64,000 bases of DNA from Chloroflexota bacterium. Its GTDB lineage: Bacteria; Chloroflexota; Anaerolineae; Anaerolineales; Anaerolineaceae. Below are positions 1-64,000 of this stretch, piece after piece. Under the pieces are notes generated by a model. That model was not told the origin of the DNA. It was given only the letters and a program-made list of their open reading frames with translations, and made no database searches. Made by a program: the position numbers and the translations under genes. Each line of letters begins with the position of its first letter. The first letter of the stretch is position 1. The stretch covers positions 13,858-77,857 of the forward strand of contig JAAZNW010000076.1 of NCBI GenBank assembly GCA_012798065.1, read 5' to 3'.

Positions 1-26
1 TATACCATAAGTGTTTTGTCTCTTTT

Positions 27-1922
27 TTATTGCGTTTTAGCCAGGGCAAGGTCCAATTTTCCCCGAGCAATCGTGTGACTCAAAATCATGGACTGTAATG
101 CCTGGTCGTCGCGGTCTGCGCTCTCCTCTTCCTGGAGGAAGCGCAGCTGGTTGATGACCTGGTTTACGCGGATCAGGCGTAACGAGATGAGCGTGCGGTA
201 CAGGTCAGACAGGATCGTTTCGGTTTGCGTGTTTTTAATGTTCGTTTCTGAGAGCAGTTCATCCAGTCGTTCAGTAAAATCACCCGTGGTGTTCTCTCTC
301 AGGTAATCCAGGGCCTCTTGAGCATCCTGCCGCATGGCTTTCATCAGCAGCTTGATCAATTCATGATTTTGCGCGTCATCAAAATCTGCAACCGAAAGAG
401 GTTCAACCCCCGCCGACTTTATACGCCTCTCCAACTCGTAATAACGGTCAGTATCGTTCAGCAGGAGCGATAAAATGTGTTTCTCCATTTGCAGGGTTCG
501 GCTATCCACAGTTCTCGCGCCAGGCGTTGATCTTGCCATCTGAGTGCCTTGCGCCGCTTCTGCGCTGGCGCGGCGAGTTCGCCCACGAACCTTTTGCAGG
601 CCCATTAATGAACGTTCATCAACTTTCAAAAGGCGCGCCAGCTGTTGCCGGTAAGTATCCCTTTCGACGGCGGAAGGGACATCTTCGATCAAAGGGGTCA
701 CCTGCGCCGCGATGGCAGATTTCACTTTGGCATCTTCAAGGTTTTGACCCGCCGCCAGCGTTTCCATCACGTGAACCACGATAGGCTTGGCGCTTTCCAG
801 CACCTGCTGCCAGGCCTGCCTGTCCTTAAGCACCACATCATCTGGATCCAACCCCGGGGGCAGGGTGGTCACACGCACATCAGCCTGCAGCCGGGCTTCA
901 TGCTTCAACAAACCGCGAGGGTCATAAGTCAATTCGGCTTCACGGTCAAGCGCCTGGCGGGCAATTTCAACACCGCGCAGTGTGGCTTTCTCGCCCGCCG
1001 CATCGGCATCCAGCGCAAGAACGATGCGCCGGGTATATTTCTTCAGGTAGCGCAATTGATCCTCGTTGAGCGCTGTGCCCATCGGAGAAACACTGTTGGT
1101 AAAACCGTTTTGGTGCAGGGCGATCACATCCAGGTAGCCCTCAACCAGCACCACCTGGTCGGCATCACGAATAGCCCTTTTCGCCTTGTTCAAACCATAG
1201 AGCAGCCGCCCTTTGTTGAACAAAGGGGTCTGCGGCGAGTTTAGAAATTTGGGAACATCCTCGGGGTTAAGCACCCGCGCGCCAAAGCCGGCCATCTTTC
1301 CGGCGCCATCGCGAATGGGGAACATGATACGATTGCGGAATTTATCATAATAACCGCCAGAGTCCTTCTCCACCAGCAGCCCCACTTCCAGCATTTGCTC
1401 AAGCGCGTGCCCCTTGCCGCTCAGATGACCCAGCAGCGCTTCAGAAGATTGCGGGGCATACCCAAGTTCAAAGGCTTCTATGGACGCGGGTGTAAGACCG
1501 CGTTGTATCAAGTAATCATACGCCGCTCGCCCCGCAGGTGTCTTCGTTAATTGAAATTGGTAGTATTTAACGCTTTCTTCGAGGAGCTGGCGCATAACCT
1601 CGTACTGGTCTTCTTTTTCCTTGCGTTCAGGCGTCATGGGCGTCAGGGTCACGCCCGCCCTTTCCGCCAAATATTTGAGGGTTTCGGCAAAATCCCAGCC
1701 TTCACGCTTCATCACGAATTTGAATATATCGCCGCCTTCATTGCAGGCGCCAAAGCAATGCCAGGTGCCATTATCAGGGAAAACCGCGAAAGCCGGGGTT
1801 TTAGAATTTGGGTGGAAAGGGCAAAACCCAGAATAACTCCTGCCGGAACGGCGCAATTTCACCGTTTCGGATACGATGTCCACGATGTCCAGCCTGGCTT
1901 TTATCTCATCAATCGCGGTCAT
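27..1922 (-). CDS. dnaG: DNA primase
   Basis: 631-aa ORF. N-terminal CHC2 zinc finger (CPFHPNSKTPAF...HCFGAC). Toprim blocks (VVLVEGYLDVIAL, LALDADAAGEKA). Confidence 0.95.
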   Translation of the reverse strand: MTAIDEIKARLDIVDIVSETVKLRRSGRSYSGFCPFHPNSKTPAFAVFPDNGTWHCFGACNEGGDIFKFVMKREGWDFAETLKYLAERAGVTLTPMTPERKEKEDQYEVMRQLLEESVKYYQFQLTKTPAGRAAYDYLIQRGLTPASIEAFELGYAPQSSEALLGHLSGKGHALEQMLEVGLLVEKDSGGYYDKFRNRIMFPIRDGAGKMAGFGARVLNPEDVPKFLNSPQTPLFNKGRLLYGLNKAKRAIRDADQVVLVEGYLDVIALHQNGFTNSVSPMGTALNEDQLRYLKKYTRRIVLALDADAAGEKATLRGVEIARQALDREAELTYDPRGLLKHEARLQADVRVTTLPPGLDPDDVVLKDRQAWQQVLESAKPIVVHVMETLAAGQNLEDAKVKSAIAAQVTPLIEDVPSAVERDTYRQQLARLLKVDERSLMGLQKVRGRTRRASAEAAQGTQMARSTPGARTVDSRTLQMEKHILSLLLNDTDRYYELERRIKSAGVEPLSVADFDDAQNHELIKLLMKAMRQDAQEALDYLRENTTGDFTERLDELLSETNIKNTQTETILSDLYRTLISLRLIRVNQVINQLRFLQEEESADRDDQALQSMILSHTIARGKLDLALAKTQ

Positions 1923-1970
1923 AGGATCAATTGTAGTACAGAAAACGGTTCGGCTCTGTTGAGCGAATGA

Positions 1971-4967
1971 CTAAAAGCCCTCCAACTTCGACAGGTCAGC
2001 AACTCCGCGCATTATTGCGGAAACACGCTGCAACAGCCCTAAGCGGTTGGTGCGCAAACCAGGGCCTTCAGCCATTACCAGTACAGAATCAAAAAAGGCG
2101 TTGACGGCCGGGATCATAGGTAGGAAAACATTCAGCGAATCCCTGACAGAACCCGCGCGGCGTGGTGTTTGTTCAGCCTTCACCAACGCTTCGTGCAGAG
2201 CTTCCTCTGTGGGGTCTGCGAACGCCGCCGGATTAACCGGATAGATCTGCTTCTGATCCCGGGTTATGCGAACACAGCGGGCATATGCCGGCAGGATGCT
2301 GTTCCAATCCTCCCGTTCAACCCAATTCCCCAGTTCCTTCACCCCGCGCTGCGCGCTGGCGGGGTTATTGGCTTGTTCCGCCAGAACCGCATCCACCACA
2401 TCATAACGCGCGCCCTGCTCAATTAAGATATTGCGCAGGCGAGCGGTGATGAAATCAGCGCAGGTCTGCATGTTTTCCACGCTAATCGTGAGCGGCAGGT
2501 TTTGGGCAGCCAGTTCCAACCATTGGCGCAGGTCAAATTCAATATCAAACGCCGTCAGTAACTGAACAAGCCCAATGGCGGTGCGGCGCTGCGCGAAGGG
2601 ATCACGGGTGCCGGTAGGTGCCAAACCAGCGCCAAAGAGACCCACCAGCGAATCCAACCGGTCAGCCAATCCAACGACCAGTCCTGCCTTTGAGCCGGGA
2701 AGACTGTCTCCGGTGTAGCGTGGAAGGTAGTGCTCTCGGATGGCATCAGCGACAGCCTGCGTTTCTCCAGAATGCAGCGCATAATACTGCCCCATGATGC
2801 CCTGCAGCGAGGTCATTTCCACCACCATGTGCGTGACCAGGTCGGCCTTGCATAATTCAGCGGCGCGCAAAGCGGTCAACTTTTCCGCCGCGGAGAGACC
2901 CAACGCGCCTGACAGGGGGTCTGCCAGAAGGGTAACCCGGCGAGATTTGTCCAGCATTGAGCCCAGCTTATGCTGAAACGTGAGCGAGCCCAGGCGAACC
3001 AGCATGTCTTCAAGTTTGTGTTTCATATCTTCCTTAATGAAGAACTGCGCGTCCGCAAAACGCGCCTTGATGACCTGCTCATTCCCATCTGTGACCACGT
3101 CCGCGCCGTGACCATCCCCATTACGCACAACAACAAAGAACGGCAGTAATTTGCCCGCGTCATTGCACACCGGGAAGTATCGCTGATGTTTCTTCATCAC
3201 TGAAATGAGGACTTCCGGTGGCAACTCGAGATGCGCGGGGTCAAACCGGCCCAATAGCGCTGTGGGGGCTTCTACCAGCCGGCTCACTTCCTCCAACAGT
3301 TCTTCTTCCAGTAATGGCCTGCCGCCCACCTGTTCACAGCGCTCATTCACCTGCTGCTGGATCGTCTTTTTCCGCCGTAGTGGGTCGAGAATGATTCCCT
3401 GGCTCGAAAGAAAGGCTTGATAATCAGCCAGAGAGGTGAGAGTTATTTCAGTAGGTTCATTAAACCGCAAGCCATGCGTGGTATTCGTGGCCCGCAAACC
3501 AGCGAATTCAAAAGGAATGGTAGAACCGCCTAAGAGCGCGGTCAACCAGCGCACCGGGCGCGAAAATGGCACATTGGTATGATTCCAGCGCATGGTCTTT
3601 TCGAACTTAATACTTTCCAGCAACCCTGGAAGCGCTTCGCCCAGTACCTGGTGAGTTGGGCGGGTATCTTCCTTTACCAGGGCTACCAGGTAGGTACCCC
3701 CGTCAATCTCGCGCGCGCGCAGGTCTTGCACCCTCACGCCCTTGCTTTGGGCAAAGCCTTCAGCTGCCTTTGTGGGTAATCCATTGGCATCATAACCACG
3801 GCTGGCTGGTGGACCTTTGACCAGGGTTTCTTTGGCTTCCTGGCGCGCCGCCAGGTCCTCCACTATTACCACCAGCCGGCGAGGCGTCCCCGCCACAGAC
3901 ACCTGCCCATGGGTCAACCTCAATTCATCCAGCATCAACGGTACGCGTTCAATCAACTGCTCAATCGCGCTCTGCAGGTCAGCTACCGGCAGTTCTTCGG
4001 TGCCAATTTCCAATAATAGATCGGTGGGTGCATCGGGGAAAACATGGGTTTCTATTGGCTTCACCTCTACAGCCGATGTCTTTTTTTCACCTCTCATCCA
4101 GGGAAAGCCTAATTCCTGACGCTGGGCAACATAAGCCTCCGAGATCGCACGTGCCATCTCGCGCATCTTGCCAAACATCGCCTGGCGCTCGGTCACACCC
4201 ATCGCGCCGCGGGTATCCAATATATTGAAGGTGTGTGAGCATTTCAGCAGGTAATCGTAAGCAGGCAACACCAATCCCTTCCCCAGCGCTTCTGCGGCTT
4301 CTGCCTGATACAGCTGGTAGAGCTGGCGCATGCGCTCCACATCGGCCACTTCAAAGTAATATTTACTATGCTCCACTTCAGCCTGCAGGTTCACATCACC
4401 ATCCGTGAGGGTGTCGTTCCAGCGCATCTCGCGGAAATGGTGCACACGCTGTAAGGGCATGGTAATGCGCTCGAGCCCGTAGGTGATCTCCACGGAGACC
4501 GGGTCGAGCATCAACCCACCCGCTTGCTGAAAATAGGTGAACTGGGTAATTTCCTGACCATCCAGCCAAACTTCCCAGCCCAGCCCCCAGGCGCCCAGCG
4601 CCGGTTGCTGCCAGTTGTCTTCCACAAAGCGGATATCGTGTTCTCTCGGGTCAATCCCGATAGCCTTTAATGATTCCAGGTAGATTTCTTGCGGGTTACC
4701 CGGATCAGGTTTGAGAATCACCTGGAACTGGTAATGCTGCTGAAAGCGGTTCGGGTTCTCCCCATAACGTCCGTCATCCGGCCTGATGGATGGTTCCACA
4801 TACGCCACTTTCCAGGGCTCCGGGCCCAGCACGCGCAAGAAGGTCGCCGGGTTCATCGTACCGGCGCCCACCTGGCTGTAATATGGCTGCCAAATCAGGC
4901 ACCCCTGGTCTGCCCAGAATTTCTGCAACGACATGATCACGGATTGAAACGCAAATGCTTTGCTCAT
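1971..4967 (-). CDS. glyQS: Glycine--tRNA ligase, fused alpha+beta chains
   Basis: One continuous ORF. The N-terminal ~300 aa are GlyQ-like ([31 protein letters not shown]). The rest is GlyS-like ([11 protein letters not shown]...). ATG at 4967 is preceded by GGAG, so the 18 extra upstream codons of the track ORF are probably untranslated. Confidence 0.9.
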
Positions 4968-5046
4968 TAATTCTCCGGGAAGGTGTGACTTTGAAGTGTT
5001 CCAATTATACCCCGAGAGCAAGGGGCGCCGCTGGTGGCGGGCGGGG

Positions 5047-5811
5047 TCACATTTGCTTGCGAATTTGTTTAAGGAATTCTGGCGAGTTCAAGCTGCGTTC
5101 GAGTAAATAGGTGAGATAGTAATGCTGCAGGGCATCGATTTCCTGGCGAATGGCAGGCGGCGGAGCGGCGCGCATGGCTTCTTTGTAATTGCTGCGTTGA
5201 AAATGACGCAAAAAACGCAGCGCTTCCATCGAAACCGGACGGCTGCTCTGACCGCGCGTGGCGCATTTGGGGCAGAGCACACCGCCCATATCCGCTGAAA
5301 AGTACTGGTCGCGGGCGGTGATCGCTTCGGCGCAGGCGGCACACTCAAACAGCAATGGTCGGTAACCTAACAGGTCGAGCAGGCGCATTTCATAATATTT
5401 CACCGGCACAAAGTCTTCTTCTGTGGTGGACAGTCTGGTAAGTGTTTCGGTCAGGAGCTGGTACAGTTGCCAGTTTTGTCCCTCTTCATATGTGAAACGA
5501 TCAAGAAGTTCCACCACATAAGCCGCTTGCCCCATCTTTTGCAGGTTTTCACGCAAGGGTTGAAAAAGGTCGATGGCTTCTGCCTGGGTCACAATCCACA
5601 GGTCGTGTCCCTTTGCCAGCATGATGGCAGCGCGGGTAAATGGTTCCAGGTGACCGGCTTTACGCGATTGGATTTTGCGCAGCCCTTTGGCGATGGCGCG
5701 TAGTTTGCCCTGTTCACGCGAATAGATTACCAGCAGCCGGTCAGCTTCGCCCCAATCTGAATGGCGCAGCACCACCGCCTCCACCCGGATATTGCGCTCG
5801 CTCCTGGGCAT
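5047..5811 (-). CDS. recO: DNA repair protein RecO
   Basis: 254 aa. RecO-like N-terminal OB region ([15 protein letters not shown]). CxxC...CxxC zinc module (CAACAE...CPKCA). Lies between cdd and glyQS as in Firmicutes. Confidence 0.85.
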
Positions 5812-5817
5812 AGAACC

Positions 5818-6234
5818 TCAAAGCAGGTCTTCAGGCCTGAACGCCCAGGGTAATAACCCCTCAACAGTGGTATCTATATGCGTTTTGCCGTTGGTATCCA
5901 CAATCAGCACACGGGTAGAAAGACCAAACTCAGCCATCACCTGGCGGCAGGAACCACAGGGTGAACCGCCGTTATCGGTCATCACCACGAGAACAGTGAA
6001 ATCACGCTCTCCCTCTGAAACGGCTTTGAACATCGCCACTCGCTCGGCGCAGATACCTGCCGGGAAAGCAGCATTTTCTATGTTGACGCCATCGTAGATT
6101 TTACCGCTGGCGGTGAGCAGCGCTGCGCCAACCGCATAGTGAGAATAAGGCGCGTAAGCCCAATTGCGCGCGTTTCGGGCGGTTTCGATTAACTTTTCGA
6201 GCATCTCCCCATCAATTTGTGTCGTTGTCTTCAT
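5818..6234 (-). CDS. cdd: Cytidine deaminase
   Basis: 138 aa. Zinc motifs CAERVA and PCGSCRQ. Start may instead be the internal Met at 6204, which would remove the 23-nt overlap with the upstream gene. Confidence 0.9.
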   Translation of the reverse strand: MKTTTQIDGEMLEKLIETARNARNWAYAPYSHYAVGAALLTASGKIYDGVNIENAAFPAGICAERVAMFKAVSEGERDFTVLVVMTDNGGSPCGSCRQVMAEFGLSTRVLIVDTNGKTHIDTTVEGLLPWAFRPEDLL

Positions 6235-7474
6235 CCTGTTTCTCCATCTTCACCGCGCGTATCCGGCCAACCCGGCGGTGATGCACTCCTTCCACCGTTA
6301 AACGCCAGCCATCAAAGACCAGCTCGTCCCCTTCAACGGGTACCCTGCCTTCCTGGCTGTAGAAGTACCCTCCCAGCGTATCCGTTTGGTCAGACTCCAG
6401 TTCAGTATCCAGCGCTTCATTAAAGTCATCTAACGAAACCCTGCCCAGGAAGACAAACTCGTTATCCGATATCTTTTCTACCAGCCGTTCTTCGCTTTGA
6501 TCGTACTCGTCACGGATCTCGCCCACAATTTCTTCGACGATATCTTCAAGGGTTACCAATCCCGCCATGCCGCCGTATTCATCCACCACCACCGCCAGGT
6601 GAATCCCCCTGGCCTGCATTTCCGCCAGCAGCTCATCCGCTTTTTTTGATTCAGGCACAAAATAGGCCGGGCGCAGGAATTTGCGGATGGTCTGATTCTT
6701 GGCTGGTGAAGTAAGCAGTTTCAACAGGTCTTTGGCGTAGAGCAACCCGATCACATTATCAATCACCTCTTCGTACACTGGCGCGCGAGAATGCCCTGTG
6801 GTGATGAATTGATTAATGGCGTCGTTCAATGGCGTGTCCACATCCAACGCCAGTACTTCAATGCGCGGCACCATTATTTCACGGCAAAGCGTATCACCAA
6901 ACTGGAAGATGGAGTAAATCATCTTGCGTTCATCAGGTTCCAGCCCGCCTTCTGGTTCGCCAACCTCCACCCAGGTCTTCAGCTCATCTTCTGAAACAGC
7001 CCCCAGGTTGCGCTGTACCGTATCACCGGAGCCCTGCAGACCCACCAGCAGCGAGGTGAACGGGCTGAAAAGTCGGTCAAGAAAATTCGCCAGCGGCGCC
7101 AGGCGCATCGCCCAGGTTTCGAGGTCTTTCAGTGGAAATCGCTCTGCCAGGAATTCGAAGCAGAGCAGCGTGAATATGGCTAAGACGAAGATGCCCAACA
7201 AGCCGCCGATCGAAAGCTGGGTATATGTGGTTTTCAGTAATAACCAGAGGGAGGCGAGTACCAGGGCGTGCAGCACGGCTACCAATAAGCGCATTGTTGC
7301 GCGCAGCCGGGTGGTTTCCAGCACCTTGATGGTGCGCTCCAGTTCTTCCCGGTCTTCTGTGCCCAGGTCGATCAGCTGCGGCAGGCGCGCATTAAAAAGC
7401 GCTACCCGTATGATGCAGATAAAAATATCCAGCGCGACAAACACGCCAAGTAACAACCAGGCGATCAAGGTCAC
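6212..7474 (-). CDS. CorC/HlyC-family membrane protein (DUF21 + CBS pair + CorC_HlyC C-terminal domain)
   Basis: 420 aa. Four N-terminal hydrophobic helices, then a CBS-pair region (REIMVPRIEV...VVDEYGGMAGLVTLEDIVEEIVGEI) and a C-terminal transporter-associated domain. Confidence 0.85.
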   Translation of the reverse strand: MTLIAWLLLGVFVALDIFICIIRVALFNARLPQLIDLGTEDREELERTIKVLETTRLRATMRLLVAVLHALVLASLWLLLKTTYTQLSIGGLLGIFVLAIFTLLCFEFLAERFPLKDLETWAMRLAPLANFLDRLFSPFTSLLVGLQGSGDTVQRNLGAVSEDELKTWVEVGEPEGGLEPDERKMIYSIFQFGDTLCREIMVPRIEVLALDVDTPLNDAINQFITTGHSRAPVYEEVIDNVIGLLYAKDLLKLLTSPAKNQTIRKFLRPAYFVPESKKADELLAEMQARGIHLAVVVDEYGGMAGLVTLEDIVEEIVGEIRDEYDQSEERLVEKISDNEFVFLGRVSLDDFNEALDTELESDQTDTLGGYFYSQEGRVPVEGDELVFDGWRLTVEGVHHRRVGRIRAVKMEKQDEDNDTN

Positions 7475-7475
7475 T

Positions 7476-8819
7476 TCATTCCTTTTTCTTCATTGGGCGG
7501 GCAGGAACACCCGCAACAACTTCATTGTCGGCGACATCATGCGTCACCACCGCGCCGGCGGCGGTTTTGGCGTTTTTCCCTATCACCACGGGGGCTACCA
7601 GCATGGTATCGGAGCCAATGAAGGTGTTTTCACCAATTTCGGTGGGGTTCTTGTTCACGCCGTCAAAATTACAGGTGATGGTGCCCGCGCCGATATTGAC
7701 GTTTTCGCCGATCGTGGCGTTGCCAATGTACGAAAAATGACCCATCTTGACCCCTGCCGCCAGGTAAGAGTCTTTCACCTCACCGAAATTACCCATGTGC
7801 ACACCACGCCCCAGGTGCGCTCCTTTGCGCAGGTGGCAGAACGGACCCATCCCAACCTCGTCTTCTACTACCGCGCCTTCAACCACCGACGCCAGCAGGT
7901 GGCAGTGATTGCCAATTGTGGAGTCATTGATGAAGGTGTTCGGTCCAATTTCGCAGCCTTCGCCGATGATGGTGCTGCCGCTAAGCCAGGTGTTGGGCAG
8001 CAGAATGGTGTCTCGACCAATTTTCACGCTTTCTTCTATATAAACAAGTTCAGGGTCAGTCATGCTTACGCCGGCGAGCATATGCGCCTGATTGATGCGT
8101 CGGCGGATGACGCGCTCGGCTTCCGCCAGGTGCACGCGGTTGTTGATGCCAAGGGTTTCTTCCTCGTCTGTCACTGTAAGGCTGGAAACAGGCGAACCTT
8201 CTGCCACAGCCACGGCTACGATGTCCGTGAGGTAATATTCACCCTTCGGTGAAAGCTGGATCTTCCACAGCGCCTGCCACAACCAGGAAGAATTGAAACA
8301 ATAAGCGCCGACATTTAATTCATCAATTTTCAATTGCTCAGCCGTGGCCTGGGCTTCTTCAACAATGCCTGTCACTCCTCCATCCACGCCGCGGAGGATG
8401 CGCCCAAAGCCGCGTGGATTGGCTGAGCGCACGGTGAGCAGGGCCATTGGGCCGGTGTTTTGTGATTGTGTGGTGACCAGCCTCTGTAGGGTATCCGCGG
8501 TGAGCAGCGGCATGTCCGCTGAAATGACAAGCACCAACCCACTGGCGTCAGCCAACAACCCTTCAGCCGCCTGCACCGCGTTGGCGGTACCCAGGCGCTG
8601 CGGCTGCAGCGCGTAGGCTACAGATTCTCCCAGAGCACTGCGGACCTGCTCAGCGCCGTTTCCAATCACCACCACTGTTCTACTGGAAGAGAGCGCGTCC
8701 GCCAGATCGATGGAATATTTTACAAGCGGTTTCCCATTTAAAGGATGCAGCACTTTAGGCAGGGTTGAGTTCATACGCGTTCCCTGCCCGGCAGCGAGGA
8801 TGATGGTAGAAAGATTCAT
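7476..8819 (-). CDS. glmU: Bifunctional GlcNAc-1-P uridyltransferase / GlcN-1-P acetyltransferase
   Basis: LAAGQGTRM nucleotidyltransferase motif and C-terminal left-handed beta-helix hexapeptide repeats. ATG at 8819 has GGAGAG 5 nt upstream; the track ORF begins 4 codons earlier at GTG. Confidence 0.92.
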   Translation of the reverse strand: MNLSTIILAAGQGTRMNSTLPKVLHPLNGKPLVKYSIDLADALSSSRTVVVIGNGAEQVRSALGESVAYALQPQRLGTANAVQAAEGLLADASGLVLVISADMPLLTADTLQRLVTTQSQNTGPMALLTVRSANPRGFGRILRGVDGGVTGIVEEAQATAEQLKIDELNVGAYCFNSSWLWQALWKIQLSPKGEYYLTDIVAVAVAEGSPVSSLTVTDEEETLGINNRVHLAEAERVIRRRINQAHMLAGVSMTDPELVYIEESVKIGRDTILLPNTWLSGSTIIGEGCEIGPNTFINDSTIGNHCHLLASVVEGAVVEDEVGMGPFCHLRKGAHLGRGVHMGNFGEVKDSYLAAGVKMGHFSYIGNATIGENVNIGAGTITCNFDGVNKNPTEIGENTFIGSDTMLVAPVVIGKNAKTAAGAVVTHDVADNEVVAGVPARPMKKKE

Positions 8820-8970
8820 ATTTCTCTCCACGAAAGATACCAGCGAGTCATTTTATTCTACACCGGATTAAACACAGCCGCGCGCCATCCAACTTGTGGC
8901 AGCTGAGCCGAAAAACACGGATTGAGATCTGGGAGGTTCTGATTTCTTTTTCATTCACTTACTGCACAGG

Positions 8971-9041
8971 CTGGGGCGCCTGGATTCGAACCAAGATCCA
9001 CAGATCCAAAGTCTGGTGTGCTGCCATTGCACCACGCCCCA
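8971..9041 (-). tRNA. tRNA-Gln (anticodon UUG)
   Basis: Reverse complement is TGGGGCG-TG-GTGC-AATGGCA-GCAC-A-CCAGA-CTTTGGA-TCTGT-GGAT-CTTGG-TTCGAAT-CCAGG-CGCCCCA-G. Cloverleaf folds with a U1-A72 pair typical of bacterial tRNA-Gln. One C27/U43 mismatch. CCA is not encoded. Confidence 0.85.
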
Positions 9042-9111
9042 ATACACTCCATCCGCAGTGGGTTAGATTCTAACACAAAACCTGTTGGAATGGCGTCTCC
9101 CGCCTGCCCTC

Positions 9112-11079
9112 TCATTTACCCGGGCAGGTCTCTCCGAGCGTGAGAGCTTCAATGTTCTTCAAAGGGCTGCGGGCGCTCACATCCAGTTGCAACCCGCACA
9201 GGTCAGGTCGTGAAACCATGGCTTTGACGTGAAAGAACAGGGGCAGCGCGGGCAGGTCTTCCATCAGGATCTGTTGCGCGTTAGCGGATTGGGCGGTGAG
9301 CAAATCGCGGTCCAACCCGGCTGAAAGCGCCTGTTCACAGGCAGCGTCGTATTCGCTGCTGGCGTATCCGCTGAGGTTGACCCCTCCATAGCGCGTGCCC
9401 AACCACTTGTTCTTTGCTGAGGGGATCTCTGAAGAAGAGAACAGGAAACAGGGCGGCTGCCTGCCAGTTGACCACGCCAGCTCCGCCAGGTCAAAATTGC
9501 GGCCAAAGATCCGCCCTTCGGGGCCAGGCGCGAACATTTCGCCCACAGAAATGAATGTGGGCGTGACCTTGATGCCGCACTCACCCAGCGATTTCACCAC
9601 CGCTTCGGTCACAGCCGCGTGCAGTTCACTCTCGGTAACGTAGTAATTCAGAGATAGTTCGGTGTTGTAGAAGATATTCTTAATATCTGCCGCCACCCTG
9701 GGGGTTGAGTGGTTGCCGTCGCTATCCTGCCAGCCTGCTTCTTCGAGCAGCTGGATGCCCAACTGGGGGTTGTGCGTGTAGCTCCGCGTCTCTGCCGCCG
9801 CGAAAGGATGATTGGGCGGCAGGAAAGTGCTGGGGATGACCGATTGGTTCAGGGTGATATACGTTTGGATGTACTCGCGGTCCACACAGTAGGCGATCGC
9901 CTGGCGCACTCTCACATCTCCGAAGAAATCCTGACGGTCTTCATACGGGTTGTAAACATCATCGTAAGTTGCCGGTTTAATACCGAAGTACAGCCCCTCC
10001 CATTCTGGACCCATGCCAAAGTAAGCTTTGAGCTTTCCCTGTCCTTCCAGTTCACGCACGCGCAGGATCTGTGACTCCAACCCGGCGGAGGTATCTATGA
10101 TGTCGCATTCACCGGTCAACATCATGCTCAGGTCAACCTCAGGCGTGGAGGGAATGAAGCGGTACACAAGCACATCGAAATAGGGCAAACCTTCAGCCGC
10201 TCTGAAGTAATGAGAGTTCTTCACCAGGCGGATGTGGTCGCCGCTCACCCATTCGTCCATCTTATACGCGCCCCAACCAAGGGGCTGGCGCGTGGTCAGG
10301 GGGTCTTCGTTCATCTGGGTAGGAGTGAGCCCGGCGAGCGCGTGTTCTGGCAGCGGCGACCAGAAAAAAGCCGCGGGGTTAAGCGTAAGATAGCCTGGCT
10401 GACCGATCCATTCCACCGTGTGATCATCCAGCGCAGTATATGAGAAAGTACGCTCGATGTTGGTTTTAAGGACCCTGGTTGCCTCGTCGGCGCTGACGCT
10501 GAAGGAGAAAACCGAATCTTGCGCTTTAAGCGCTTCGCCATCTGACCAGGTGACGCCGTCCAGCAGGGTGAAGTTCACCACCATCTGAGTCAATTCGAGC
10601 GCGGTCGTGCCGTCCCACTCTACCGCGCAGCCAGGGGAGGTGCAGCCCGCCGGGAAAACGCGCGTGCCCTTCTTAAGCGCGACGATGTCTCCGTTCACAT
10701 TTGCGACCGGGTCACCCTCACTGACCGCCACAGAGCGCAGGCTCACCGCGCCATTTTCCTGCGAAGGGAGAGTAGCCAGGATTACCGCGGATGGTTCATA
10801 ATTGAGCGTGTCGACCGGTCCATCATAAAGCGCCTCTAGCACGCTCCACTTGGTACGCGAAGTATCGCCATAGATGTACAGGTCACCGGGTTCATTGGCC
10901 AGGCACACGACCAGCGTCTTGGGGGGCGGCGACGTGGGAGTGGGCGGTGCCACGGTGGGCGTATTGGCAGGCGGGTTGCCAGCAATTTGTTCTTTGTGGC
11001 AGGCGCTCAGTAAAAATAGCGCTGCCAGCATCACCGACAGCAGGGCTATAATAGATGTAAGCCTTGTTCTCATTCTCAT
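9112..11079 (-). CDS. ABC transporter substrate-binding lipoprotein, family 5 (peptide/nickel/oligosaccharide type), canonical module order
   Basis: 655 aa. Signal peptide plus lipobox (LFLLSAC) and a Pro/Thr linker. The N-terminal-type module (KTLVVCLANEPGDLY...) precedes the VRVRQAIAYCVDRE-type module, as in DppA/OppA-like proteins. Confidence 0.85.
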   Translation of the reverse strand: MRMRTRLTSIIALLSVMLAALFLLSACHKEQIAGNPPANTPTVAPPTPTSPPPKTLVVCLANEPGDLYIYGDTSRTKWSVLEALYDGPVDTLNYEPSAVILATLPSQENGAVSLRSVAVSEGDPVANVNGDIVALKKGTRVFPAGCTSPGCAVEWDGTTALELTQMVVNFTLLDGVTWSDGEALKAQDSVFSFSVSADEATRVLKTNIERTFSYTALDDHTVEWIGQPGYLTLNPAAFFWSPLPEHALAGLTPTQMNEDPLTTRQPLGWGAYKMDEWVSGDHIRLVKNSHYFRAAEGLPYFDVLVYRFIPSTPEVDLSMMLTGECDIIDTSAGLESQILRVRELEGQGKLKAYFGMGPEWEGLYFGIKPATYDDVYNPYEDRQDFFGDVRVRQAIAYCVDREYIQTYITLNQSVIPSTFLPPNHPFAAAETRSYTHNPQLGIQLLEEAGWQDSDGNHSTPRVAADIKNIFYNTELSLNYYVTESELHAAVTEAVVKSLGECGIKVTPTFISVGEMFAPGPEGRIFGRNFDLAELAWSTGRQPPCFLFSSSEIPSAKNKWLGTRYGGVNLSGYASSEYDAACEQALSAGLDRDLLTAQSANAQQILMEDLPALPLFFHVKAMVSRPDLCGLQLDVSARSPLKNIEALTLGETCPGK

Positions 11080-11118
11080 ATAGATTATCCTCGTGTCAAT
11101 TATAAAGCATAGACCGGG

Positions 11119-11151
11119 AACAAAAAACGGCGGCTGTGAGCTGCCGCCGTT
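11119..11151 (-). terminator. Rho-independent terminator after the permease gene
   Basis: On the minus strand: AACGGCGGC-(8-nt loop)-GCCGCCGTT, a perfect 9-bp GC-rich stem, followed by TTTTTTG. It lies 19 nt after the stop of the 11170..12210 gene. Confidence 0.7.
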
Positions 11152-11169
11152 GAGGTTCGAGTGCGCGCT

Positions 11170-12210
11170 TTATGACCGTCCGCGCATTTTGGGGTCTAAC
11201 ACATCGCGCAGGGCATCCCCCACCAGGTTCCAGCCCATCACGAAAAACACCAGCGTCAAACCAGGGTAAACGACGATATACCAGTAGTCAGCCAGGTTGG
11301 TGATCCAGTTGCGCGCGAAACTGAGCACCTGCCCCCAATCCGCGTAACCCATGGGAGTGCCGATACCGAGAAAGGACAGCGCCGCGAAGGAAAGCACCAC
11401 ATCGCCAATACCAAGCGAAGCCAGTACCAGGGTGGGGAAGATGGCGTTTGGCAGGATATGCTTAAACAAGATACGACCGTCTTTCACCCCGCACACACGC
11501 GCCGCCAGAATAAAATCGCGCTGTTTGACCGAGAGGATATCGCTGCGAATAATACGCGCGTAACCCATCCAGCCAAAGGTGATCATCGCCAGTAAGGCAG
11601 GAACCAGGCTCCTGCCAATGACCGGGGTCAGTACCGCCGCCATGATCAAGGCCATCATAATATAGGGTACAGTCATAAAAACATCCACAATGCGCATGAT
11701 CAGCTGGTCAACCCATTTGCCGTAATACGCAGAGACTGAACCAAGGATGATACCAATCATCACTGTAGCCAATACAACGATCAATCCAGTGCGGAAAGCA
11801 GTCCGGGAACCCCAGATGACGCTGTAGAATATATCATACTGCCCCTGGGCGGTTCCCATCAGGTGCACCCATTCATCCTTACCGGTCAGTGGTTTGTACC
11901 AAAAAGGCACCTCTGGTACATTTTGCTTCCACTCAGTGCCCGGTGGGCGGGGTTGACCGCTGAAGCCATCTCGCGGGATTTTGAAAGGGTCATCATTCAC
12001 CGGTGGAGCGATCAGCGGCGCAAAAACCGCGACGAAAATAAATATTCCAATCAGGATGAAGCCGATAATCGACGCGGGGGTTTTTAACAAACCCTTAAGG
12101 ATGCGATAGTTTTCAGGCCCAAGGAGTCTTTCCGCCCGGCTGATTTTGCGGTCCGGTACCACTTCTTTTAGCAGGGTGTTGTCACCTGTCGGTCTTGGTG
12201 TTTCAGTCAT
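11170..12210 (-). CDS. ABC transporter permease (DppC/OppC-like)
   Basis: 346 aa, multi-TM. BPD-transporter EAA-like loop (ARVCGVKDGRILFKHILPN). Confidence 0.88.
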   Translation of the reverse strand: MTETPRPTGDNTLLKEVVPDRKISRAERLLGPENYRILKGLLKTPASIIGFILIGIFIFVAVFAPLIAPPVNDDPFKIPRDGFSGQPRPPGTEWKQNVPEVPFWYKPLTGKDEWVHLMGTAQGQYDIFYSVIWGSRTAFRTGLIVVLATVMIGIILGSVSAYYGKWVDQLIMRIVDVFMTVPYIMMALIMAAVLTPVIGRSLVPALLAMITFGWMGYARIIRSDILSVKQRDFILAARVCGVKDGRILFKHILPNAIFPTLVLASLGIGDVVLSFAALSFLGIGTPMGYADWGQVLSFARNWITNLADYWYIVVYPGLTLVFFVMGWNLVGDALRDVLDPKMRGRS

Positions 12211-12220
12211 GTTGTTCTCC

Positions 12221-13285
12221 TCAGTCCAGGCGCACGCGCGGGTCTATGACGCCATACAATACATCGACGATCAGGTTAGCCACAATTAAGATCAGACCGT
12301 TAAAGATCGCGAACCCAAGTGTGGTGACCACATCCAGTTGTTGAGCCGCTTCGGCTGCCGCAGACCCGATGCCGGGGTAATTAAATACGGTTTCTGTAAT
12401 CACCACGCCGCCCAGCAAACCCACCACGCTCATACCAGCCATCGTAGCAATGGTCAGCATGGCGTTTGGGCGAGCGTGTTTATTGATCACATCTTTTTCT
12501 TTAAGCCCTTTAGCGCGTGCGGTGACCACGTAATCCATGCGCAGGGTTTCAAGCATCGAAGAACGGGTAACGCGCACAAAAGTTGCCCAGGTGATGTACG
12601 AAAGGGTCAGGATGGGCAGCACCATATGGCGCAGCGCGTCCCAAAGAATATCCAGCCGTCCATTCAGCAGCGCGTCGATGGTGAGCAATTTGGTGTATTG
12701 ATGAAAATTCCCCTGCATAATTTCCTGCGTCACCCAGTTTGAATTCTTCCCCGGCGGAAACCAACCCAGTTCCGCGTAGAAAAACATCAAGATCAGCAGC
12801 CCAAACACAAAGACCGGGAAAGAAGTGCCCACAATACTGAAGATCCTGGCGGCCTGGTCGATGACGCCATTCTGGTGAACGGCTGCCTGCACCCCCAACC
12901 AAATCCCTACTGAAAGCATAGGGAAGACCGTCCACAGCGCCAGGTCAAGCGTGTTAGGAAACCTGTTGGTAATAAGGTTAGCCACCGGTTGAGATTGAGA
13001 ACGTGAATAGCCAAAATCACCGTGCAAAATACCACCACTACGTTCTCCTGTAACCGGGTCAATCACGCCGTTCAACCAGATCCAATATTGTTGGTAGAAG
13101 GGTTTGTCTAAACCATAATGCCGGATAACACTTTGAATCTGTTTATCATTCTTGGGGAAGTCTTTTACATATAAGGCTGACCGCTCCACCGGGCCCAGGA
13201 ACTGAAGCATACCAAAGATGATCAGTGTAATGCCAAATAGCAGCACCGGGACCAGTAATAAACGGCGGATTATGTAGTTGGTCAT
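12221..13285 (-). CDS. ABC transporter permease (DppB/OppB-like)
   Basis: 354 aa. Starts MTNYIIRRLLLVPVLLFGITLIIF, typical of OppB/DppB. EAA-like loop ARAKGLKEKDVINKHARPN. Confidence 0.88.
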   Translation of the reverse strand: MTNYIIRRLLLVPVLLFGITLIIFGMLQFLGPVERSALYVKDFPKNDKQIQSVIRHYGLDKPFYQQYWIWLNGVIDPVTGERSGGILHGDFGYSRSQSQPVANLITNRFPNTLDLALWTVFPMLSVGIWLGVQAAVHQNGVIDQAARIFSIVGTSFPVFVFGLLILMFFYAELGWFPPGKNSNWVTQEIMQGNFHQYTKLLTIDALLNGRLDILWDALRHMVLPILTLSYITWATFVRVTRSSMLETLRMDYVVTARAKGLKEKDVINKHARPNAMLTIATMAGMSVVGLLGGVVITETVFNYPGIGSAAAEAAQQLDVVTTLGFAIFNGLILIVANLIVDVLYGVIDPRVRLD

Positions 13286-13368
13286 CGAAACACCTCAAAT
13301 CAGGTTTTTCTGTGCGGAATGGATTGAATGCAATTCAATGCATTGCGCAAAGAAAAATCAAGGTTTTT

Positions 13369-13393
13369 GCGGGAGCCTTTTAAAGGCTCCCGC
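13369..13393 (-). promoter_or_regulatory. Intercistronic stem-loop just downstream of the binding-protein gene
   Basis: Perfect 9-bp inverted repeat GCGGGAGCC / GGCTCCCGC with a 7-nt loop, 26 nt after the stop at 13419. No clean U-tract follows on the minus strand (AAAAACCUUGAUUUUU). Confidence 0.4.
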
Positions 13394-13418
13394 AAATAAC
13401 TTACAGAGCGGTTCTCGC

Positions 13419-15443
13419 TTACTCGACTAAGAACGTGAACAGCAGTACATCCTGTGACAGCGCCGGCAGACCGTAGTACAAGCGCAGCGGGCGGTCATTG
13501 GCTTCAGCGCAAACCTCAAAGCGTCCTTTGCCCAGGATAGTGGTATCGATGGTGCAGATGTTCTGATCATCAAGGTATTTGTTGGTCTCTGCGTCGTAGA
13601 ACTTGGCAACGCTCACCATTGGATCCACCTGGGTTGCATTTTCTCTCGGCACAGCGATGACATCAGCGTCACCAGCCTTAAGCGCGGCGAAGCGGGTACC
13701 GAATTCGGGAACGTCTTTGATAAGCACCTGCTTTAACGCAGCGGGGGTACCCCAGTAATTGTCATTGCGGAGCAGGGATACTTCTTCGCCCTGTGTCCAG
13801 TAATCCAATTTGAACGGGCCGGTACCATTGGCGATCGTGGTAAACGGATCGTCAGCAGACACCATACCATAGTAGTTCTGCCAGGTATCGCAGGAGCCAT
13901 CCCAACCACCTTTTTCGATGACCCATTCTTTATCCATAATGGAACCCCAGCCATTGGCGATGGTGCCAAGGAAGGGACCCCAGGGCTGTGCAAGCGTCAT
14001 CGTTACCGTACCGGTGGCATCATCAGCCACGATTTTAGACATTACAGTCTCGCAGGCGGCTTTCAGAACAGCCGGATCATTGGCCATCAGTGCTTCGCGA
14101 TCATCAGCAGAAGCGCCTTCATCGACGATCATGGTGATATCGTCGTTGCCGACACCGAGGAAAGGCTCCGCCAACATCCACTGCGGTGAGGAATATCCTC
14201 CCTGTAGAAGTCCACGCTGGAAGGAATATGCCACATCAGAAGCGGTCAGGTCGCCGCCCTCGTGGAATTTGACGCCTTCACGGATTTTGAAGGTCCAGAC
14301 AGTTCCATCATCTGATACTGAGTATTCAGATGCCAGCTGGGGAACATATTCGCTAGTGGAAACGCCATCATAGAAGACCAGGGTTTCGTACACGTTCTGG
14401 ACGATCTCTCCGCTGGCGGTGTCATAAGACAGCGCCGGGTCGAAGGTATCGGGTGAACCGGTGGTCATCACAGTGAAGACATCGGGGTTCTTGGCGTCTG
14501 CCGCTTTTGAGATCGGGTAGTAGTAAATGCTGGAGAAGATCGGGTTCATCACGCGACCCTGCACCCACTTCTGCTCGAAAGCGTGGGAAGTGGAGAGTAC
14601 CAGGGGAATACCAACTGCCTGATCATAATACAGCTTGTTAAATTCTTTGTAAACCTCGGCGCGATCCTCGAATTTCACCAGGCCCACACCCTTATCCAAC
14701 AGCGCTTTGAACTGATTCCTCAGGTCTTCAGGTAAATTCTGCCGACCGCCATAAGTGCCGGTGGTGTAAGGCTGGTACCAGTTGTGCGGGTCGTGGATAT
14801 CTTCAAGCCAGCCGCCAGTCATCATGGGCACCTTGTGGGCGCGTTGGGCAGCCAGATAGGAAGGCCACGGTAAACCGAGGGTCTCAACCACGAACTTTTT
14901 GTTCACTTTGCTGAGGTTTGAGTTCACGATCTCGGTGTAAATCTCGCGGGTGGTGTTACCGGTGTTGTAAAGCATCTGGAAGCGAAAACCCATTTCCCAG
15001 ATATCATCGGGATCTTCACCAGCCGGGATGCCGTCTTTGTCCACATCAGCCAGTTTGAACTCTTCCTCGCATTTTGCCAGGTCATACGTGTAATGCTCGG
15101 TATCGTTTGAATACCCCGGCATGCCAGGCAGAGAGAGGGTTAAGGATTGAACGGCTTCGCCCATGTAGACATCGTCGATGACTGTCTGATAATCGAAGCA
15201 GTAAGCCATCGCCTTGCGGACATGGACATCATCGAAGAATGTGGGCGGAATGCCATTTCCATCCAACTTATTGGAACCCAGGTAAGGGTTAAAAACAACC
15301 TCGACGACCTCACCAGGTTCTGCCACAGGGGGTTCTTCACCCGCAGGGGGCTCGGTCACAGGGGGCTTGGTTGGCTGGGCGCAGGCTGTAAGAATCAAGC
15401 TTACGACCATCAACAAAGCAAGCAGTACATATACCTTACGCAT
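13419..15443 (-). CDS. ABC transporter substrate-binding lipoprotein, family 5, with swapped (circularly permuted) module order
   Basis: 674 aa. Signal plus lipobox (LILTAC) and a Pro-rich linker. Residues ~47-313 carry the normally C-terminal module (FNPYLGSNKLDGNGIPP..VHVRKAMAYCFDYQ...IYYYPISK). Residues ~321-674 carry the normally N-terminal module (FTVMTTGSPDTFDPALSYDTASGEIVQNVYETLVFYDG...WTFKIREGVKFHEG). Confidence 0.8.
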   Translation of the reverse strand: MRKVYVLLALLMVVSLILTACAQPTKPPVTEPPAGEEPPVAEPGEVVEVVFNPYLGSNKLDGNGIPPTFFDDVHVRKAMAYCFDYQTVIDDVYMGEAVQSLTLSLPGMPGYSNDTEHYTYDLAKCEEEFKLADVDKDGIPAGEDPDDIWEMGFRFQMLYNTGNTTREIYTEIVNSNLSKVNKKFVVETLGLPWPSYLAAQRAHKVPMMTGGWLEDIHDPHNWYQPYTTGTYGGRQNLPEDLRNQFKALLDKGVGLVKFEDRAEVYKEFNKLYYDQAVGIPLVLSTSHAFEQKWVQGRVMNPIFSSIYYYPISKAADAKNPDVFTVMTTGSPDTFDPALSYDTASGEIVQNVYETLVFYDGVSTSEYVPQLASEYSVSDDGTVWTFKIREGVKFHEGGDLTASDVAYSFQRGLLQGGYSSPQWMLAEPFLGVGNDDITMIVDEGASADDREALMANDPAVLKAACETVMSKIVADDATGTVTMTLAQPWGPFLGTIANGWGSIMDKEWVIEKGGWDGSCDTWQNYYGMVSADDPFTTIANGTGPFKLDYWTQGEEVSLLRNDNYWGTPAALKQVLIKDVPEFGTRFAALKAGDADVIAVPRENATQVDPMVSVAKFYDAETNKYLDDQNICTIDTTILGKGRFEVCAEANDRPLRLYYGLPALSQDVLLFTFLVE

Positions 15444-15552
15444 TTTTTCTCCTCCTTGTGAGAACTTTTGAAAATTCGGTTACAGACAACAAATACGGTA
15501 TGGGCAGCATCTTCACCAGAATTGTCATCACCTCCTCGTGTTTACCCTTCGG

Positions 15553-16529
15553 TTAAATTTTATGACACGCCGCGAAATGTCCCGGCTCGACTTCCCGCCA
15601 TTCAGGTGACTGCTCCGCGCAAATCGTGTCCGCAAGGGGGCAGCGGGTGCGGAAGCGGCATCCTGACGGGGGGTTGACAGGGGAAGGTACATCGCCTTCC
15701 AGTATGATACGGCGGCGTTGCTCGTTGTAGGTAGGGTCGGCCACCGGTATCGCAGAAAGTAAGGCCTGGGTATAAGGGTGGAGGGGTTTGCGATATAAAG
15801 TGGTGCGATCCGCCAGCTCCACAAACGTACCCAGGTACATCACCGCTACACGGTTGCTGATGTGGCGCACCATTGAAAGATCGTGCGCGATGAAGAGATA
15901 GGTCAGGTTCAATTCTTGCTGGAGTTCTTCCAACAGGTTCACCACCTGCGCCTGGATGGAAACATCCAGCGCCGAAATGGGTTCGTCGCAGACGATGAAA
16001 GAAGGGTTTAAGGCCAGTGCCCGGGCCACCCCAATGCGCTGGCGCTGACCACCTGAAAACTCGTGAGGATAACGGCTGGAAAAATCGGGGTTGAGTTGTA
16101 CCATGTCCAGCAGAGAAGCAACTCTTTCATCAATTTGCTTGCTGTTATTTTCTCCAAACGCCATCAATGGTTCACCGATAAGGTCGCGCACGGTCATGCG
16201 CGGGTTAAGGCTGGCGTAAGGGTCTTGAAAGATCATCTGCATTTCTCGGCGCATCAAGCGCATGGGTTCAGGGCGTAACTTAACCAGGTTGGTATCTTTA
16301 TAGTAGACATTGCCAGCGGTTGGCTTATAAAGTTGTAAGATCGCGCGGCCCGTGGTGGACTTACCGCAGCCTGATTCGCCGACCAGGCCAAGCGTTTCTC
16401 CGCGTTGAATTGTGAAAGAAATGCCATCTACAGCGTGAACCACACCTACCTGGCGGCGGATGACACCACGATAGATTGGGAAGTGCATTACCAGGTTTTC
16501 AACCTTAATCAATACGTTGTTGTTGGTGG

Positions 16530-16533
<4 letters not shown>
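15553..16533 (-). CDS. ABC transporter ATP-binding protein (OppF/DppF-like)
   Basis: 326 aa. Walker [10 protein letters not shown], signature FSGGQRQR, Walker B FIVCDEP. C-terminal oligopeptide-transporter extension with Cys motif (CRFRTRCP). Confidence 0.9.
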
Positions 16534-17522
<989 letters not shown>

Positions 17523-17646
17523 TTATTGATCCTTGCAATAAAAATGATCACTTCTTAAAAAGCAGGTATCTTGTTAGTTTACCATAAACAGATGGTTTTT
17601 TGGCTGTAAAAATTGATCGGGAAAAATGATGGTTTTTCATAAAAAA

Positions 17647-18537
17647 TTAAATTGGCGGCTCTTCATTCACAGAAGTGCTCATATGCTTGTCTGTGCTCCC
17701 CAGCCGGATGGCTGGGTTTTCAAAGATGCGGCTGCAGGTAACCAGCTGGTTATAAATGACAGGGCATTTCACCCACTGTCCGTTAAAGTCCACCAACACA
17801 TCCACCTGGCCCAGCATCTCATCGTAATTGCTCATAATCAAACCATGTTTCTGGCTTACCACGTCTTTCACATGGTCGAAAGCGAACAGGCGCATTTTAA
17901 GCGCTGTTTCTTGCGGCACCTCCTGTCCTTCATGCGCCAGTATGAAATCGATCACTTCATCCACCTGCTGAACGGACTCTCTGAACCTTTTGTTGAGGAT
18001 TGAATCGCTAAAGTTACCCACCAGGCTAAATGAAAGAAAACAAACAACCAGTGGAACGATTAAGGAGAAGGTACCTGATGAAAACAGCGCCTGTTCGATG
18101 AGAATATTCTCGATTAGACCGATAATCAGCGAAACCAAAGCGATGACCGCAAAACTGATCCACAGGTTCTGGTATAACTCGTGATGGAATGGATACTGTA
18201 AAAAATCGCCAAGAGCAGGGTTAAATATAAAAATGATCCGGGGAGCCACCTTGATCGGCAGCCAGACCACCAGGTGGGCAAATAAAAGCGCCTGCAATAA
18301 CCAAAGCAAGAGGCTGAACCAGGCGCGCTCAACCCTCGCGGTCAACCAGCCGACCAGCGCACTGCTCACCAGCCCAATGACTAAACCCGGAACAAAATTC
18401 ACCCACGGAAAGACTCCGTGCGCGCAGGCCAATAAAAACGCGTCCACTCCCCAGGTAAAAATGGCGAACGCCAGCCCGGCAGCAAGGCCGTAAAGCAGCC
18501 CTGCTTTTTGTTTTCGTTTGCTCACTGCTGGTTTCAT
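17647..18537 (-). CDS. Hypothetical membrane protein (about 5-6 TM plus a soluble C-terminal ~100 aa)
   Basis: Long ORF with hydrophobic helices. No motif I recognise. GC is visibly lower (about 40-45% in sampled lines) than the flanks. ATG at 18537 has GAGG 9 nt upstream; the track ORF begins at TTG 18552. Confidence 0.55.
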   Translation of the reverse strand: MKPAVSKRKQKAGLLYGLAAGLAFAIFTWGVDAFLLACAHGVFPWVNFVPGLVIGLVSSALVGWLTARVERAWFSLLLWLLQALLFAHLVVWLPIKVAPRIIFIFNPALGDFLQYPFHHELYQNLWISFAVIALVSLIIGLIENILIEQALFSSGTFSLIVPLVVCFLSFSLVGNFSDSILNKRFRESVQQVDEVIDFILAHEGQEVPQETALKMRLFAFDHVKDVVSQKHGLIMSNYDEMLGQVDVLVDFNGQWVKCPVIYNQLVTCSRIFENPAIRLGSTDKHMSTSVNEEPPI

Positions 18538-18709
18538 CTTTACCAACCTCAAACCCGTGCAACCGGTGACCCTGGTTCGCTATCGATGTGTGGAGGAGAG
18601 ATTTTCATCATACACCGGTTTTTAAAAAAGTCAACATTTCCTGGTTTGCAACAGGCGTCACCCGGGCAGGGGGAGCCTCTTTCTGGTGATTGATGTCGAA
18701 TGTTGCGGG

Positions 18710-19621
18710 TTATTCATCGCCTACGCGCATGCGCAGGTAAGATTCGTATCTTTCTGCGCTAACCTTGCCCGCTTCGACCGCCTTTATTACAGCGCAGCCG
18801 GGTTCTTCATAATGGGCGCAGTCGTTGAACTGGCAGTGTTTCACCAGTTCGCGCAGCTCCGGAAAATACCCATCCAGCTCTTCAGGCTCGGTATCCCACA
18901 GCGAGAGTTTGCGCAGCCCTGGCAGGTCAGCCACGTACCCGCCGCCATCCAGAGGGAATAATTCTCGCACCACCGTGGTGTGCCTGCCCCTGTCTTTACG
19001 CGCGCTGACCTCCTGCACCGCCAGCTCCAAGCCGGGTTGTACGCGGTTTAAAAGGCTGGACTTGCCCACACCTGAAGGACCGGTGAGCGCTGATACTTTG
19101 CCGGATAGCGCCTCGCGCAATTCATCTACTCCTTCACCGGTGACCGCGGAAGTGTAGATAACCCGGTAACCCAACGGCGGGTAGATGCTGAATATCCGCC
19201 GGGCGTTGCGCTTACCTACGAGGTCCAGTTTGTTAGCAACAACAACCGCGCCCAACCCCTGTTTTTCAGCGATGACCAGGAAACGGTCGAGCATGCGTAA
19301 ATGCGGTTCAGGTGAAGCGCAGGCGAAAACCGCTACGATCTGGTTTGGGTTGGCCAGTAAGATCTGCCGGTATGTTCCGCGCGGGGTGGGATCCAGGCGC
19401 GCCAGTTCTCGCGCGCGAGGTTCGATGGCTTCAATCACCCCGCTGCCGTCGGGAAGGCGGGTAATGGCAACGTTATCACCGATGCTGATCACGTCTCCCT
19501 GGAAAGAGCGGCGCTTCAGCCGTCCGCGCAGTTTACACACAATCATCCCCCCGGCTGTTTGTACGTTGTAGAAGCCGGATTGGAAACGGGTGACAATGCC
19601 TTTCAGGGTTTCCGCGCTCAC
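18710..19621 (-). CDS. rsgA: Ribosome small-subunit-dependent GTPase A
   Basis: 303 aa. Circularly ordered GTPase motifs NKLDL then GPSGVGKSSLLN. C-terminal zinc knuckle CQFNDCAHYEEPGC. GTG start. Confidence 0.9.
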   Translation of the reverse strand: MSAETLKGIVTRFQSGFYNVQTAGGMIVCKLRGRLKRRSFQGDVISIGDNVAITRLPDGSGVIEAIEPRARELARLDPTPRGTYRQILLANPNQIVAVFACASPEPHLRMLDRFLVIAEKQGLGAVVVANKLDLVGKRNARRIFSIYPPLGYRVIYTSAVTGEGVDELREALSGKVSALTGPSGVGKSSLLNRVQPGLELAVQEVSARKDRGRHTTVVRELFPLDGGGYVADLPGLRKLSLWDTEPEELDGYFPELRELVKHCQFNDCAHYEEPGCAVIKAVEAGKVSAERYESYLRMRVGDE

Positions 19622-19623
19622 AT

Positions 19624-21804
19624 TTATTCGGTATCAGGCTCGGGGGTGCGGGTCACATAATAATCTGTTTCCCACCAATAGTACCTGCTGATCTCGCCGG
19701 TAAAGTAAGCCTCGATAACACGCCTGAAAACCGGCGCAGCGTAAACTGAGCCATCACCCGCGTTTTCCAGAATGACTGCCACCGCGATATCTGGTTTTTG
19801 CGGGTTGTTCGCATCAGTAAAGCCGGCAAACCAGGAGTGGGGGTCTTCTATTGAAGTGGTAGCAGTACCGGTTTTACCGAAAATCGGGGTCCTCAAGCCA
19901 GTGAAGCGGGTGTAAGCCGTGCCGCGCTGGTCACGCACCACCAGTTCCATTCCATCTTTCAACGCCTGCAGGGTTTCTTGGCTGACCGGGACCTTGTGAA
20001 GCACTTCTGGCTCGAACTGTTTCAGGACAGCGCCATCCACGCTGGTGATCTTTTCGATGATTTGCGGTCGGTAAAGCGTGCCACCATTGGCAATTGCCGC
20101 CACCATGTTGGCCGCCTGCAGCGGGCTCACCAGCATATCTCCCTGGCCAATTCCCATTTGCACCGCTGCGCCTTCAGTGGTGGGATCATTGATCTGCCCC
20201 ACCTCTTCCGCGACAGCGCCAATCCCGGTGGCTTCGCCAAGTCCAAACTCGCGCGCCCAATCAGAAAGATAGGTCGCGCCCTTCTGTCGGTAAAGGTCCA
20301 GCCCCAGGTGATAAAACCAGGGGTTGCAGGAACGCATGATTCCCTGCACCAGCGTGAGGTTGCCTGAAGGTGGTTTCTTTTTATCGAACGTCCAGTCATT
20401 GCCCACAAAGCCCGGCAGCTCGGTGTATTGGCTGGTACATTCATACCTCGAATCTGGTGTATACAACCCCGATTCGAGCGCTGCGGCTGCCGTGACCAGT
20501 TTAAACACAGACCCCAGCGGGTAAGCGGATTGTGCGGCGCGATTCCACAGCGGGCGTGCGTGGTCATTCACCAGGTCCTGCAGCGCCCACTGGCTGTTAT
20601 AGTTTTGCGGATTAAAATAATTTGGGTCGAAACTGGGGGAAGAAGCCATGGCAAGTACACGGCCGGTATCCACTTCCAGTACAACAATGGCGCCTGAGAA
20701 GCCATAGAGCGCTTTTTGCACCAGGATTTGCAGGTCTTTATCCAGGGTGGTGTAGATCATACTGGGTGGTTTTGGGTCTGTCTTACTGATCAAAGTATCG
20801 TAGGAACCATCCGCGTTGACCACATAAAGGTCACCCGCGGGTTTGCCTTTGAGGTATTCTTCACCCCATTTTTCAATCCCGGCTGCGCCAACCTTCTCGT
20901 CTCCGGCGTAGCCTTTGCGGCGGTAATCCTCATATTGTTCTGGTGAAATGCTCAGCAGGTACCCGATTACCTGAGGGGCAATTCCGCCGTCGTAATAATA
21001 ACGCGAGGTGTAGGGATTGACCGCCACTCCGGTGAAGGAATTCAAATAATTTGCGTAGCGGTTATAAGTTTGCGCTGAAACTTCGCCCAGTGGAATATAG
21101 GAGCCTCCTCCACGCTCAATGGTATCGCGGATCATATTTGAAGGAATGCCCGTCATAACCGTCAGGATCCCAGCCAGGTTGCCCACCTGGTCATCCGCGA
21201 TTTCATCCGGAACCACCCCGATTGCCACAGCTTCGGCTTCAGCAGCGATGATATTGCCGTCATTATCATAAATATCACCTCGCGTGGGGGAGGTGAGACT
21301 GAGCGCGAGCTTTTTCCCTCCGCTCAGTTCAGGCATGATCAATCCGCTTTCCCACTGTATCCACCATTTACCGTGATCTGCCAGCAGGCCCATTTCCATG
21401 CGGCGGATGATATCGCCGAACAAACTGGTTTTAAAAGACACCTGGTAACCCACCTTCGCCGAGGTGGGATTGACCAGCGTGGTGAGGATGCCGTATTCAA
21501 TTTCCCGTAAGGTCATATTGAGAGCGACATCCGTATAGGTTTTCACGAAATCCGCTTCAGAAATGGCATCGCGGCTGGTAGGCGCCAGCATGACGTACAT
21601 GCCGCTGTAATCCTGCTGATTCCATTTTTCCAGGTATTCCAGCACGGTCAGTGAAACGTCAGGCAATTGAGTGGTTTGCACGATAGGCGAAGGCAGCTCG
21701 CCGCCTGGTTCAATGGTGGGTTGCGCGCCATTGCTACAAGCGTTTAAAACCAAAAGAGCTGTGACCAGAATCTGCCAGGGAAATTTAAAATGGTTTATTT
21801 TCAT
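19624..21804 (-). CDS. Penicillin-binding protein 2-type transpeptidase with NTF2-like N-terminal domain
   Basis: 726 aa. Lipoprotein-like signal (LLVLNACS). Transpeptidase motifs SVFK, SCN and KTGT. Confidence 0.85.
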   Translation of the reverse strand: MKINHFKFPWQILVTALLVLNACSNGAQPTIEPGGELPSPIVQTTQLPDVSLTVLEYLEKWNQQDYSGMYVMLAPTSRDAISEADFVKTYTDVALNMTLREIEYGILTTLVNPTSAKVGYQVSFKTSLFGDIIRRMEMGLLADHGKWWIQWESGLIMPELSGGKKLALSLTSPTRGDIYDNDGNIIAAEAEAVAIGVVPDEIADDQVGNLAGILTVMTGIPSNMIRDTIERGGGSYIPLGEVSAQTYNRYANYLNSFTGVAVNPYTSRYYYDGGIAPQVIGYLLSISPEQYEDYRRKGYAGDEKVGAAGIEKWGEEYLKGKPAGDLYVVNADGSYDTLISKTDPKPPSMIYTTLDKDLQILVQKALYGFSGAIVVLEVDTGRVLAMASSPSFDPNYFNPQNYNSQWALQDLVNDHARPLWNRAAQSAYPLGSVFKLVTAAAALESGLYTPDSRYECTSQYTELPGFVGNDWTFDKKKPPSGNLTLVQGIMRSCNPWFYHLGLDLYRQKGATYLSDWAREFGLGEATGIGAVAEEVGQINDPTTEGAAVQMGIGQGDMLVSPLQAANMVAAIANGGTLYRPQIIEKITSVDGAVLKQFEPEVLHKVPVSQETLQALKDGMELVVRDQRGTAYTRFTGLRTPIFGKTGTATTSIEDPHSWFAGFTDANNPQKPDIAVAVILENAGDGSVYAAPVFRRVIEAYFTGEISRYYWWETDYYVTRTPEPDTE

Positions 21805-21813
21805 AGTTTCTCT

Positions 21814-22482
21814 TTAACCCACATTCTCGCCTGCTAAAATGCGTTTGAATACCGGGCACGCATAAGCCAGTTCCTTCTGGCACCGATAAGGCACGCGCTT
21901 GCGTACCCCGAACCCCAGTCGCCTGAGCGCCCGCTCGATATGGCACAGCGGCAGGCCCATGACGCTGGCATAACAACCAGAGATTTTTTCAACGGGATTG
22001 AACGTTTCATTCTGAATGGCGTAAGCACCCGCTTTGTCCAGTGGGTCTCCTGATTCGATATAATTGACAATTTCTTCTTCGGTGTAAGCCCGCATTTTTA
22101 CCCGCGTGGAGCAAAGTTCCAGTTCTGATATACCGCGTGAGGGCAGCGCCAAAACGATGGCTGTGTGAACCATGTGGTGGCGGCTGCGTAACTGGCGCAG
22201 CATGCGGGCAGCGTCATCAGCGTTGAGCGGTTTACCAATAATTTGGCTGCCATCTGTCACGGTGGTATCCGCTGCCAGGATAAGCGCATTAAAAGGTGCC
22301 TGGCGTTCACAGGCACGGGCTTTTTCCTGCGCCAGGCGCGAGGCATAGGCTGAAGGGTTCTCACCAGCACGTGGTGTTTCATCAATAGCAGCCATGGTTG
22401 TTGTAAAAGGCACCTCCATCCACGCCAGCATTTGCCGCCGTCGCGGTGAATTGGATGCCAGGACGATCATTGGTTCACTCAT
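21814..22482 (-). CDS. maf: Maf-family nucleoside triphosphate pyrophosphatase with Cys-containing C-terminal extension
   Basis: ASNSPRRRQML start motif and GAYAIQ block. About 40 extra C-terminal residues (CHIERALRRLGFGVRKRVPYRCQKELAYACPVF...). Confidence 0.85.
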   Translation of the reverse strand: MSEPMIVLASNSPRRRQMLAWMEVPFTTTMAAIDETPRAGENPSAYASRLAQEKARACERQAPFNALILAADTTVTDGSQIIGKPLNADDAARMLRQLRSRHHMVHTAIVLALPSRGISELELCSTRVKMRAYTEEEIVNYIESGDPLDKAGAYAIQNETFNPVEKISGCYASVMGLPLCHIERALRRLGFGVRKRVPYRCQKELAYACPVFKRILAGENVG

Positions 22483-22570
22483 AGAAAATATTCTAACACA
22501 GCCCCTGCCGGTGGGGCGTTTACAGTCTTATCGTGTAAAATGGACTATATCATTTTTCCGGGAGGGATGA

Positions 22571-23143
22571 ATGCAAGCACTTAAAGAGCGTGTGGCCGCG
22601 GAAGGAAAAAACCTGGGGGATGGTATTCTCAAGGTGGATAGTCTTATCAATCACCAGGTGGATCCCAAGTTAATGGACCTTTGCGGATTGGAGTTCGCGC
22701 GCCGCTTCGCGCTCACCAACCCGACGCGCATTTTAACCGCTGAAATTTCCGGCATTGCGCCAGCATTGATGACCGCCCGTCACCTCAACCTGCCGGTGGT
22801 GTACGCGCGTAAGAGCCGCCCGGTAACCATGCCCGATACGGTGTACCTCACCATCGCTCCTTCTCACACCAAAGGTAACAAGGTAGAGCTGATCATCTCA
22901 CCGGAATACCTGAAACCCGGAGAGAAAGTGCTGATCATTGATGATTTTCTCGCCTCTGGGGCTACCATTTTGGGGCTGGTACGGCTCACCCAGGCTGCCG
23001 GCGCCAGCATCGTGGGAATCGGCACCCTCATCGAAAAAACTTTCGAGGGCGGAAGGGAAGCGCTGCAGTACCTCAAAGTCCCCATCGAAGCGCTGGTGCA
23101 AATCACCAGCATGGAAGATGGGAAAATCATCTTTGCTCCGTAG
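22571..23143 (+). CDS. xpt: Xanthine phosphoribosyltransferase
   Basis: 190 aa. Xpt-type N-terminus (LKERV...GDGILKVDSLINHQVDP). PRPP loop VLIIDDFLASGAT. GGAGGG RBS. Confidence 0.9.
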   Translation: MQALKERVAAEGKNLGDGILKVDSLINHQVDPKLMDLCGLEFARRFALTNPTRILTAEISGIAPALMTARHLNLPVVYARKSRPVTMPDTVYLTIAPSHTKGNKVELIISPEYLKPGEKVLIIDDFLASGATILGLVRLTQAAGASIVGIGTLIEKTFEGGREALQYLKVPIEALVQITSMEDGKIIFAP

Positions 23144-23157
23144 TCTATCGTTCGCTT

Positions 23158-24714
23158 ATGAAAACAGCCATCGCCATACTGGATTTTGGTTCACAGTACA
23201 CACAGCTAATCGCGCGAAGGGTCCGAGAATTGCAGGTGTATTGTGAAATTTACCCATGGCATACTCAGCCAGAAGCCATTCATGCATTAAACCCCGCCGG
23301 GTTTATTCTTTCCGGCGGACCGTCTTCTGTATATGAAGAGAACGCGCCAACGTTGCCGCTGTTCATCCTGCGCTCCGGGCTGCCGGTGCTGGGCATCTGT
23401 TACGGTATGCAATTGCTGGCTGAGGCTTTAGGCGGTATGGTGAGCGCATCTCCGCAGAAAGAGTTCGGTCTGGCAGAAATCGAAGTCACCAGTTCTAACC
23501 CGCTGCTTAAAACTGGCAGACAGACTGTGTGGATGTCGCACGGCGACCAGGTGAAAGAAATGCCCCCGGGTTTTTACCGGCTGGCTTCCTCCGCCAGCAC
23601 TTTCATCGCCGCGATGGCTGATCCTGCGCGCGGTATCTATGGTGTGCAGTTCCACCCCGAGGTGCATCACACCCCGCGCGGGATAGAAATACTGCGCGCT
23701 TTCGTGAACGATATCTGCGGGTTGCAGCCAGAGTGGACGCCGGAGAACATCATCGCGTCATCTGTTGAGCGTATCCGCCGCCAGGTGGGCGGCGCGAACG
23801 TGCTTTCCGCGGTCAGCGGCGGAGTCGATTCCACCGTGGCAACCACGCTGGTACATCGCGCCATCGGCAACCAGTTGCGCACCGTCTTTGTCAACACCGG
23901 CTTACTGCGGTTGAATGAAGCCGAACAGGTGGAGAAGGTACTCAAACAACATCTTGGTATCCCGCTCGTTACAGTAGACGCCAGCGCCGGTTATTTTGAC
24001 GCTCTGCGGGGTATCACGGATCCTGAAGAAAAGCGCCGTGTCATTGGCGCGAAGTTCATCGAGGTGTTCGAGCAAGAGGCCGCTCGCGCCGGCAACCCGC
24101 CGTTCTTAGTGCAGGGCACAATTTACCCGGATGTGGTGGAATCTTCTTCGGCGCAGGGCAGCCAGGCGCAGCGCATCAAGTCTCATCATAATGTCGGCGG
24201 GCTGCCCGAAAGTATGAAATTCGAGTTGATTGAGCCGCTGCGCTATCTTTTTAAAGACGAAGTGCGGCGCGTCGGCGAAGCTCTGGGTATCCCTTCGCAG
24301 CTCGTCTGGCGCCAGCCTTTCCCTGGGCCAGGTTTGGCGGTGCGCTGCCTGGGCGAGGTGACCCCTGAACGGGTGCGGCGTTTACAGCTAGCTGACGCGA
24401 TCTTCCGCGAAGAGCTGGAAACCGCCAACCTGTTAAACCAAAAACCCGCGCCGGGCTGCGCGCTTTTGGCGCAGGCTTTCGTGGTGTTGTTGCCTGTTCG
24501 TTCAGTGGGAGTGATGGGAGATCGGCGCACCTACCAGGAAACCGCCGCCCTGCGCGCGGTGACTTCAGAAGATTTTATGACCGCGGATTGGGCACACCTG
24601 CCTTACGACCTGTTGGGGCGCACAGCCAACCGCATCGTCAACGAGGTGCCCGGGATCAACCGGGTTGTTTACGACATCACCTCTAAACCGCCATCCACCA
24701 TCGAGTGGGAGTGA
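23158..24714 (+). CDS. guaA: GMP synthase (glutamine-hydrolysing)
   Basis: 518 aa. GATase motif GICYGMQ, ATP-PPase P-loop SGGVDS, and C-terminal end ...PPSTIEWE. Confidence 0.95.
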   Translation: MKTAIAILDFGSQYTQLIARRVRELQVYCEIYPWHTQPEAIHALNPAGFILSGGPSSVYEENAPTLPLFILRSGLPVLGICYGMQLLAEALGGMVSASPQKEFGLAEIEVTSSNPLLKTGRQTVWMSHGDQVKEMPPGFYRLASSASTFIAAMADPARGIYGVQFHPEVHHTPRGIEILRAFVNDICGLQPEWTPENIIASSVERIRRQVGGANVLSAVSGGVDSTVATTLVHRAIGNQLRTVFVNTGLLRLNEAEQVEKVLKQHLGIPLVTVDASAGYFDALRGITDPEEKRRVIGAKFIEVFEQEAARAGNPPFLVQGTIYPDVVESSSAQGSQAQRIKSHHNVGGLPESMKFELIEPLRYLFKDEVRRVGEALGIPSQLVWRQPFPGPGLAVRCLGEVTPERVRRLQLADAIFREELETANLLNQKPAPGCALLAQAFVVLLPVRSVGVMGDRRTYQETAALRAVTSEDFMTADWAHLPYDLLGRTANRIVNEVPGINRVVYDITSKPPSTIEWE

Positions 24715-24769
24715 TTCTTATTAACAGCGGGGTTTTCGCTTACAATAGTTGATAAGGAACATTCTGAGC

Positions 24770-26662
24770 ATGCGCTTACCAAGCAGGTTCATCACCTTCA
24801 CCCTGGTCATTATGCTGCTGGCGGTGGTGTTTTCTTCCGCCGCGGGGCAAAACCCTGGCAGCATCACGGTTAAAAAATTGGATACCAGCGCGTACCCGTT
24901 GATCAGCGCCACTTTCACAGCCCTTGACCCCAGCGGCGGGTTTGTGAAAGACCTCAAAACCGGTGAACTGTGGTTAAGCGAAAACAGCGCTGCTGTCACC
25001 TCTTACACCCTCGAGATGGAACAGGTGGGCGTGCGTTTTTTTGTCGCCATCAACGAAGGCCCCACGCTGGATAACCGTTTTTCTGGAGTGATGCGCATCG
25101 ACCGCATCAAGACCGCGTTGTTCAATTGGGTTGCGGCTCAGCCAGCCCCTGCGCTGGACGAATTTCACCTGGTGGTCAACGAGGGGGCGCTTCAATTCAA
25201 CCCGCTTGAACCCTCCAGCTGGTACGCCGCGCTCGATCACTATCAGCCAGACCTGAAGACCGCCACTCCCGGGATGGCGAGCCTTTCTGCCGCAGTGGAT
25301 AACGCGTTGAACAACAGCCTGCAATCTCCCAAGGCCACAGCACTGCTCTTCATCACCCCCCTGCCCACGGAAGTGCAGCTCGCCGCCATGCAAGAGATCA
25401 TTGCCCGCGCCAAAAGCAACAACCTGCACATTTTCATCTGGTTGATTGGCCCACAGGATTACGGTGGCAGTGATACGGCTGTGCAGTTGGAGCGTATCGC
25501 GCGGGATACAGGGGGACAGTTTATTATTTTTTCTGGGGCTGAAGAACTGCCTGCCATTGCTGATTTGCTCGATCCATTCGAATTCGTGTATCACCTCAGC
25601 TATAAAACCGCCAACAACATCAGCGGAGAGTACAGCCTGGTGCTTGAAATCAAGAGGGGCGAGCTGGTGCTGGCTTCAGAACCGGTAACATACGAGCTGG
25701 CGGTATCACCGCCCAACCCCATCTTCCTTTCGCCACCCAGCACTATCGAACGTAGTTGGAGCGAGACCAAAAAAAAATCTGCTTCTGTGTTGATCCCGGA
25801 GAAGGTCAACCTGAAAATCCTGGTCGAGTTTCCAGACGGGATGCAGCGGGAGCTGGTGAACAGTCGTCTTTTCGTGGATGGTGGCTTGGCAGATGAAAGG
25901 AGCGCCCCGCCCTTTGACACATTCACCTGGGATCTCTCAAAGTACACCGAAAGCGGCCTGCACAACCTGCAGGTCATCATCGAAGACGCTGCCGGGTTAA
26001 CAGGTCAAACCATCCAGCTACCAGTAGAAGTGAAGGTCGCCGAGCGAAAAATCACCGCTGCGGAGCGCCTGCTCGAGCAGCTTACGCTGGTCAATGGCAT
26101 CATCATGGGCGTTATCCTGCTGGTGCTTCTCATCGGGCTGGTATTGTTGGTAAAAACCCTGAAAAAGAGAATTAAAAAGAGACCCGTCAAAAAACCCGCT
26201 GATCCGGTCACGCAGCCGGTAAATATTGAAGGAGAATACACCCTCGCGCCGCCACAACCGGAGACTACGATCCAATGGCCGGTCATCCGCGGGGTTGGGC
26301 TGGCGCCCGCTCGATTGATCCAGAAGCGCTCTGCTGCGCCGGTGGTGGATTATCTGCCTGAAATTCCGCTGGGAAACGATGAGGTGCTTATCGGCTCTGA
26401 ACGCCGTAAAGCGGATTACGTCCTGGTGCACAGTACGGTTAGCCCGCTGCACGCGCGCATCTATAAAGACGCTGACGGCAATTATCGCATCGCGGATTCA
26501 GGTTCCGCCGCGGGCACATGGGTCAACTACGCGCCGGTATCCACCAGGGGGGTACAGTTGGAGCATGGAGACCTGGTGCAGTTCGGCCGGCTGGCGTATA
26601 TTTTTGAATTGCACAGCGCCGCGCCGCGGCGGGTGAAAGTGCTGCCATATCAAGAAGACTGA
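24770..26662 (+). CDS. Single-pass membrane protein: extracytoplasmic VWA-like domain (degenerate MIDAS) + TM + cytoplasmic FHA domain
   Basis: N-terminal signal/anchor. VWA-like alpha/beta region with FFVAINEGPT in place of DxSxS. TM helix LTLVNGIIMGVILLVLLIGLVLLV. C-terminal FHA (VLIGSERRKADYVL..VSPLHARIY...YRIADSGSAAGTWVN). ATG at 24770 chosen over TTG at 24749. Confidence 0.7.
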   Translation: MRLPSRFITFTLVIMLLAVVFSSAAGQNPGSITVKKLDTSAYPLISATFTALDPSGGFVKDLKTGELWLSENSAAVTSYTLEMEQVGVRFFVAINEGPTLDNRFSGVMRIDRIKTALFNWVAAQPAPALDEFHLVVNEGALQFNPLEPSSWYAALDHYQPDLKTATPGMASLSAAVDNALNNSLQSPKATALLFITPLPTEVQLAAMQEIIARAKSNNLHIFIWLIGPQDYGGSDTAVQLERIARDTGGQFIIFSGAEELPAIADLLDPFEFVYHLSYKTANNISGEYSLVLEIKRGELVLASEPVTYELAVSPPNPIFLSPPSTIERSWSETKKKSASVLIPEKVNLKILVEFPDGMQRELVNSRLFVDGGLADERSAPPFDTFTWDLSKYTESGLHNLQVIIEDAAGLTGQTIQLPVEVKVAERKITAAERLLEQLTLVNGIIMGVILLVLLIGLVLLVKTLKKRIKKRPVKKPADPVTQPVNIEGEYTLAPPQPETTIQWPVIRGVGLAPARLIQKRSAAPVVDYLPEIPLGNDEVLIGSERRKADYVLVHSTVSPLHARIYKDADGNYRIADSGSAAGTWVNYAPVSTRGVQLEHGDLVQFGRLAYIFELHSAAPRRVKVLPYQED

Positions 26663-26715
26663 TCAATAATCATTGTAACCGCAGCAGAGGGCAGCGCCCT
26701 CCGGCTGGTCTATTT

Positions 26716-27612
26716 TCACACCTCGATTCCAGCTGCCCTGGCGCGCGCCAGGATTTGCTCCGCCCGTTTTACCACCGGCAGGTCAACCAGTTTTCCCTGG
26801 TGAGTGAACACACCGCTGCCGCCGCGCTGGGCGAGCTCAGCCCCATGCACAATTTCACGCGCGTAAGCGATGAGAGAATCCGAGGGCGTGAACGCGCGCT
26901 GCACCGGCCCAACCTGCGAAGGGTGCACCACTGTTTTACCGCTGAATCCCAGCTCCACCGCGTCGCGGCATTCCGCCTCCAGCAGCGCTGTATCCCGGTA
27001 GTTGATCTGCACCATGTCGATGGCTTGCAGTTGAAAAGCCGCCGCGTGCAGCACCAGCGCGCTGCGCGCGTACAACAGCTCGCGCGCCGAATTTGTACGC
27101 GTCACCCCGGTATCCGCGCAAAAATCCTCTGCCCCAAAGACCAGTGCCTGCACACGCGCGCTCGCCCGGCAGATCTCCGCCAGGTTCACAAACGCAGACG
27201 CGCTTTCAATGAGCAGCGCCAGGGCGATCTCGCCCTCCTGCCAGCCTTGCGACTGTTCGAACGCGCTGATGATCTTCTCCACCGCCACGACGATCGCCGC
27301 GCTATCTGCTTTGGGAATGAGAATAGCATCCGGTTTGCCCGGTAACACCGCCGCCAGGTCTTGCTCGGCCCTGCCGCTGTACAGCGGATTAATCCGCACC
27401 AGGCGCTCAGTTCGCCCGAAATCCACTCGTTCCAGCGCCTGGCGAATCACACCGCGGGCTTCATCTTTGCGGTTGAAAGCCACCCCGTCTTCCAGGTCAA
27501 GGATGGCGCAGTCCAGCCCAAGCGTGGCTGATTTCACGATTTTATTTTCATCGCTGCCGGGCACATACATCATTGCCCTGCGCGAGCGGGTCACAGGTGA
27601 AGATATTGGCAT
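26716..27612 (-). CDS. HpcH/HpaI aldolase / citrate lyase beta (CitE)-like acyl-CoA lyase
   Basis: 298 aa. MYVPGSDENKI...DLEDGVA motif typical of CitE/malyl-CoA lyase-like proteins. Confidence 0.8.
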   Translation of the reverse strand: MPISSPVTRSRRAMMYVPGSDENKIVKSATLGLDCAILDLEDGVAFNRKDEARGVIRQALERVDFGRTERLVRINPLYSGRAEQDLAAVLPGKPDAILIPKADSAAIVVAVEKIISAFEQSQGWQEGEIALALLIESASAFVNLAEICRASARVQALVFGAEDFCADTGVTRTNSARELLYARSALVLHAAAFQLQAIDMVQINYRDTALLEAECRDAVELGFSGKTVVHPSQVGPVQRAFTPSDSLIAYAREIVHGAELAQRGGSGVFTHQGKLVDLPVVKRAEQILARARAAGIEV

Positions 27613-27660
27613 GGTCGCTGCTCCTGTTAGAAATATTGGCTTGCGATAAAATGATACTAC

Positions 27661-28278
27661 ATGGAGGAAAACCCGTTGAATAAGCCCGTGAAAACGCTTC
27701 CAGCAGGTTACACCCTGGCCGGCTCCATCACTCTCACCAGAACCGCTGATCTCCTTCCTATGCTTATCTGGAGCCTGGTGCTGCCCGCGCTTTTACTCCT
27801 GCTGGTGGTGACGGTGTTGTGCCTCACCCATCAAATCGCCGATTGGAACCTGTTCAGCCTCCATTCAGTTGGTCAAATCGCCGCCTTTTTTGGTGGAATG
27901 TTGCTGGTGACGCTGGTGATGGTCATCGCGCATGAAGGGTTGCACGGGCTGGTATTCTGGTGTGCCACTGGCAATCTACCCAGGTTTGAGTTCAAGTTTT
28001 ATTATGCTTCAGCCAGCCCCGGCGGCTGGTACCTGCCACGGCGGGTGTTCATGCTGGCCACGCTGGTCCCCCTGGTCACCATCAGTCTGGTATGCCTGGC
28101 GCTGATTCCATTTGCTTCCCCATTCTTACGCTGCCTGCTCATTTTGTTAGCGGTGTTCAACGCGTCAGGCTCGGCTGGTGACCTGGTGGTTGCGCTGCGT
28201 CTGTTTAGGCTGCCGGCAGAAACGCTCAGCCTGGATAATGGCACTTCGGTGTACTTTTTTATCCCCGCGCCTGGTTGA
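27661..28278 (+). CDS. DUF3267-like membrane protein with HExxH motif (putative zincin peptidase)
   Basis: 205 aa, 4-5 hydrophobic helices. HEGLHG motif after TM2. Confidence 0.6.
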   Translation: MEENPLNKPVKTLPAGYTLAGSITLTRTADLLPMLIWSLVLPALLLLLVVTVLCLTHQIADWNLFSLHSVGQIAAFFGGMLLVTLVMVIAHEGLHGLVFWCATGNLPRFEFKFYYASASPGGWYLPRRVFMLATLVPLVTISLVCLALIPFASPFLRCLLILLAVFNASGSAGDLVVALRLFRLPAETLSLDNGTSVYFFIPAPG

Positions 28279-28325
28279 GAGGGTTGATTCACAACCCGGT
28301 TTTGCTTGCCCGCGGGTGTCACTCG

Positions 28326-28334
28326 TGATAAAAT
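28326..28334 (+). promoter_or_regulatory. Candidate extended -10 promoter for the tRNA-Ser pair
   Basis: TGATAAAAT (TGn + TAAAAT) 23 nt upstream of the first tRNA. No good -35 at 17-nt spacing. Confidence 0.3.
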
Positions 28335-28356
28335 GACAATCCCTGCGCAGGAACAA

Positions 28357-28444
28357 GGAAGGGTGGCCGAGTGGTTTAAGGCGCCTGTCTTGAAAACAGG
28401 TTTGGTGAAAGCCAACGTGGGTTCGAATCCCTCCCCTTCCGCCA
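28357..28444 (+). tRNA. tRNA-Ser (anticodon UGA)
   Basis: GGAAGGG acceptor pairs with CCCTTCC. Anticodon arm CCTGT-CTTGAAA-ACAGG. Long variable arm, TTCGAAT T-loop, encoded GCCA 3' end. 88 nt. Confidence 0.9.
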
Positions 28445-28475
28445 GTCTCTATTCGCTGGGAACAACAGCATACAC

Positions 28476-28568
28476 GGGGAGGTGCCGGAGTGGCTGAACG
28501 GGATCGCCTGCTAAGTGATTGTCGGGCTTTAAACTCGACCGGGGGTTCGAATCCCCCCCTCCCCGCCA
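28476..28568 (+). tRNA. tRNA-Ser (anticodon GCU)
   Basis: GGGGAGG acceptor pairs with CCTCCCC. Anticodon arm ATCGC-CTGCTAA-GTGAT. Long variable arm, GGGGG-TTCGAAT-CCCCC T-arm, encoded GCCA. 93 nt. Confidence 0.9.
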
Positions 28569-28573
28569 TTTTT

Positions 28574-28604
28574 ACACAGGAGGTTTTCCAGCCTGTGTTT
28601 TTTG
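28574..28604 (+). terminator. Rho-independent terminator after the tRNA-Ser pair
   Basis: ACACAGG-(11 nt)-CCTGTGT followed by TTTTTTG, 6 nt after the second tRNA. Confidence 0.6.
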
Positions 28605-28630
28605 TTCATTCGCTTATTTTGTTTGCGAAA

Positions 28631-29017
28631 TTATTTCACATTCACCTGCACCATAAACACTTTTAACGGCTCAACATTATCCTTCCATGGACGGTAATAG
28701 ACCAGCTTGAGGTTACTCGTTCCCGCGGCGATGGTTTTAAATTTATAGGTAAACACGCCGCCTGAACCGATAAGTATTGAATCTGACTTGTACTCTGGTT
28801 CGCCAACCAGCTCCACCACGGCTGGATCGATCTCCTTCAATTCCCAGATGTAGCCGGTGGTGGGTGCCCCCTCCAGAGCCACTGTGAATGTTTGCCTGTT
28901 TTTCAGGTCAAGCGTGGAGCCACTATCCGCCAGTTTTAATTTCGCGGCCGGCGCGCTGCATGCCGCCAAGGCAAGCAATATCACCACAAACACGACAACC
29001 ACGAAACGTTTTTTCAT
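28631..29017 (-). CDS. Chagasin-family (I42) peptidase-inhibitor lipoprotein
   Basis: 128 aa from ATG 29017 with GGAGG RBS. Signal plus lipobox (LLALAAC). APTTGYIWE motif typical of inhibitor_I42. The longer 264-aa track ORF overlaps the next gene and is rejected. Confidence 0.75.
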   Translation of the reverse strand: MKKRFVVVVFVVILLALAACSAPAAKLKLADSGSTLDLKNRQTFTVALEGAPTTGYIWELKEIDPAVVELVGEPEYKSDSILIGSGGVFTYKFKTIAAGTSNLKLVYYRPWKDNVEPLKVFMVQVNVK

Positions 29018-29076
29018 CTTTACCTCCGGAGTATTCCTTATCACCAAGACGGGTTGGGTCGTATTTTCGTTCCACG

Positions 29077-29733
29077 CTAGCGGGCGCTGCAAACCACCAG
29101 GAACCAGACGATAGTGGAGATTAGTACCAGCCACTCCAAAAACGCCATCCACCAGAAGCGTGGACGTGCGCGCACTTTTTCTGTGTCCAGCACGTTTTGA
29201 GCCTGTTTTTTCGCCGCTCTGCCGGCGTAAAGCAAGAAAGCCGTGTAGGCAGCCAGAGATAAAACACCAAAAAAGAGCACATACAGCGGAATCACCCTGC
29301 GAGCAGCCGGCTGCAGGATGATGGCCACGCTGAACAGCAGCACCGTCACCAATCCGGAGCGGAAATACGTCATCGCCGCGATTGTGTGCGGGTTGATCTG
29401 GTTCATGGGGAAAATGCCAACGCACATACTGGCAGCCGCGGTGACAATGCCGGCGCTCATGGCAATGTACCCCCAGGGGGTATTCATATCAAAACCCACA
29501 CCGATAAGCATCAAGATGAAGAGCAGCCCCGCGAGGATCAGAGAGGCGTTGAAAAGCGGCGCCATGCGAGAAACACCCAGCTCCCCAAGTTCAGAAATGA
29601 AATGACGTGTAATCGAGTAACGCTCACCCTCTTTACCGCGATAAAAAAGAGCCGAGAGCAGCACCCCTGCCAAAATCACCAGGCTGCCCGCCAGCCCCAG
29701 CCTCTGGTAAGATTGTATCAACCATGCAAGCAT
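29077..29733 (-). CDS. DUF998-like integral membrane protein
   Basis: About 218 aa, 6 TM. N-terminal ...YSITRHFISELGE motif resembles DUF998. ATG 29733 is preceded by GGGAGGG. Confidence 0.6.
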   Translation of the reverse strand: MLAWLIQSYQRLGLAGSLVILAGVLLSALFYRGKEGERYSITRHFISELGELGVSRMAPLFNASLILAGLLFILMLIGVGFDMNTPWGYIAMSAGIVTAAASMCVGIFPMNQINPHTIAAMTYFRSGLVTVLLFSVAIILQPAARRVIPLYVLFFGVLSLAAYTAFLLYAGRAAKKQAQNVLDTEKVRARPRFWWMAFLEWLVLISTIVWFLVVCSAR

Positions 29734-29879
29734 TGCTGAAGTCCCTCCCAAGAACAGCTCGTGAAATTGACCCTTGTTTCTGGTATTCTAAAATAGATGG
29801 TTTGCCAGTATCATAACCCATAAACTGGCTCTGACTTCTTTTTTAAGTTCCTTAAAAATTCGCATGCACGGAGTGTTCT

Positions 29880-30653
29880 ATGTACGAAACCTTATCATCA
29901 GATTATGACCGTTTTGTTAACTGGCATAACCGCCTGCCCTATGAAATGCCTTTCATTGAAAGAATAGTCAATCAAATACAAACGGGCAGCCCGCGTTCGC
30001 TCCATATCCTCGACTGCGCCTGCGGCACCGGTATGCACGCCATCGCACTGGCGCAGCGTGGACAGCAGGTCAGCGGGGCTGACCTGTTCCCGCAAATGAT
30101 AGAAATAAGCCGCCAAAACGCTGCCAATGCCGGCGTTCAGGTTCGTTTCGAGGTTGCCGGGTTCGATCAGCTGGCAGCGCAGTTTGGGCAGGCTCAATTC
30201 GACCTGCTGCTTTGCTTGGGGAACTCGCTTCCTCACCTGCTCAGCCCAGCAGATCTGGCTGACGCGTTGGACGATTTCGCCCTCTGTCTGCGCCCTGGAG
30301 GGATGCTGCTCATCCAAAACCGCAATTTTGACCTGGTCATGCAGCAGAAGGAGCGCTGGATGGAGCCGCAGGTTCACCGCGAAGGAAACATCGAATGGCT
30401 TTTCCAGCGGTTTTACGATTTTGAAGAGGATGGACTGATCCGCTTCAATATCGTGACCCTTAAAAATGAAAATGGCGCTGGCTGGCAGTCATCCGTTGCC
30501 AGCACCCGTCTGCGCCCGCAATTACACGCCGAGTTGCAAAGCGCTTTGAGCCTTGCCGGTTTTGAAAGCATACACCCCTATGGAAGCCTGGCAGGCGACC
30601 CGTTCTCAGCTGCTTCCAGTGGTAACCTGGTGCTGACGGCGGTGCGCACTTAA
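29880..30653 (+). CDS. Class I SAM-dependent methyltransferase
   Basis: 257 aa. Motif I ILDCACGTGMHAIALAQRG, motif post-I GADLFPQM. Confidence 0.85.
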   Translation: MYETLSSDYDRFVNWHNRLPYEMPFIERIVNQIQTGSPRSLHILDCACGTGMHAIALAQRGQQVSGADLFPQMIEISRQNAANAGVQVRFEVAGFDQLAAQFGQAQFDLLLCLGNSLPHLLSPADLADALDDFALCLRPGGMLLIQNRNFDLVMQQKERWMEPQVHREGNIEWLFQRFYDFEEDGLIRFNIVTLKNENGAGWQSSVASTRLRPQLHAELQSALSLAGFESIHPYGSLAGDPFSAASSGNLVLTAVRT

Positions 30654-30668
30654 AAAAAGGGAGGCAGT

Positions 30669-31781
30669 ATGAAGATCGAGCCCGTCAGCAGTAAGTGCGA
30701 CCTGCAAGCCTTTATCAACCTGCCTTATCAGTTATACCGCCGCGACCCTACCTGGGTGCCGCCACTGCGCTCAGAACAGCGCGCTCAGTTTTCGCCGCAG
30801 CGCAACCCCATGCTCAGGCATTGCGAATACCAGCTCTTTCTGGCCAGGGAGGGGGATGAGGTAGTGGGGCGAATCTCCGCTTTCATCGACCACCTGGCGC
30901 TGGAACACTGGGGACAGCCCATTGGGCTGTTTGGTTCTTTTGAGTGCGTGAACGACCCGAGAGTCTCAGAAGGGTTACTCGCCAGCGCGCGCGCCTGGCT
31001 GCGCGCGAAGGATATGCGCCGGATGCGCGGTCCGTGGAGTTTTGCTTCACAGGAGTGGGGGCTGGTGGTAGAAGGCTACCAACCAGAACCGGTCATCATG
31101 GCGCCTTACAATCCGCCTTATTACAATGACCTGCTCACCGATTTCGGGCTTACTGCGGTTAAAGACCTGCTGGTATACGTGATCGATGCCCGGGAAAATT
31201 ACGTCATCCCCGAGCGTATTCTACAGTTGACGCAAAAAGTGCAACAGCGTTACCGCGTGCGTGTGCGCCCAGTGAATATGAAACGCCTCGAAGAAGATGT
31301 GCTTACCATTACCCGGCTGGCAAACGCCTCCATCTGTGACAACTGGGGGTTCTATCCAGTAACCGAGGAAGAAGCGCGGGCAATGGCGCGCGACATGAAG
31401 CAAATTGTCAACCCCGCCGCCATCCTCATCGCCGAAGAGGAAAATGGCAGCCCAATTGGCTTCGCCATGAGCCTGCCTGATATCAACCAGGTGCTCAAAG
31501 GGCTTAATGGGCGCCTGTTGCCTTTTGGGTTCTTTAAGATGCTTTTACTGCTGCCGCGCTTGCACCAGTACCGTATGTGGGCGCTGGGGGTAATTCCACA
31601 GTGGCAGGGCAGGGCCATTGACACCCTGCTTTACCGCGCCACTTACGACGCGCTCTATACCGATAAACTCCGCCTGGAGATCAATTACGTCTTGGAAGAC
31701 AACGACCGTATGAATAACGCCATCAGCAAGCTTGGTGCCAGACCTCTACGGCGTTATCGCATTTACGAAGCAGGTATTTAA
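30669..31781 (+). CDS. GNAT-superfamily-like acyltransferase (two-lobed, ~370 aa family)
   Basis: N-terminus FINLPYQLYRRDPTWVPPL matches a widespread family usually annotated GNAT N-acetyltransferase. 15 nt after the methyltransferase gene. Assignment is from memory only. Confidence 0.55.
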   Translation: MKIEPVSSKCDLQAFINLPYQLYRRDPTWVPPLRSEQRAQFSPQRNPMLRHCEYQLFLAREGDEVVGRISAFIDHLALEHWGQPIGLFGSFECVNDPRVSEGLLASARAWLRAKDMRRMRGPWSFASQEWGLVVEGYQPEPVIMAPYNPPYYNDLLTDFGLTAVKDLLVYVIDARENYVIPERILQLTQKVQQRYRVRVRPVNMKRLEEDVLTITRLANASICDNWGFYPVTEEEARAMARDMKQIVNPAAILIAEEENGSPIGFAMSLPDINQVLKGLNGRLLPFGFFKMLLLLPRLHQYRMWALGVIPQWQGRAIDTLLYRATYDALYTDKLRLEINYVLEDNDRMNNAISKLGARPLRRYRIYEAGI

Positions 31782-31795
31782 GCTCGCCCCCAATC

Positions 31796-31824
31796 TTGAC
31801 TTATGCCGGTGAAGTTGCTATGCT
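31796..31824 (+). promoter_or_regulatory. Sigma70-type promoter candidate
   Basis: TTGACT - 17 nt - TATGCT, about 105 nt upstream of the 64-codon ORF. Confidence 0.4.
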
Positions 31825-31931
31825 GAAATAAACAGCACCCTTCCCGAATTCATCGTGGTATGTTCGCCAGGTTAATACATCGCGCAGCTGTTCCATACTG
31901 AACGGTCTTTATTTATGAAAGGAGGAGCAAG

Positions 31932-32126
31932 ATGTATCTCCACCTCGATGAAGAAGAAAAGAAGATCCTGCTTGATTTATTGGATACCTGTATTTCGGAC
32001 CTGCGCCAGGAAATCGCCGGCACAGATAATATCAACTATAAAGATATGCTCAAGCAACGCAAGCAGGTGCTCATCAAACTATTTCAGGCGCTTCAATCTG
32101 ACCAGCAGACCCAGTCAATGACCTGA
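31932..32126 (+). CDS. Small acidic/helical hypothetical protein (64 aa)
   Basis: GGAGGAG RBS 5 nt upstream. Heptad-like helical sequence (EEEKKILLDLLDTCISDLRQEI...). No function known to me. Confidence 0.5.
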   Translation: MYLHLDEEEKKILLDLLDTCISDLRQEIAGTDNINYKDMLKQRKQVLIKLFQALQSDQQTQSMT

Positions 32127-32174
32127 AACACCAGTGTAAGCGGCTTGCCCCGGTGTTCATAACCTTCACCGCAG

Positions 32175-33341
32175 TCACTGCGCTGAGATATAAAAACCTT
32201 TGGTCCTCGGGCTGAGGTCATCCAGCGGCAGCACATCTACCAGCTGGTAATCCTGGCTGCCGAGCCCTAATTTTTCAGCGTAATGCAGCAGCACATAAGG
32301 GTCTTTGAACCTGCCATGCAGCTGCGCGAAAGGATGGCCGTCATGTGGTTGGGGCTCCAGGCTGCTGGGGATGTTCTCCAATATCAGCGGCAGGTCTGTG
32401 GTCTTATCCAATACCGCTTTATCCAGCGCCACGATATCGTCTGAGCCAAAAATGCCAGCGTCTTGCAGGATGGGCATAGAGGTAAAGCCGAAACAATCGC
32501 ACATGGGCGTCATGTGTGTGGCCAGCGCCAGATGAGTGGTCTTTCCCTGCTCAAAAGTGGAAAGGGTGATGGCTGTCGAAATGGCGGCGGCTTCCATAAA
32601 AGTATGAAAATTTTCCGGCTGAATGAGCAGGCTTCCTGGAGGTGCCACCTGCTGGCAGCGCATGCACTGGTTGCAGGATTCAAAATGCAGGTGAAGTTCC
32701 TCGGGGTCTTTTTTATCAAAAACCACCGCGCCAAAGGGGCAGGAATCAACAATCTGCTGCATCAGCGACCGGTCAGGGCAACGCTCTTTGAACCAGTAGC
32801 GGTCAAAATGGCTGGTATCGTGAATTTGACTGCGGGTTTCGCCTACCATACAACCAAGCGCGATGTTCTTGAAGGCAGCGCCGAAGCCGCACATGGGGTG
32901 ACCCTTGACGTGAGCAAAATTGACCAAGAAACTGGCGTCCTCCACCATACCCGCAACTTTCCAGGCCTTCATATTTTTGTATTGCCATTCATGATCGTAA
33001 TGGTAGCGTTCGTGTAAGCCAGCGCTTGGATACACCGGGCAGCCCAGCACTTCGCGCGTGTAGCCGCGCGACTCGCTGCCCGCCACATCCCAATCCACAT
33101 CCACGATGAAAGGCTCTCCACCACCTTCTTTGATGGCGCTTACCACTTTGCGCACGAATACCGGGTGGATGGTGGAATAGCCGATATTGTTTCCCACGTG
33201 CAGTTTCAGGCATACCCATTCACCTTTCACCCGTTCGCGCAGGTGCAGCCTATCCAGTATGAGATCAAGTTTCGCTGGTAATGATTCGCTGGCTTCCAGC
33301 CGTGCCTGGCGGGGTGAACCATAAAAAACAGTGGCTGACAT
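32175..33341 (-). CDS. DUF362 domain protein with Cys-rich (Fe-S-like) insert
   Basis: 388 aa. N-terminal KLHVGNNIGYSTIHPVFVRKVV... typical of DUF362. CNQCMRCQQVAP motif. TATAAT and GGAAGAAAGGAA lie upstream on the minus strand. Confidence 0.7.
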   Translation of the reverse strand: MSATVFYGSPRQARLEASESLPAKLDLILDRLHLRERVKGEWVCLKLHVGNNIGYSTIHPVFVRKVVSAIKEGGGEPFIVDVDWDVAGSESRGYTREVLGCPVYPSAGLHERYHYDHEWQYKNMKAWKVAGMVEDASFLVNFAHVKGHPMCGFGAAFKNIALGCMVGETRSQIHDTSHFDRYWFKERCPDRSLMQQIVDSCPFGAVVFDKKDPEELHLHFESCNQCMRCQQVAPPGSLLIQPENFHTFMEAAAISTAITLSTFEQGKTTHLALATHMTPMCDCFGFTSMPILQDAGIFGSDDIVALDKAVLDKTTDLPLILENIPSSLEPQPHDGHPFAQLHGRFKDPYVLLHYAEKLGLGSQDYQLVDVLPLDDLSPRTKGFYISAQ

Positions 33342-33614
33342 GGCAGAATTCCTTTCTTCCTTGAGGATAATGAAATTATATCAACGACCCAAATCGCGTG
33401 CCAGACTCTTATGCCCGGCGGGTGGGTAAGCTATTACAAGAAGCGATACCGCACACTGTTCCACCAGGTTGAACCTGCCTTTTAGCGCCGCTGTGCCAGT
33501 AAGCAAGTTACCAGCGCGGTGAAGACAAAAGCGGTACGCTCGGTTTCGTATCTGATGCGCCCTTCGCCGGGGGCATTTTAACTTGGCGCTAACAAACTGC
33601 TGCAAACCTCCCTC

Positions 33615-33643
33615 TTGACTTTACCGTTTTGAGAGAATAAAAT
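33615..33643 (+). promoter_or_regulatory. Near-consensus sigma70 promoter inside the 650-bp gap
   Basis: TTGACT (33615-33620), exactly 17 nt, TAAAAT (33638-33643). Confidence 0.45.
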
Positions 33644-33700
33644 GGGCTCATTGAAGTCACACTGAAGTTAGAGCCTCTCTCCATACAGAAAGGGTTCCAG

Positions 33701-33853
33701 ATGCAATCGGAAGAAACGGGCAGTACCAAGGATGTACCTCCTCTCAGTACCAAGAGGATCTTAGTCCTGTCCACGTACGTTGAAAAGAATAAGGCGCCTG
33801 AGAGACCACAACGGTCGGGGCGCGCAAAGGGAGTACCCGCCTGTCTCGTATGA
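33701..33853 (+). CDS. Candidate 50-codon small ORF (alternatively part of a non-coding leader/sRNA)
   Basis: ATG preceded by AAAGGG 7 nt upstream. Translates to MQSEETGSTKDVPPLSTKRILVLSTYVEKNKAPERPQRSGRAKGVPACLV. Below the ORF-track length cut-off. No homology known to me. Confidence 0.25.
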   Translation: MQSEETGSTKDVPPLSTKRILVLSTYVEKNKAPERPQRSGRAKGVPACLV

Positions 33854-33881
33854 GCTGATTGATCAAGGCACGCTTACGCTG

Positions 33882-33917
33882 CCGGCCGGTGCTTCCGCCA
33901 CCAGCCGGTTTTTGTTT
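33882..33917 (+). terminator. Rho-independent terminator 74 nt upstream of the ABC ATPase start
   Basis: CCGGCCGGTG-(7-nt loop CTTCCGC)-CACCAGCCGG: a 10-bp GC-rich stem with one C/A mismatch, followed by TTTTTGTTT. Confidence 0.7.
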
Positions 33918-33990
33918 CCGGCGTTAAGACCACAAATCATCCAGTGGCAAACCGCGACCACGGTGAACCACTTCATTTTTGGAGGCCGGC

Positions 33991-34887
33991 ATGCGCTATT
34001 TTGTCATCAAAGCGGAAAAGGTAACAAAAAAATACAGTCACCGCCCAGGTATTGAGAATATTACCTTCGAAGTGGAACCAGGTGAGATCTTCGGGCTGCT
34101 GGGCAACGACCACGCCGGAAAAAGTACCCTGGTGAGCCTGCTGGCGGGGTATTTTCGCCCTAACAGCGGTCACTTGATGGTTTTTGGCCTGGACAGCCAG
34201 CGCGAGTCCCGTCAAATTCGCGAACGCAGTGGATTTTTTCCTGGCAATTACCCCGCTCCCAGCCGCCACACGGTGGCTGAATTACTGCGTTCACAGGGGC
34301 ACCAACCAGGCGGCATGCTGTGGACGGATATCCAGAAGCTGACCGACCAGTTGGACCTGGACCTGGCACAGCCAGCTGCCACCCTTTCCAGCCACGACCG
34401 ACAGGTGTTCGACCTGCTGCAGGCGTTCATTCCACGCCCTGAATTGCTGGTACTGGATGAACCTACTTATGAACTTAAACCCGCCATACAGGATGTGTTT
34501 TTCCGGTTGATTTCTGAGGCGCGCCAGGACGGGCGCACCGTCTTTCTCACCTCGCGCTCACTGGCTGAGATGGAACGCATTTGCGACCGCGTGGCCATTA
34601 TGCACCGCGGTAAGCTGGTGGCGGTAGAGCGCGGCATTCAGTTGCGTTCGCGAGCCATCCGCGTGGTTGAAATGCGTTTTGCCGATAGCATCTCAAAAGA
34701 TGGCTTTGCCGATATTCCGAACATCCGTAACCTGACCATTGAGGGCAACAAGCTTCGTTGCGTGCTGCAGGGAGAACCCGACAGGCTGATCAAGACAGCC
34801 TGTCAGCATCACATCACTGACCTGCTCAGCACCCAGCCCAGCCTGGAGCAGGTGCTCGCGGATACGTACGGGATAAAGACCATCTAA
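33991..34887 (+). CDS. Orphan ABC-type ATPase with degenerate catalytic motifs
   Basis: 298 aa from ATG 33991 (GGAGG RBS). Walker A GNDHAGKST and Walker B LLVLDEP are present. Signature is LSSHDRQ rather than LSGGQ. The Q-loop Gln and H-loop His positions read FFPGN and TSRS. No permease or SBP gene adjacent. Confidence 0.75.
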   Translation: MRYFVIKAEKVTKKYSHRPGIENITFEVEPGEIFGLLGNDHAGKSTLVSLLAGYFRPNSGHLMVFGLDSQRESRQIRERSGFFPGNYPAPSRHTVAELLRSQGHQPGGMLWTDIQKLTDQLDLDLAQPAATLSSHDRQVFDLLQAFIPRPELLVLDEPTYELKPAIQDVFFRLISEARQDGRTVFLTSRSLAEMERICDRVAIMHRGKLVAVERGIQLRSRAIRVVEMRFADSISKDGFADIPNIRNLTIEGNKLRCVLQGEPDRLIKTACQHHITDLLSTQPSLEQVLADTYGIKTI

Positions 34888-35016
34888 CAAGCTTGTTATT
34901 GATAACCGCTCTATTACCAGAGCCAATGAGTGAATATCGCAGCCTGCTGAAAGGTTCGATCGATTTTAAGAGGGATGCTATAATTCGAGTTCATTCACTC
35001 ATCAGCAGAGGTAGAC

Positions 35017-35796
35017 ATGCGAAACGAAGAAGGCCTGGCTTTCCACCTGCATATTCAACAAGGCGACATTGGGCGTTACGTGTTGCTGCCCGGAGACCCC
35101 GCGCGCTGTGAAAAGATCGCGCGTCATTTTGAAGATGCTCATTTCGTAGCGCAGAATCGAGAGTACGTCACCTGGACCGGCAGCCTGCTGGGCGAGAAGG
35201 TCTCGGTCATTTCCACCGGCATCGGCTGCCCCTCAGCGGCCATCGCCGTGGAGGAAGCCATCGAAGCCGGCGCGGACACGCTGATAAGAGTTGGCTCCTC
35301 TGGTTCGATGCAACCTCATATCCACACTGGCGATGTGGTGGTGGTCAGCGCCGCCATCCGTGATGAAGGCACCACGCCGTACTACCTGCCTATCGAATTC
35401 CCAGCTGTGGCAGATATTGAGGTGGTGAACGCGCTGCGCGAAGCAGCCAAAAGGCTCGGCTACAAATCGCACACGGGTATCTCGCAATCCAAAGATTCTT
35501 TCTACGGCGAGGTAGAGCGCGCGCGTATGCCCATGCCGGCTCGCCTGGCGGAACGATGGAACGCCTTTATCACCGGTGGCGCCGCCTGCTCTGAAATGGA
35601 ATCTTCAGCGCTTTTCATTCTCTCGTCCATTTACCGTAAGCGTGCTGGCGGTGTGATGCTGGTCATCAACGAATCTGACCTCGCTGAGGTGGACGAGGGC
35701 AACCCCGCCAAGCATATGGCTGAGTTCGATGCTGACCGCGTCATTAAAGTGGCAGTCGAAGCGCTGAAAATCCTCATCCAATCTGACCGCCATTAG
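35017..35796 (+). CDS. Uridine/purine nucleoside phosphorylase (PNP_UDP_1 family)
   Basis: 259 aa. YVLLPGDPARC...ISTGIGCPSAAIAVEE...GSSGS motifs of the hexameric NP-I family. Confidence 0.85.
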   Translation: MRNEEGLAFHLHIQQGDIGRYVLLPGDPARCEKIARHFEDAHFVAQNREYVTWTGSLLGEKVSVISTGIGCPSAAIAVEEAIEAGADTLIRVGSSGSMQPHIHTGDVVVVSAAIRDEGTTPYYLPIEFPAVADIEVVNALREAAKRLGYKSHTGISQSKDSFYGEVERARMPMPARLAERWNAFITGGAACSEMESSALFILSSIYRKRAGGVMLVINESDLAEVDEGNPAKHMAEFDADRVIKVAVEALKILIQSDRH

Positions 35797-35808
35797 GTAC
35801 CTTCCGCT

Positions 35809-37038
35809 TTGAAACCCACGACACTGCACTCACGCATCACCAACCTCTCACGCGAACTGGCCCTGTTCATCACCGCTTCTTTCGCCGTGGGCATGGCCGC
35901 CAGCCTGGTGGATTCAACGCTCAATAATTTCCTGAATGACACTTTTTCGCTGAACGGCTTTCAGCGTTCTTTCCTGGAGTTCCCGCGCGAATTCCCGGGG
36001 GTGATTGTGCTCTTTGTTTCGGCGGCATTGTGGTTTCTGGGCAGCCGCCGGTTGGGCGCCTTCGCCATGCTGCTGGCAGCCCTCGGTATATTCCTTATCG
36101 GCTTTTCTTCCTCAAGTTACGGCTTGATGGTGGTCTTCCTGTTCATCTACAGTAACGGCAATCACCTCTTTATGCCTGTTGCCACTACCATTGGCATGGA
36201 GCTGGCTGCTGACGGGCGCACCGGGCGCCGCCTGGGGCAATTGAACGCCATCCGCAACCTGGCTACCATTGCGGGCAGCTTCCTCGTCTTCATCGGTTTC
36301 AAATTCCTGGGGTTCACTTACCAACATAGTTTTACCATCGCCGCAATGGTTTTCACCGCGGCAGCGGTGCTGATGTTCTTGATGAAGCCGGAGAAATCCG
36401 CCCCGCCGAAGACCTTCCTCAAGTTGCGCAAAGAATACACCCTGTTTTATGCGTTGGCCGTTTTAGCGGGGTCGCGCAAGCAAATCTTTATCACATTCGC
36501 CCCGTGGGTCATCGTCACTATCTTCAATAAACCCACCCAGACCATTGCCACGCTGGTGACCATTGGCGGGGTTATCGGCATCCTCTTTCAACCGTTCCTG
36601 GGCAAAGCGATCGACCGCTATGGTGAACGGCTTATCTTGAGTGCAGAAGCCCTGGTGCTTATCTTTGTGTGCCTGGGGTACGGATTCTCGCGTTCCGTCT
36701 TTGCTGAAAACGTGGCGTTTCTCATTGTGTGCGTTTGCTATCTGCTCGATCAGATGCTCTTTTCGGTCAGCATGGCGCGTTCCACTTACATCAAAAAGAT
36801 CGCGCTTGACCCATCGGATATCCAGCCAGCGCTTTCCGCATCCATCAGTATCGACCATGTTTTTTCCATCAGCGTGGCCCTGCTGGGCGGCGTCATCTGG
36901 AACAACTTTGGCTTTCAGTACGTTTTCTTGCTCGGTATGCTCATCGCCATGGTCAATTTCATGGTGGCGCGGCGTATCGTCATCCCCAAACCCTCTATAA
37001 CCGAAAAACCGATCCCCCAGCCGATCGAGCGGGATTAA
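35809..37038 (+). CDS. MFS transporter
   Basis: 409 aa, about 12 hydrophobic helices. TTG start without a clear RBS, so the start is uncertain. Confidence 0.7.
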   Translation: MKPTTLHSRITNLSRELALFITASFAVGMAASLVDSTLNNFLNDTFSLNGFQRSFLEFPREFPGVIVLFVSAALWFLGSRRLGAFAMLLAALGIFLIGFSSSSYGLMVVFLFIYSNGNHLFMPVATTIGMELAADGRTGRRLGQLNAIRNLATIAGSFLVFIGFKFLGFTYQHSFTIAAMVFTAAAVLMFLMKPEKSAPPKTFLKLRKEYTLFYALAVLAGSRKQIFITFAPWVIVTIFNKPTQTIATLVTIGGVIGILFQPFLGKAIDRYGERLILSAEALVLIFVCLGYGFSRSVFAENVAFLIVCVCYLLDQMLFSVSMARSTYIKKIALDPSDIQPALSASISIDHVFSISVALLGGVIWNNFGFQYVFLLGMLIAMVNFMVARRIVIPKPSITEKPIPQPIERD

Positions 37039-37143
37039 AGCGCGCAGAACCCTCTCCATCGCTCAAACGAAATTTGGATATAATCAAGTTACAGTATCCC
37101 AAAAAAAAACGCTGGGTAAGCGTTGACTGAAAGAAGGGTAAAA

Positions 37144-38202
37144 ATGAAGGTGAATTTTTCCATGTGGAAAAAAGCCCTTTCCACCCTGGTAAAGATGGAC
37201 AGCAAGGAGGAGTGGGATGAGCTGGATGTGGTTTCCAAGTGGCTGATTGCTACCCGCTCCGCGGTGACTATCGTCACTTTGTACTCCTGTGCTATTGGCG
37301 GTTTGTTGGCGATTAGGCACGGCTACTTCAACGACAACTGGGGAATGTCCATTCTCGCCTGGGTCATCGTTACGCTGGGGTTGTTCATCGCTCACGGCAC
37401 GAACAACTTTCTCAACGATTACACTGACTTCGCTCGCGGAGTCGACACGGAATCCTACTTCCGCACACAGTACAGCGTGCACCCGCTCATCCAAAAGTTC
37501 TGGAGCAAAGAACAACAGTTTCGTTGGTTCGCCATCAGCGGCACTCTCGCCATGTTAGCCGGTCTCTTTGCCCTCTTTTACACCCACTTCTCGCTCGACA
37601 TCATTATTCTCTTCGCTGTGGGCGCGCTGGTGCTGCTGTTTTATACCTGGCCACTTAAGCATATCGCTTTGGGAGAGCTTTCCATTTTTCTTATCTGGGG
37701 ACCGATAATAGTGGCAGCCGTTTTCCTGGTGCTAGCGAGAGGTTCAACCGAGCATGTGTGGCCGGTCGCGCTGGCCGCTGTGCCATGGGGGTTGAGCGTG
37801 GTGAGCATTAATCTCGGTAAACACATTGACAAAGCGCCTGAGGATAAAAAGAAAATGGTTGGCACCCTGCCAGTGGTCATTGGCGAGAAAGCCGCGCGCA
37901 TCACCAATATCATTCTGCTTGCCCTTATCTATCTTTTTATTCTCTACCTGGTTTTCATCAGCCGCTATTTCTCTCCCATCCTGTTAATTGTGTTCTTTGC
38001 CGGTCAACGCATGCTGTACGCCATCGGCGTGCATACCAAGCCGCGCCCGGCTGAGCCCCCTCAAGATTGGCCGTACTGGCCAACCTGGTTCGCGGGTTTC
38101 ACTTTCTATCACAACCGCCTGTTCAGTAATCTGCTGCTGATCGCCATTCTCATTGACACCTTATTACGCTTGTTTTTACCTGGTTTTTGGCCGGCGCAAT
38201 AA
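37144..38202 (+). CDS. UbiA-family prenyltransferase (MenA-like)
   Basis: Multi-TM. First Asp-rich motif NNFLNDYTDFARGVD (NDxxDxxxGxD type). Second motif region KHIDKAPEDKKKMVGTLPVVIG. 31 nt upstream of cydA. Confidence 0.75.
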   Translation: MKVNFSMWKKALSTLVKMDSKEEWDELDVVSKWLIATRSAVTIVTLYSCAIGGLLAIRHGYFNDNWGMSILAWVIVTLGLFIAHGTNNFLNDYTDFARGVDTESYFRTQYSVHPLIQKFWSKEQQFRWFAISGTLAMLAGLFALFYTHFSLDIIILFAVGALVLLFYTWPLKHIALGELSIFLIWGPIIVAAVFLVLARGSTEHVWPVALAAVPWGLSVVSINLGKHIDKAPEDKKKMVGTLPVVIGEKAARITNIILLALIYLFILYLVFISRYFSPILLIVFFAGQRMLYAIGVHTKPRPAEPPQDWPYWPTWFAGFTFYHNRLFSNLLLIAILIDTLLRLFLPGFWPAQ

Positions 38203-38233
38203 AGCGCCGCACCTCTCCTAAAAGGAGCATGTT

Positions 38234-39628
38234 ATGGATATTGTCCTTCTCTCGCGCTGGCAGTTTGCTCTCAACACCATTTATCATTTCTTCTTTGTGC
38301 CGCTCACGCTTGGGCTTGGCTGGTTCGTCGCCATCCTCGAAACGATGTACGCGCGCAGCGGCAACCTCTTGTATAAGCGCCTCACGAAATTCTGGGGCAA
38401 GCTCTTTCTCATTAATTACGCCATGGGCGTGGTGACCGGCATCGTGATGGAGTTTCAGTTCGGAATGAACTGGTCGGAGTATTCACGCTTTGTAGGAGAT
38501 GTATTCGGCGCTCCATTGGCGGTGGAAGGGTTGTTAGCGTTCTTCCTGGAATCCACTTTCCTGGGGGTGTGGATCTTTGGCTGGGAACGCCTTTCCAAGA
38601 AGCTGCACGCCGCGGTGATGTGGCTCGTGGCTATCGGCGGTAACCTGAGCGCGTTTTGGATCCTGGCGGCAAACGGTTTCATGCAGCACCCTGTGGGATA
38701 CGCCATTGTGAACGGTCGCGCGCAGATGACCGACTTTGGCGCGCTGCTGGGCAACCCGCGCGCGCTTTACCTCTTTCTGCACACCTTCTTTGCCGGTTTG
38801 GTGACCGCTTCATTCTTTATGTTGGGGTTCAGTATCTACCACCTGGTCAAGAAACAAGAAGTGGAGGCTTTTAGAAAATCCTTTGTGCTTTCCGCCTTGA
38901 TTGGACTGCTCTCCACAATCGCGGTGGGAGGCGCAGGGCATATTCAGGGCGTTTACCTGCGTGAAGTGCAGCCCATGGCTGCTGCCGCTTCAGAAGCCCA
39001 TTATGAAACAGCCAACCCGGCGGACTTTCACCTTATCGCCGGTATTGACCAGGATGGGCGCAAAACCACCTGGTCAGTCACCATTCCCAGGGCGTTAAGC
39101 TTTTTGTATTTCTTTAAATGGGAAGGCGAGGTGGAGGGGCTCAACCAGGTGCAGGCGCGCTACGAGCAGCTTTACGGTCCGGGAAATTACATCCCCAACA
39201 TTGCCCTGACCTTCTGGTCTTTCAGGGTGATGGTGGGGGTGGGGTTGCTGATGGGATTGCTCAGCCTTGGCGCGCTGGTCATCGCCTGGAAAAAGTACCC
39301 CGAAAAGTGGATTGAGCGCTCTGGCTGGCTGGTTTGGATCATTCTCCTGCCTTATCTCGCCAACACCACCGGGTGGGTGTTGACGGAGACCGGCCGGCAG
39401 CCCTGGGTGGTGCATGGATTGATGCAAACCAAAGACGCCGTCAGCCCTAACCTGGCACCCGCCACAGTGCTCATCAGTTTGATCGGTTTTGTGTTGATCT
39501 ACGCGGTCTTAATGGTGATTGACCTTTACCTGCTGGTAAAGTTCGCCAAAAAAGGGCTCGGCGCCGGAGATTTAGATTCGGTTCCCATTGCGGGTGAAGT
39601 TGAAGCAAAGAAAAAAGGAGGAAAATGA
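38234..39628 (+). CDS. cydA: Cytochrome bd quinol oxidase subunit I
   Basis: 464 aa. LSRWQFALNTIYHFFFVPLTLG start and the GRQPWVV motif. Confidence 0.95.
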   Translation: MDIVLLSRWQFALNTIYHFFFVPLTLGLGWFVAILETMYARSGNLLYKRLTKFWGKLFLINYAMGVVTGIVMEFQFGMNWSEYSRFVGDVFGAPLAVEGLLAFFLESTFLGVWIFGWERLSKKLHAAVMWLVAIGGNLSAFWILAANGFMQHPVGYAIVNGRAQMTDFGALLGNPRALYLFLHTFFAGLVTASFFMLGFSIYHLVKKQEVEAFRKSFVLSALIGLLSTIAVGGAGHIQGVYLREVQPMAAAASEAHYETANPADFHLIAGIDQDGRKTTWSVTIPRALSFLYFFKWEGEVEGLNQVQARYEQLYGPGNYIPNIALTFWSFRVMVGVGLLMGLLSLGALVIAWKKYPEKWIERSGWLVWIILLPYLANTTGWVLTETGRQPWVVHGLMQTKDAVSPNLAPATVLISLIGFVLIYAVLMVIDLYLLVKFAKKGLGAGDLDSVPIAGEVEAKKKGGK

Positions 39629-40644
39629 TGAACCTCAATATCCTGTGGTTTGTGCTGGTTGCCGTTTTGTACGCTGGTTTCTTTTTCCTCGAGGGATTTG
39701 ATTTCGGCGTCGGCATGCTGCTGCCCTCGCTGGGGCGTAAAGATGTGGAACGTCGCGCCATCATCAACACTATCGGTCCGCACTGGGACGGCAACGAAGT
39801 GTGGCTCATCGTGGCGGGCGGCGCCACCTTCGCGGCTTTTCCGCAATGGTACGCCACCCTGTTCAGTGGTTTTTACCTGGGCTTTTTTCTATTGCTCTTC
39901 GCCCTCATCGTGCGTGGTGTGGGGTTCGAGTTCCGCAGCAAACTTTCCGCGGCTCGCTGGCGCTACGGCTGGGATTGGGCTATCGCCGTCTCAAGCTTTG
40001 TGGCCGCCTTCTTGCTGGGTGTGGTCTTTACCAACCTGGTGCGCGGCGTGCCGATTAACGCTGCCATGCAATACACCGGCGGCTTCTTCACACTGCTCAA
40101 CCCTATCAGCCTGTTGGGCGGGTTGACGGTAGTGATGCTCTTTCTGTTCCATGGGGCGAACTTCCTCACCCTTAAACTGAGCGATGGACTGCGCGAGAGA
40201 GCGCGTAACGCCATGAAAACCTATTTCACCGCCGCGCTGTTGTTCGCGCTGGGGCTGTTTGCCGCGCTGCTGTTCACCCCTTCCGCCTTTTCTACAAAGG
40301 GCGTTTTCAGCGCTGTTCTGCCAGTGCTAGCCGCCGCTTCGCTGGTCGTTTCGCGGGTAATGATGGGCAAAAAGAAGGAAGGCTGGGCGTTCATTTGCTC
40401 CAGCCTGGCGGTTGTGCTCACCGTGGCAGCATTGTTCACCGCGCTCTTCCCTAACGTGATGGTGTCCACCACAAACCCGGCGAATAACCTGACGATTTAT
40501 AACGCTTCCTCTTCCCCTTACACGCTTAAGGTGCTCTCCATCATCGCCGCTGTCATGGTGCCGGTGGTGCTGGCGTATCAAACCTGGACCTATGTGATAT
40601 TCAGGAAGCGCGTGAAAGCAGACACCAAGACACTGACGTATTAA
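39625..40644 (+). CDS. cydB: Cytochrome bd quinol oxidase subunit II
   Basis: 339 aa. GFDFGVGML and WDGNEVWL motifs. ATGA overlap with cydA. Confidence 0.95.
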   Translation: MMNLNILWFVLVAVLYAGFFFLEGFDFGVGMLLPSLGRKDVERRAIINTIGPHWDGNEVWLIVAGGATFAAFPQWYATLFSGFYLGFFLLLFALIVRGVGFEFRSKLSAARWRYGWDWAIAVSSFVAAFLLGVVFTNLVRGVPINAAMQYTGGFFTLLNPISLLGGLTVVMLFLFHGANFLTLKLSDGLRERARNAMKTYFTAALLFALGLFAALLFTPSAFSTKGVFSAVLPVLAAASLVVSRVMMGKKKEGWAFICSSLAVVLTVAALFTALFPNVMVSTTNPANNLTIYNASSSPYTLKVLSIIAAVMVPVVLAYQTWTYVIFRKRVKADTKTLTY

Positions 40645-40664
40645 CCTGTCTGTTCGCTTGAGCG

Positions 40665-40697
40665 CAGGGGCAATGGATCAGTTGCCCCTGTTTTTTA
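40665..40697 (+). terminator. Rho-independent terminator after cydB (overlaps the 3' end of the convergent racemase gene)
   Basis: CAGGGGCAA-(8 nt)-TTGCCCCTG followed by TTTTTTATT. Confidence 0.7.
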
Positions 40698-41382
40698 TTG
40701 CCAGGTTCACCGCCGCCTCAGCGTGGATCTTCGTGGTAGCGAAGATTGGCAATACGCTGTCTTGCGGGCGCACCAGGTTTTCAATTTCAGTGCAGCCCAA
40801 AATCACCCCCTGCGCCCCCGCGTCGGCTAAATTGCTGATCACCTTGCTGAATTTCTCCCTGGACGACGCTTTCACCACTCCCATGCAGAGTTCTTGATAA
40901 ATCACCTCGTGGATGATCTGCCGTTCAGCTTCGCCTGGAACGAGCACGTTCAGCCCATGTTTTTTCGCCAGGCGGTCTCTGTAAAAATCCTGTTCCATAG
41001 TAAAACGCGTGCCCAATAACCCCACCTGCGTGATTCCAGCGGCTTTCACAGCATCAGCCGTGGCGTCAGCGATGTGCAGCAGCGGGATGCCCAGTTCGGC
41101 TTCCAGGCTTGGCGCCAGTTTGTGCATGGTGTTGGTGCATAACAGGATGAAGTCCGCGCCTGCCGCTTGCAGAGCGCGTCCAGCAGCAAGTAAACACCGC
41201 GCCGCTTCCTGCCAGTTGCCCTGGCGCTGCCATTCTTCGATCTCAGCAAAATCAACAGAGTACAGCACGCATCTGGCGGAATGGAAACCGCCAAGCCGTT
41301 TTTTCGTTTCCAGGTTAAGGATGCGGTAATACTCGAGGGTTGATTCCCAGCTCATACCGCCAATCAGACCGATGGTTTGCAT
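40678..41382 (-). CDS. Asp/Glu/hydantoin-racemase-family protein (aspartate racemase-like)
   Basis: 234 aa. IGLIGGMSWEST start. Two catalytic-type Cys blocks (LLCTNTMH and ILGCTEI). Confidence 0.85.
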   Translation of the reverse strand: MQTIGLIGGMSWESTLEYYRILNLETKKRLGGFHSARCVLYSVDFAEIEEWQRQGNWQEAARCLLAAGRALQAAGADFILLCTNTMHKLAPSLEAELGIPLLHIADATADAVKAAGITQVGLLGTRFTMEQDFYRDRLAKKHGLNVLVPGEAERQIIHEVIYQELCMGVVKASSREKFSKVISNLADAGAQGVILGCTEIENLVRPQDSVLPIFATTKIHAEAAVNLAIKNRGN

Positions 41383-41452
41383 AGGCTGTCTCCTGACGAC
41401 CTCTGTTACCTCATTTTACATCAGCATTTGTGGTTGTATTTTTCGTAAATTT

Positions 41453-41485
41453 TTGTACAATACAATTACCTGGTAAAACCACCAG
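41453..41485. promoter_or_regulatory. Cluster of inverted repeats (candidate GntR/FadR-type operators) just upstream of the regulator gene
   Basis: TTGTA-CAA-TACAA (41453-41465), TTACC-T-GGTAA (41466-41476) and CTGGT-AAAACC-ACCAG (41470-41485). All lie within 40 nt of the ATG at 41492. A TACAAT hexamer sits at 41461-41466. Confidence 0.3.
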
Positions 41486-41491
41486 CCAAGC

Positions 41492-42217
41492 ATGCGTACA
41501 ACCTTTGAACCGTTGCAAGTCACCAGCCTGAAAGAGGCCTGTATCACCCGCCTGGAGGAGCTGATCCTTTCCGGTGAGCTGAAAGCCGGCGAGCGTCTGC
41601 CTGCGGAACGGGATTTTGCCGCGCGCCTGGGCGTAAGCCGCCCGGTGCTGCATGAGGCGTTAGTCGACCTGGCAGCGAAAGGCCTGCTCACCATTCACCC
41701 GCGCCGCGGTGTGCTGGTCAACGATTTTCGCGTCTCGGGCTCTTGCGCCATCCTCTCATCATTACTTACGTATCACAACGGCAGCCTTGACGTTGATTTC
41801 ACTGAAAGTCTGCTGGCGATGCGTGTGTTGGTGGAAACTGAAACCGCCCGCCTGGCAGCGTTGTATGTTACGCCACAGCAAGAGCGCTCCCTTGAGGAGA
41901 TCATCGCCAATGAAGCCGCCTGCGACCGCGCTGACCCGCTGACCCGCACAAGCTTGGATTTTGATTTTCACCTGGCGGTCGCCATCGCGTCAGGCAACCT
42001 GGTTTACCCGTTGATCCTTAACTCGTTTCAAAAGGTATACACCCTGTTCACTGGCGTTTTCTTTTCCCATTCCGCTGGCAGCGCGGTGATGGATGAAGTG
42101 CTGGTCTTCCATCGCCGCCTGGTGAGCGCCATCCGCGAACATCAGCCTGAGGTTGCTGCGGCGGTGATGCGCGAGTTGCTGCTGCACGGCGAGCAGATTT
42201 TAAAGGAAGTTTTATAA
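41492..42217 (+). CDS. GntR-family transcriptional regulator, FadR subfamily (FCD ligand domain)
   Basis: 241 aa. wHTH LPAERDFAARLGVSRPVLHEAL followed by an all-helical FCD-like C-terminal domain. Confidence 0.88.
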   Translation: MRTTFEPLQVTSLKEACITRLEELILSGELKAGERLPAERDFAARLGVSRPVLHEALVDLAAKGLLTIHPRRGVLVNDFRVSGSCAILSSLLTYHNGSLDVDFTESLLAMRVLVETETARLAALYVTPQQERSLEEIIANEAACDRADPLTRTSLDFDFHLAVAIASGNLVYPLILNSFQKVYTLFTGVFFSHSAGSAVMDEVLVFHRRLVSAIREHQPEVAAAVMRELLLHGEQILKEVL

Positions 42218-42239
42218 GCAGTTAAACAAGGAGGAATAG

Positions 42240-44756
42240 ATGAGCACCCAAACCACAGATAAACCCAGGTTTGAAATTAAGGCTCCCAGGAATCTTTCTG
42301 AGCGCATCAGCTGGCTGCGTGATTACTACTTTGAAGGGGTTAACCGAAAATGGAATAACGAGTATATCTCGTACACTACTGGCACAGATTGGGACTTCCA
42401 ATATAACGAGCTTTCTTTTTACATCGTCCCCGAAACGTATTTCTACATCCCCACCTTCCGCTCCTCCTTTAAACAACTGGCCAGGCCGGTAACCCTGCAC
42501 GACGATTTTTGGAAATGGAGCCTGCCGGAACGCCGCGCATGGTTTTTGAAAGAAGTGCTACTGAAATACCATCCCAAGGAGATTTTGCCCGGAGACCTGC
42601 TGGCAGGGGCGCGCTTTAATGTGATGGCCTCTCACTGCCTTAACCAGAAGGAAGCGAAAGCCTACGATAAGATGATCTATGGGAAAAAGGGTGCGCGCGC
42701 CGCCATGTTGTGGTTCCACAACCATGGCTACGGCAACACCGGCGCTACCAGTGGTCACCTGGTGCCAGGTTACGCGCGGGTCATCGAGCATGGGTGGAAA
42801 GCCATTCACGCGGATATCCAGGCGCATTATGACGCGCTCCCCCCGGCGCAGCAAAAAGATAAAAAAGGCGCTCAACTGCGTGCCATGCTGACCGCTTCCA
42901 CCCTGGCGCGCGACCTTGCTGCTGAGTATCAGGCCCTGTTGGTCAGTCTGGCACACGCTGAACAAGACCCCATGCGCAAAACGGAACTGGAGCAAATGGC
43001 GCACAATCTTTCCCGTGTACCCTGGGAACCCGCTGAAACCTTCTGGCAGGCGGTGCAATCCCTGTGGCTGACACACATGCTGGTTATAGCCGACGAATGC
43101 TACCCGGGCCCAGGTGTTTCCTTTGGGCGTATTGACCAGTATCTCAACCCGTTCTGGGAGCGTTCCCTGGCTGAAGGGATGCAGCGCGAATTCGGCAAGG
43201 AAATCCTCAAATGCTTTTGGGTGCATTGCAATACCGCCTACGACGCTATGATCCAAACCGGCGGTAACCAGGGCATCACTGCCGGGTACGGGCAGCTGCT
43301 CACCCTGAGCGGGGCGGGTAAGAGCGGCGCGGACATGACCAATGACCTCACCTTCGCCATGCTCGAAGTCATTGACGAGATGACGCCCATCCTGGAGCCG
43401 AAACCCAACGTGCGCCTGCATCGCGGCACGCCCGATGACCTGCTGACCAAGGTGGTAGATATGATCTCCTCCAGCCAGGGGGCACCCTTCTTGTTGAACT
43501 TCGACGAGCGCTCGATGGCCGGCATGATGTTGGAAGCACGCAAAGCCGGGGTGGAGCACCTCATCCATGCGGAAAACGTGCATGAGTACGCCCCAGTTGG
43601 CTGCCTGGAGAACACCATGGTCGGGAATGACCGCTCCGGTACCGTTGACGATAACCTGAACCTGCTCAAAGCGGTGGAACTCACGCTCACCGGGGGTTAC
43701 GACCTGAACCCGGTGGTCGACGCGCTTAGCGGAAAAGCAGAAAAGCCGCGTCGTGATGGCGAAAACAGCGGCGACCCGGCCAGCTTCACCACCTGGGAGC
43801 AGTTCTGGGAAGCCTACGCCCTTCAAACGCGCTATATCATCCGTAAAAGTGTTGAAACATACGAGCGCTCTGAAGAGATTCGCGCCAAGTATTTCCAGAC
43901 CCCTTACGTTTCTTGCCTGGTAAAGGGCTGCGCGGAAAGCGGGAAAGATATCAACGAAGGCGGCGCGGAACTTGGCTTTGTCACTATTGAAGGAGTCACC
44001 TTCGCCACCACCGTGGATTCTTTGCTGGCGGTGAAATACCTGGTTTTTGACCAAGCCATTTGCACGATGAACCAGTTGGTGCAGGCGCTGCGCGACAACT
44101 GGGTGGGGCACGAGAAGTTGCAGGCCATCGCGCTGTACAAAGCCCCCAAGTACGGTCGTGACGAGGATGACGCAGACGCCATGGCCAGGCAGGTGATGGC
44201 ATTGTGGACAGAAGAGACCTGGAAGCATAAAACGGCTTCCACCGGCAGGCAGTTCCGCCCTGGCATGCTGAGCTGGAACTACTGGATTGCTTACTCTGAT
44301 ATCCTCGCTGCCAGCCCAGATGGTCGCGCCAAAGGCAAGTTTCTTTCGAACGCGCTGTGCCCCTCCAACGGCGCGGATATTAACGGCCCTACCGCCAACA
44401 CCAACTCGGTGGGCAAGGCTATGGGCGGTAAATCGCCTGACGGCAATGGCGACTGGCAGGAATACTTGAGCATGCTGCCCAATGGCGGCAGCCATACCAT
44501 CACCTTTAACCCATCTATTTTGCGCGATCCAGAACACAAGGAAAAGTTCAAAGCATACCTGCGCGGTTATATTGAAAATGGCGGCAGCGCGCTGCAGATC
44601 AACATGCTCAACGCAGACATGCTGCGCGACGCGCAGCTACACCCCGAAGATTACCGCCACCTGTTGGTGCGCGTGACCGGTTACAACGCTTACTTCACCG
44701 CAATTGGCAAAGAACTGCAGGATGAGATCATCGCCCGAGAAAGCCACCAGATGTGA
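42240..44756 (+). CDS. Glycyl radical enzyme (PFL2 / 1,2-eliminase-like), substrate unknown
   Basis: 838 aa. C-terminal glycyl loop LLVRVTGYNAYF (Gly814, GGT at 44679). Thiyl loop APVGCLENTMVG (Cys455, Glu457; TGC at 43602). GGAGGA RBS. Confidence 0.9.
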   Translation: MSTQTTDKPRFEIKAPRNLSERISWLRDYYFEGVNRKWNNEYISYTTGTDWDFQYNELSFYIVPETYFYIPTFRSSFKQLARPVTLHDDFWKWSLPERRAWFLKEVLLKYHPKEILPGDLLAGARFNVMASHCLNQKEAKAYDKMIYGKKGARAAMLWFHNHGYGNTGATSGHLVPGYARVIEHGWKAIHADIQAHYDALPPAQQKDKKGAQLRAMLTASTLARDLAAEYQALLVSLAHAEQDPMRKTELEQMAHNLSRVPWEPAETFWQAVQSLWLTHMLVIADECYPGPGVSFGRIDQYLNPFWERSLAEGMQREFGKEILKCFWVHCNTAYDAMIQTGGNQGITAGYGQLLTLSGAGKSGADMTNDLTFAMLEVIDEMTPILEPKPNVRLHRGTPDDLLTKVVDMISSSQGAPFLLNFDERSMAGMMLEARKAGVEHLIHAENVHEYAPVGCLENTMVGNDRSGTVDDNLNLLKAVELTLTGGYDLNPVVDALSGKAEKPRRDGENSGDPASFTTWEQFWEAYALQTRYIIRKSVETYERSEEIRAKYFQTPYVSCLVKGCAESGKDINEGGAELGFVTIEGVTFATTVDSLLAVKYLVFDQAICTMNQLVQALRDNWVGHEKLQAIALYKAPKYGRDEDDADAMARQVMALWTEETWKHKTASTGRQFRPGMLSWNYWIAYSDILAASPDGRAKGKFLSNALCPSNGADINGPTANTNSVGKAMGGKSPDGNGDWQEYLSMLPNGGSHTITFNPSILRDPEHKEKFKAYLRGYIENGGSALQINMLNADMLRDAQLHPEDYRHLLVRVTGYNAYFTAIGKELQDEIIARESHQM

Positions 44757-45727
44757 TGTCATCCGAAAACGTTTCTACCCGCGGCACTATCCTGCACCTG
44801 CAACGCCTCTCCACGGAGGATGGCCCGGGGATTCGCACCACGGTTTTCTTCAAGGGCTGCACGCTGCGCTGCGAATGGTGCCACAACCCTGAAAGCCTTT
44901 CCCGGCACAGGCAGGTACAGTGGCTCGCCAACCGCTGCATCGGCTGCGCGAGCTGTGTGGCTGCCTGCGAGGTGCATAGTCTCACGCTCACCGTTGAGGG
45001 CATTGTGCGCGACCGCGGGTTGTGCGTGACGTGCGGGCGCTGTGTTGAAGCCTGTCCATCAGGCGCGATGGAAATGCTGGGAAAAGAAGTGAGCGCAGCG
45101 GAACTGACCGCCGAACTGCTGAAGGACCGCGCTTACTTCGAAAAATCCGGCGGCGGTGTTACCCTCTCAGGAGGGGAACCAACCCTGCAGCCGGCGTTTT
45201 GCGCTGCGCTGATGGACGCCTTGCACGCTGAGGGCGTGCATGTGGCGTTGGATACCTGCGGGTTAAGCGCGCCTGGTGTGTTCAGTGAGCTGGCGGCAAA
45301 GGCTGACCTCATTTTGTTTGACCTGAAACTGATGAACCCCGATGAACACAAACGTTGGACAGGCGCGGACAACAGCCGTATCCTGCGCAACCTGGAAATT
45401 GCGCGCGATTTCGTGTCTCGTTCAGGCGGGGCAAAACGCCTGTGGATTCGCACGCCGCTCATCCCCGGCGCAACAACAGCCCCTGACAACCTGGCAGGTA
45501 TCAGTGCGTACCTCGGCGCATCGTTCGATGGCAGTGTAGAGCGCTGGGAGCTATGCGCCTTCAACAACCTGTGCCGCGACAAATACGAACGCCTGGGCAT
45601 GCGCTGGACCTTTGCCGAAACAGAACTGCTGACCGCGCAACAACTGACACAGATGGGTGAATGGGCCAGGTCAGGCGGCTTCGACCCTTCGCGCACCTTT
45701 GTCACTGGGGCAGCCAAAGCCAGTTGA
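44753..45727 (+). CDS. Glycyl-radical enzyme activating protein (radical SAM)
   Basis: 324 aa. CTLRCEWC (CX3CX2C) plus two ferredoxin-type clusters (CIGCASCVAAC, CVTCGRCVEACP). ATGA overlap with the GRE gene. Confidence 0.9.
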   Translation: MMSSENVSTRGTILHLQRLSTEDGPGIRTTVFFKGCTLRCEWCHNPESLSRHRQVQWLANRCIGCASCVAACEVHSLTLTVEGIVRDRGLCVTCGRCVEACPSGAMEMLGKEVSAAELTAELLKDRAYFEKSGGGVTLSGGEPTLQPAFCAALMDALHAEGVHVALDTCGLSAPGVFSELAAKADLILFDLKLMNPDEHKRWTGADNSRILRNLEIARDFVSRSGGAKRLWIRTPLIPGATTAPDNLAGISAYLGASFDGSVERWELCAFNNLCRDKYERLGMRWTFAETELLTAQQLTQMGEWARSGGFDPSRTFVTGAAKAS

Positions 45728-45767
45728 TTATTTCGAGAAATAATGCTTGAATGGAGACCCTAAAACC

Positions 45768-46625
45768 ATGAACTCCTCTCTTTACCCCCGCAACAGTTTT
45801 TCAGAACAAGAGATCAAAGACCTGTCCGCGGCAATGAAGGTCGGTATTCTGGGCACGGTGAACCCGCAGGGGCTGCCGCATCTCACCCTCATCACCACGC
45901 TCATGGCGAGCAGCCCACAGGTGGTGGTATGGGGTCAGTTCATGGAAGGCAGCAGCAAGAAACATGTGCTCACCAACCCGAAGACCGGATTCATGGTGAT
46001 GGGGCTGGATAAGAATTTCTGGCGCGGTTTCGCTGATTATTCTCACTCAGAGACTTCAGGAAAGGATTACGCGTACTACAACAACACCCCGCTTTTCCGT
46101 TACAACGCGTATTTTGGTGTGCACCGCGTGCATTATATGGACCTTATCGCTCACACGGGGAAGCACCCGCTGCCGATGCAGCGCATTATCCCCGCCGCGG
46201 TGATGACCATGGTGGCTAAAACGCTCAGCGCGAAACCACAAAAGACCCCTGTGCTGAATCCCTGGACACAGGCATTTTTCAACAAGATTGATAACCTTAA
46301 GTTCCTCGGTTACGTCAACGCGGAGGGCTACCCGGTTATCATCCCGCTTATCCAGGCGCAGGCGCTCGACCGCGAGCATCTCATCTATTCATTGGGCGCG
46401 TTTGGTGATGAGCTGGCGCAAATTCCACCGTACACTCCAGTGGCAGTGTTCGGCATGGCGCTCAGCATGGAAGATGTGCTGGTGCGCGGCACTTACCAGG
46501 GAATCAAGCGCGTTGCCGGCATAAGATGCGGTCTCGTCCAGTTAGACTGGGTCTACAATTCCATGCCGCCCACCCCCCGGCAAATCTACCCTGAAGTGGT
46601 CATCGAAGCAGTGAGCGAATTTTAA
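45768..46625 (+). CDS. Tandem split-barrel (PNPOx/FMN-binding-like) protein
   Basis: 285 aa from ATG 45768. Both halves carry the G(I/Y)L(G/V)TVN..G.PH / YVNAEGYPVIIPL pattern of pyridoxamine-5'-phosphate-oxidase-related split barrels. Assignment from pattern memory only. Confidence 0.55.
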   Translation: MNSSLYPRNSFSEQEIKDLSAAMKVGILGTVNPQGLPHLTLITTLMASSPQVVVWGQFMEGSSKKHVLTNPKTGFMVMGLDKNFWRGFADYSHSETSGKDYAYYNNTPLFRYNAYFGVHRVHYMDLIAHTGKHPLPMQRIIPAAVMTMVAKTLSAKPQKTPVLNPWTQAFFNKIDNLKFLGYVNAEGYPVIIPLIQAQALDREHLIYSLGAFGDELAQIPPYTPVAVFGMALSMEDVLVRGTYQGIKRVAGIRCGLVQLDWVYNSMPPTPRQIYPEVVIEAVSEF

Positions 46626-46651
46626 AGGTCAAGGAAGCATTTTCAAATGAT

Positions 46652-46677
46652 GCTCCAGGCTTCAGACCGCCTGGAGC
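46652..46677 (+). terminator. Stable hairpin 27 nt after the GRE operon (no U-tract)
   Basis: GCTCCAGGC-TTCAGACC-GCCTGGAGC, a perfect 9-bp stem. The next bases are GAGCGATG, so it is not a canonical intrinsic terminator. Confidence 0.35.
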
Positions 46678-46793
46678 GAGCGATGAAATTCAATCAATGA
46701 GGTGTTTCGACCCATTTCTGACCATGGGTCAGCTTTTACTGACATTGCTTAATAGGTCATGGGTCGTTGAACTTCGGTTAGAATTATCCATCT

Positions 46794-47402
46794 ATGCAGA
46801 GAACCATCTTGTTTGACTTTGGCGGGGTGCTCATTGACTGGAGTCCCTACCATCTTTACCGCAAGTTGCTGCCCAGCGACGACGCTGTGCGCGAGTTTTT
46901 GGAAGAAATAAAGTTCAGTGAATTCAACAAAAAGCTGGACGCTGGCTATCCTTTCCACAAAATGAAAGAGGAATTGCTTGAAAAATACCCGCACCGGTAT
47001 CAACTGGTGCGCGCTTTTTTTGAACGCTGGATGGAATGCACTGGCGAAGCCGTCAGACCAGCCGTGGAAATCATGCGCGAAATTAAACGCGCGGGTTACC
47101 CGGTGTACGGGCTGAGCAACTGGTCCACCGAAACCTTCCCGCTCCTGCAGCACCGCTACCAGTTCCTGCCTGAACTGGATGGTTACCTGCTTTCAGGGAT
47201 GGCAGGTGTAGCCAAACCGGACGAGGAAATCTTCAGGATCTTCCTGGCGCGTTTTGAGCGCAACGCCGAGGATTGCGTGTTTATCGATGACACGCAGGCG
47301 AATGTCGACGCCGCCAGGCGGCTCGGGTTCAACGCCATTCTCTTTACTTCAGCCGGCCAACTACGCGTTGCGCTGGTGAAAATTGGCGTATTGAAGGCTT
47401 GA
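46794..47402 (+). CDS. HAD-superfamily hydrolase (subfamily IA variant 3-like)
   Basis: 202 aa. Motif I ILFDFGGVLIDW, motif III/IV ...VFIDDTQANVDAA. Confidence 0.8.
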   Translation: MQRTILFDFGGVLIDWSPYHLYRKLLPSDDAVREFLEEIKFSEFNKKLDAGYPFHKMKEELLEKYPHRYQLVRAFFERWMECTGEAVRPAVEIMREIKRAGYPVYGLSNWSTETFPLLQHRYQFLPELDGYLLSGMAGVAKPDEEIFRIFLARFERNAEDCVFIDDTQANVDAARRLGFNAILFTSAGQLRVALVKIGVLKA

Positions 47403-47518
47403 AACCATTTTCTCTGTTGGGGAGCGCCTGAAAGAAACCTCGCTTTCACAACTTGTAGGGCGTATACCGCGGGCGCGGACGGGCTTTCTCTGCCAGGCTC
47501 ATTCTGGCCCTCCAGGTG

Positions 47519-47929
47519 TTACTCGCCCTTCTGCATCGAGGCTTGCGTGAAATCGCTGACTTTCATCCCTTGCGCCCTGGCCGCTTCAATAATTCGCACA
47601 AAGAGCGGATGGGTTTCCCCGGGGCGGTGATAAAAATAAACCTCGTCAAAAAAAGACAGGCGTGTGATGAAACTTTGAAGCAGCCTTTCGTAATCTTCTT
47701 CGGTAACCGTGTCAGGAGGTTGGTTGTACCATTTGATGTGGTCATCGCGGAAAACCACTCCGTAGCGGTCGGAGAGAATTGCCCAGTAGTGAGAATGCTC
47801 ATTACAATACTTGATGAACTGTTGAATCCCCTCTGAGGTGTATAGCCGGTCAGGCGTGACCTTTTCTCCGGTCAATGCAAATTCAGGGTCTTTTTCTTTG
47901 GAACAATGAGTGAGGTAGATTTTTTTCAC
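47519..47929 (-). CDS. Hypothetical protein, DUF6884-like
   Basis: 136 aa. Pattern ..HCSKEK...LY.S...Q.F......W.ILSDRYGVV... resembles DUF6884. Low GC (about 42% in a sampled line). 4-nt overlap with the upstream MFS gene. Confidence 0.5.
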   Translation of the reverse strand: MKKIYLTHCSKEKDPEFALTGEKVTPDRLYTSEGIQQFIKYCNEHSHYWAILSDRYGVVFRDDHIKWYNQPPDTVTEEDYERLLQSFITRLSFFDEVYFYHRPGETHPLFVRIIEAARAQGMKVSDFTQASMQKGE

Positions 47930-49122
47930 TGGTTGCCTTGTCCCTTTCTTTTCACGCCGAACAACACTGGGAAGAAGAGGATGACCAGCAGCATCAACGC
48001 GCCGAAAACTAGAAAAGTCAGCGGGTAACCAGCCGCGTTAGCCAGCCCTCCGCCCAGCCCCAGGCCGATACCCTGACCCACATTGGTGACCGCCATCAGG
48101 ATGGAGAACATCGATGCGGCAATGGCAGGCTGGGTATACTTCATCGCCAGCGCAAAGTAAATCGCCTGAGAGAGCCCGTAGGAGACGCCAAAGAAGACGA
48201 TCACCGCCCACATCATCGGTCGGTTGGCCACCATCGCCAGCAATATCATAGCCGGCACCACGAGCAGGATGGACAGCCACAGCGCTTTTTGGTTTCCCAG
48301 CTTATCCATCACCCTCCCGCCAGCCAGCGCGCCAACCACACAGCCTATCCCCCACACAGTAGTGAGCAAACCGGCTGTGCTGAGGTCAATGCCCAGTTTG
48401 GCGTCAAGAGAGGGGTTAACCAATTGATTCGCCCCCACAATCACCAGGAAAATGACCAGCCCCACCGCGGCTACTGCCAGCACCTGCACATTTTTAAACG
48501 CGCGAAAAGCTGACCATTGAAAGCGCATTTCAGCCGTTTTCTGAATTTCCTTGATAAAGAACAAGAACGGGATTGGCACCAAAGTGAGGATGGCCAGAAA
48601 GTAAAACACGCCTTGCCATGAGAGGTGCTGCGCGATAAGCCCGGCAACAGAAGCAGCCACAATCACGCCCACTGAACGCCCGCCGACCATAAAACCCTGC
48701 AGGGTGCCTTTTTCTGTTTCTGGTGTGATATCCAGCGCCAGCCCATCGGTGCAGGTATCATAAAACGCCATACCCAGTTGGAGCAAGAAAGCCAGCCCCA
48801 CATAAAGCCAGTAACTTCTACCGGGGTTGATGTTGGCCACAACGATGAGGCAGGCAAACTGCACCAGCAGACCGATGAAGATGTACGGTTTGCGGTGTCC
48901 CAACCCTAACAGGTTGTAACGGTCACTCAGAATGCCAAAAAGGATCTTGATGACAAAAGGGATGAGGGCAATGGTGGAAAAGATGCCCACAGCCGCCATA
49001 TCTAATCCATTATCCAGCATGTACAGCGCGTTGAGAGAAGCGAAATATCCCAATATCGTTCCCTGGGTAAAATAGAGCAGCGCGAACATCATCAGGCGAG
49101 TGAACTTGCTTTGTGGGCTCAT
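47926..49122 (-). CDS. MFS transporter
   Basis: About 398 aa from ATG 49122 (MSPQSKFTRLMMF...), 12 predicted helices. Confidence 0.75.
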   Translation of the reverse strand: MSPQSKFTRLMMFALLYFTQGTILGYFASLNALYMLDNGLDMAAVGIFSTIALIPFVIKILFGILSDRYNLLGLGHRKPYIFIGLLVQFACLIVVANINPGRSYWLYVGLAFLLQLGMAFYDTCTDGLALDITPETEKGTLQGFMVGGRSVGVIVAASVAGLIAQHLSWQGVFYFLAILTLVPIPFLFFIKEIQKTAEMRFQWSAFRAFKNVQVLAVAAVGLVIFLVIVGANQLVNPSLDAKLGIDLSTAGLLTTVWGIGCVVGALAGGRVMDKLGNQKALWLSILLVVPAMILLAMVANRPMMWAVIVFFGVSYGLSQAIYFALAMKYTQPAIAASMFSILMAVTNVGQGIGLGLGGGLANAAGYPLTFLVFGALMLLVILFFPVLFGVKRKGQGNQ

Positions 49123-49200
49123 AGGGTTTCCTTTGTAAATTTTTATGTCAAAATTATACAAATAATCAAACAGAAAGAAAACGATCAAACCGGAGGGAAA

Positions 49201-50085
49201 ATGACCGGAGATTTTAGCAGCAAGAATGTATTGGTCACCGGAGCCAGTTCAGGGATTGGCTACCAGGCGGCGCTCGATCTGGCGGGCAAAGGGGCTTATA
49301 TAATTGGCACCGGTCGGGACGTGACCCGTTGCGAAGCGGCGCGCACTCGTATATTACAAGTCCATCCAGAAGCCCAAATCGAGTACCTGGTCGCCGATCT
49401 CGCTTCTCAAACCCAAATTCATGATCTGGCGCGTCAGGCGCAGCTTCTCCTGATAGAACATGGGAACAGGCTGGATGTGCTGGTCAACAATGCCGGTCTC
49501 TATTCCAGCAAGCGCGTCCTTACGGAAGATGGCATCGAACTGACATTCGCGGTGAACCATCTGGCGCCTTTTCTGCTCACTCATTTGCTGCTGCCGCAAT
49601 TGTTAAACACGCCGCAGGGTCGCGTTTTGGGGGTCAGTTCTCAGTCTCATTACCACGCATTTCTCTCTCCCCTGAAGGCTTACCGTCCCTGGCTGTACCT
49701 CAGCCTGCCGGTGTACGCCACATCCAACCTGTGCCGGGTGCTCTTCAGCGCGGAATTCAACCGCCGTACACCAACACCTCACCTGCACGCCTGGTCGGTT
49801 GACCCGGGATTGGTCAACACGGAAATCGGTCAAAAAGATAAGGGTTTTCTCTCCAACCTGGTTTGGCGTTTTCGAAAAACGCACGGTACCAGCGCTGAAA
49901 TTCCCTCCCAAACCATTCTGCACCTGGCCTTTTCTGCCTTTCACCATATCGCCGCTGACCTGTACTGGAAAGACAGCCGCCCAAAAGAACCCTCAAGGCT
50001 TTCTCGCGACGCCGAGCTGGCAAAACGTTTGTGGGAACAATCCTGCCGCTTATGCGGGATTGATGACTACTTCAACCCAGGCTGA
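49201..50085 (+). CDS. Short-chain dehydrogenase/reductase family protein with non-canonical YxxxN
   Basis: VLVTGASSGIGY (TGxxxGxG), NNAG, and GVSS Ser are present. The active-site block reads VYATSNLCRVLF, where related SDRs have YxxSKLA. Confidence 0.8.
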   Translation: MTGDFSSKNVLVTGASSGIGYQAALDLAGKGAYIIGTGRDVTRCEAARTRILQVHPEAQIEYLVADLASQTQIHDLARQAQLLLIEHGNRLDVLVNNAGLYSSKRVLTEDGIELTFAVNHLAPFLLTHLLLPQLLNTPQGRVLGVSSQSHYHAFLSPLKAYRPWLYLSLPVYATSNLCRVLFSAEFNRRTPTPHLHAWSVDPGLVNTEIGQKDKGFLSNLVWRFRKTHGTSAEIPSQTILHLAFSAFHHIAADLYWKDSRPKEPSRLSRDAELAKRLWEQSCRLCGIDDYFNPG

Positions 50086-50851
50086 AACAACGCATCGAGA
50101 TCGAGCCCATGATGACCTTTTCATTGAAAAAACTGACCGGCTCGTCCGCGTACCCCGCACCGAGTACGTAAAGCATCGGCAGGTAATGCTCGGCTGAATT
50201 CACCGCCAGTTCAGCGGGTTTCCCGTGTTCCTCATAATGAACCACCTGTTCGTGTTCGCCTTTTTCGATCCAGTTTTTGAGGTCGGCGTCATAGGAAACG
50301 GCCCAGTCATAACCAGCGTCTGCTTCCCATGTGACCATGCGCAGGTTATGCACCATATTTCCGCTGCCAAGGATCAGTATGCCGTCATCGCACAAGGGGC
50401 GTAATTCTCTGCCGAGCAAATAATGAGATTGGACGGAGAGTTGACGGTTAAGGCTCAGCTGTACCACCGGGATCTCCGCCTTTGGGTACATGCGGCAGAG
50501 CACCGACCAACTGCCATGATCCAATCCCCACTCCTGGTCTTCAACGACAGTGGTTGATTTGATTTTTTGCTTTACCAACTCGACCAGTTCGTCTGATCCC
50601 GGCGCGGGATACTGCATCTCGTTCAATTCGCGCGGGAATCCATAGAAATCATGTATGGTGCGGGGGTTTGCCATAGCGGTCACACGGGTGTCCCAGGTTT
50701 CCCAGTGGGCAGAAATGCAAAGCACCGCTCGCGGTCTGGGCATTACCCGTCCCAATTCCTCCCAGGTAAGGCTGAACTCGTTTTGTTCAATGGCGTTCAT
50801 TGGGCTGCCATGACCCACAAATAAAACGGGTAATCGAGTGACAGGTATCAT
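50072..50851 (-). CDS. Class III extradiol dioxygenase (4,5-DOPA dioxygenase/YgiD-like)
   Basis: 259 aa. LFVGHGSPMNAIE start motif and HWETWDT block. Confidence 0.85.
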   Translation of the reverse strand: MIPVTRLPVLFVGHGSPMNAIEQNEFSLTWEELGRVMPRPRAVLCISAHWETWDTRVTAMANPRTIHDFYGFPRELNEMQYPAPGSDELVELVKQKIKSTTVVEDQEWGLDHGSWSVLCRMYPKAEIPVVQLSLNRQLSVQSHYLLGRELRPLCDDGILILGSGNMVHNLRMVTWEADAGYDWAVSYDADLKNWIEKGEHEQVVHYEEHGKPAELAVNSAEHYLPMLYVLGAGYADEPVSFFNEKVIMGSISMRCFSLG

Positions 50852-51891
50852 TTCACCTCCTTGTTTGCCTTTTCAGCGGCGCGCGCTTTATGTTTCACTT
50901 TGATCACGACTATTTTTGTAGGGTGATTGAACGGCGCTGAATCAACCGGCGGCTGGTTTACAACCGTTTCGGCATAACCTGTTACATCCTCCCCTACCGG
51001 GATGATATGCTCAATGGTCAGCAGGCCATTTTCGGTCAGGGCTTCCAGTTCGCCGATGAATTCCCGCCCGCTTAAAAACAGGGCATTATTGACCACCACC
51101 AGGTAGCCGCCATCGGTTACCAAAGGGCGCGCTTTATTGATAAGGCGCGTGGTTTCTTTCACCTGATCTACTCGACCGCGCGGCGTGAGGGAAAAGAAAG
51201 GCGGGTCGATGATGACAATGTCATATGTTTCGCGTTTGCGGCGCATCTGACCTGCCGCCACAAAGAAATCAACCGCGCTGGTCTTCATCTTCGTCTCATC
51301 CAACGCGTTCAGCCTGAGGGACGCGCGTGCCACCTCCAGGAAACGCGCGCTGCGGTCGATCTGGGTAACGGCAGATGCCCCACCGGCGAGCGCAGCCACC
51401 CCCAAGCTGCCAGTATAGGCGAACGTATTGAGCACAGATTGATTGCTCGCGTTTTCCTTGAGCCAGGCTCTCAATCCGCGCGTGTCCAGGTAGAACCCGG
51501 CATCCTGGTTCAGGCGCAACGCAAGCGCGTATTGCACACCGTTTTCCCACACAACGGTATCCGGTTGAGCCCCGTATAGCACCACCCCCTTCTTCGCGTC
51601 AGGATGCGTGGAAGACCGCTGCTTGAGCAACACGCACCCAATCCAATCCAGTTGGGCAAGGAGATGCTGCTGCACCATCTGGGCCAGCGCGAGAGAATCA
51701 GCGGCATCCAGTTTATGGGTAAAGACCACCAGCGTGCGCGCATACAGGTCAACCACCAGCGGAGGGAATCCCTCGTAAAAACCGTTGAATAAGCGAATGG
51801 CTGAACGCGGCGGCTGCTCCAGTAGCGCCTGCCGGTGATACAGCGCGCGGGTGAGCAACCCCGTCAGTTCACTTACTTTATTTCGATCCAT
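50848..51891 (-). CDS. Class I SAM-dependent RNA methyltransferase (RlmI/RlmK-like)
   Basis: 347 aa. VLNTFAYTGSLGVAA SAM motif and IIDPPFFS motif IV. 4-nt overlap with the downstream gene. Confidence 0.75.
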   Translation of the reverse strand: MDRNKVSELTGLLTRALYHRQALLEQPPRSAIRLFNGFYEGFPPLVVDLYARTLVVFTHKLDAADSLALAQMVQQHLLAQLDWIGCVLLKQRSSTHPDAKKGVVLYGAQPDTVVWENGVQYALALRLNQDAGFYLDTRGLRAWLKENASNQSVLNTFAYTGSLGVAALAGGASAVTQIDRSARFLEVARASLRLNALDETKMKTSAVDFFVAAGQMRRKRETYDIVIIDPPFFSLTPRGRVDQVKETTRLINKARPLVTDGGYLVVVNNALFLSGREFIGELEALTENGLLTIEHIIPVGEDVTGYAETVVNQPPVDSAPFNHPTKIVVIKVKHKARAAEKANKEVK

Positions 51892-51956
51892 GGCATAATT
51901 GTAATCGGTCAGGTAGATTTAAAAATCGCATATCCTTGCCTGGTCAGAAGGCGCCC

Positions 51957-52742
51957 ATGAACCAGACCCTGCGTATCATTCATCACCGACGTTCAACTCG
52001 TAAGTACGCCGCTACACCCATCACCTCCGAAGAAAAAGATGCCATCCTGCAGGCTGCGCTGCGCGCACCTACCGCAGGCAATATGATGCTGTATACGATC
52101 ATTGAGGTTGAAGACCAGGCGCTCAAAGACCGGCTGTCGGTAAGCTGCGACAATCAGCCGTTTATCGCCAGCGCCTCTTACGTACTGCTCTTTCTGGCAG
52201 ACTATCAGCGCTGGGTGGAGGCTTTCAATTGGAGCGATGCGCCGCGGCTGGCCATGGAACAGGGTCTGCAACCCCGGCTGCCGCAGGAGGGCGACCTTCT
52301 GCTGGCATGCTGCGATGCGCTCATCGCCGCCCAGACCGCGGTCATCGCCGCTGAATCGCTGGGAATCGGTTCGTGCTATATTGGTGACATTATGGAGAAT
52401 TACGAGGTGCACCGCGAAATGTTCCGCCTGCCGCGCTTCACCTTTCCAGTTACCCTGTTGTGTTTCGGCAAACCTTACGCAGAGCGTGAGCACCCGGGGT
52501 TAACCAGGCGCTTTGGACGCAATATCATCGTTCATCGTGATCATTACACGCCGGTAGACGCGGACGCGTTCCCCGCCATGCTGTCGCGCGCTGGTCAGCA
52601 GTCCCCAGATGAAGTGGACGTAGAAGCCGCCAGGAAGATGGCGCAAGGAATTTATACACGGAAATTCGTTTCTGCCTTTTCAGTGGAAATGACGCGCTCT
52701 GTAAAACGCTGGATGGAAATCTGGACTGGTGCCGAAGATTAA
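51957..52742 (+). CDS. Nitroreductase-family protein
   Basis: 261 aa from ATG 51957. HHRRSTRKY FMN-phosphate motif, APTAGNMM, and ESLGIGSCYIG. Confidence 0.85.
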   Translation: MNQTLRIIHHRRSTRKYAATPITSEEKDAILQAALRAPTAGNMMLYTIIEVEDQALKDRLSVSCDNQPFIASASYVLLFLADYQRWVEAFNWSDAPRLAMEQGLQPRLPQEGDLLLACCDALIAAQTAVIAAESLGIGSCYIGDIMENYEVHREMFRLPRFTFPVTLLCFGKPYAEREHPGLTRRFGRNIIVHRDHYTPVDADAFPAMLSRAGQQSPDEVDVEAARKMAQGIYTRKFVSAFSVEMTRSVKRWMEIWTGAED

Positions 52743-52745
52743 CAG

Positions 52746-53084
52746 GTGGGTGAGTTGGATGTTCCCACCAGCCGCGCCAGCGGCGAGGATTGGCTGTTCT
52801 ACGACGCCCCACTGGTGCTGCATTTTTCCGGCAGCGCTTACAGTGACCCAGCGGATTGCGCGGTTGTGGCTTCCCTTGCCATGCTTGCCGGAGAGTCGTT
52901 AGGGCTGGGCAGCTGTATGCTGGGTTTCCCTGGTTATATCTTCCGTTACAGCAAACCCCTGCGCGAGAAATACGTTCTGCCGCCAAAAATTCAACCGGGA
53001 CTGACAGTGGTCTTCGGCTACCCCAGGTTTACCCCGCGTAACGCTGTAAGACGCCGCTTCAGAGAAGTGCGCGAGTACGCATGA
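52746..53084 (+). pseudogene. N-terminally truncated nitroreductase paralog (fragment)
   Basis: 112-codon GTG-initiated ORF. It matches only the C-terminal part of nitroreductases (APLVLHF...GESLGLGSCMLG...VVFGYP) and lacks the RRSxR N-terminal segment. Starts 3 nt after the stop of the full-length paralog. Confidence 0.5.
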
Positions 53085-53120
53085 ATGAGAAGAACGGTAT
53101 AATTAGGCCCTGGTAAAAAA

Positions 53121-53390
53121 ATGGTGGATAATAAAACTCCTGAAGTTGAATACCCGGTGGAATTCCCCCTCAAAGTCATCGGCGTAGATGAAAACGACTT
53201 TGAACCCTTCGTGGTAGAAATCGTGCGGCGTCACGTTCCAGATTTATTGGAAGAAAATATTGTCAGCCGGCTCTCCAACAACAACCATTACCGCTCGGTC
53301 TCCTTCCACTTTATTGCCCAGAGCCGCGAGCAGGTGGACGCGCTCTATGCTGAGTTAAGCAGCCACAAGCGCGTGTTGATGATCCTCTAG
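53121..53390 (+). CDS. DUF493 (YbeD-like) protein
   Basis: 89 aa. YPVEFPLKVIG motif. Confidence 0.8.
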   Translation: MVDNKTPEVEYPVEFPLKVIGVDENDFEPFVVEIVRRHVPDLLEENIVSRLSNNNHYRSVSFHFIAQSREQVDALYAELSSHKRVLMIL

Positions 53391-54298
53391 CCTTCCTTTT
53401 TCTTGATTTCGTGACCGCCAAACTGATGCCGCATGGCTGCGACCAGTTTATCGGAATACGGGCCATCCTGCCGCGAACGGATACGCCGTTGCAGCGAAGC
53501 GGTGATCACCGGTGCAGCCACATTCAGGTCAATGGCTTCAAACACGGTCCAGCGTCCCTCGCCTGAATCCGCCACATAGGCTTCGACATCCTCAAGCGAC
53601 GAGTCTTCTGCCATCACGTTTTCGATCAGTTCCAACAACCATGAGCGTATCACGCTGCCACGCTGCCATATCTGCGAAACGCGGTGCAGGTCGAGTTCAA
53701 ACTCCCGCTTCTCCTTCAAGATTTCGAACCCCTCTGCAAAGGCCTGCATCATACCGTATTCAATACCATTGTGTACCATCTTGGTAAAATGCCCCGCCCC
53801 AGATGGGCCAACTCTGCCCCAGCCCTGGTCAGGCGCTGGCGCCAGCGTTTCAAAAATCGGGCGCAGGTACTCCACGGTGGCAGGATCACCACCTATCATC
53901 AGGCTGTAGCCTTCTGTGAGCCCCCATATGCCTCCGCTGGTTCCCACATCCACAAAACGCAAACCTTTTTCCATCAGAACCTGACCGCGGCGGGTAGTGT
54001 CTTTGTAGTTAGAATTTCCGCCATCCACGACGATATCCCCCATCTCCAACAGAGGGGTGAGCGACCCCAGCACTTCTTCGGTCACCGCGCCAGCGGGAAC
54101 CATTAGCCACACCACGCGTGGTTGTGCCAGATTGGCGGTAAGCTCTTGCAAAGAGCGCGCTCCTTTCACCCCCAGCGCTTCGGCTTCACGGATTGTGGTT
54201 TCTTTGGTGGCGTTGCCAATCACGCTGTGTCCGCCCTTTATCAGGCGTTGCGCCATATTCATCCCCATTTTTCCCAGACCGATCATCCCGATTTGCAT
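53387..54298 (-). CDS. gnd: 6-phosphogluconate dehydrogenase, decarboxylating (short YqeC/Gnd-like form)
   Basis: 303 aa from ATG 54298 (GGAGGAAAA RBS). MQIGMIGLGKMGMNMAQRL Rossmann start. The 77 upstream codons of the track ORF overlap plsY and are rejected. Confidence 0.88.
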   Translation of the reverse strand: MQIGMIGLGKMGMNMAQRLIKGGHSVIGNATKETTIREAEALGVKGARSLQELTANLAQPRVVWLMVPAGAVTEEVLGSLTPLLEMGDIVVDGGNSNYKDTTRRGQVLMEKGLRFVDVGTSGGIWGLTEGYSLMIGGDPATVEYLRPIFETLAPAPDQGWGRVGPSGAGHFTKMVHNGIEYGMMQAFAEGFEILKEKREFELDLHRVSQIWQRGSVIRSWLLELIENVMAEDSSLEDVEAYVADSGEGRWTVFEAIDLNVAAPVITASLQRRIRSRQDGPYSDKLVAAMRHQFGGHEIKKKEG

Positions 54299-54404
54299 AT
54301 TTTCCTCCAATGACCTCGATGTTGGCATAATTATATCCGCTGCCAATGGAAAAAACGGGGGCCCACTGACCAGCCCCTTACCGCCCCTGTATGGATGATT
54401 TTTC

Positions 54405-54995
54405 CTACAAAGAGATGCGATTCTCCACGCCCGCCAGTATGCGGCGGATGTTCTCGTGATGGCGCAAGAGGGCAAACAGCGCTGCAACCACCACGACCAC
54501 CACCCACATGAGCGGTTGCTGCGTAACAATCACATACACAGCCATGCCGAAAACAAACACCAATGACCCCAATGAGACCATGCGCGTGCCCAGAACCACC
54601 AGCACAAAAACGAGTATGCCCGCCAGGGTTGGCAGGGGCAGCAAACTGAGCAGGATACCAGTGGTGGCGGCGATGCCCTTCCCGCCGCGAAAGTTTAAAA
54701 CCACCGGAAAGTCATGTCCAAGAACCACCCCAATGGCTGCGGCTGCCAATCCGGTTTCTCCCCCCAGCCAGTAGCCAGCGCCCGCCGCAGTGGCTCCTTT
54801 AAGCGCGTCTAACAAAAACACCAGCAACCCATAGCGCCAGCCCAACGTGCGGATTACATTGGTGGCCCCAGCGTTACCGCTGCCTTTTTCACGTATATCA
54901 AATCTGCCAACCTTGCGGGCAATCAGATAAGCGGGTGAAAAATTACCCAGCGCATAGCCTAACAAGAACAATCCTGTGATTTGGAGCAGTTTCAT
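54405..54995 (-). CDS. plsY: Glycerol-3-phosphate acyltransferase PlsY
   Basis: About 196 aa. GSGNAGATN motif, multi-TM. Confidence 0.9.
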   Translation of the reverse strand: MKLLQITGLFLLGYALGNFSPAYLIARKVGRFDIREKGSGNAGATNVIRTLGWRYGLLVFLLDALKGATAAGAGYWLGGETGLAAAAIGVVLGHDFPVVLNFRGGKGIAATTGILLSLLPLPTLAGILVFVLVVLGTRMVSLGSLVFVFGMAVYVIVTQQPLMWVVVVVVAALFALLRHHENIRRILAGVENRISL

Positions 54996-55135
54996 AATAC
55001 AAAGTAACACTGCAACCCGCGGATTGGATACGCCGTTCTACCCATCACTTTTCTCTCTCAGGGTACCCGTTTTAATGGTTGCCTGCTCATGCTGAATCTG
55101 GATATAATGTTCTGAAATTAGGGAAAAGGACTGAC

Positions 55136-56659
55136 ATGACAGACTCCACATCAATCGTAATCTTCGGCGCCTCTGGCGACCTCTCTCACCGCAAGTTAAT
55201 TCCCGCCTTATATCACCTGTATCTCAAAGGCCGCCTGCCGAAATCCTTCAGGGTGTTCGGTATCGCAGGGAGACCCTGGACGGACGAAGACCTGCGCCGG
55301 GTTTCACGCGATGGACTGAACCAATTCTCTCGTCTGCCGGTGGATGAGAATTCCTGGGATACTTTTTCCCAAACCCTGAGCTACCTTTCCGGCGACATCT
55401 CCAGAGCAGAGACCTATCACCAAATTAATGAGCGGCTGAGCCTTCTTGAAGGCGGGGAAGCCAATCGCATGTACTACCTGGCAACACCTCCAGAATATTT
55501 TCTAGAAATAATCAACAACCTGGCCGCGAACGGTTTGCTGCAAGAAGACGACGCCTGGCGCCGCGTTGTGATTGAAAAGCCTTTCGGCGAAGACCTCGAA
55601 AGCGCCCGTTCGCTCAACCAGAGCATTCACGCAGTGATGAAAGAAAAACAGGTTTACCGTATCGATCACTATCTCGGTAAAGAAACCGTGCAGAATATTT
55701 TAGTGGCGCGTTTCGCCAACGCGATCTTCGAACCGGTGTGGAATCGCAACTTTATCGATAACGTGCAAATCACCGTTGCCGAAACTGTGGGGGTGGGCAC
55801 GCGTGCGCGTTATTATGATCACGCTGGTGTGCTGCGCGACATGTTTCAAAACCACCTCATCCAGTTGCTGACGCTGGTAGCCATGGAACCGACCAGCACC
55901 TACAATGCTGACGCGCTGCGCGACGAGAAGCTGAAGGTCATCCGCGCCATACGCCCCATGAATCGTGATGAAATTATGAAAAACAGCGTCATCGGTCAAT
56001 ATCGCGGTTACCAGCAAGAGCCTAACGTAGCCCCGGGTTCACGAACCCCCACTTACGCCGCGGTGCGTTTTTATATCGATAACTGGCGCTGGCAGGGCGT
56101 GCCCTTTTACCTGCGTTCAGGCAAGAAAATGACAGAAAAAGTGAGCGAAATTCTCATTCAGTTTAAAAAACCACCGCACATGCTTTTCCCGATGTCGGGG
56201 AGCGATTTGGAAGGACGTTCCAACCTGCTTTCGATGTGCCTGCAGCCCGATGAAGGGATTCACCTGCGTTTTGAAACCAAGGTACCCGATACCGTGGCGG
56301 AGACACGTTCGGTTAACATGAATTATCACTACAGTGATGTGTATGACCAGAGCGCCATTCCAGAGGCGTACGAACGTTTACTGCTGGATGTCATCACCGG
56401 TGATGCTTCTCTTTTCACCCGCGCTGACCAATCTGAACTTTCCTGGGCGCTGTTCGACCCTATCATCGCTGGGTGGGAAGACCCTGCAGCGCCCCAGCCC
56501 GAAGAATACGAGCCTGGCAGTTGGGGCCCAGACGGCAGCGAACGTATGTTACGTGCAGAAGGCCGGCAGTGGCTGCAGACCTGCGGCGTGCATTGTGAGG
56601 AGAACCACAAAACTTGCGATGAAAAGAGAGTTGACCCTTCTCGTCAGCAACCCTGGTAG
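55136..56659 (+). CDS. zwf: Glucose-6-phosphate 1-dehydrogenase
   Basis: [17 protein letters not shown] motif and active-site RIDHYLGKE. Start chosen at ATG 55136. Confidence 0.93.
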
Positions 56660-56733
56660 AAACAGGTATAATTGCTGCGTTTCATCTTCAATCACTGGAT
56701 CATTCTCATTATCAAAAGGGACTTGCCATTGTT

Positions 56734-57756
56734 ATGAAGCCTGCCCTGCCCTGTAACAACCCGCCGCGCTGCTGGTCCATCCCACTGCTCATTTTTACCG
56801 CTGCCCTCCTCCTTTTTTTAAGCGCATGCCAGCCTGCCGGCCCTGCCGCGTCCGAGCCGATTAACGCGTTGTCGCAAGAGACCCCGCCTGCACAAACACC
56901 ACTGCTTGCTACAGCTACACAGCACGATACCCTCTCTCTCTCTCCCACTGAAACCAGTCCTCCCGTCCCCACCCAGACCACCATTGTGCGAACCCCGGGA
57001 TTCTGGAAAGAACTGCCAATCCTGCCGGAAGAGCTTTCAGTAAGAGCGCGCGAAATTTATCAGCAGGGGTTGGCAATGGGGAATGACCCGCGGGTGTACA
57101 CCAAGATTGGCGACTGCAATAGCATGTCTCCTGATTTCCTCGCCGGCTTTGGCGGTCAATACGACCTGGGCGAAGATTTCGCCTACCTCCAGCCGGCAAT
57201 TGACTATTTTAAAAAATCGTACCGCCTGCCCAACCAGGCTACCAACCCTGGCACCACCACCTCCAGACTGCTGGTTTCACTGTGGAACAATGATGAATGC
57301 CTGCCCAACGAACCGATGCTTGAGTGCCAGTACCGGGTGGATAATCCCAGTATCGCCATCATCATGCTGGGCACCATCGACGCCAAAACGCATCAGCGCC
57401 AGCCCGAGGTTTACGAGCAGAACCTGCGGGTCATTATTGAAAAAACCATTTCTCTTGGCATCTTACCGGTATTGGCCACCAAGGCGGATAACATTGAAGG
57501 CGATAATTCCATCAACGAGACCATCGCGCGCCTGGCAATAGAGTATGAACTGCCTTTGTGGAACTTCTGGAAAGCAGCCCAACCCCTGGTAAATCACGGT
57601 TTACAAACAGACGGAGAACATTTAAATTTCTGGTCTGCTCCGCCCTCGACCGATTTCTCTTTGCCCATCGCTCTGGATTACGGCAAGGAAGTGAAGAATA
57701 TCACCGCGTTGCAGTTGTTAAATTTCTTAATGGAAGAACTGCCTGCGCCCCAGTAG
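56734..57756 (+). CDS. Secreted lipoprotein, SGNH/GDSL-hydrolase-like
   Basis: Signal plus lipobox (LFLSAC) and a Pro/Thr linker. KIGDCNS block resembles SGNH block I. Assignment is weak. Confidence 0.45.
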   Translation: MKPALPCNNPPRCWSIPLLIFTAALLLFLSACQPAGPAASEPINALSQETPPAQTPLLATATQHDTLSLSPTETSPPVPTQTTIVRTPGFWKELPILPEELSVRAREIYQQGLAMGNDPRVYTKIGDCNSMSPDFLAGFGGQYDLGEDFAYLQPAIDYFKKSYRLPNQATNPGTTTSRLLVSLWNNDECLPNEPMLECQYRVDNPSIAIIMLGTIDAKTHQRQPEVYEQNLRVIIEKTISLGILPVLATKADNIEGDNSINETIARLAIEYELPLWNFWKAAQPLVNHGLQTDGEHLNFWSAPPSTDFSLPIALDYGKEVKNITALQLLNFLMEELPAPQ

Positions 57757-57789
57757 AAATCTTCCAGTGAAATTTTCTGGTGAGGTTTT

Positions 57790-58437
57790 TTATTTCATTA
57801 TTCCGCACACGTTCAGGAATTCCGCGCGCAACGCCGGGTCATCGGCGTACACACCGCGGAAGACAGTGGTGCGGGTGGCAGGAGAGATCTCGCGCACGCC
57901 GCGCATCTCCACGCACATATGCTTGGCGCGCATGAACACCGCCACGCCATGCGGTCGCATCAGCGCTTCCAGCGTATCCGCGATCTGGTAGCCAATGCGC
58001 TCCTGCACGGCAAAGCGCTTGGTGTAAAGCCGTACTAGGCGCGTCAGTTTTGATATGCCTAAAATGCGTTCATCAGCCACGTAGCCCACGTAAGCCTCGC
58101 CGTAAAATGGAAAAACGTGATGCTCACACAACGAGTGGAAGTGAATCGGTCCCTCGATGACCTGGCTCAGACGGCAGTCAGGTTCTCCGCGGCATTCCCG
58201 CGGAAAGGACTTGATCAGCTTCGGGTCGCCCTCGTAACCGCTGGTCGATTCGATCAACGCCTCTAGAAACCGGCGGGGGGTTTCATGGGTGGAGGGGGTG
58301 TTCACGTCCATGCCCAGCGCGCTGAAAATTTCGGTCATGTACTTTTCGTACTTTTTAAGCTCTTCAGCACTGATCTTGCGCTGGTTCAATTGCAGCAGTT
58401 CATCCACGGAAAAATCATCAACATAAGTGTCAGTCAT
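57790..58437 (-). CDS. folE: GTP cyclohydrolase I
   Basis: 215 aa. CEHHVFPFYG and VQERIG-type blocks. Confidence 0.92.
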   Translation of the reverse strand: MTDTYVDDFSVDELLQLNQRKISAEELKKYEKYMTEIFSALGMDVNTPSTHETPRRFLEALIESTSGYEGDPKLIKSFPRECRGEPDCRLSQVIEGPIHFHSLCEHHVFPFYGEAYVGYVADERILGISKLTRLVRLYTKRFAVQERIGYQIADTLEALMRPHGVAVFMRAKHMCVEMRGVREISPATRTTVFRGVYADDPALRAEFLNVCGIMK

Positions 58438-58609
58438 GGCCTCTCTCGTTTCTTTTAGACTTCGATTTGTTCCCCTTTTCTGTTGTATTTTATCTGATAT
58501 TCACCCGCTTTGAGAAGGGCAAAGTGGACCGCCTGTCGAGGTTGATTCTTTCCAGCGCCTGTTGTGAAACCAAACGTTTGGATCAGCGTATTCTGAAGGA
58601 GAGCAAACG

Positions 58610-59017
58610 ATGAAGCAAATACCAGAAAATGAAATTTCGATTCGCTATGTTCACTCTTCCGGTCCCGGAGGTCAGCATGTGAACAAAGTCGCGACGACCG
58701 CGCAATTACGCTTCGATATCAAGAATTCTCTTGTCCTGTCCGAACATGTCAAAGAGCGGCTGTTTCGGCTGGCTGGCAGGCGCGTAACCGGTGATGGCGT
58801 GCTGGTGATCGAAGCCGGTCGCTTCCGTGAACGCGAACGTAATCGCCAGGAAGCGATCAACCGTCTTTTTCGCCTGGTCGAACAGGCGCAACAAACCCCG
58901 CAAAACCGCATTCCTACCAGGCCGCGTGCCAGCGACATCACGAAACGCCTTGAAGCCAAGAAAAGGCGGGCGTTAATTAAATTCCTGCGTCATTTCAGGC
59001 CGGAAAGAGAAGAATAA
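58610..59017 (+). CDS. arfB: Alternative ribosome-rescue factor / peptidyl-tRNA hydrolase ArfB
   Basis: 135 aa. GPGGQHVNK GGQ motif and a basic C-terminal tail (RPRASDITKRLEAKKRR). Confidence 0.9.
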   Translation: MKQIPENEISIRYVHSSGPGGQHVNKVATTAQLRFDIKNSLVLSEHVKERLFRLAGRRVTGDGVLVIEAGRFRERERNRQEAINRLFRLVEQAQQTPQNRIPTRPRASDITKRLEAKKRRALIKFLRHFRPEREE

Positions 59018-59126
59018 CGCCCAAAAAACGGCTTTGTCAGGTTGTTTTAAGGTTGAGTTGCTCAAAAATAAACTATAATGATGTAGTCGATCATACGTTT
59101 AATTACACTTTACAAGGAGAAGAGAT

Positions 59127-59780
59127 ATGTGGTACTACACGCTCAACAATCAACAGGTCGGCCCCGTGGAAGAAGCGGAGATCAAGAAACTGGTTGAAGC
59201 GGGCACAATCACACACGGCACCCTCGTGTGGACCAACGGCATGGCCAACTGGCTACCAATCGGACAGACCCCCCTCGCAGGGCTTTTAGGTTCTGTACCA
59301 CCTCCTGTGGCTCCGCCACCAATGGCGGTTGTGTATGAAGACCCTGAAGTTGCCTCGATGAAAAAGCTCTTCATGTGGTTCTGGATCAGCCTGATTGGCA
59401 TACTGCTGTCTGGGATTGGACTCATCCCTGCCGGGGTACTGTTCTTCGTCATTTTCTACAAAGCCTGGAAACAAATCGAGCATGAGGGTATCCGCGCTAA
59501 CGCCGACCAGGCAACCTCGCGGTGCTTTATCCCCGGCTGGAATTATTACTGGTTGTTTGTCGCCTTCCGCGGCCTCGCCAAAGAACAGGGCGATAAGCTT
59601 GACAGCCTGAACGTTTCTCTGGAAAAGATCGACCCGAAACTACCCACCTGGATGCTGATCTGCCTGTTGGGGAGCGCGGTCACGTTTGGTGTATCTCTGA
59701 TCGCCTTCCTCGTCCTTTGGATTATGTACACCAATAAAGTCAAGAACAATTACCTCGCCATTCACCAGGCAAGCAAGTAA
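59127..59780 (+). CDS. GYF_2 (DUF4339) domain membrane protein
   Basis: N-terminal WYYTLNNQQVGPVEEAEIKKLVEAGTITHGTLVWTNGMANW, a Pro-rich linker, then 3-4 TM helices. Confidence 0.7.
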   Translation: MWYYTLNNQQVGPVEEAEIKKLVEAGTITHGTLVWTNGMANWLPIGQTPLAGLLGSVPPPVAPPPMAVVYEDPEVASMKKLFMWFWISLIGILLSGIGLIPAGVLFFVIFYKAWKQIEHEGIRANADQATSRCFIPGWNYYWLFVAFRGLAKEQGDKLDSLNVSLEKIDPKLPTWMLICLLGSAVTFGVSLIAFLVLWIMYTNKVKNNYLAIHQASK

Positions 59781-59795
59781 CTTAATTCAATAGAT

Positions 59796-59831
59796 AAAAA
59801 AAGTCCCGCCTCCACATGGCGGGACTTTTTT
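59796..59831. terminator. Bidirectional Rho-independent terminator between convergent genes
   Basis: AAAAAA-AGTCCCGCC-(7 nt)-GGCGGGACT-TTTTT: a perfect 9-bp stem flanked by an A-run and a T-run. Confidence 0.8.
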
Positions 59832-59846
59832 GTGATGTAGAAGTAT

Positions 59847-61292
59847 TTACGCCCCTGCGATTAGACCGGCGGCAGCGAGGTTAAAAAGGTAACCAGGGAC
59901 GAAAGCCAGGCCAACAACCAGGATGGCGAGAATCGTAGCGATCAAACTGGTCAGGCGCCCTTTGTGCGCCAGGGCTTCACCAGGCTGGAAGTACATTTTC
60001 ACCACCACGCGCAGGTAATAGAACACCGAGACCAGCGAAGTGAGCAACCCGGCGACCGCCAAATAGGTAAAGCCGCCTTCAATGGCGGTGCGGAACAGGT
60101 AGAATTTGCCCCAGAACCCCAAGGTGAGCGGGATTCCAGTGAACGAGAGCATGAACACAACCATCGCTGCAGCCAGGGAAGGCGCGGTCTTCCCCAACCC
60201 CGCCAGGTCACTGATCTCATTCCCGCTGCCATCTTGTTGCTCTACCGCCACCAGCACCGACCAGGCGCCAAGTGAAGTGAGCGCGTACGCAGCCAGGTAA
60301 AACAGCGCGGAAGCGATAGAATTCTGGCGTACTGCCGCATCTCCAAAGCCTACAAAAGCCATCAGGATGTAACCGGCGTGCGCAATGCTGGAATAAGCCA
60401 GCATGCGTTTGAGATTGGTCTGCGCCACCGCGACCACGTTGCCAACGATCATCGTCAATGCCGATAACACCCAGAACAGCGGCGTTAACTCAATGGCAAT
60501 GGCGGTGAAATTGAGCGAAAAGACGCGTATGAGTGCAGCGAACCCTGCAGCCTTAGCGCCAACTGACATAAAAGCCGTAACGGAAGAAGGCGAACCGTGG
60601 TACACATCGGGCGTCCAGCTATGAAAAGGCACCGCGGCCACCTTGAACCCGAAACCAGCCAGTAACAGCGCGCTACCGCAAATCAACAAGAACTGCTGCA
60701 CCTTACCCTGGCTGACGGCTTCGGTGATGCCGTACAGGCTGGTCGTTCCAGCCGCGCCGTAAACAAAAGCAATCCCAAAGAGCACAAAAGCGGAAGCCAT
60801 TGTTCCTAATAAAAAGTACTTCAGCGATGCTTCCCGTGAAGCGTCGCGTTTATGGTCAATACCTGCCAACACATAAAGAGGAATGGAAAGCAATTCCAGC
60901 GAGAGGAAAACGATAATCAGGTCGCCTGCGCTGCCCATCAGCATCATGCCGCTGATACTGAAAAGCAGCAGGACGTAATATTCACCTTCGCTGATGCCAA
61001 CACGCTTGAGGTAATCGTACCCCAATCCAATCGCCACAATGCCGCTGAGGGCGAACAAGTTATTGAGGAAAATGCTGAAACCGTCAACACGGATCATGCC
61101 GTTAAAGGCTGAAGCCTGTTGTCCAATTTGGTACAGGCTCGCCGCTAAAGACAGCACCAGTCCAGCTACAGCCATAACAGGTGTAAGCAGGGGAACGCGT
61201 TTTCCAAACCACACATCCAGCAGCAGCATGACCAATGCCCAGACCACCAGCAGGATGACCGGAAGTATGGAGTTGAAATCAATTAAAGTCAT
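59847..61292 (-). CDS. nuoN: NADH-quinone oxidoreductase subunit N
   Basis: 481 aa, 14-TM antiporter-like subunit. Follows nuoM in the usual order. Confidence 0.9.
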   Translation of the reverse strand: MTLIDFNSILPVILLVVWALVMLLLDVWFGKRVPLLTPVMAVAGLVLSLAASLYQIGQQASAFNGMIRVDGFSIFLNNLFALSGIVAIGLGYDYLKRVGISEGEYYVLLLFSISGMMLMGSAGDLIIVFLSLELLSIPLYVLAGIDHKRDASREASLKYFLLGTMASAFVLFGIAFVYGAAGTTSLYGITEAVSQGKVQQFLLICGSALLLAGFGFKVAAVPFHSWTPDVYHGSPSSVTAFMSVGAKAAGFAALIRVFSLNFTAIAIELTPLFWVLSALTMIVGNVVAVAQTNLKRMLAYSSIAHAGYILMAFVGFGDAAVRQNSIASALFYLAAYALTSLGAWSVLVAVEQQDGSGNEISDLAGLGKTAPSLAAAMVVFMLSFTGIPLTLGFWGKFYLFRTAIEGGFTYLAVAGLLTSLVSVFYYLRVVVKMYFQPGEALAHKGRLTSLIATILAILVVGLAFVPGYLFNLAAAGLIAGA

Positions 61293-61306
61293 ATTTTCAC
61301 CTTCCG

Positions 61307-62812
61307 TTAATGCGCAGTCTGAACAACAGTCTGAATCAGCGCCAGCAACTGCTCAACCGCTGGCGACATGAGCCTGAAGAACGGGGCCGGATACAACCCT
61401 ATCCAGAAAGCCAACAACAGGAGCGGCGCCAGAAGGATGACCTCGCGCGGGCTGAGATCGGCCAATTTTTCGTTTTCCGGATGGCGTACCGGTCCCAAAA
61501 ATACCTGCTGGAACATATGCAGCAGGTACACCGCTGCCAGGATAACACCAAGCGTGGCTACCACGGCAAACCATGGCGAAGCCAGGATAGTTGAATGAAA
61601 AGCGCCCATCAGAATGGTAAATTCTCCCACAAAACCATTCAGTCCAGGCAACCCTACCGAGGAGAGGACGGTAACCAGTGTGAGACTGCCCAACAGCGGA
61701 GTGACGCGCCACAACCCGCCAAAATCAGCCATCAGGCGTGTGTGCCGCCTTTCATACAGCATCCCTACAATGAGGAACAGCGCGCCGGTGGAAAGCCCAT
61801 GATTGACCATCTGCAAAATGGCTCCCTGCACGCCCTGCGCTGTGAGGGCAAATGTGCCCAGTACAACAAAACCAAGGTGGCTGATGGAAGAATAGGCAAC
61901 CAACCGTTTTACGTCCTTCTGCCTGAAAGCCACAATCGCGCCATAGAGGATGCCGATTACCGCCAGCCCAGCCATCCACGGAGCCAGTGTGAGCGTCGCC
62001 TGTGGGAATAACGGCAGGTTGAAACGCAGGAACCCATAAGCACCCATCTTGAGCAGCACACCCGCCAGGATGACAGACCCGGCGGTAGGGGCTTCAGTGT
62101 GGGCGTCTGGCAGCCAGGAATGCAGCGGCCACATGGGCACTTTGATGGCAAACGCCAGCCCGAACGCCCCAAACAACCATAGTTGTGCGGTGAATGGAAT
62201 CGCCGAGTCCGTCAGTTTTGTCAGGTCAAAGCCGCCGTAGGTTAACCCCACCCACAGGATACCCGCCAGCATCAGCAATGAACCGGCCATGGTGTAGAGC
62301 ACGAACTTGACCGCCGCGTAAACCCGGCGCTGGCTGCCCCACAGCCCAATAAGAAAGTACATGGGCACCAGCGTAAACTCCCAGAAGATATAAAACAATA
62401 CCATATCCAGGGAGAGGAACACGCCCATCATGCCCGTTTCAAGCAGCAAGAAGAAGCTCATAAAACCACTTACGCGTTCCTCCACCGCCTTCCAGGTGGA
62501 AAGGATGGCAATTGGCGTCAGTAAAGCGGTCAGCAAGACCATGAGAATGCTGATACCATCCACACCCAGGTGAAAGCCAACCGTGTTGCCGCCCAGGGTC
62601 AACCACGGCAGGTTGATCTCCATCTGGATGCCGCCTTTCGTGCTGTCAAACTGCATCAGCAGCCACAGTGAAAGCGCAAAGGTGACCAGCGAGGTCAAAA
62701 GGGCGATCCAGCGCGCAGTGTTTTTGCCTGTGCTTCCCAATAACAATATCAGCAAGACGCCCACAAGCGGAAAGAAGGTGACCAGCAGAAGGGGATTAAT
62801 GGCTGAATTCAT
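61307..62812 (-). CDS. nuoM: NADH-quinone oxidoreductase subunit M
   Basis: 501 aa, antiporter-like. WLPDAHTEAPTAGSVILAG motif. Confidence 0.92.
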   Translation of the reverse strand: MNSAINPLLLVTFFPLVGVLLILLLGSTGKNTARWIALLTSLVTFALSLWLLMQFDSTKGGIQMEINLPWLTLGGNTVGFHLGVDGISILMVLLTALLTPIAILSTWKAVEERVSGFMSFFLLLETGMMGVFLSLDMVLFYIFWEFTLVPMYFLIGLWGSQRRVYAAVKFVLYTMAGSLLMLAGILWVGLTYGGFDLTKLTDSAIPFTAQLWLFGAFGLAFAIKVPMWPLHSWLPDAHTEAPTAGSVILAGVLLKMGAYGFLRFNLPLFPQATLTLAPWMAGLAVIGILYGAIVAFRQKDVKRLVAYSSISHLGFVVLGTFALTAQGVQGAILQMVNHGLSTGALFLIVGMLYERRHTRLMADFGGLWRVTPLLGSLTLVTVLSSVGLPGLNGFVGEFTILMGAFHSTILASPWFAVVATLGVILAAVYLLHMFQQVFLGPVRHPENEKLADLSPREVILLAPLLLLAFWIGLYPAPFFRLMSPAVEQLLALIQTVVQTAH

Positions 62813-62822
62813 CGCCCGTCCT

Positions 62823-64000
62823 TTACCTTAAGAATAGAAACATCATGATTGCCAGCAGACCAACCACCATCCACAAAGCATAAGAGCGCACATAGCCATT
62901 TTCCAGTTGGCGTAACCCTTCGGCCAGCGCGCGCATACCAGCTGCCAGCCCACCGCCCACACGGTCAATGATGCCCAGATCCACCGGTTCAGCGATGAAT
63001 TGGGCGAAGGCTTTGTAAGGATTGAGGATCAGCGCCTGGTAAAATTCGTCTACCCACCACTTGCGTTCCATACCGGTGTATAACGCGCCGAGGGGCTTTT
63101 TCAGCGGGTCATCCGCCCCGGACTTCTGCTCTCTGCGCGTGTAGATGAGCCAGGCCAAACCCAGCCCTAGCAACGCCAACAAGAACGAGAGCCCCGCCAC
63201 CAGCCAGATGAACTCTGCGGGCTTTACCTCGCCAAGCGTGTGAGCGAGCCAGTGTTCCAGCGTGTGCACGCCCGGCAGGTTGAGAGCCCCGCCCAGCAAT
63301 GAAAGCAGCGCCAGAATGACCAGTGGGATGGTCATTACGCGCGGGCTTTCGCTGGCATGCTCGGCTGCTGCTGAGAGCGGCTTTCCGAAGAAGACCATCA
63401 CCAGCTGCCGCCCCATATAAAACGCGGTAAGGAAAGCCGTGAGGACCAGCAGCACAAACACGGCGTTGTGCCCGGTGTATGCTGCGCCGAGGATTTCGTC
63501 CTTCGAGAAGAAGCCCGCAAGCGGCGCGATACCTGAAAGGGCCAGACCGCCAATCAGATAGACCCAAAAGGTAAGCGGCATTTTCTTGCGCAAGCCGCCC
63601 ATATTGCGCATATCCTGCGGATCGAACTCAGCGCTGTCGTCGCCACCGTGCATACCGCGTTCCATCCCCTGGATGACCGAACCCGCAGACAGGAAGAGCA
63701 GCCCTTTAAAAAAGGCATGGGTCACCAGATGGAACATCCCGGCGACCATCGCCCCCATGCCCACGGCGGCCACCATAAAGCCCAGCTGGCTGATGGTGGA
63801 ATAAGCCAGCACTTTCTTGATATCGTATTGCCCCAAGGCGATGGTCGCGGCCAGGAGCGCGGTGAGCGCGCCCACCCACATCACCACGGTCTGGGCAACG
63901 GGAACCACACTGTAAAAGGCTGTGCTGCGCGCCACCAGATACACACCGGCGGTGACCATGGTTGCCGCGTGGATGAGCGCGGAAACCGGCGTGGGCCCTG
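62823..64000 (-). CDS. nuoL: NADH-quinone oxidoreductase subunit L (C-terminal part; 5' end outside the window)
   Basis: Antiporter-like core (LAYSTISQLGFM, HAFFKGLLFLSAGSV) plus a long C-terminal amphipathic/TM extension. The frame stays open to the window edge. Confidence 0.9.
   Translation of the reverse strand, partial: GPTPVSALIHAATMVTAGVYLVARSTAFYSVVPVAQTVVMWVGALTALLAATIALGQYDIKKVLAYSTISQLGFMVAAVGMGAMVAGMFHLVTHAFFKGLLFLSAGSVIQGMERGMHGGDDSAEFDPQDMRNMGGLRKKMPLTFWVYLIGGLALSGIAPLAGFFSKDEILGAAYTGHNAVFVLLVLTAFLTAFYMGRQLVMVFFGKPLSAAAEHASESPRVMTIPLVILALLSLLGGALNLPGVHTLEHWLAHTLGEVKPAEFIWLVAGLSFLLALLGLGLAWLIYTRREQKSGADDPLKKPLGALYTGMERKWWVDEFYQALILNPYKAFAQFIAEPVDLGIIDRVGGGLAAGMRALAEGLRQLENGYVRSYALWMVVGLLAIMMFLFLR

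Follow-up and report, generated by a model that had tools for sequence, protein, structure and literature searches.

A widespread glycyl radical enzyme module with an obligate split-barrel partner in Chloroflexota and other anaerobic bacteria

Within the 64,000-nucleotide stretch of Chloroflexota DNA analysed here (the window), we identified a radical enzyme system of anaerobic bacteria that is real, widespread, oxygen-sensitive and as yet uncharacterised. Its conserved unit comprises a glycyl radical enzyme (GRE), an activase and a 285-aa split-barrel protein (SB), encoded in this order and optionally preceded by a gene for a FadR/FCD-type GntR regulator with its operator. We consider the GRE-activase-SB set to be a self-contained, horizontally widespread module of which regulator and operator are optional parts. 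In the explanation we favour, with a probability of about 55% for the whole, the GRE would catalyse a C-O-cleaving reaction, glycerol provides the substrate lead and SB would act in functional connection with the GRE.

An ORF check of the window recovered all five reading frames of a first-pass annotation at unchanged positions, and their neighbourhoods were compared in 80 related loci, which belong to Chloroflexota, Spirochaetota, Desulfobacterota and further groups. The GRE family spans several phyla at 67–90% GRE identity, and the window enzyme is 99% identical to cluster P0001. Downstream of the GRE, SB is present in every locus scored (65/65), an activase gene lies within 2.5 kb of the GRE in 69 of 72, and a GntR gene is found directly upstream in 35 of 70. 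The activase and SB and, in half of the loci, the regulator are thus conserved neighbours, and for these genes the cluster is not coincidental. Of the five-gene cluster originally described, the GntR, GRE, activase and SB genes hold together, whereas the racemase gene accompanies them in only 2 of 80 loci. Apart from the module genes, no gene was consistently co-transcribed in the related neighbourhoods.

The GRE gene (42240–44756, plus strand) encodes 838 aa and matches PF02901 (395 bits) and PF01228 (74.5 bits), both above cutoff. As first read from the sequence, the glycyl loop RVTGYNAYF occupies residues 811–819 with Gly814, and the thiyl loop VGCLEN residues 453–458 with Cys455 and Glu457 (C455-L456-E457). 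Together with His173, these three residues are invariant in a 15-sequence alignment of the family. Cys455 aligns with Cys434 of HypD and Cys466 of IseG, while His173 aligns with HypD His160 and is also retained in the relatives P0246 and P0248; the alignment with B12-independent glycerol dehydratase (GD) begins at the pair 172/163, which makes His173 the counterpart of GD His164. The N-terminal ~170 residues are not alignable with other GREs. No NCBIfam equivalog cutoff was approached, and representatives outside the enzyme's own clade are at most about 36% identical, which bears out the earlier description of an orphan. Among solved structures the best match is HypD (PDB 6VXC; 280 bits, E 2.4e-82, only residues 172–834 aligned); eliminases and isomerases score 192–280 bits, MASS and BSS 147–159, HPAD 114 and PFL 48. 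A GRE review of June 2026 includes no such enzyme and no SB-type partner among those it lists. Judged by these comparisons, the GRE is not orthologous to any characterised member of the superfamily.

The retention of Gly814, Cys455, Glu457 and His173 fits a C-O-cleaving eliminase or isomerase. The first-pass annotation had taken the Glu two residues after the thiyl Cys as a marker of 1,2-eliminases; this motif is not exclusive to them, since CXE occurs in all GRE eliminases and isomerases (June 2026 GRE review). In GD, the Glu serves as base and His164 as acid (June 2026 GRE review). By homology, the activase would place a radical on Gly814, from which a thiyl radical on Cys455 would arise. 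The conserved Cys-x-Glu and His suggest that this thiyl could take a hydrogen from a carbinol carbon, that Glu457 could deprotonate the hydroxyl group of the same carbon and that His173 could protonate a vicinal oxygen leaving group. The net result would be a radical C-O cleavage yielding an aldehyde or ketone, either as eliminase or as isomerase. The isomerases YbiW/PflD (1,5-anhydrohexitol-6-phosphate) and HplG likewise retain CXE and are not bound to microcompartments, and the C-O or C-N bond that they cleave is adjacent to a carbinol radical. They differ in their lower PDB scores (202–235 bits), and the window-type GRE is not linked to genes for an aldolase or for sugar-phosphate metabolism.

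The activase gene (44753–45727, plus strand) encodes a GRE-activating radical SAM enzyme (TIGR02494, 300 bits vs. a cutoff of 174) with the motif C36x3C40x2C43 and two CxxCxxCxxxC motifs at residues 62–72 and 91–101, as previously noted. Translation may start at a GTG at 44753 (324 aa) or an ATG at 44756 (323 aa). The proposed translational coupling with the GRE stands in the sense of a stop/start overlap, but the junction is not a literal ATGA: it reads CAGATGTGATG, in which the GRE TGA stop overlaps either the GTG start (GTGA) or the ATG start (TGATG).

Upstream, the regulator gene (41492–42217, plus strand) encodes a FadR/FCD-type GntR protein of 241 aa, with PF00392, PF07729 (FCD) and PF07840 (FadR_C) all above cutoff; as described before, 22 nt separate its end from the GRE ATG, and AAGGAGG precedes that start codon. 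No NCBIfam equivalog cutoff was reached by the regulator, and its best partial matches are NanR, GlcC, LldR, FadR and PdhR. A palindromic FadR/GntR-type operator, TGGTAAAACCA, lies at 41471–41481, 10 nt before the GntR start codon. Of the 37 loci with a regulator, 34 have the pattern TGGTnnnACCA, which is typical of the FadR/FCD GntR subfamily, in the 160 nt before the GntR start, mostly at 19–43 nt (background 0.016 per 166 nt); none of the 42 GntR-less loci has it upstream of the GRE. The regulator probably autoregulates the operon as a repressor. Upstream of the operator, a consensus scan only yielded a sigma-70-like promoter candidate, TTTACA-16-TATTTT (41415–41442, plus strand; 9/12 matches), the position of which fits roadblock repression.

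With regard to the substrate, the recurrent metabolic link in the neighbourhoods is to glycerol and not to amino acids. GlpK is encoded directly upstream of the module on the same strand in L076, with a gap of 41 nt, and GlpD directly upstream on the same strand in L056; L027, L035, L042 and L050 contain genes for GlpD, GlpK and lipase-type hydrolases at distances of up to 6 kb. Moreover, the intact relative P0248 (41% identical), which has pocket residues in common with the window GRE, belongs to an operon that also contains a PNPOx-like gene and genes for a GpsA C-domain protein, for GlpK (at equivalog level) and for a G3P dehydrogenase/NOX/DUF1667 set. By guilt by association, the substrate could thus be glycerol or a C3 compound derived from it (e.g., glycerol-3-phosphate, a glyceryl ether or a glyceryl ester), at somewhat below even odds even if the favoured explanation holds. 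Against this lead, only 6 of 80 loci, plus L088, have glycerol genes close to the module, the related loci show no regular linkage to a 1,3-propanediol dehydrogenase, and it would be unusual for a FadR/FCD regulator to sense glycerol. Occasionally, aldehyde-handling genes join the operon, namely an Fe-ADH and an aldehyde:ferredoxin oxidoreductase in L023 and a Zn-ADH in L049.

The window system resembles GD (Clostridium butyricum DhaB1/DhaB2) and propanediol dehydratase (PD) in combining a GRE with an activase that carries two ferredoxin-type motifs, and in its occasional genomic link to glycerol catabolism and alcohol/aldehyde oxidoreductases; the catalytic set Cys433/Glu435/His164 of GD is matched by C455, E457 and H173. 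However, the PDB score against GD (251 bits) is no better than for other eliminases, and a GD orthologue is ruled out by a TIGR01774 score of 405 bits vs. a cutoff of 678 and by Thr347 at the Phe333 position, which is Phe in GD, PD and CutC. Unlike GD and PD, the system also lacks both a linked 1,3-propanediol dehydrogenase and a microcompartment, and features an obligate split-barrel partner as well as a FadR-type regulator.

A possible, though doubtful, alternative is that the GRE acts on another hydroxylated small molecule, e.g., a hydroxy acid or carboxylate sensed by the FCD regulator, and that SB is flavin-dependent and reduces or processes the product (an imine, enone or aldehyde). Carboxylates are the usual ligands of the FCD family, as the partial matches to NanR, GlcC, LldR, FadR and PdhR recall, no glycerol genes are found nearby in 74 of 80 loci, and in sequence alignments the pocket positions T347, Q352, N472 and N680 are polar. 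Reductases are found among split-barrel F420/FMN enzymes, CrtI-like FAD oxidoreductases recur near the module, and a co-evolution of SB with the GRE would be compatible with a common substrate specificity, too. Yet no carboxylate transporter or downstream enzyme recurs in the related loci, and the sole repeated metabolic association found is the one with glycerol genes, which are arranged independently and occur in a distant clade as well.

The most faithful member of the module, and an obligate partner of the GRE, is SB (45768–46625, plus strand), a tandem split beta-barrel (PNPOx-like) protein of 285 aa. Its homologues are uniformly about 285 aa long, so the start is most likely the ATG at 45768 and not the TTG at 45747, from which the window ORF was called as 292 aa. 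In the AF2 model (pLDDT 87.4, pTM 0.85), each half resembles FMN-, F420- or heme-binding split-barrel proteins; Foldseek matches include HupZ, the FMN-binding protein of D. vulgaris and F420 reductases, and the halves reach a probability of 1.0 and target-normalised TM-scores of 0.6–0.7 against HupZ, 2HTD, 3IN6 and 1WLK. The window protein scores 21.9 bits against PF01243 (gathering score 28.1), and many homologues carry a precomputed PF01243 match. The motif G56-x-F58-x-x-G61-x-S63-K64 in the N-terminal half is invariant even in distant members; the predicted fold and this phosphate-binding-type S-K motif suggest that SB probably binds a flavin via its N-terminal half.

SB could be a subunit of the GRE or a coupled redox or processing partner functionally tied to it. 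Mirror-tree analysis gave a partial correlation of 0.68 for SB and GRE given the activase (AE) compared with 0.25 for SB and activase given the GRE, and SB is thus coupled more closely in its evolution to the GRE than to the activase. Consistently, SB still adjoins a GRE in loci without a nearby activase (L012, L037 and L083), in L083 beside a Cys-less pseudo-GRE, and a single-domain SB relative accompanies a distant GRE clade in L088. GRE eliminases require no cofactor once activated, and an obligate flavoprotein beside an eliminase-type GRE counts against our favoured explanation, which leaves it unexplained. In being small and strictly co-encoded with a catalytic subunit, and in probably carrying a redox cofactor of unclear role, SB resembles the accessory proteins HPAD gamma, BSS beta/gamma and MASS beta/gamma/delta, which carry, or probably carry, such a cofactor. 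These, however, are of HiPIP-like Fe-S or rubredoxin-like type and occur only with decarboxylases and X-succinate synthases, whereas SB, a tandem PNPOx-like split barrel of 285 aa, has no conserved Cys and accompanies an eliminase-type GRE.

Instead of being a GRE partner, SB might be a flavodoxin-like protein dedicated to supplying the activase with electrons, as flavodoxin supplies PFL-AE; we consider this less likely and, as an overall account, quite improbable. Two activase-SB fusion ORFs, in L073 (P0391) and in L085 (P0412), point to the activase rather than the GRE, and the Foldseek matches of SB include the D. vulgaris electron carrier mentioned above. In L085, the operon moreover contains a gene for an FNR-like NAD(P)H reductase that has a 2Fe-2S domain, recalling the chain from NADPH:flavodoxin reductase via flavodoxin to PFL-AE (cited in the June 2026 GRE review). 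Such fusions were, however, only two among the best 120 hits, and the one in L085 may be an assembly artefact, as the neighbouring GRE shows three frameshifts. The association of SB with GREs that have no activase nearby, the Cys-less one included, and the mirror-tree result also argue against a donor. A flavin protein could hand an electron to the activase as flavodoxin does to the PFL-activating enzyme, but SB differs from flavodoxin as a split barrel that is dedicated, co-encoded and closer in its co-evolution to the GRE than to the activase.

The first-pass annotation had suggested a pathway in which a D/L amino acid or an amino-acid-like compound is the substrate, with the divergent racemase feeding the GRE; this now seems very unlikely and is largely refuted by neighbourhood conservation. 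The gene in question (40678–41382, minus strand) does encode a genuine Asp/Glu-type amino-acid racemase (PF01177; TIGR00035, 231 bits vs. a cutoff of 93) with the two cysteines Cys82 and Cys197, and is transcribed divergently from the module. Hydroxyproline-type GREs exist (June 2026 GRE review), and an ornithine aminotransferase gene precedes the GRE in L013 and L017. Among the 80 loci, however, the racemase is confined to the two closest relatives, L001 and L002; it is not part of the system, and the inference of a D/L amino or hydroxy acid from its presence therefore has no basis. Likewise, the HAD gene and cydAB are, together with the racemase, local, lineage-specific synteny. Cytochrome bd (cydAB) and NuoL/M/N-like genes are indeed present in the window, but their coexistence with a GRE, flagged earlier as notable, is not remarkable in itself. 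Neither a P5C reductase nor an amino-acid transporter is conserved at the related loci. HypD and the window system have the His/Cys/Glu set and the activase type in common, but of the HypD residues given in PMC7077986, the essential Asp278 and Asp339 correspond to P291 and Q352, and the carboxylate ligands Ser334, Tyr450 and Thr645 to T347, N472 and W679, respectively; HypD identity was rejected on the missing Asp residues and an NF043068 score of 360.9 bits vs. a cutoff of 1100.

That the GRE is a plain member of a characterised family, as names of JGI/NCBI homologues such as "formate C-acetyltransferase", "pyruvate-formate lyase" or "trans-4-hydroxy-L-proline dehydratase" imply, retains hardly any probability and, on the sequence comparisons, is already refuted for PFL/formate C-acetyltransferase, HypD, CutC, isethionate/DHPS sulfolyases and alkyl/benzylsuccinate-synthase-like enzymes. 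Besides HypD, the equivalog scores are far below cutoff for PFL (TIGR01255, 82 vs. 994 bits), HpsG (356 vs. 1000) and CutC (TIGR04394, 299 vs. 1050), and in keeping with the earlier reading, no microcompartment shell genes were found among the neighbours in the window and the related loci. The single Cys of VGCLEN excludes the Cys-Cys pair of PFL. The C-S lyases IslA, IseG and HpsG anchor the sulfonate by an Arg/Gln/Arg triad (June 2026 GRE review); here, IseG Arg676 is replaced by G675, and Gln191 and Arg187 by H173 and A169, the latter two assuming an ungapped extension of the alignment. X-succinate synthases were rejected on the low BSS/MASS scores (147–159 bits), and no small Cys-rich ORF or small Fe-S subunit is conserved in the operon.

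Beyond our favoured explanation, SB could be a true flavin-containing subunit of the GRE that takes part in catalysis or radical control, within an unknown anaerobic step of glycerolipid turnover, although we regard this combination as unlikely. If true, this would be the first flavoprotein-dependent GRE, in which SB could, for example, make a reductive C-O cleavage out of a redox-neutral elimination or act as a reversible quencher of the glycyl radical. The step itself might be, e.g., the cleavage of a glyceryl ether or of glycerol phosphate in bacteria of sediments and digesters.

The module at 41492–46625 of the window is a real orphan system and, judging from its sequences, would join a glycyl radical enzyme (GRE) of the eliminase or isomerase type to an obligate partner of a new class, with the regulator and its operator defined. 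The gene set at 40678–46625 is exactly as described in the first-pass annotation, and the motifs named there are present in the GRE (42240–44756, + strand; 838 aa; PF02901 and PF01228 matches), i.e., RVTGYNAYF with Gly814 and VGCLEN with Cys455 and Glu457. The activase gene directly following (44753–45727, +) encodes a radical SAM protein scoring 300 bits with TIGR02494 (cutoff 174), with C36x3C40x2C43 and two ferredoxin-type CxxCxxCxxxC motifs. Translational coupling of the two genes stands, but the junction CAGATGTGATG gives an overlap of GTGA or TGATG instead of the ATGA originally read. Upstream, the FadR/FCD-type regulator gene (41492–42217, +; GntR, FCD and FadR_C domains) terminates 22 nt ahead of the GRE start, and AAGGAGG precedes that start. 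The last gene encodes a 285-aa tandem split-barrel protein (SB; 45768–46625, +), and since its homologues are uniformly about 285 aa long, the ATG at 45768 is most likely its true start.

Divergent to the module lies an Asp/Glu-type racemase gene (40678–41382, −), whose product has Cys82 and Cys197, while cydAB is located upstream of the locus and NuoL/M/N-like genes at the window end. Directly past cydB, a strong terminator-like hairpin (40664–40691; 11 pairs, then TTTTTTATT) shares sequence with the 3′ end of the convergently oriented racemase gene and sets the GRE locus apart from the cyd operon. Non-module genes downstream (50072–51891 and 47519–49188) encode a LigB-type extradiol dioxygenase-like protein, a SAM methyltransferase, a DUF6884 protein and an MFS/BT1 transporter. 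A heliorhodopsin-family gene (PF18761) was found a few genes past the module in the related locus L055 (13081–14028), where the window has its DUF6884 and BT1-type MFS transporter genes; the same ORF cluster occurs in the closest relatives L001, L002 and L003, and we infer that the PF18761 match belongs to it. Scanned for Rfam families and tRNAs, the window showed nothing relevant near the locus.

Which of these genes belong together was judged by tblastn neighbour counts among the best 80 of at least 579 GRE matches in species-representative genomes (one genome per species; GRE identity 67–90%), counting only loci with enough flank. SB was present in 65/65 loci and an activase within 2.5 kb of the GRE in 69 of 72 (a fragment in L001, none nearby in L012 and L037), and GntR was found immediately upstream of the GRE in 35/70. 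The first-pass annotation had asked whether the GntR, split-barrel and racemase neighbours are conserved with orthologs, and had taken the racemase to suggest a D/L amino or hydroxy acid. Conservation held for SB and, in half of the loci, for GntR; the racemase is a bystander, found in only two of the 80 loci, both the closest relatives, and the amino-acid reading is left unsupported. HAD and cydAB are confined to close relatives, and the neighbourhood statistics rule out all three as module members. Neighbour-ORF clustering, same-strand/short-gap analysis and an unbiased Pfam tally revealed no other consistently linked gene; the module thus comprises GRE, activase and SB, in this order, with a GntR gene optionally in front.

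The GRE has homologues in at least 120 clusters at 90% identity, which are 73–99% identical to the window protein, all 835–844 aa long, and carry only generic or automatic names. Unannotated GRE clades are to be expected. A recent review that lists the characterised GREs states that whole clades remain untested (PMC13450708, June 2026), and our literature search found no mention of this clade, a limonene paper and an alkane review dealing with other GREs. By record titles, the best 80 loci come from Anaerolineae and other Chloroflexota, Spirochaetota/Leptospirales, Desulfobacterota (Syntrophaceae, Desulfobacteraceae and a Desulfosudis oleivorans MAG) and a Firestonebacteria MAG; by MAG labels, taxa with cultured members include Bellilinea, Levilinea, Leptolinea, Pelolinea and Desulfosudis oleivorans. 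Among 1.84 billion representatives searched exhaustively, only a few 50%-identity clusters (P0241, P0242, P0245–P0248, P0254, P0259 and P0261) align from residue 5–17 and thus have the N-terminal ~170 residues of the GRE, the remaining GREs being at most about 36% identical and aligning only from around residue 165.

Several of these relatives may be non-radical “pseudo-GREs.” P0242 (L083:260–3669) has the family N-terminal region but lacks the thiyl Cys (SGFHET); its gene overlaps a 293-aa split-barrel gene and is followed, without an activase, by ECH, SnoaL and LIV-type ABC transporter genes. P0245 (L081:6753–10156), P0247, P0254 and P0261 are without the glycyl-radical C-terminus, P0245 still adjoining an activase-like radical SAM gene and an Fe-ADH gene. 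P0246 (L086:1635–6993) is an intact relative, 43% identical, followed by genes for a TPP-dependent enzyme and an alpha/beta hydrolase, with no split-barrel gene or adjacent activase at the locus; a TFIIB-type gene on the same contig suggests that it may be archaeal. In L026 and L028, a second GRE paralogue of about 990 aa lies with its own activase directly upstream of the module, co-directionally in L026 (ORFs of 989 and 310 aa) and divergently in L028.

With regard to the class of the enzyme, none of the NCBIfam equivalogs was approached (bits/cutoff: HypD 361/1100, HpsG 356/1000, HpfG 346/1000, CutC 299/1050, PFL 82/994), and the PFL2/GD subfamily model also remained below its cutoff (405 vs. 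678). Scores against solved structures were 280 bits for HypD, 275 for IseG, 259 for PFL2, 253 for CutC, 251 for GD, 247 for HpsG, 244 for IslA, 235 for YbiW, 233 for PD, 232 for PflD and 202 for HplG, and much lower for the more distant MASS (159), BSS (147), HPAD (114) and PFL (48), so that by sequence the GRE is roughly equidistant from all eliminases and isomerases. Residues were mapped through HMMER alignments, whose register check passed, every named HypD residue falling on the expected letter. Here, H173 corresponds to HypD His160 (and GD His164), C455 to Cys434 and E457 to Glu436. GD orthology is ruled out by Thr347 at the Phe333 position and by the sub-cutoff family model. Some JGI labels read HypD, which the sub-cutoff model and the residue mapping likewise rule out: the essential Asp278 and Asp339 of HypD are replaced by P291 and Q352, and its carboxylate ligands Ser334, Tyr450 and Thr645 by T347, N472 and W679. 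Sulfolyase, CutC, PFL and X-succinate synthase are dismissed by scores and residue comparison, the sulfonate-anchoring Arg/Gln/Arg triad of the C–S lyases e.g., reading A169/H173/G675. The CXE motif is retained in eliminases and isomerases, and in GD, Glu435 deprotonates the C1-OH while His164 protonates the leaving C2-OH (PMC13450708). With this Cys/Glu/His set retained, the most likely chemistry is radical C–O cleavage adjacent to a carbinol.

For the N-terminal ~170 residues, there was no match to the Pfam model or to other GREs. An extra domain is ruled out by the length of this region, which is the same in HypD and GD; query residue 172 aligns with HypD index 179 and GD 163, and this region is, by alignment, divergent rather than additional. 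The AlphaFold model of the GRE, built from a 15-sequence family alignment, was discarded for its low confidence: its mean pLDDT was 57.8, and values for the barrel strands and the Cys and Gly loops fell below 50.

The AF2 model of SB is a tandem split beta-barrel (pLDDT 87.4, pTM 0.85), each half of which matches HupZ, putative PNPOx proteins, the D. vulgaris FMN-binding protein and F420 reductases. Its homologues have no conserved Cys; the N-terminal half carries an invariant G-x-F-x-x-G-x-S-K followed by N-P, which resembles the cofactor phosphate-binding motif of PNPOx-like proteins, and the C-terminal half is without it. The known accessory subunits are limited to HPAD, BSS and MASS, and every one of them is Fe–S or rubredoxin-like (PMC13450708), unlike the split barrel found here.

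Evidence on the partner of SB is mixed. The main alternative is a flavodoxin-like donor supplying electrons to the activase, and such a chain is suggested by two activase–SB fusion ORFs, in L073 (3187–5061, 624 aa) and in the divergent locus L085 (9001–10854, 617 aa, P0412), together with an FNR-like reductase also encoded in L085. However, the L085 GRE has three frameshifts, which makes this assembly suspect and its fusion a possible artefact, and we consequently regard the fusions as weak Rosetta-stone evidence. Moreover, SB follows the GRE more faithfully than the activase does, occurring beside GREs without a nearby activase (L012, L037) and beside the Cys-less homologue of L083, and a single-domain SB relative accompanies a distant clade in L088. 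Across 64 loci, SB distances correlated with those of the GRE (r = 0.82, partial 0.68) far more strongly than with those of the activase (r = 0.66, partial 0.25; bootstrap difference −0.43, 95% CI −0.55 to −0.33). Taken together, these points favour a GRE-coupled role, with SB as a GRE subunit or a specificity-linked partner.

A palindrome TGGTnnnACCA occurs upstream of the GntR start in 34/37 loci across phyla, mostly at 19–43 nt, against a background of 0.016 per equivalent stretch; none of the 42 loci lacking GntR has it upstream of the GRE. In the window, the copy TGGTAAAACCA (41471–41481) lies between a promoter-like site (41415–41442) and the ATG. This conservation and placement indicate that GntR is probably an autoregulated repressor of the whole operon. 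NCBIfam matches of GntR to NanR, GlcC, LldR, FadR and PdhR were all far below cutoff, and no sigma-54 promoter motifs were found upstream of GntR-less operons. A second match to the palindrome (47721–47731, TGGTTGTACCA) lies within the DUF6884 gene and is probably due to chance. In L085 (10854–14387), a GntR/FCD gene is placed after the module, followed by genes for a CrtI-like FAD oxidoreductase and a PaaE/FNR-like reductase with a 2Fe-2S domain, overlapping and co-directional.

Most loci offer no metabolic context, and glycerol catabolism is the one independently recurring association. In L076, the gene immediately upstream, on the same strand and separated by 41 nt, encodes a GlpK that, although partial, scores above the cutoff for the GlpK subfamily; in L056, a GlpD-type G3P dehydrogenase is encoded directly upstream. 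In four Dehalococcoidia-labelled MAGs (L027, L035, L042, L050), GlpD and GlpK lie within 6 kb upstream, along with a lysophospholipase/monoacylglycerol-lipase-type hydrolase and another alpha/beta hydrolase, and a weak GDSL-like gene lies downstream. The intact relative P0248, 41% identical to the window GRE, shares the pocket positions H173, P291, Q352, L353, C455–N458, D470, L677, W679 and N680; its operon comprises genes for a PNPOx-like protein, the GRE, a GpsA C-domain protein, activase, DUF4125, GlpK (727 bits vs. a cutoff of 590), a G3P dehydrogenase/oxidase-like protein, an NAD/FAD oxidoreductase and DUF1667. With 6/80 loci plus L088, against our rough estimate of <1% for a glp locus in a random 16-kb window, glycerol genes are enriched, though in a minority of loci. 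Aldehyde-handling genes occasionally occur in the operon, e.g., for an Fe-ADH (lactaldehyde-reductase/AdhE-like) and an aldehyde:ferredoxin oxidoreductase after SB in L023, or a Zn-ADH between GRE and activase in L049. In L059 and L062 the module is bordered by genes for PlsC-type acyltransferases, which also occur within L054, and CrtI-like FAD oxidoreductases lie near it in L006, L009, L012, L013, L023, L058 and L085. Together, these neighbours weakly suggest conversion of glycerol or a glycerol-derived C3 compound to a carbonyl product, a lead rather than a result.

GREs perform key anaerobic transformations, and this clade is large and unusually conserved across phyla (67–90% identity), its carriers being abundant environmental anaerobes of the Anaerolineae, Syntrophales, Desulfobacterales and Spirochaetota. 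As a GRE accessory protein, the split-barrel partner, which is strictly conserved, would be of a new kind, and the conserved operator offers a direct handle on the inducer and hence on the substrate. If the glycerol link holds, the module would represent a second, widespread radical route for glycerol or glycerolipid in anoxic carbon cycling.
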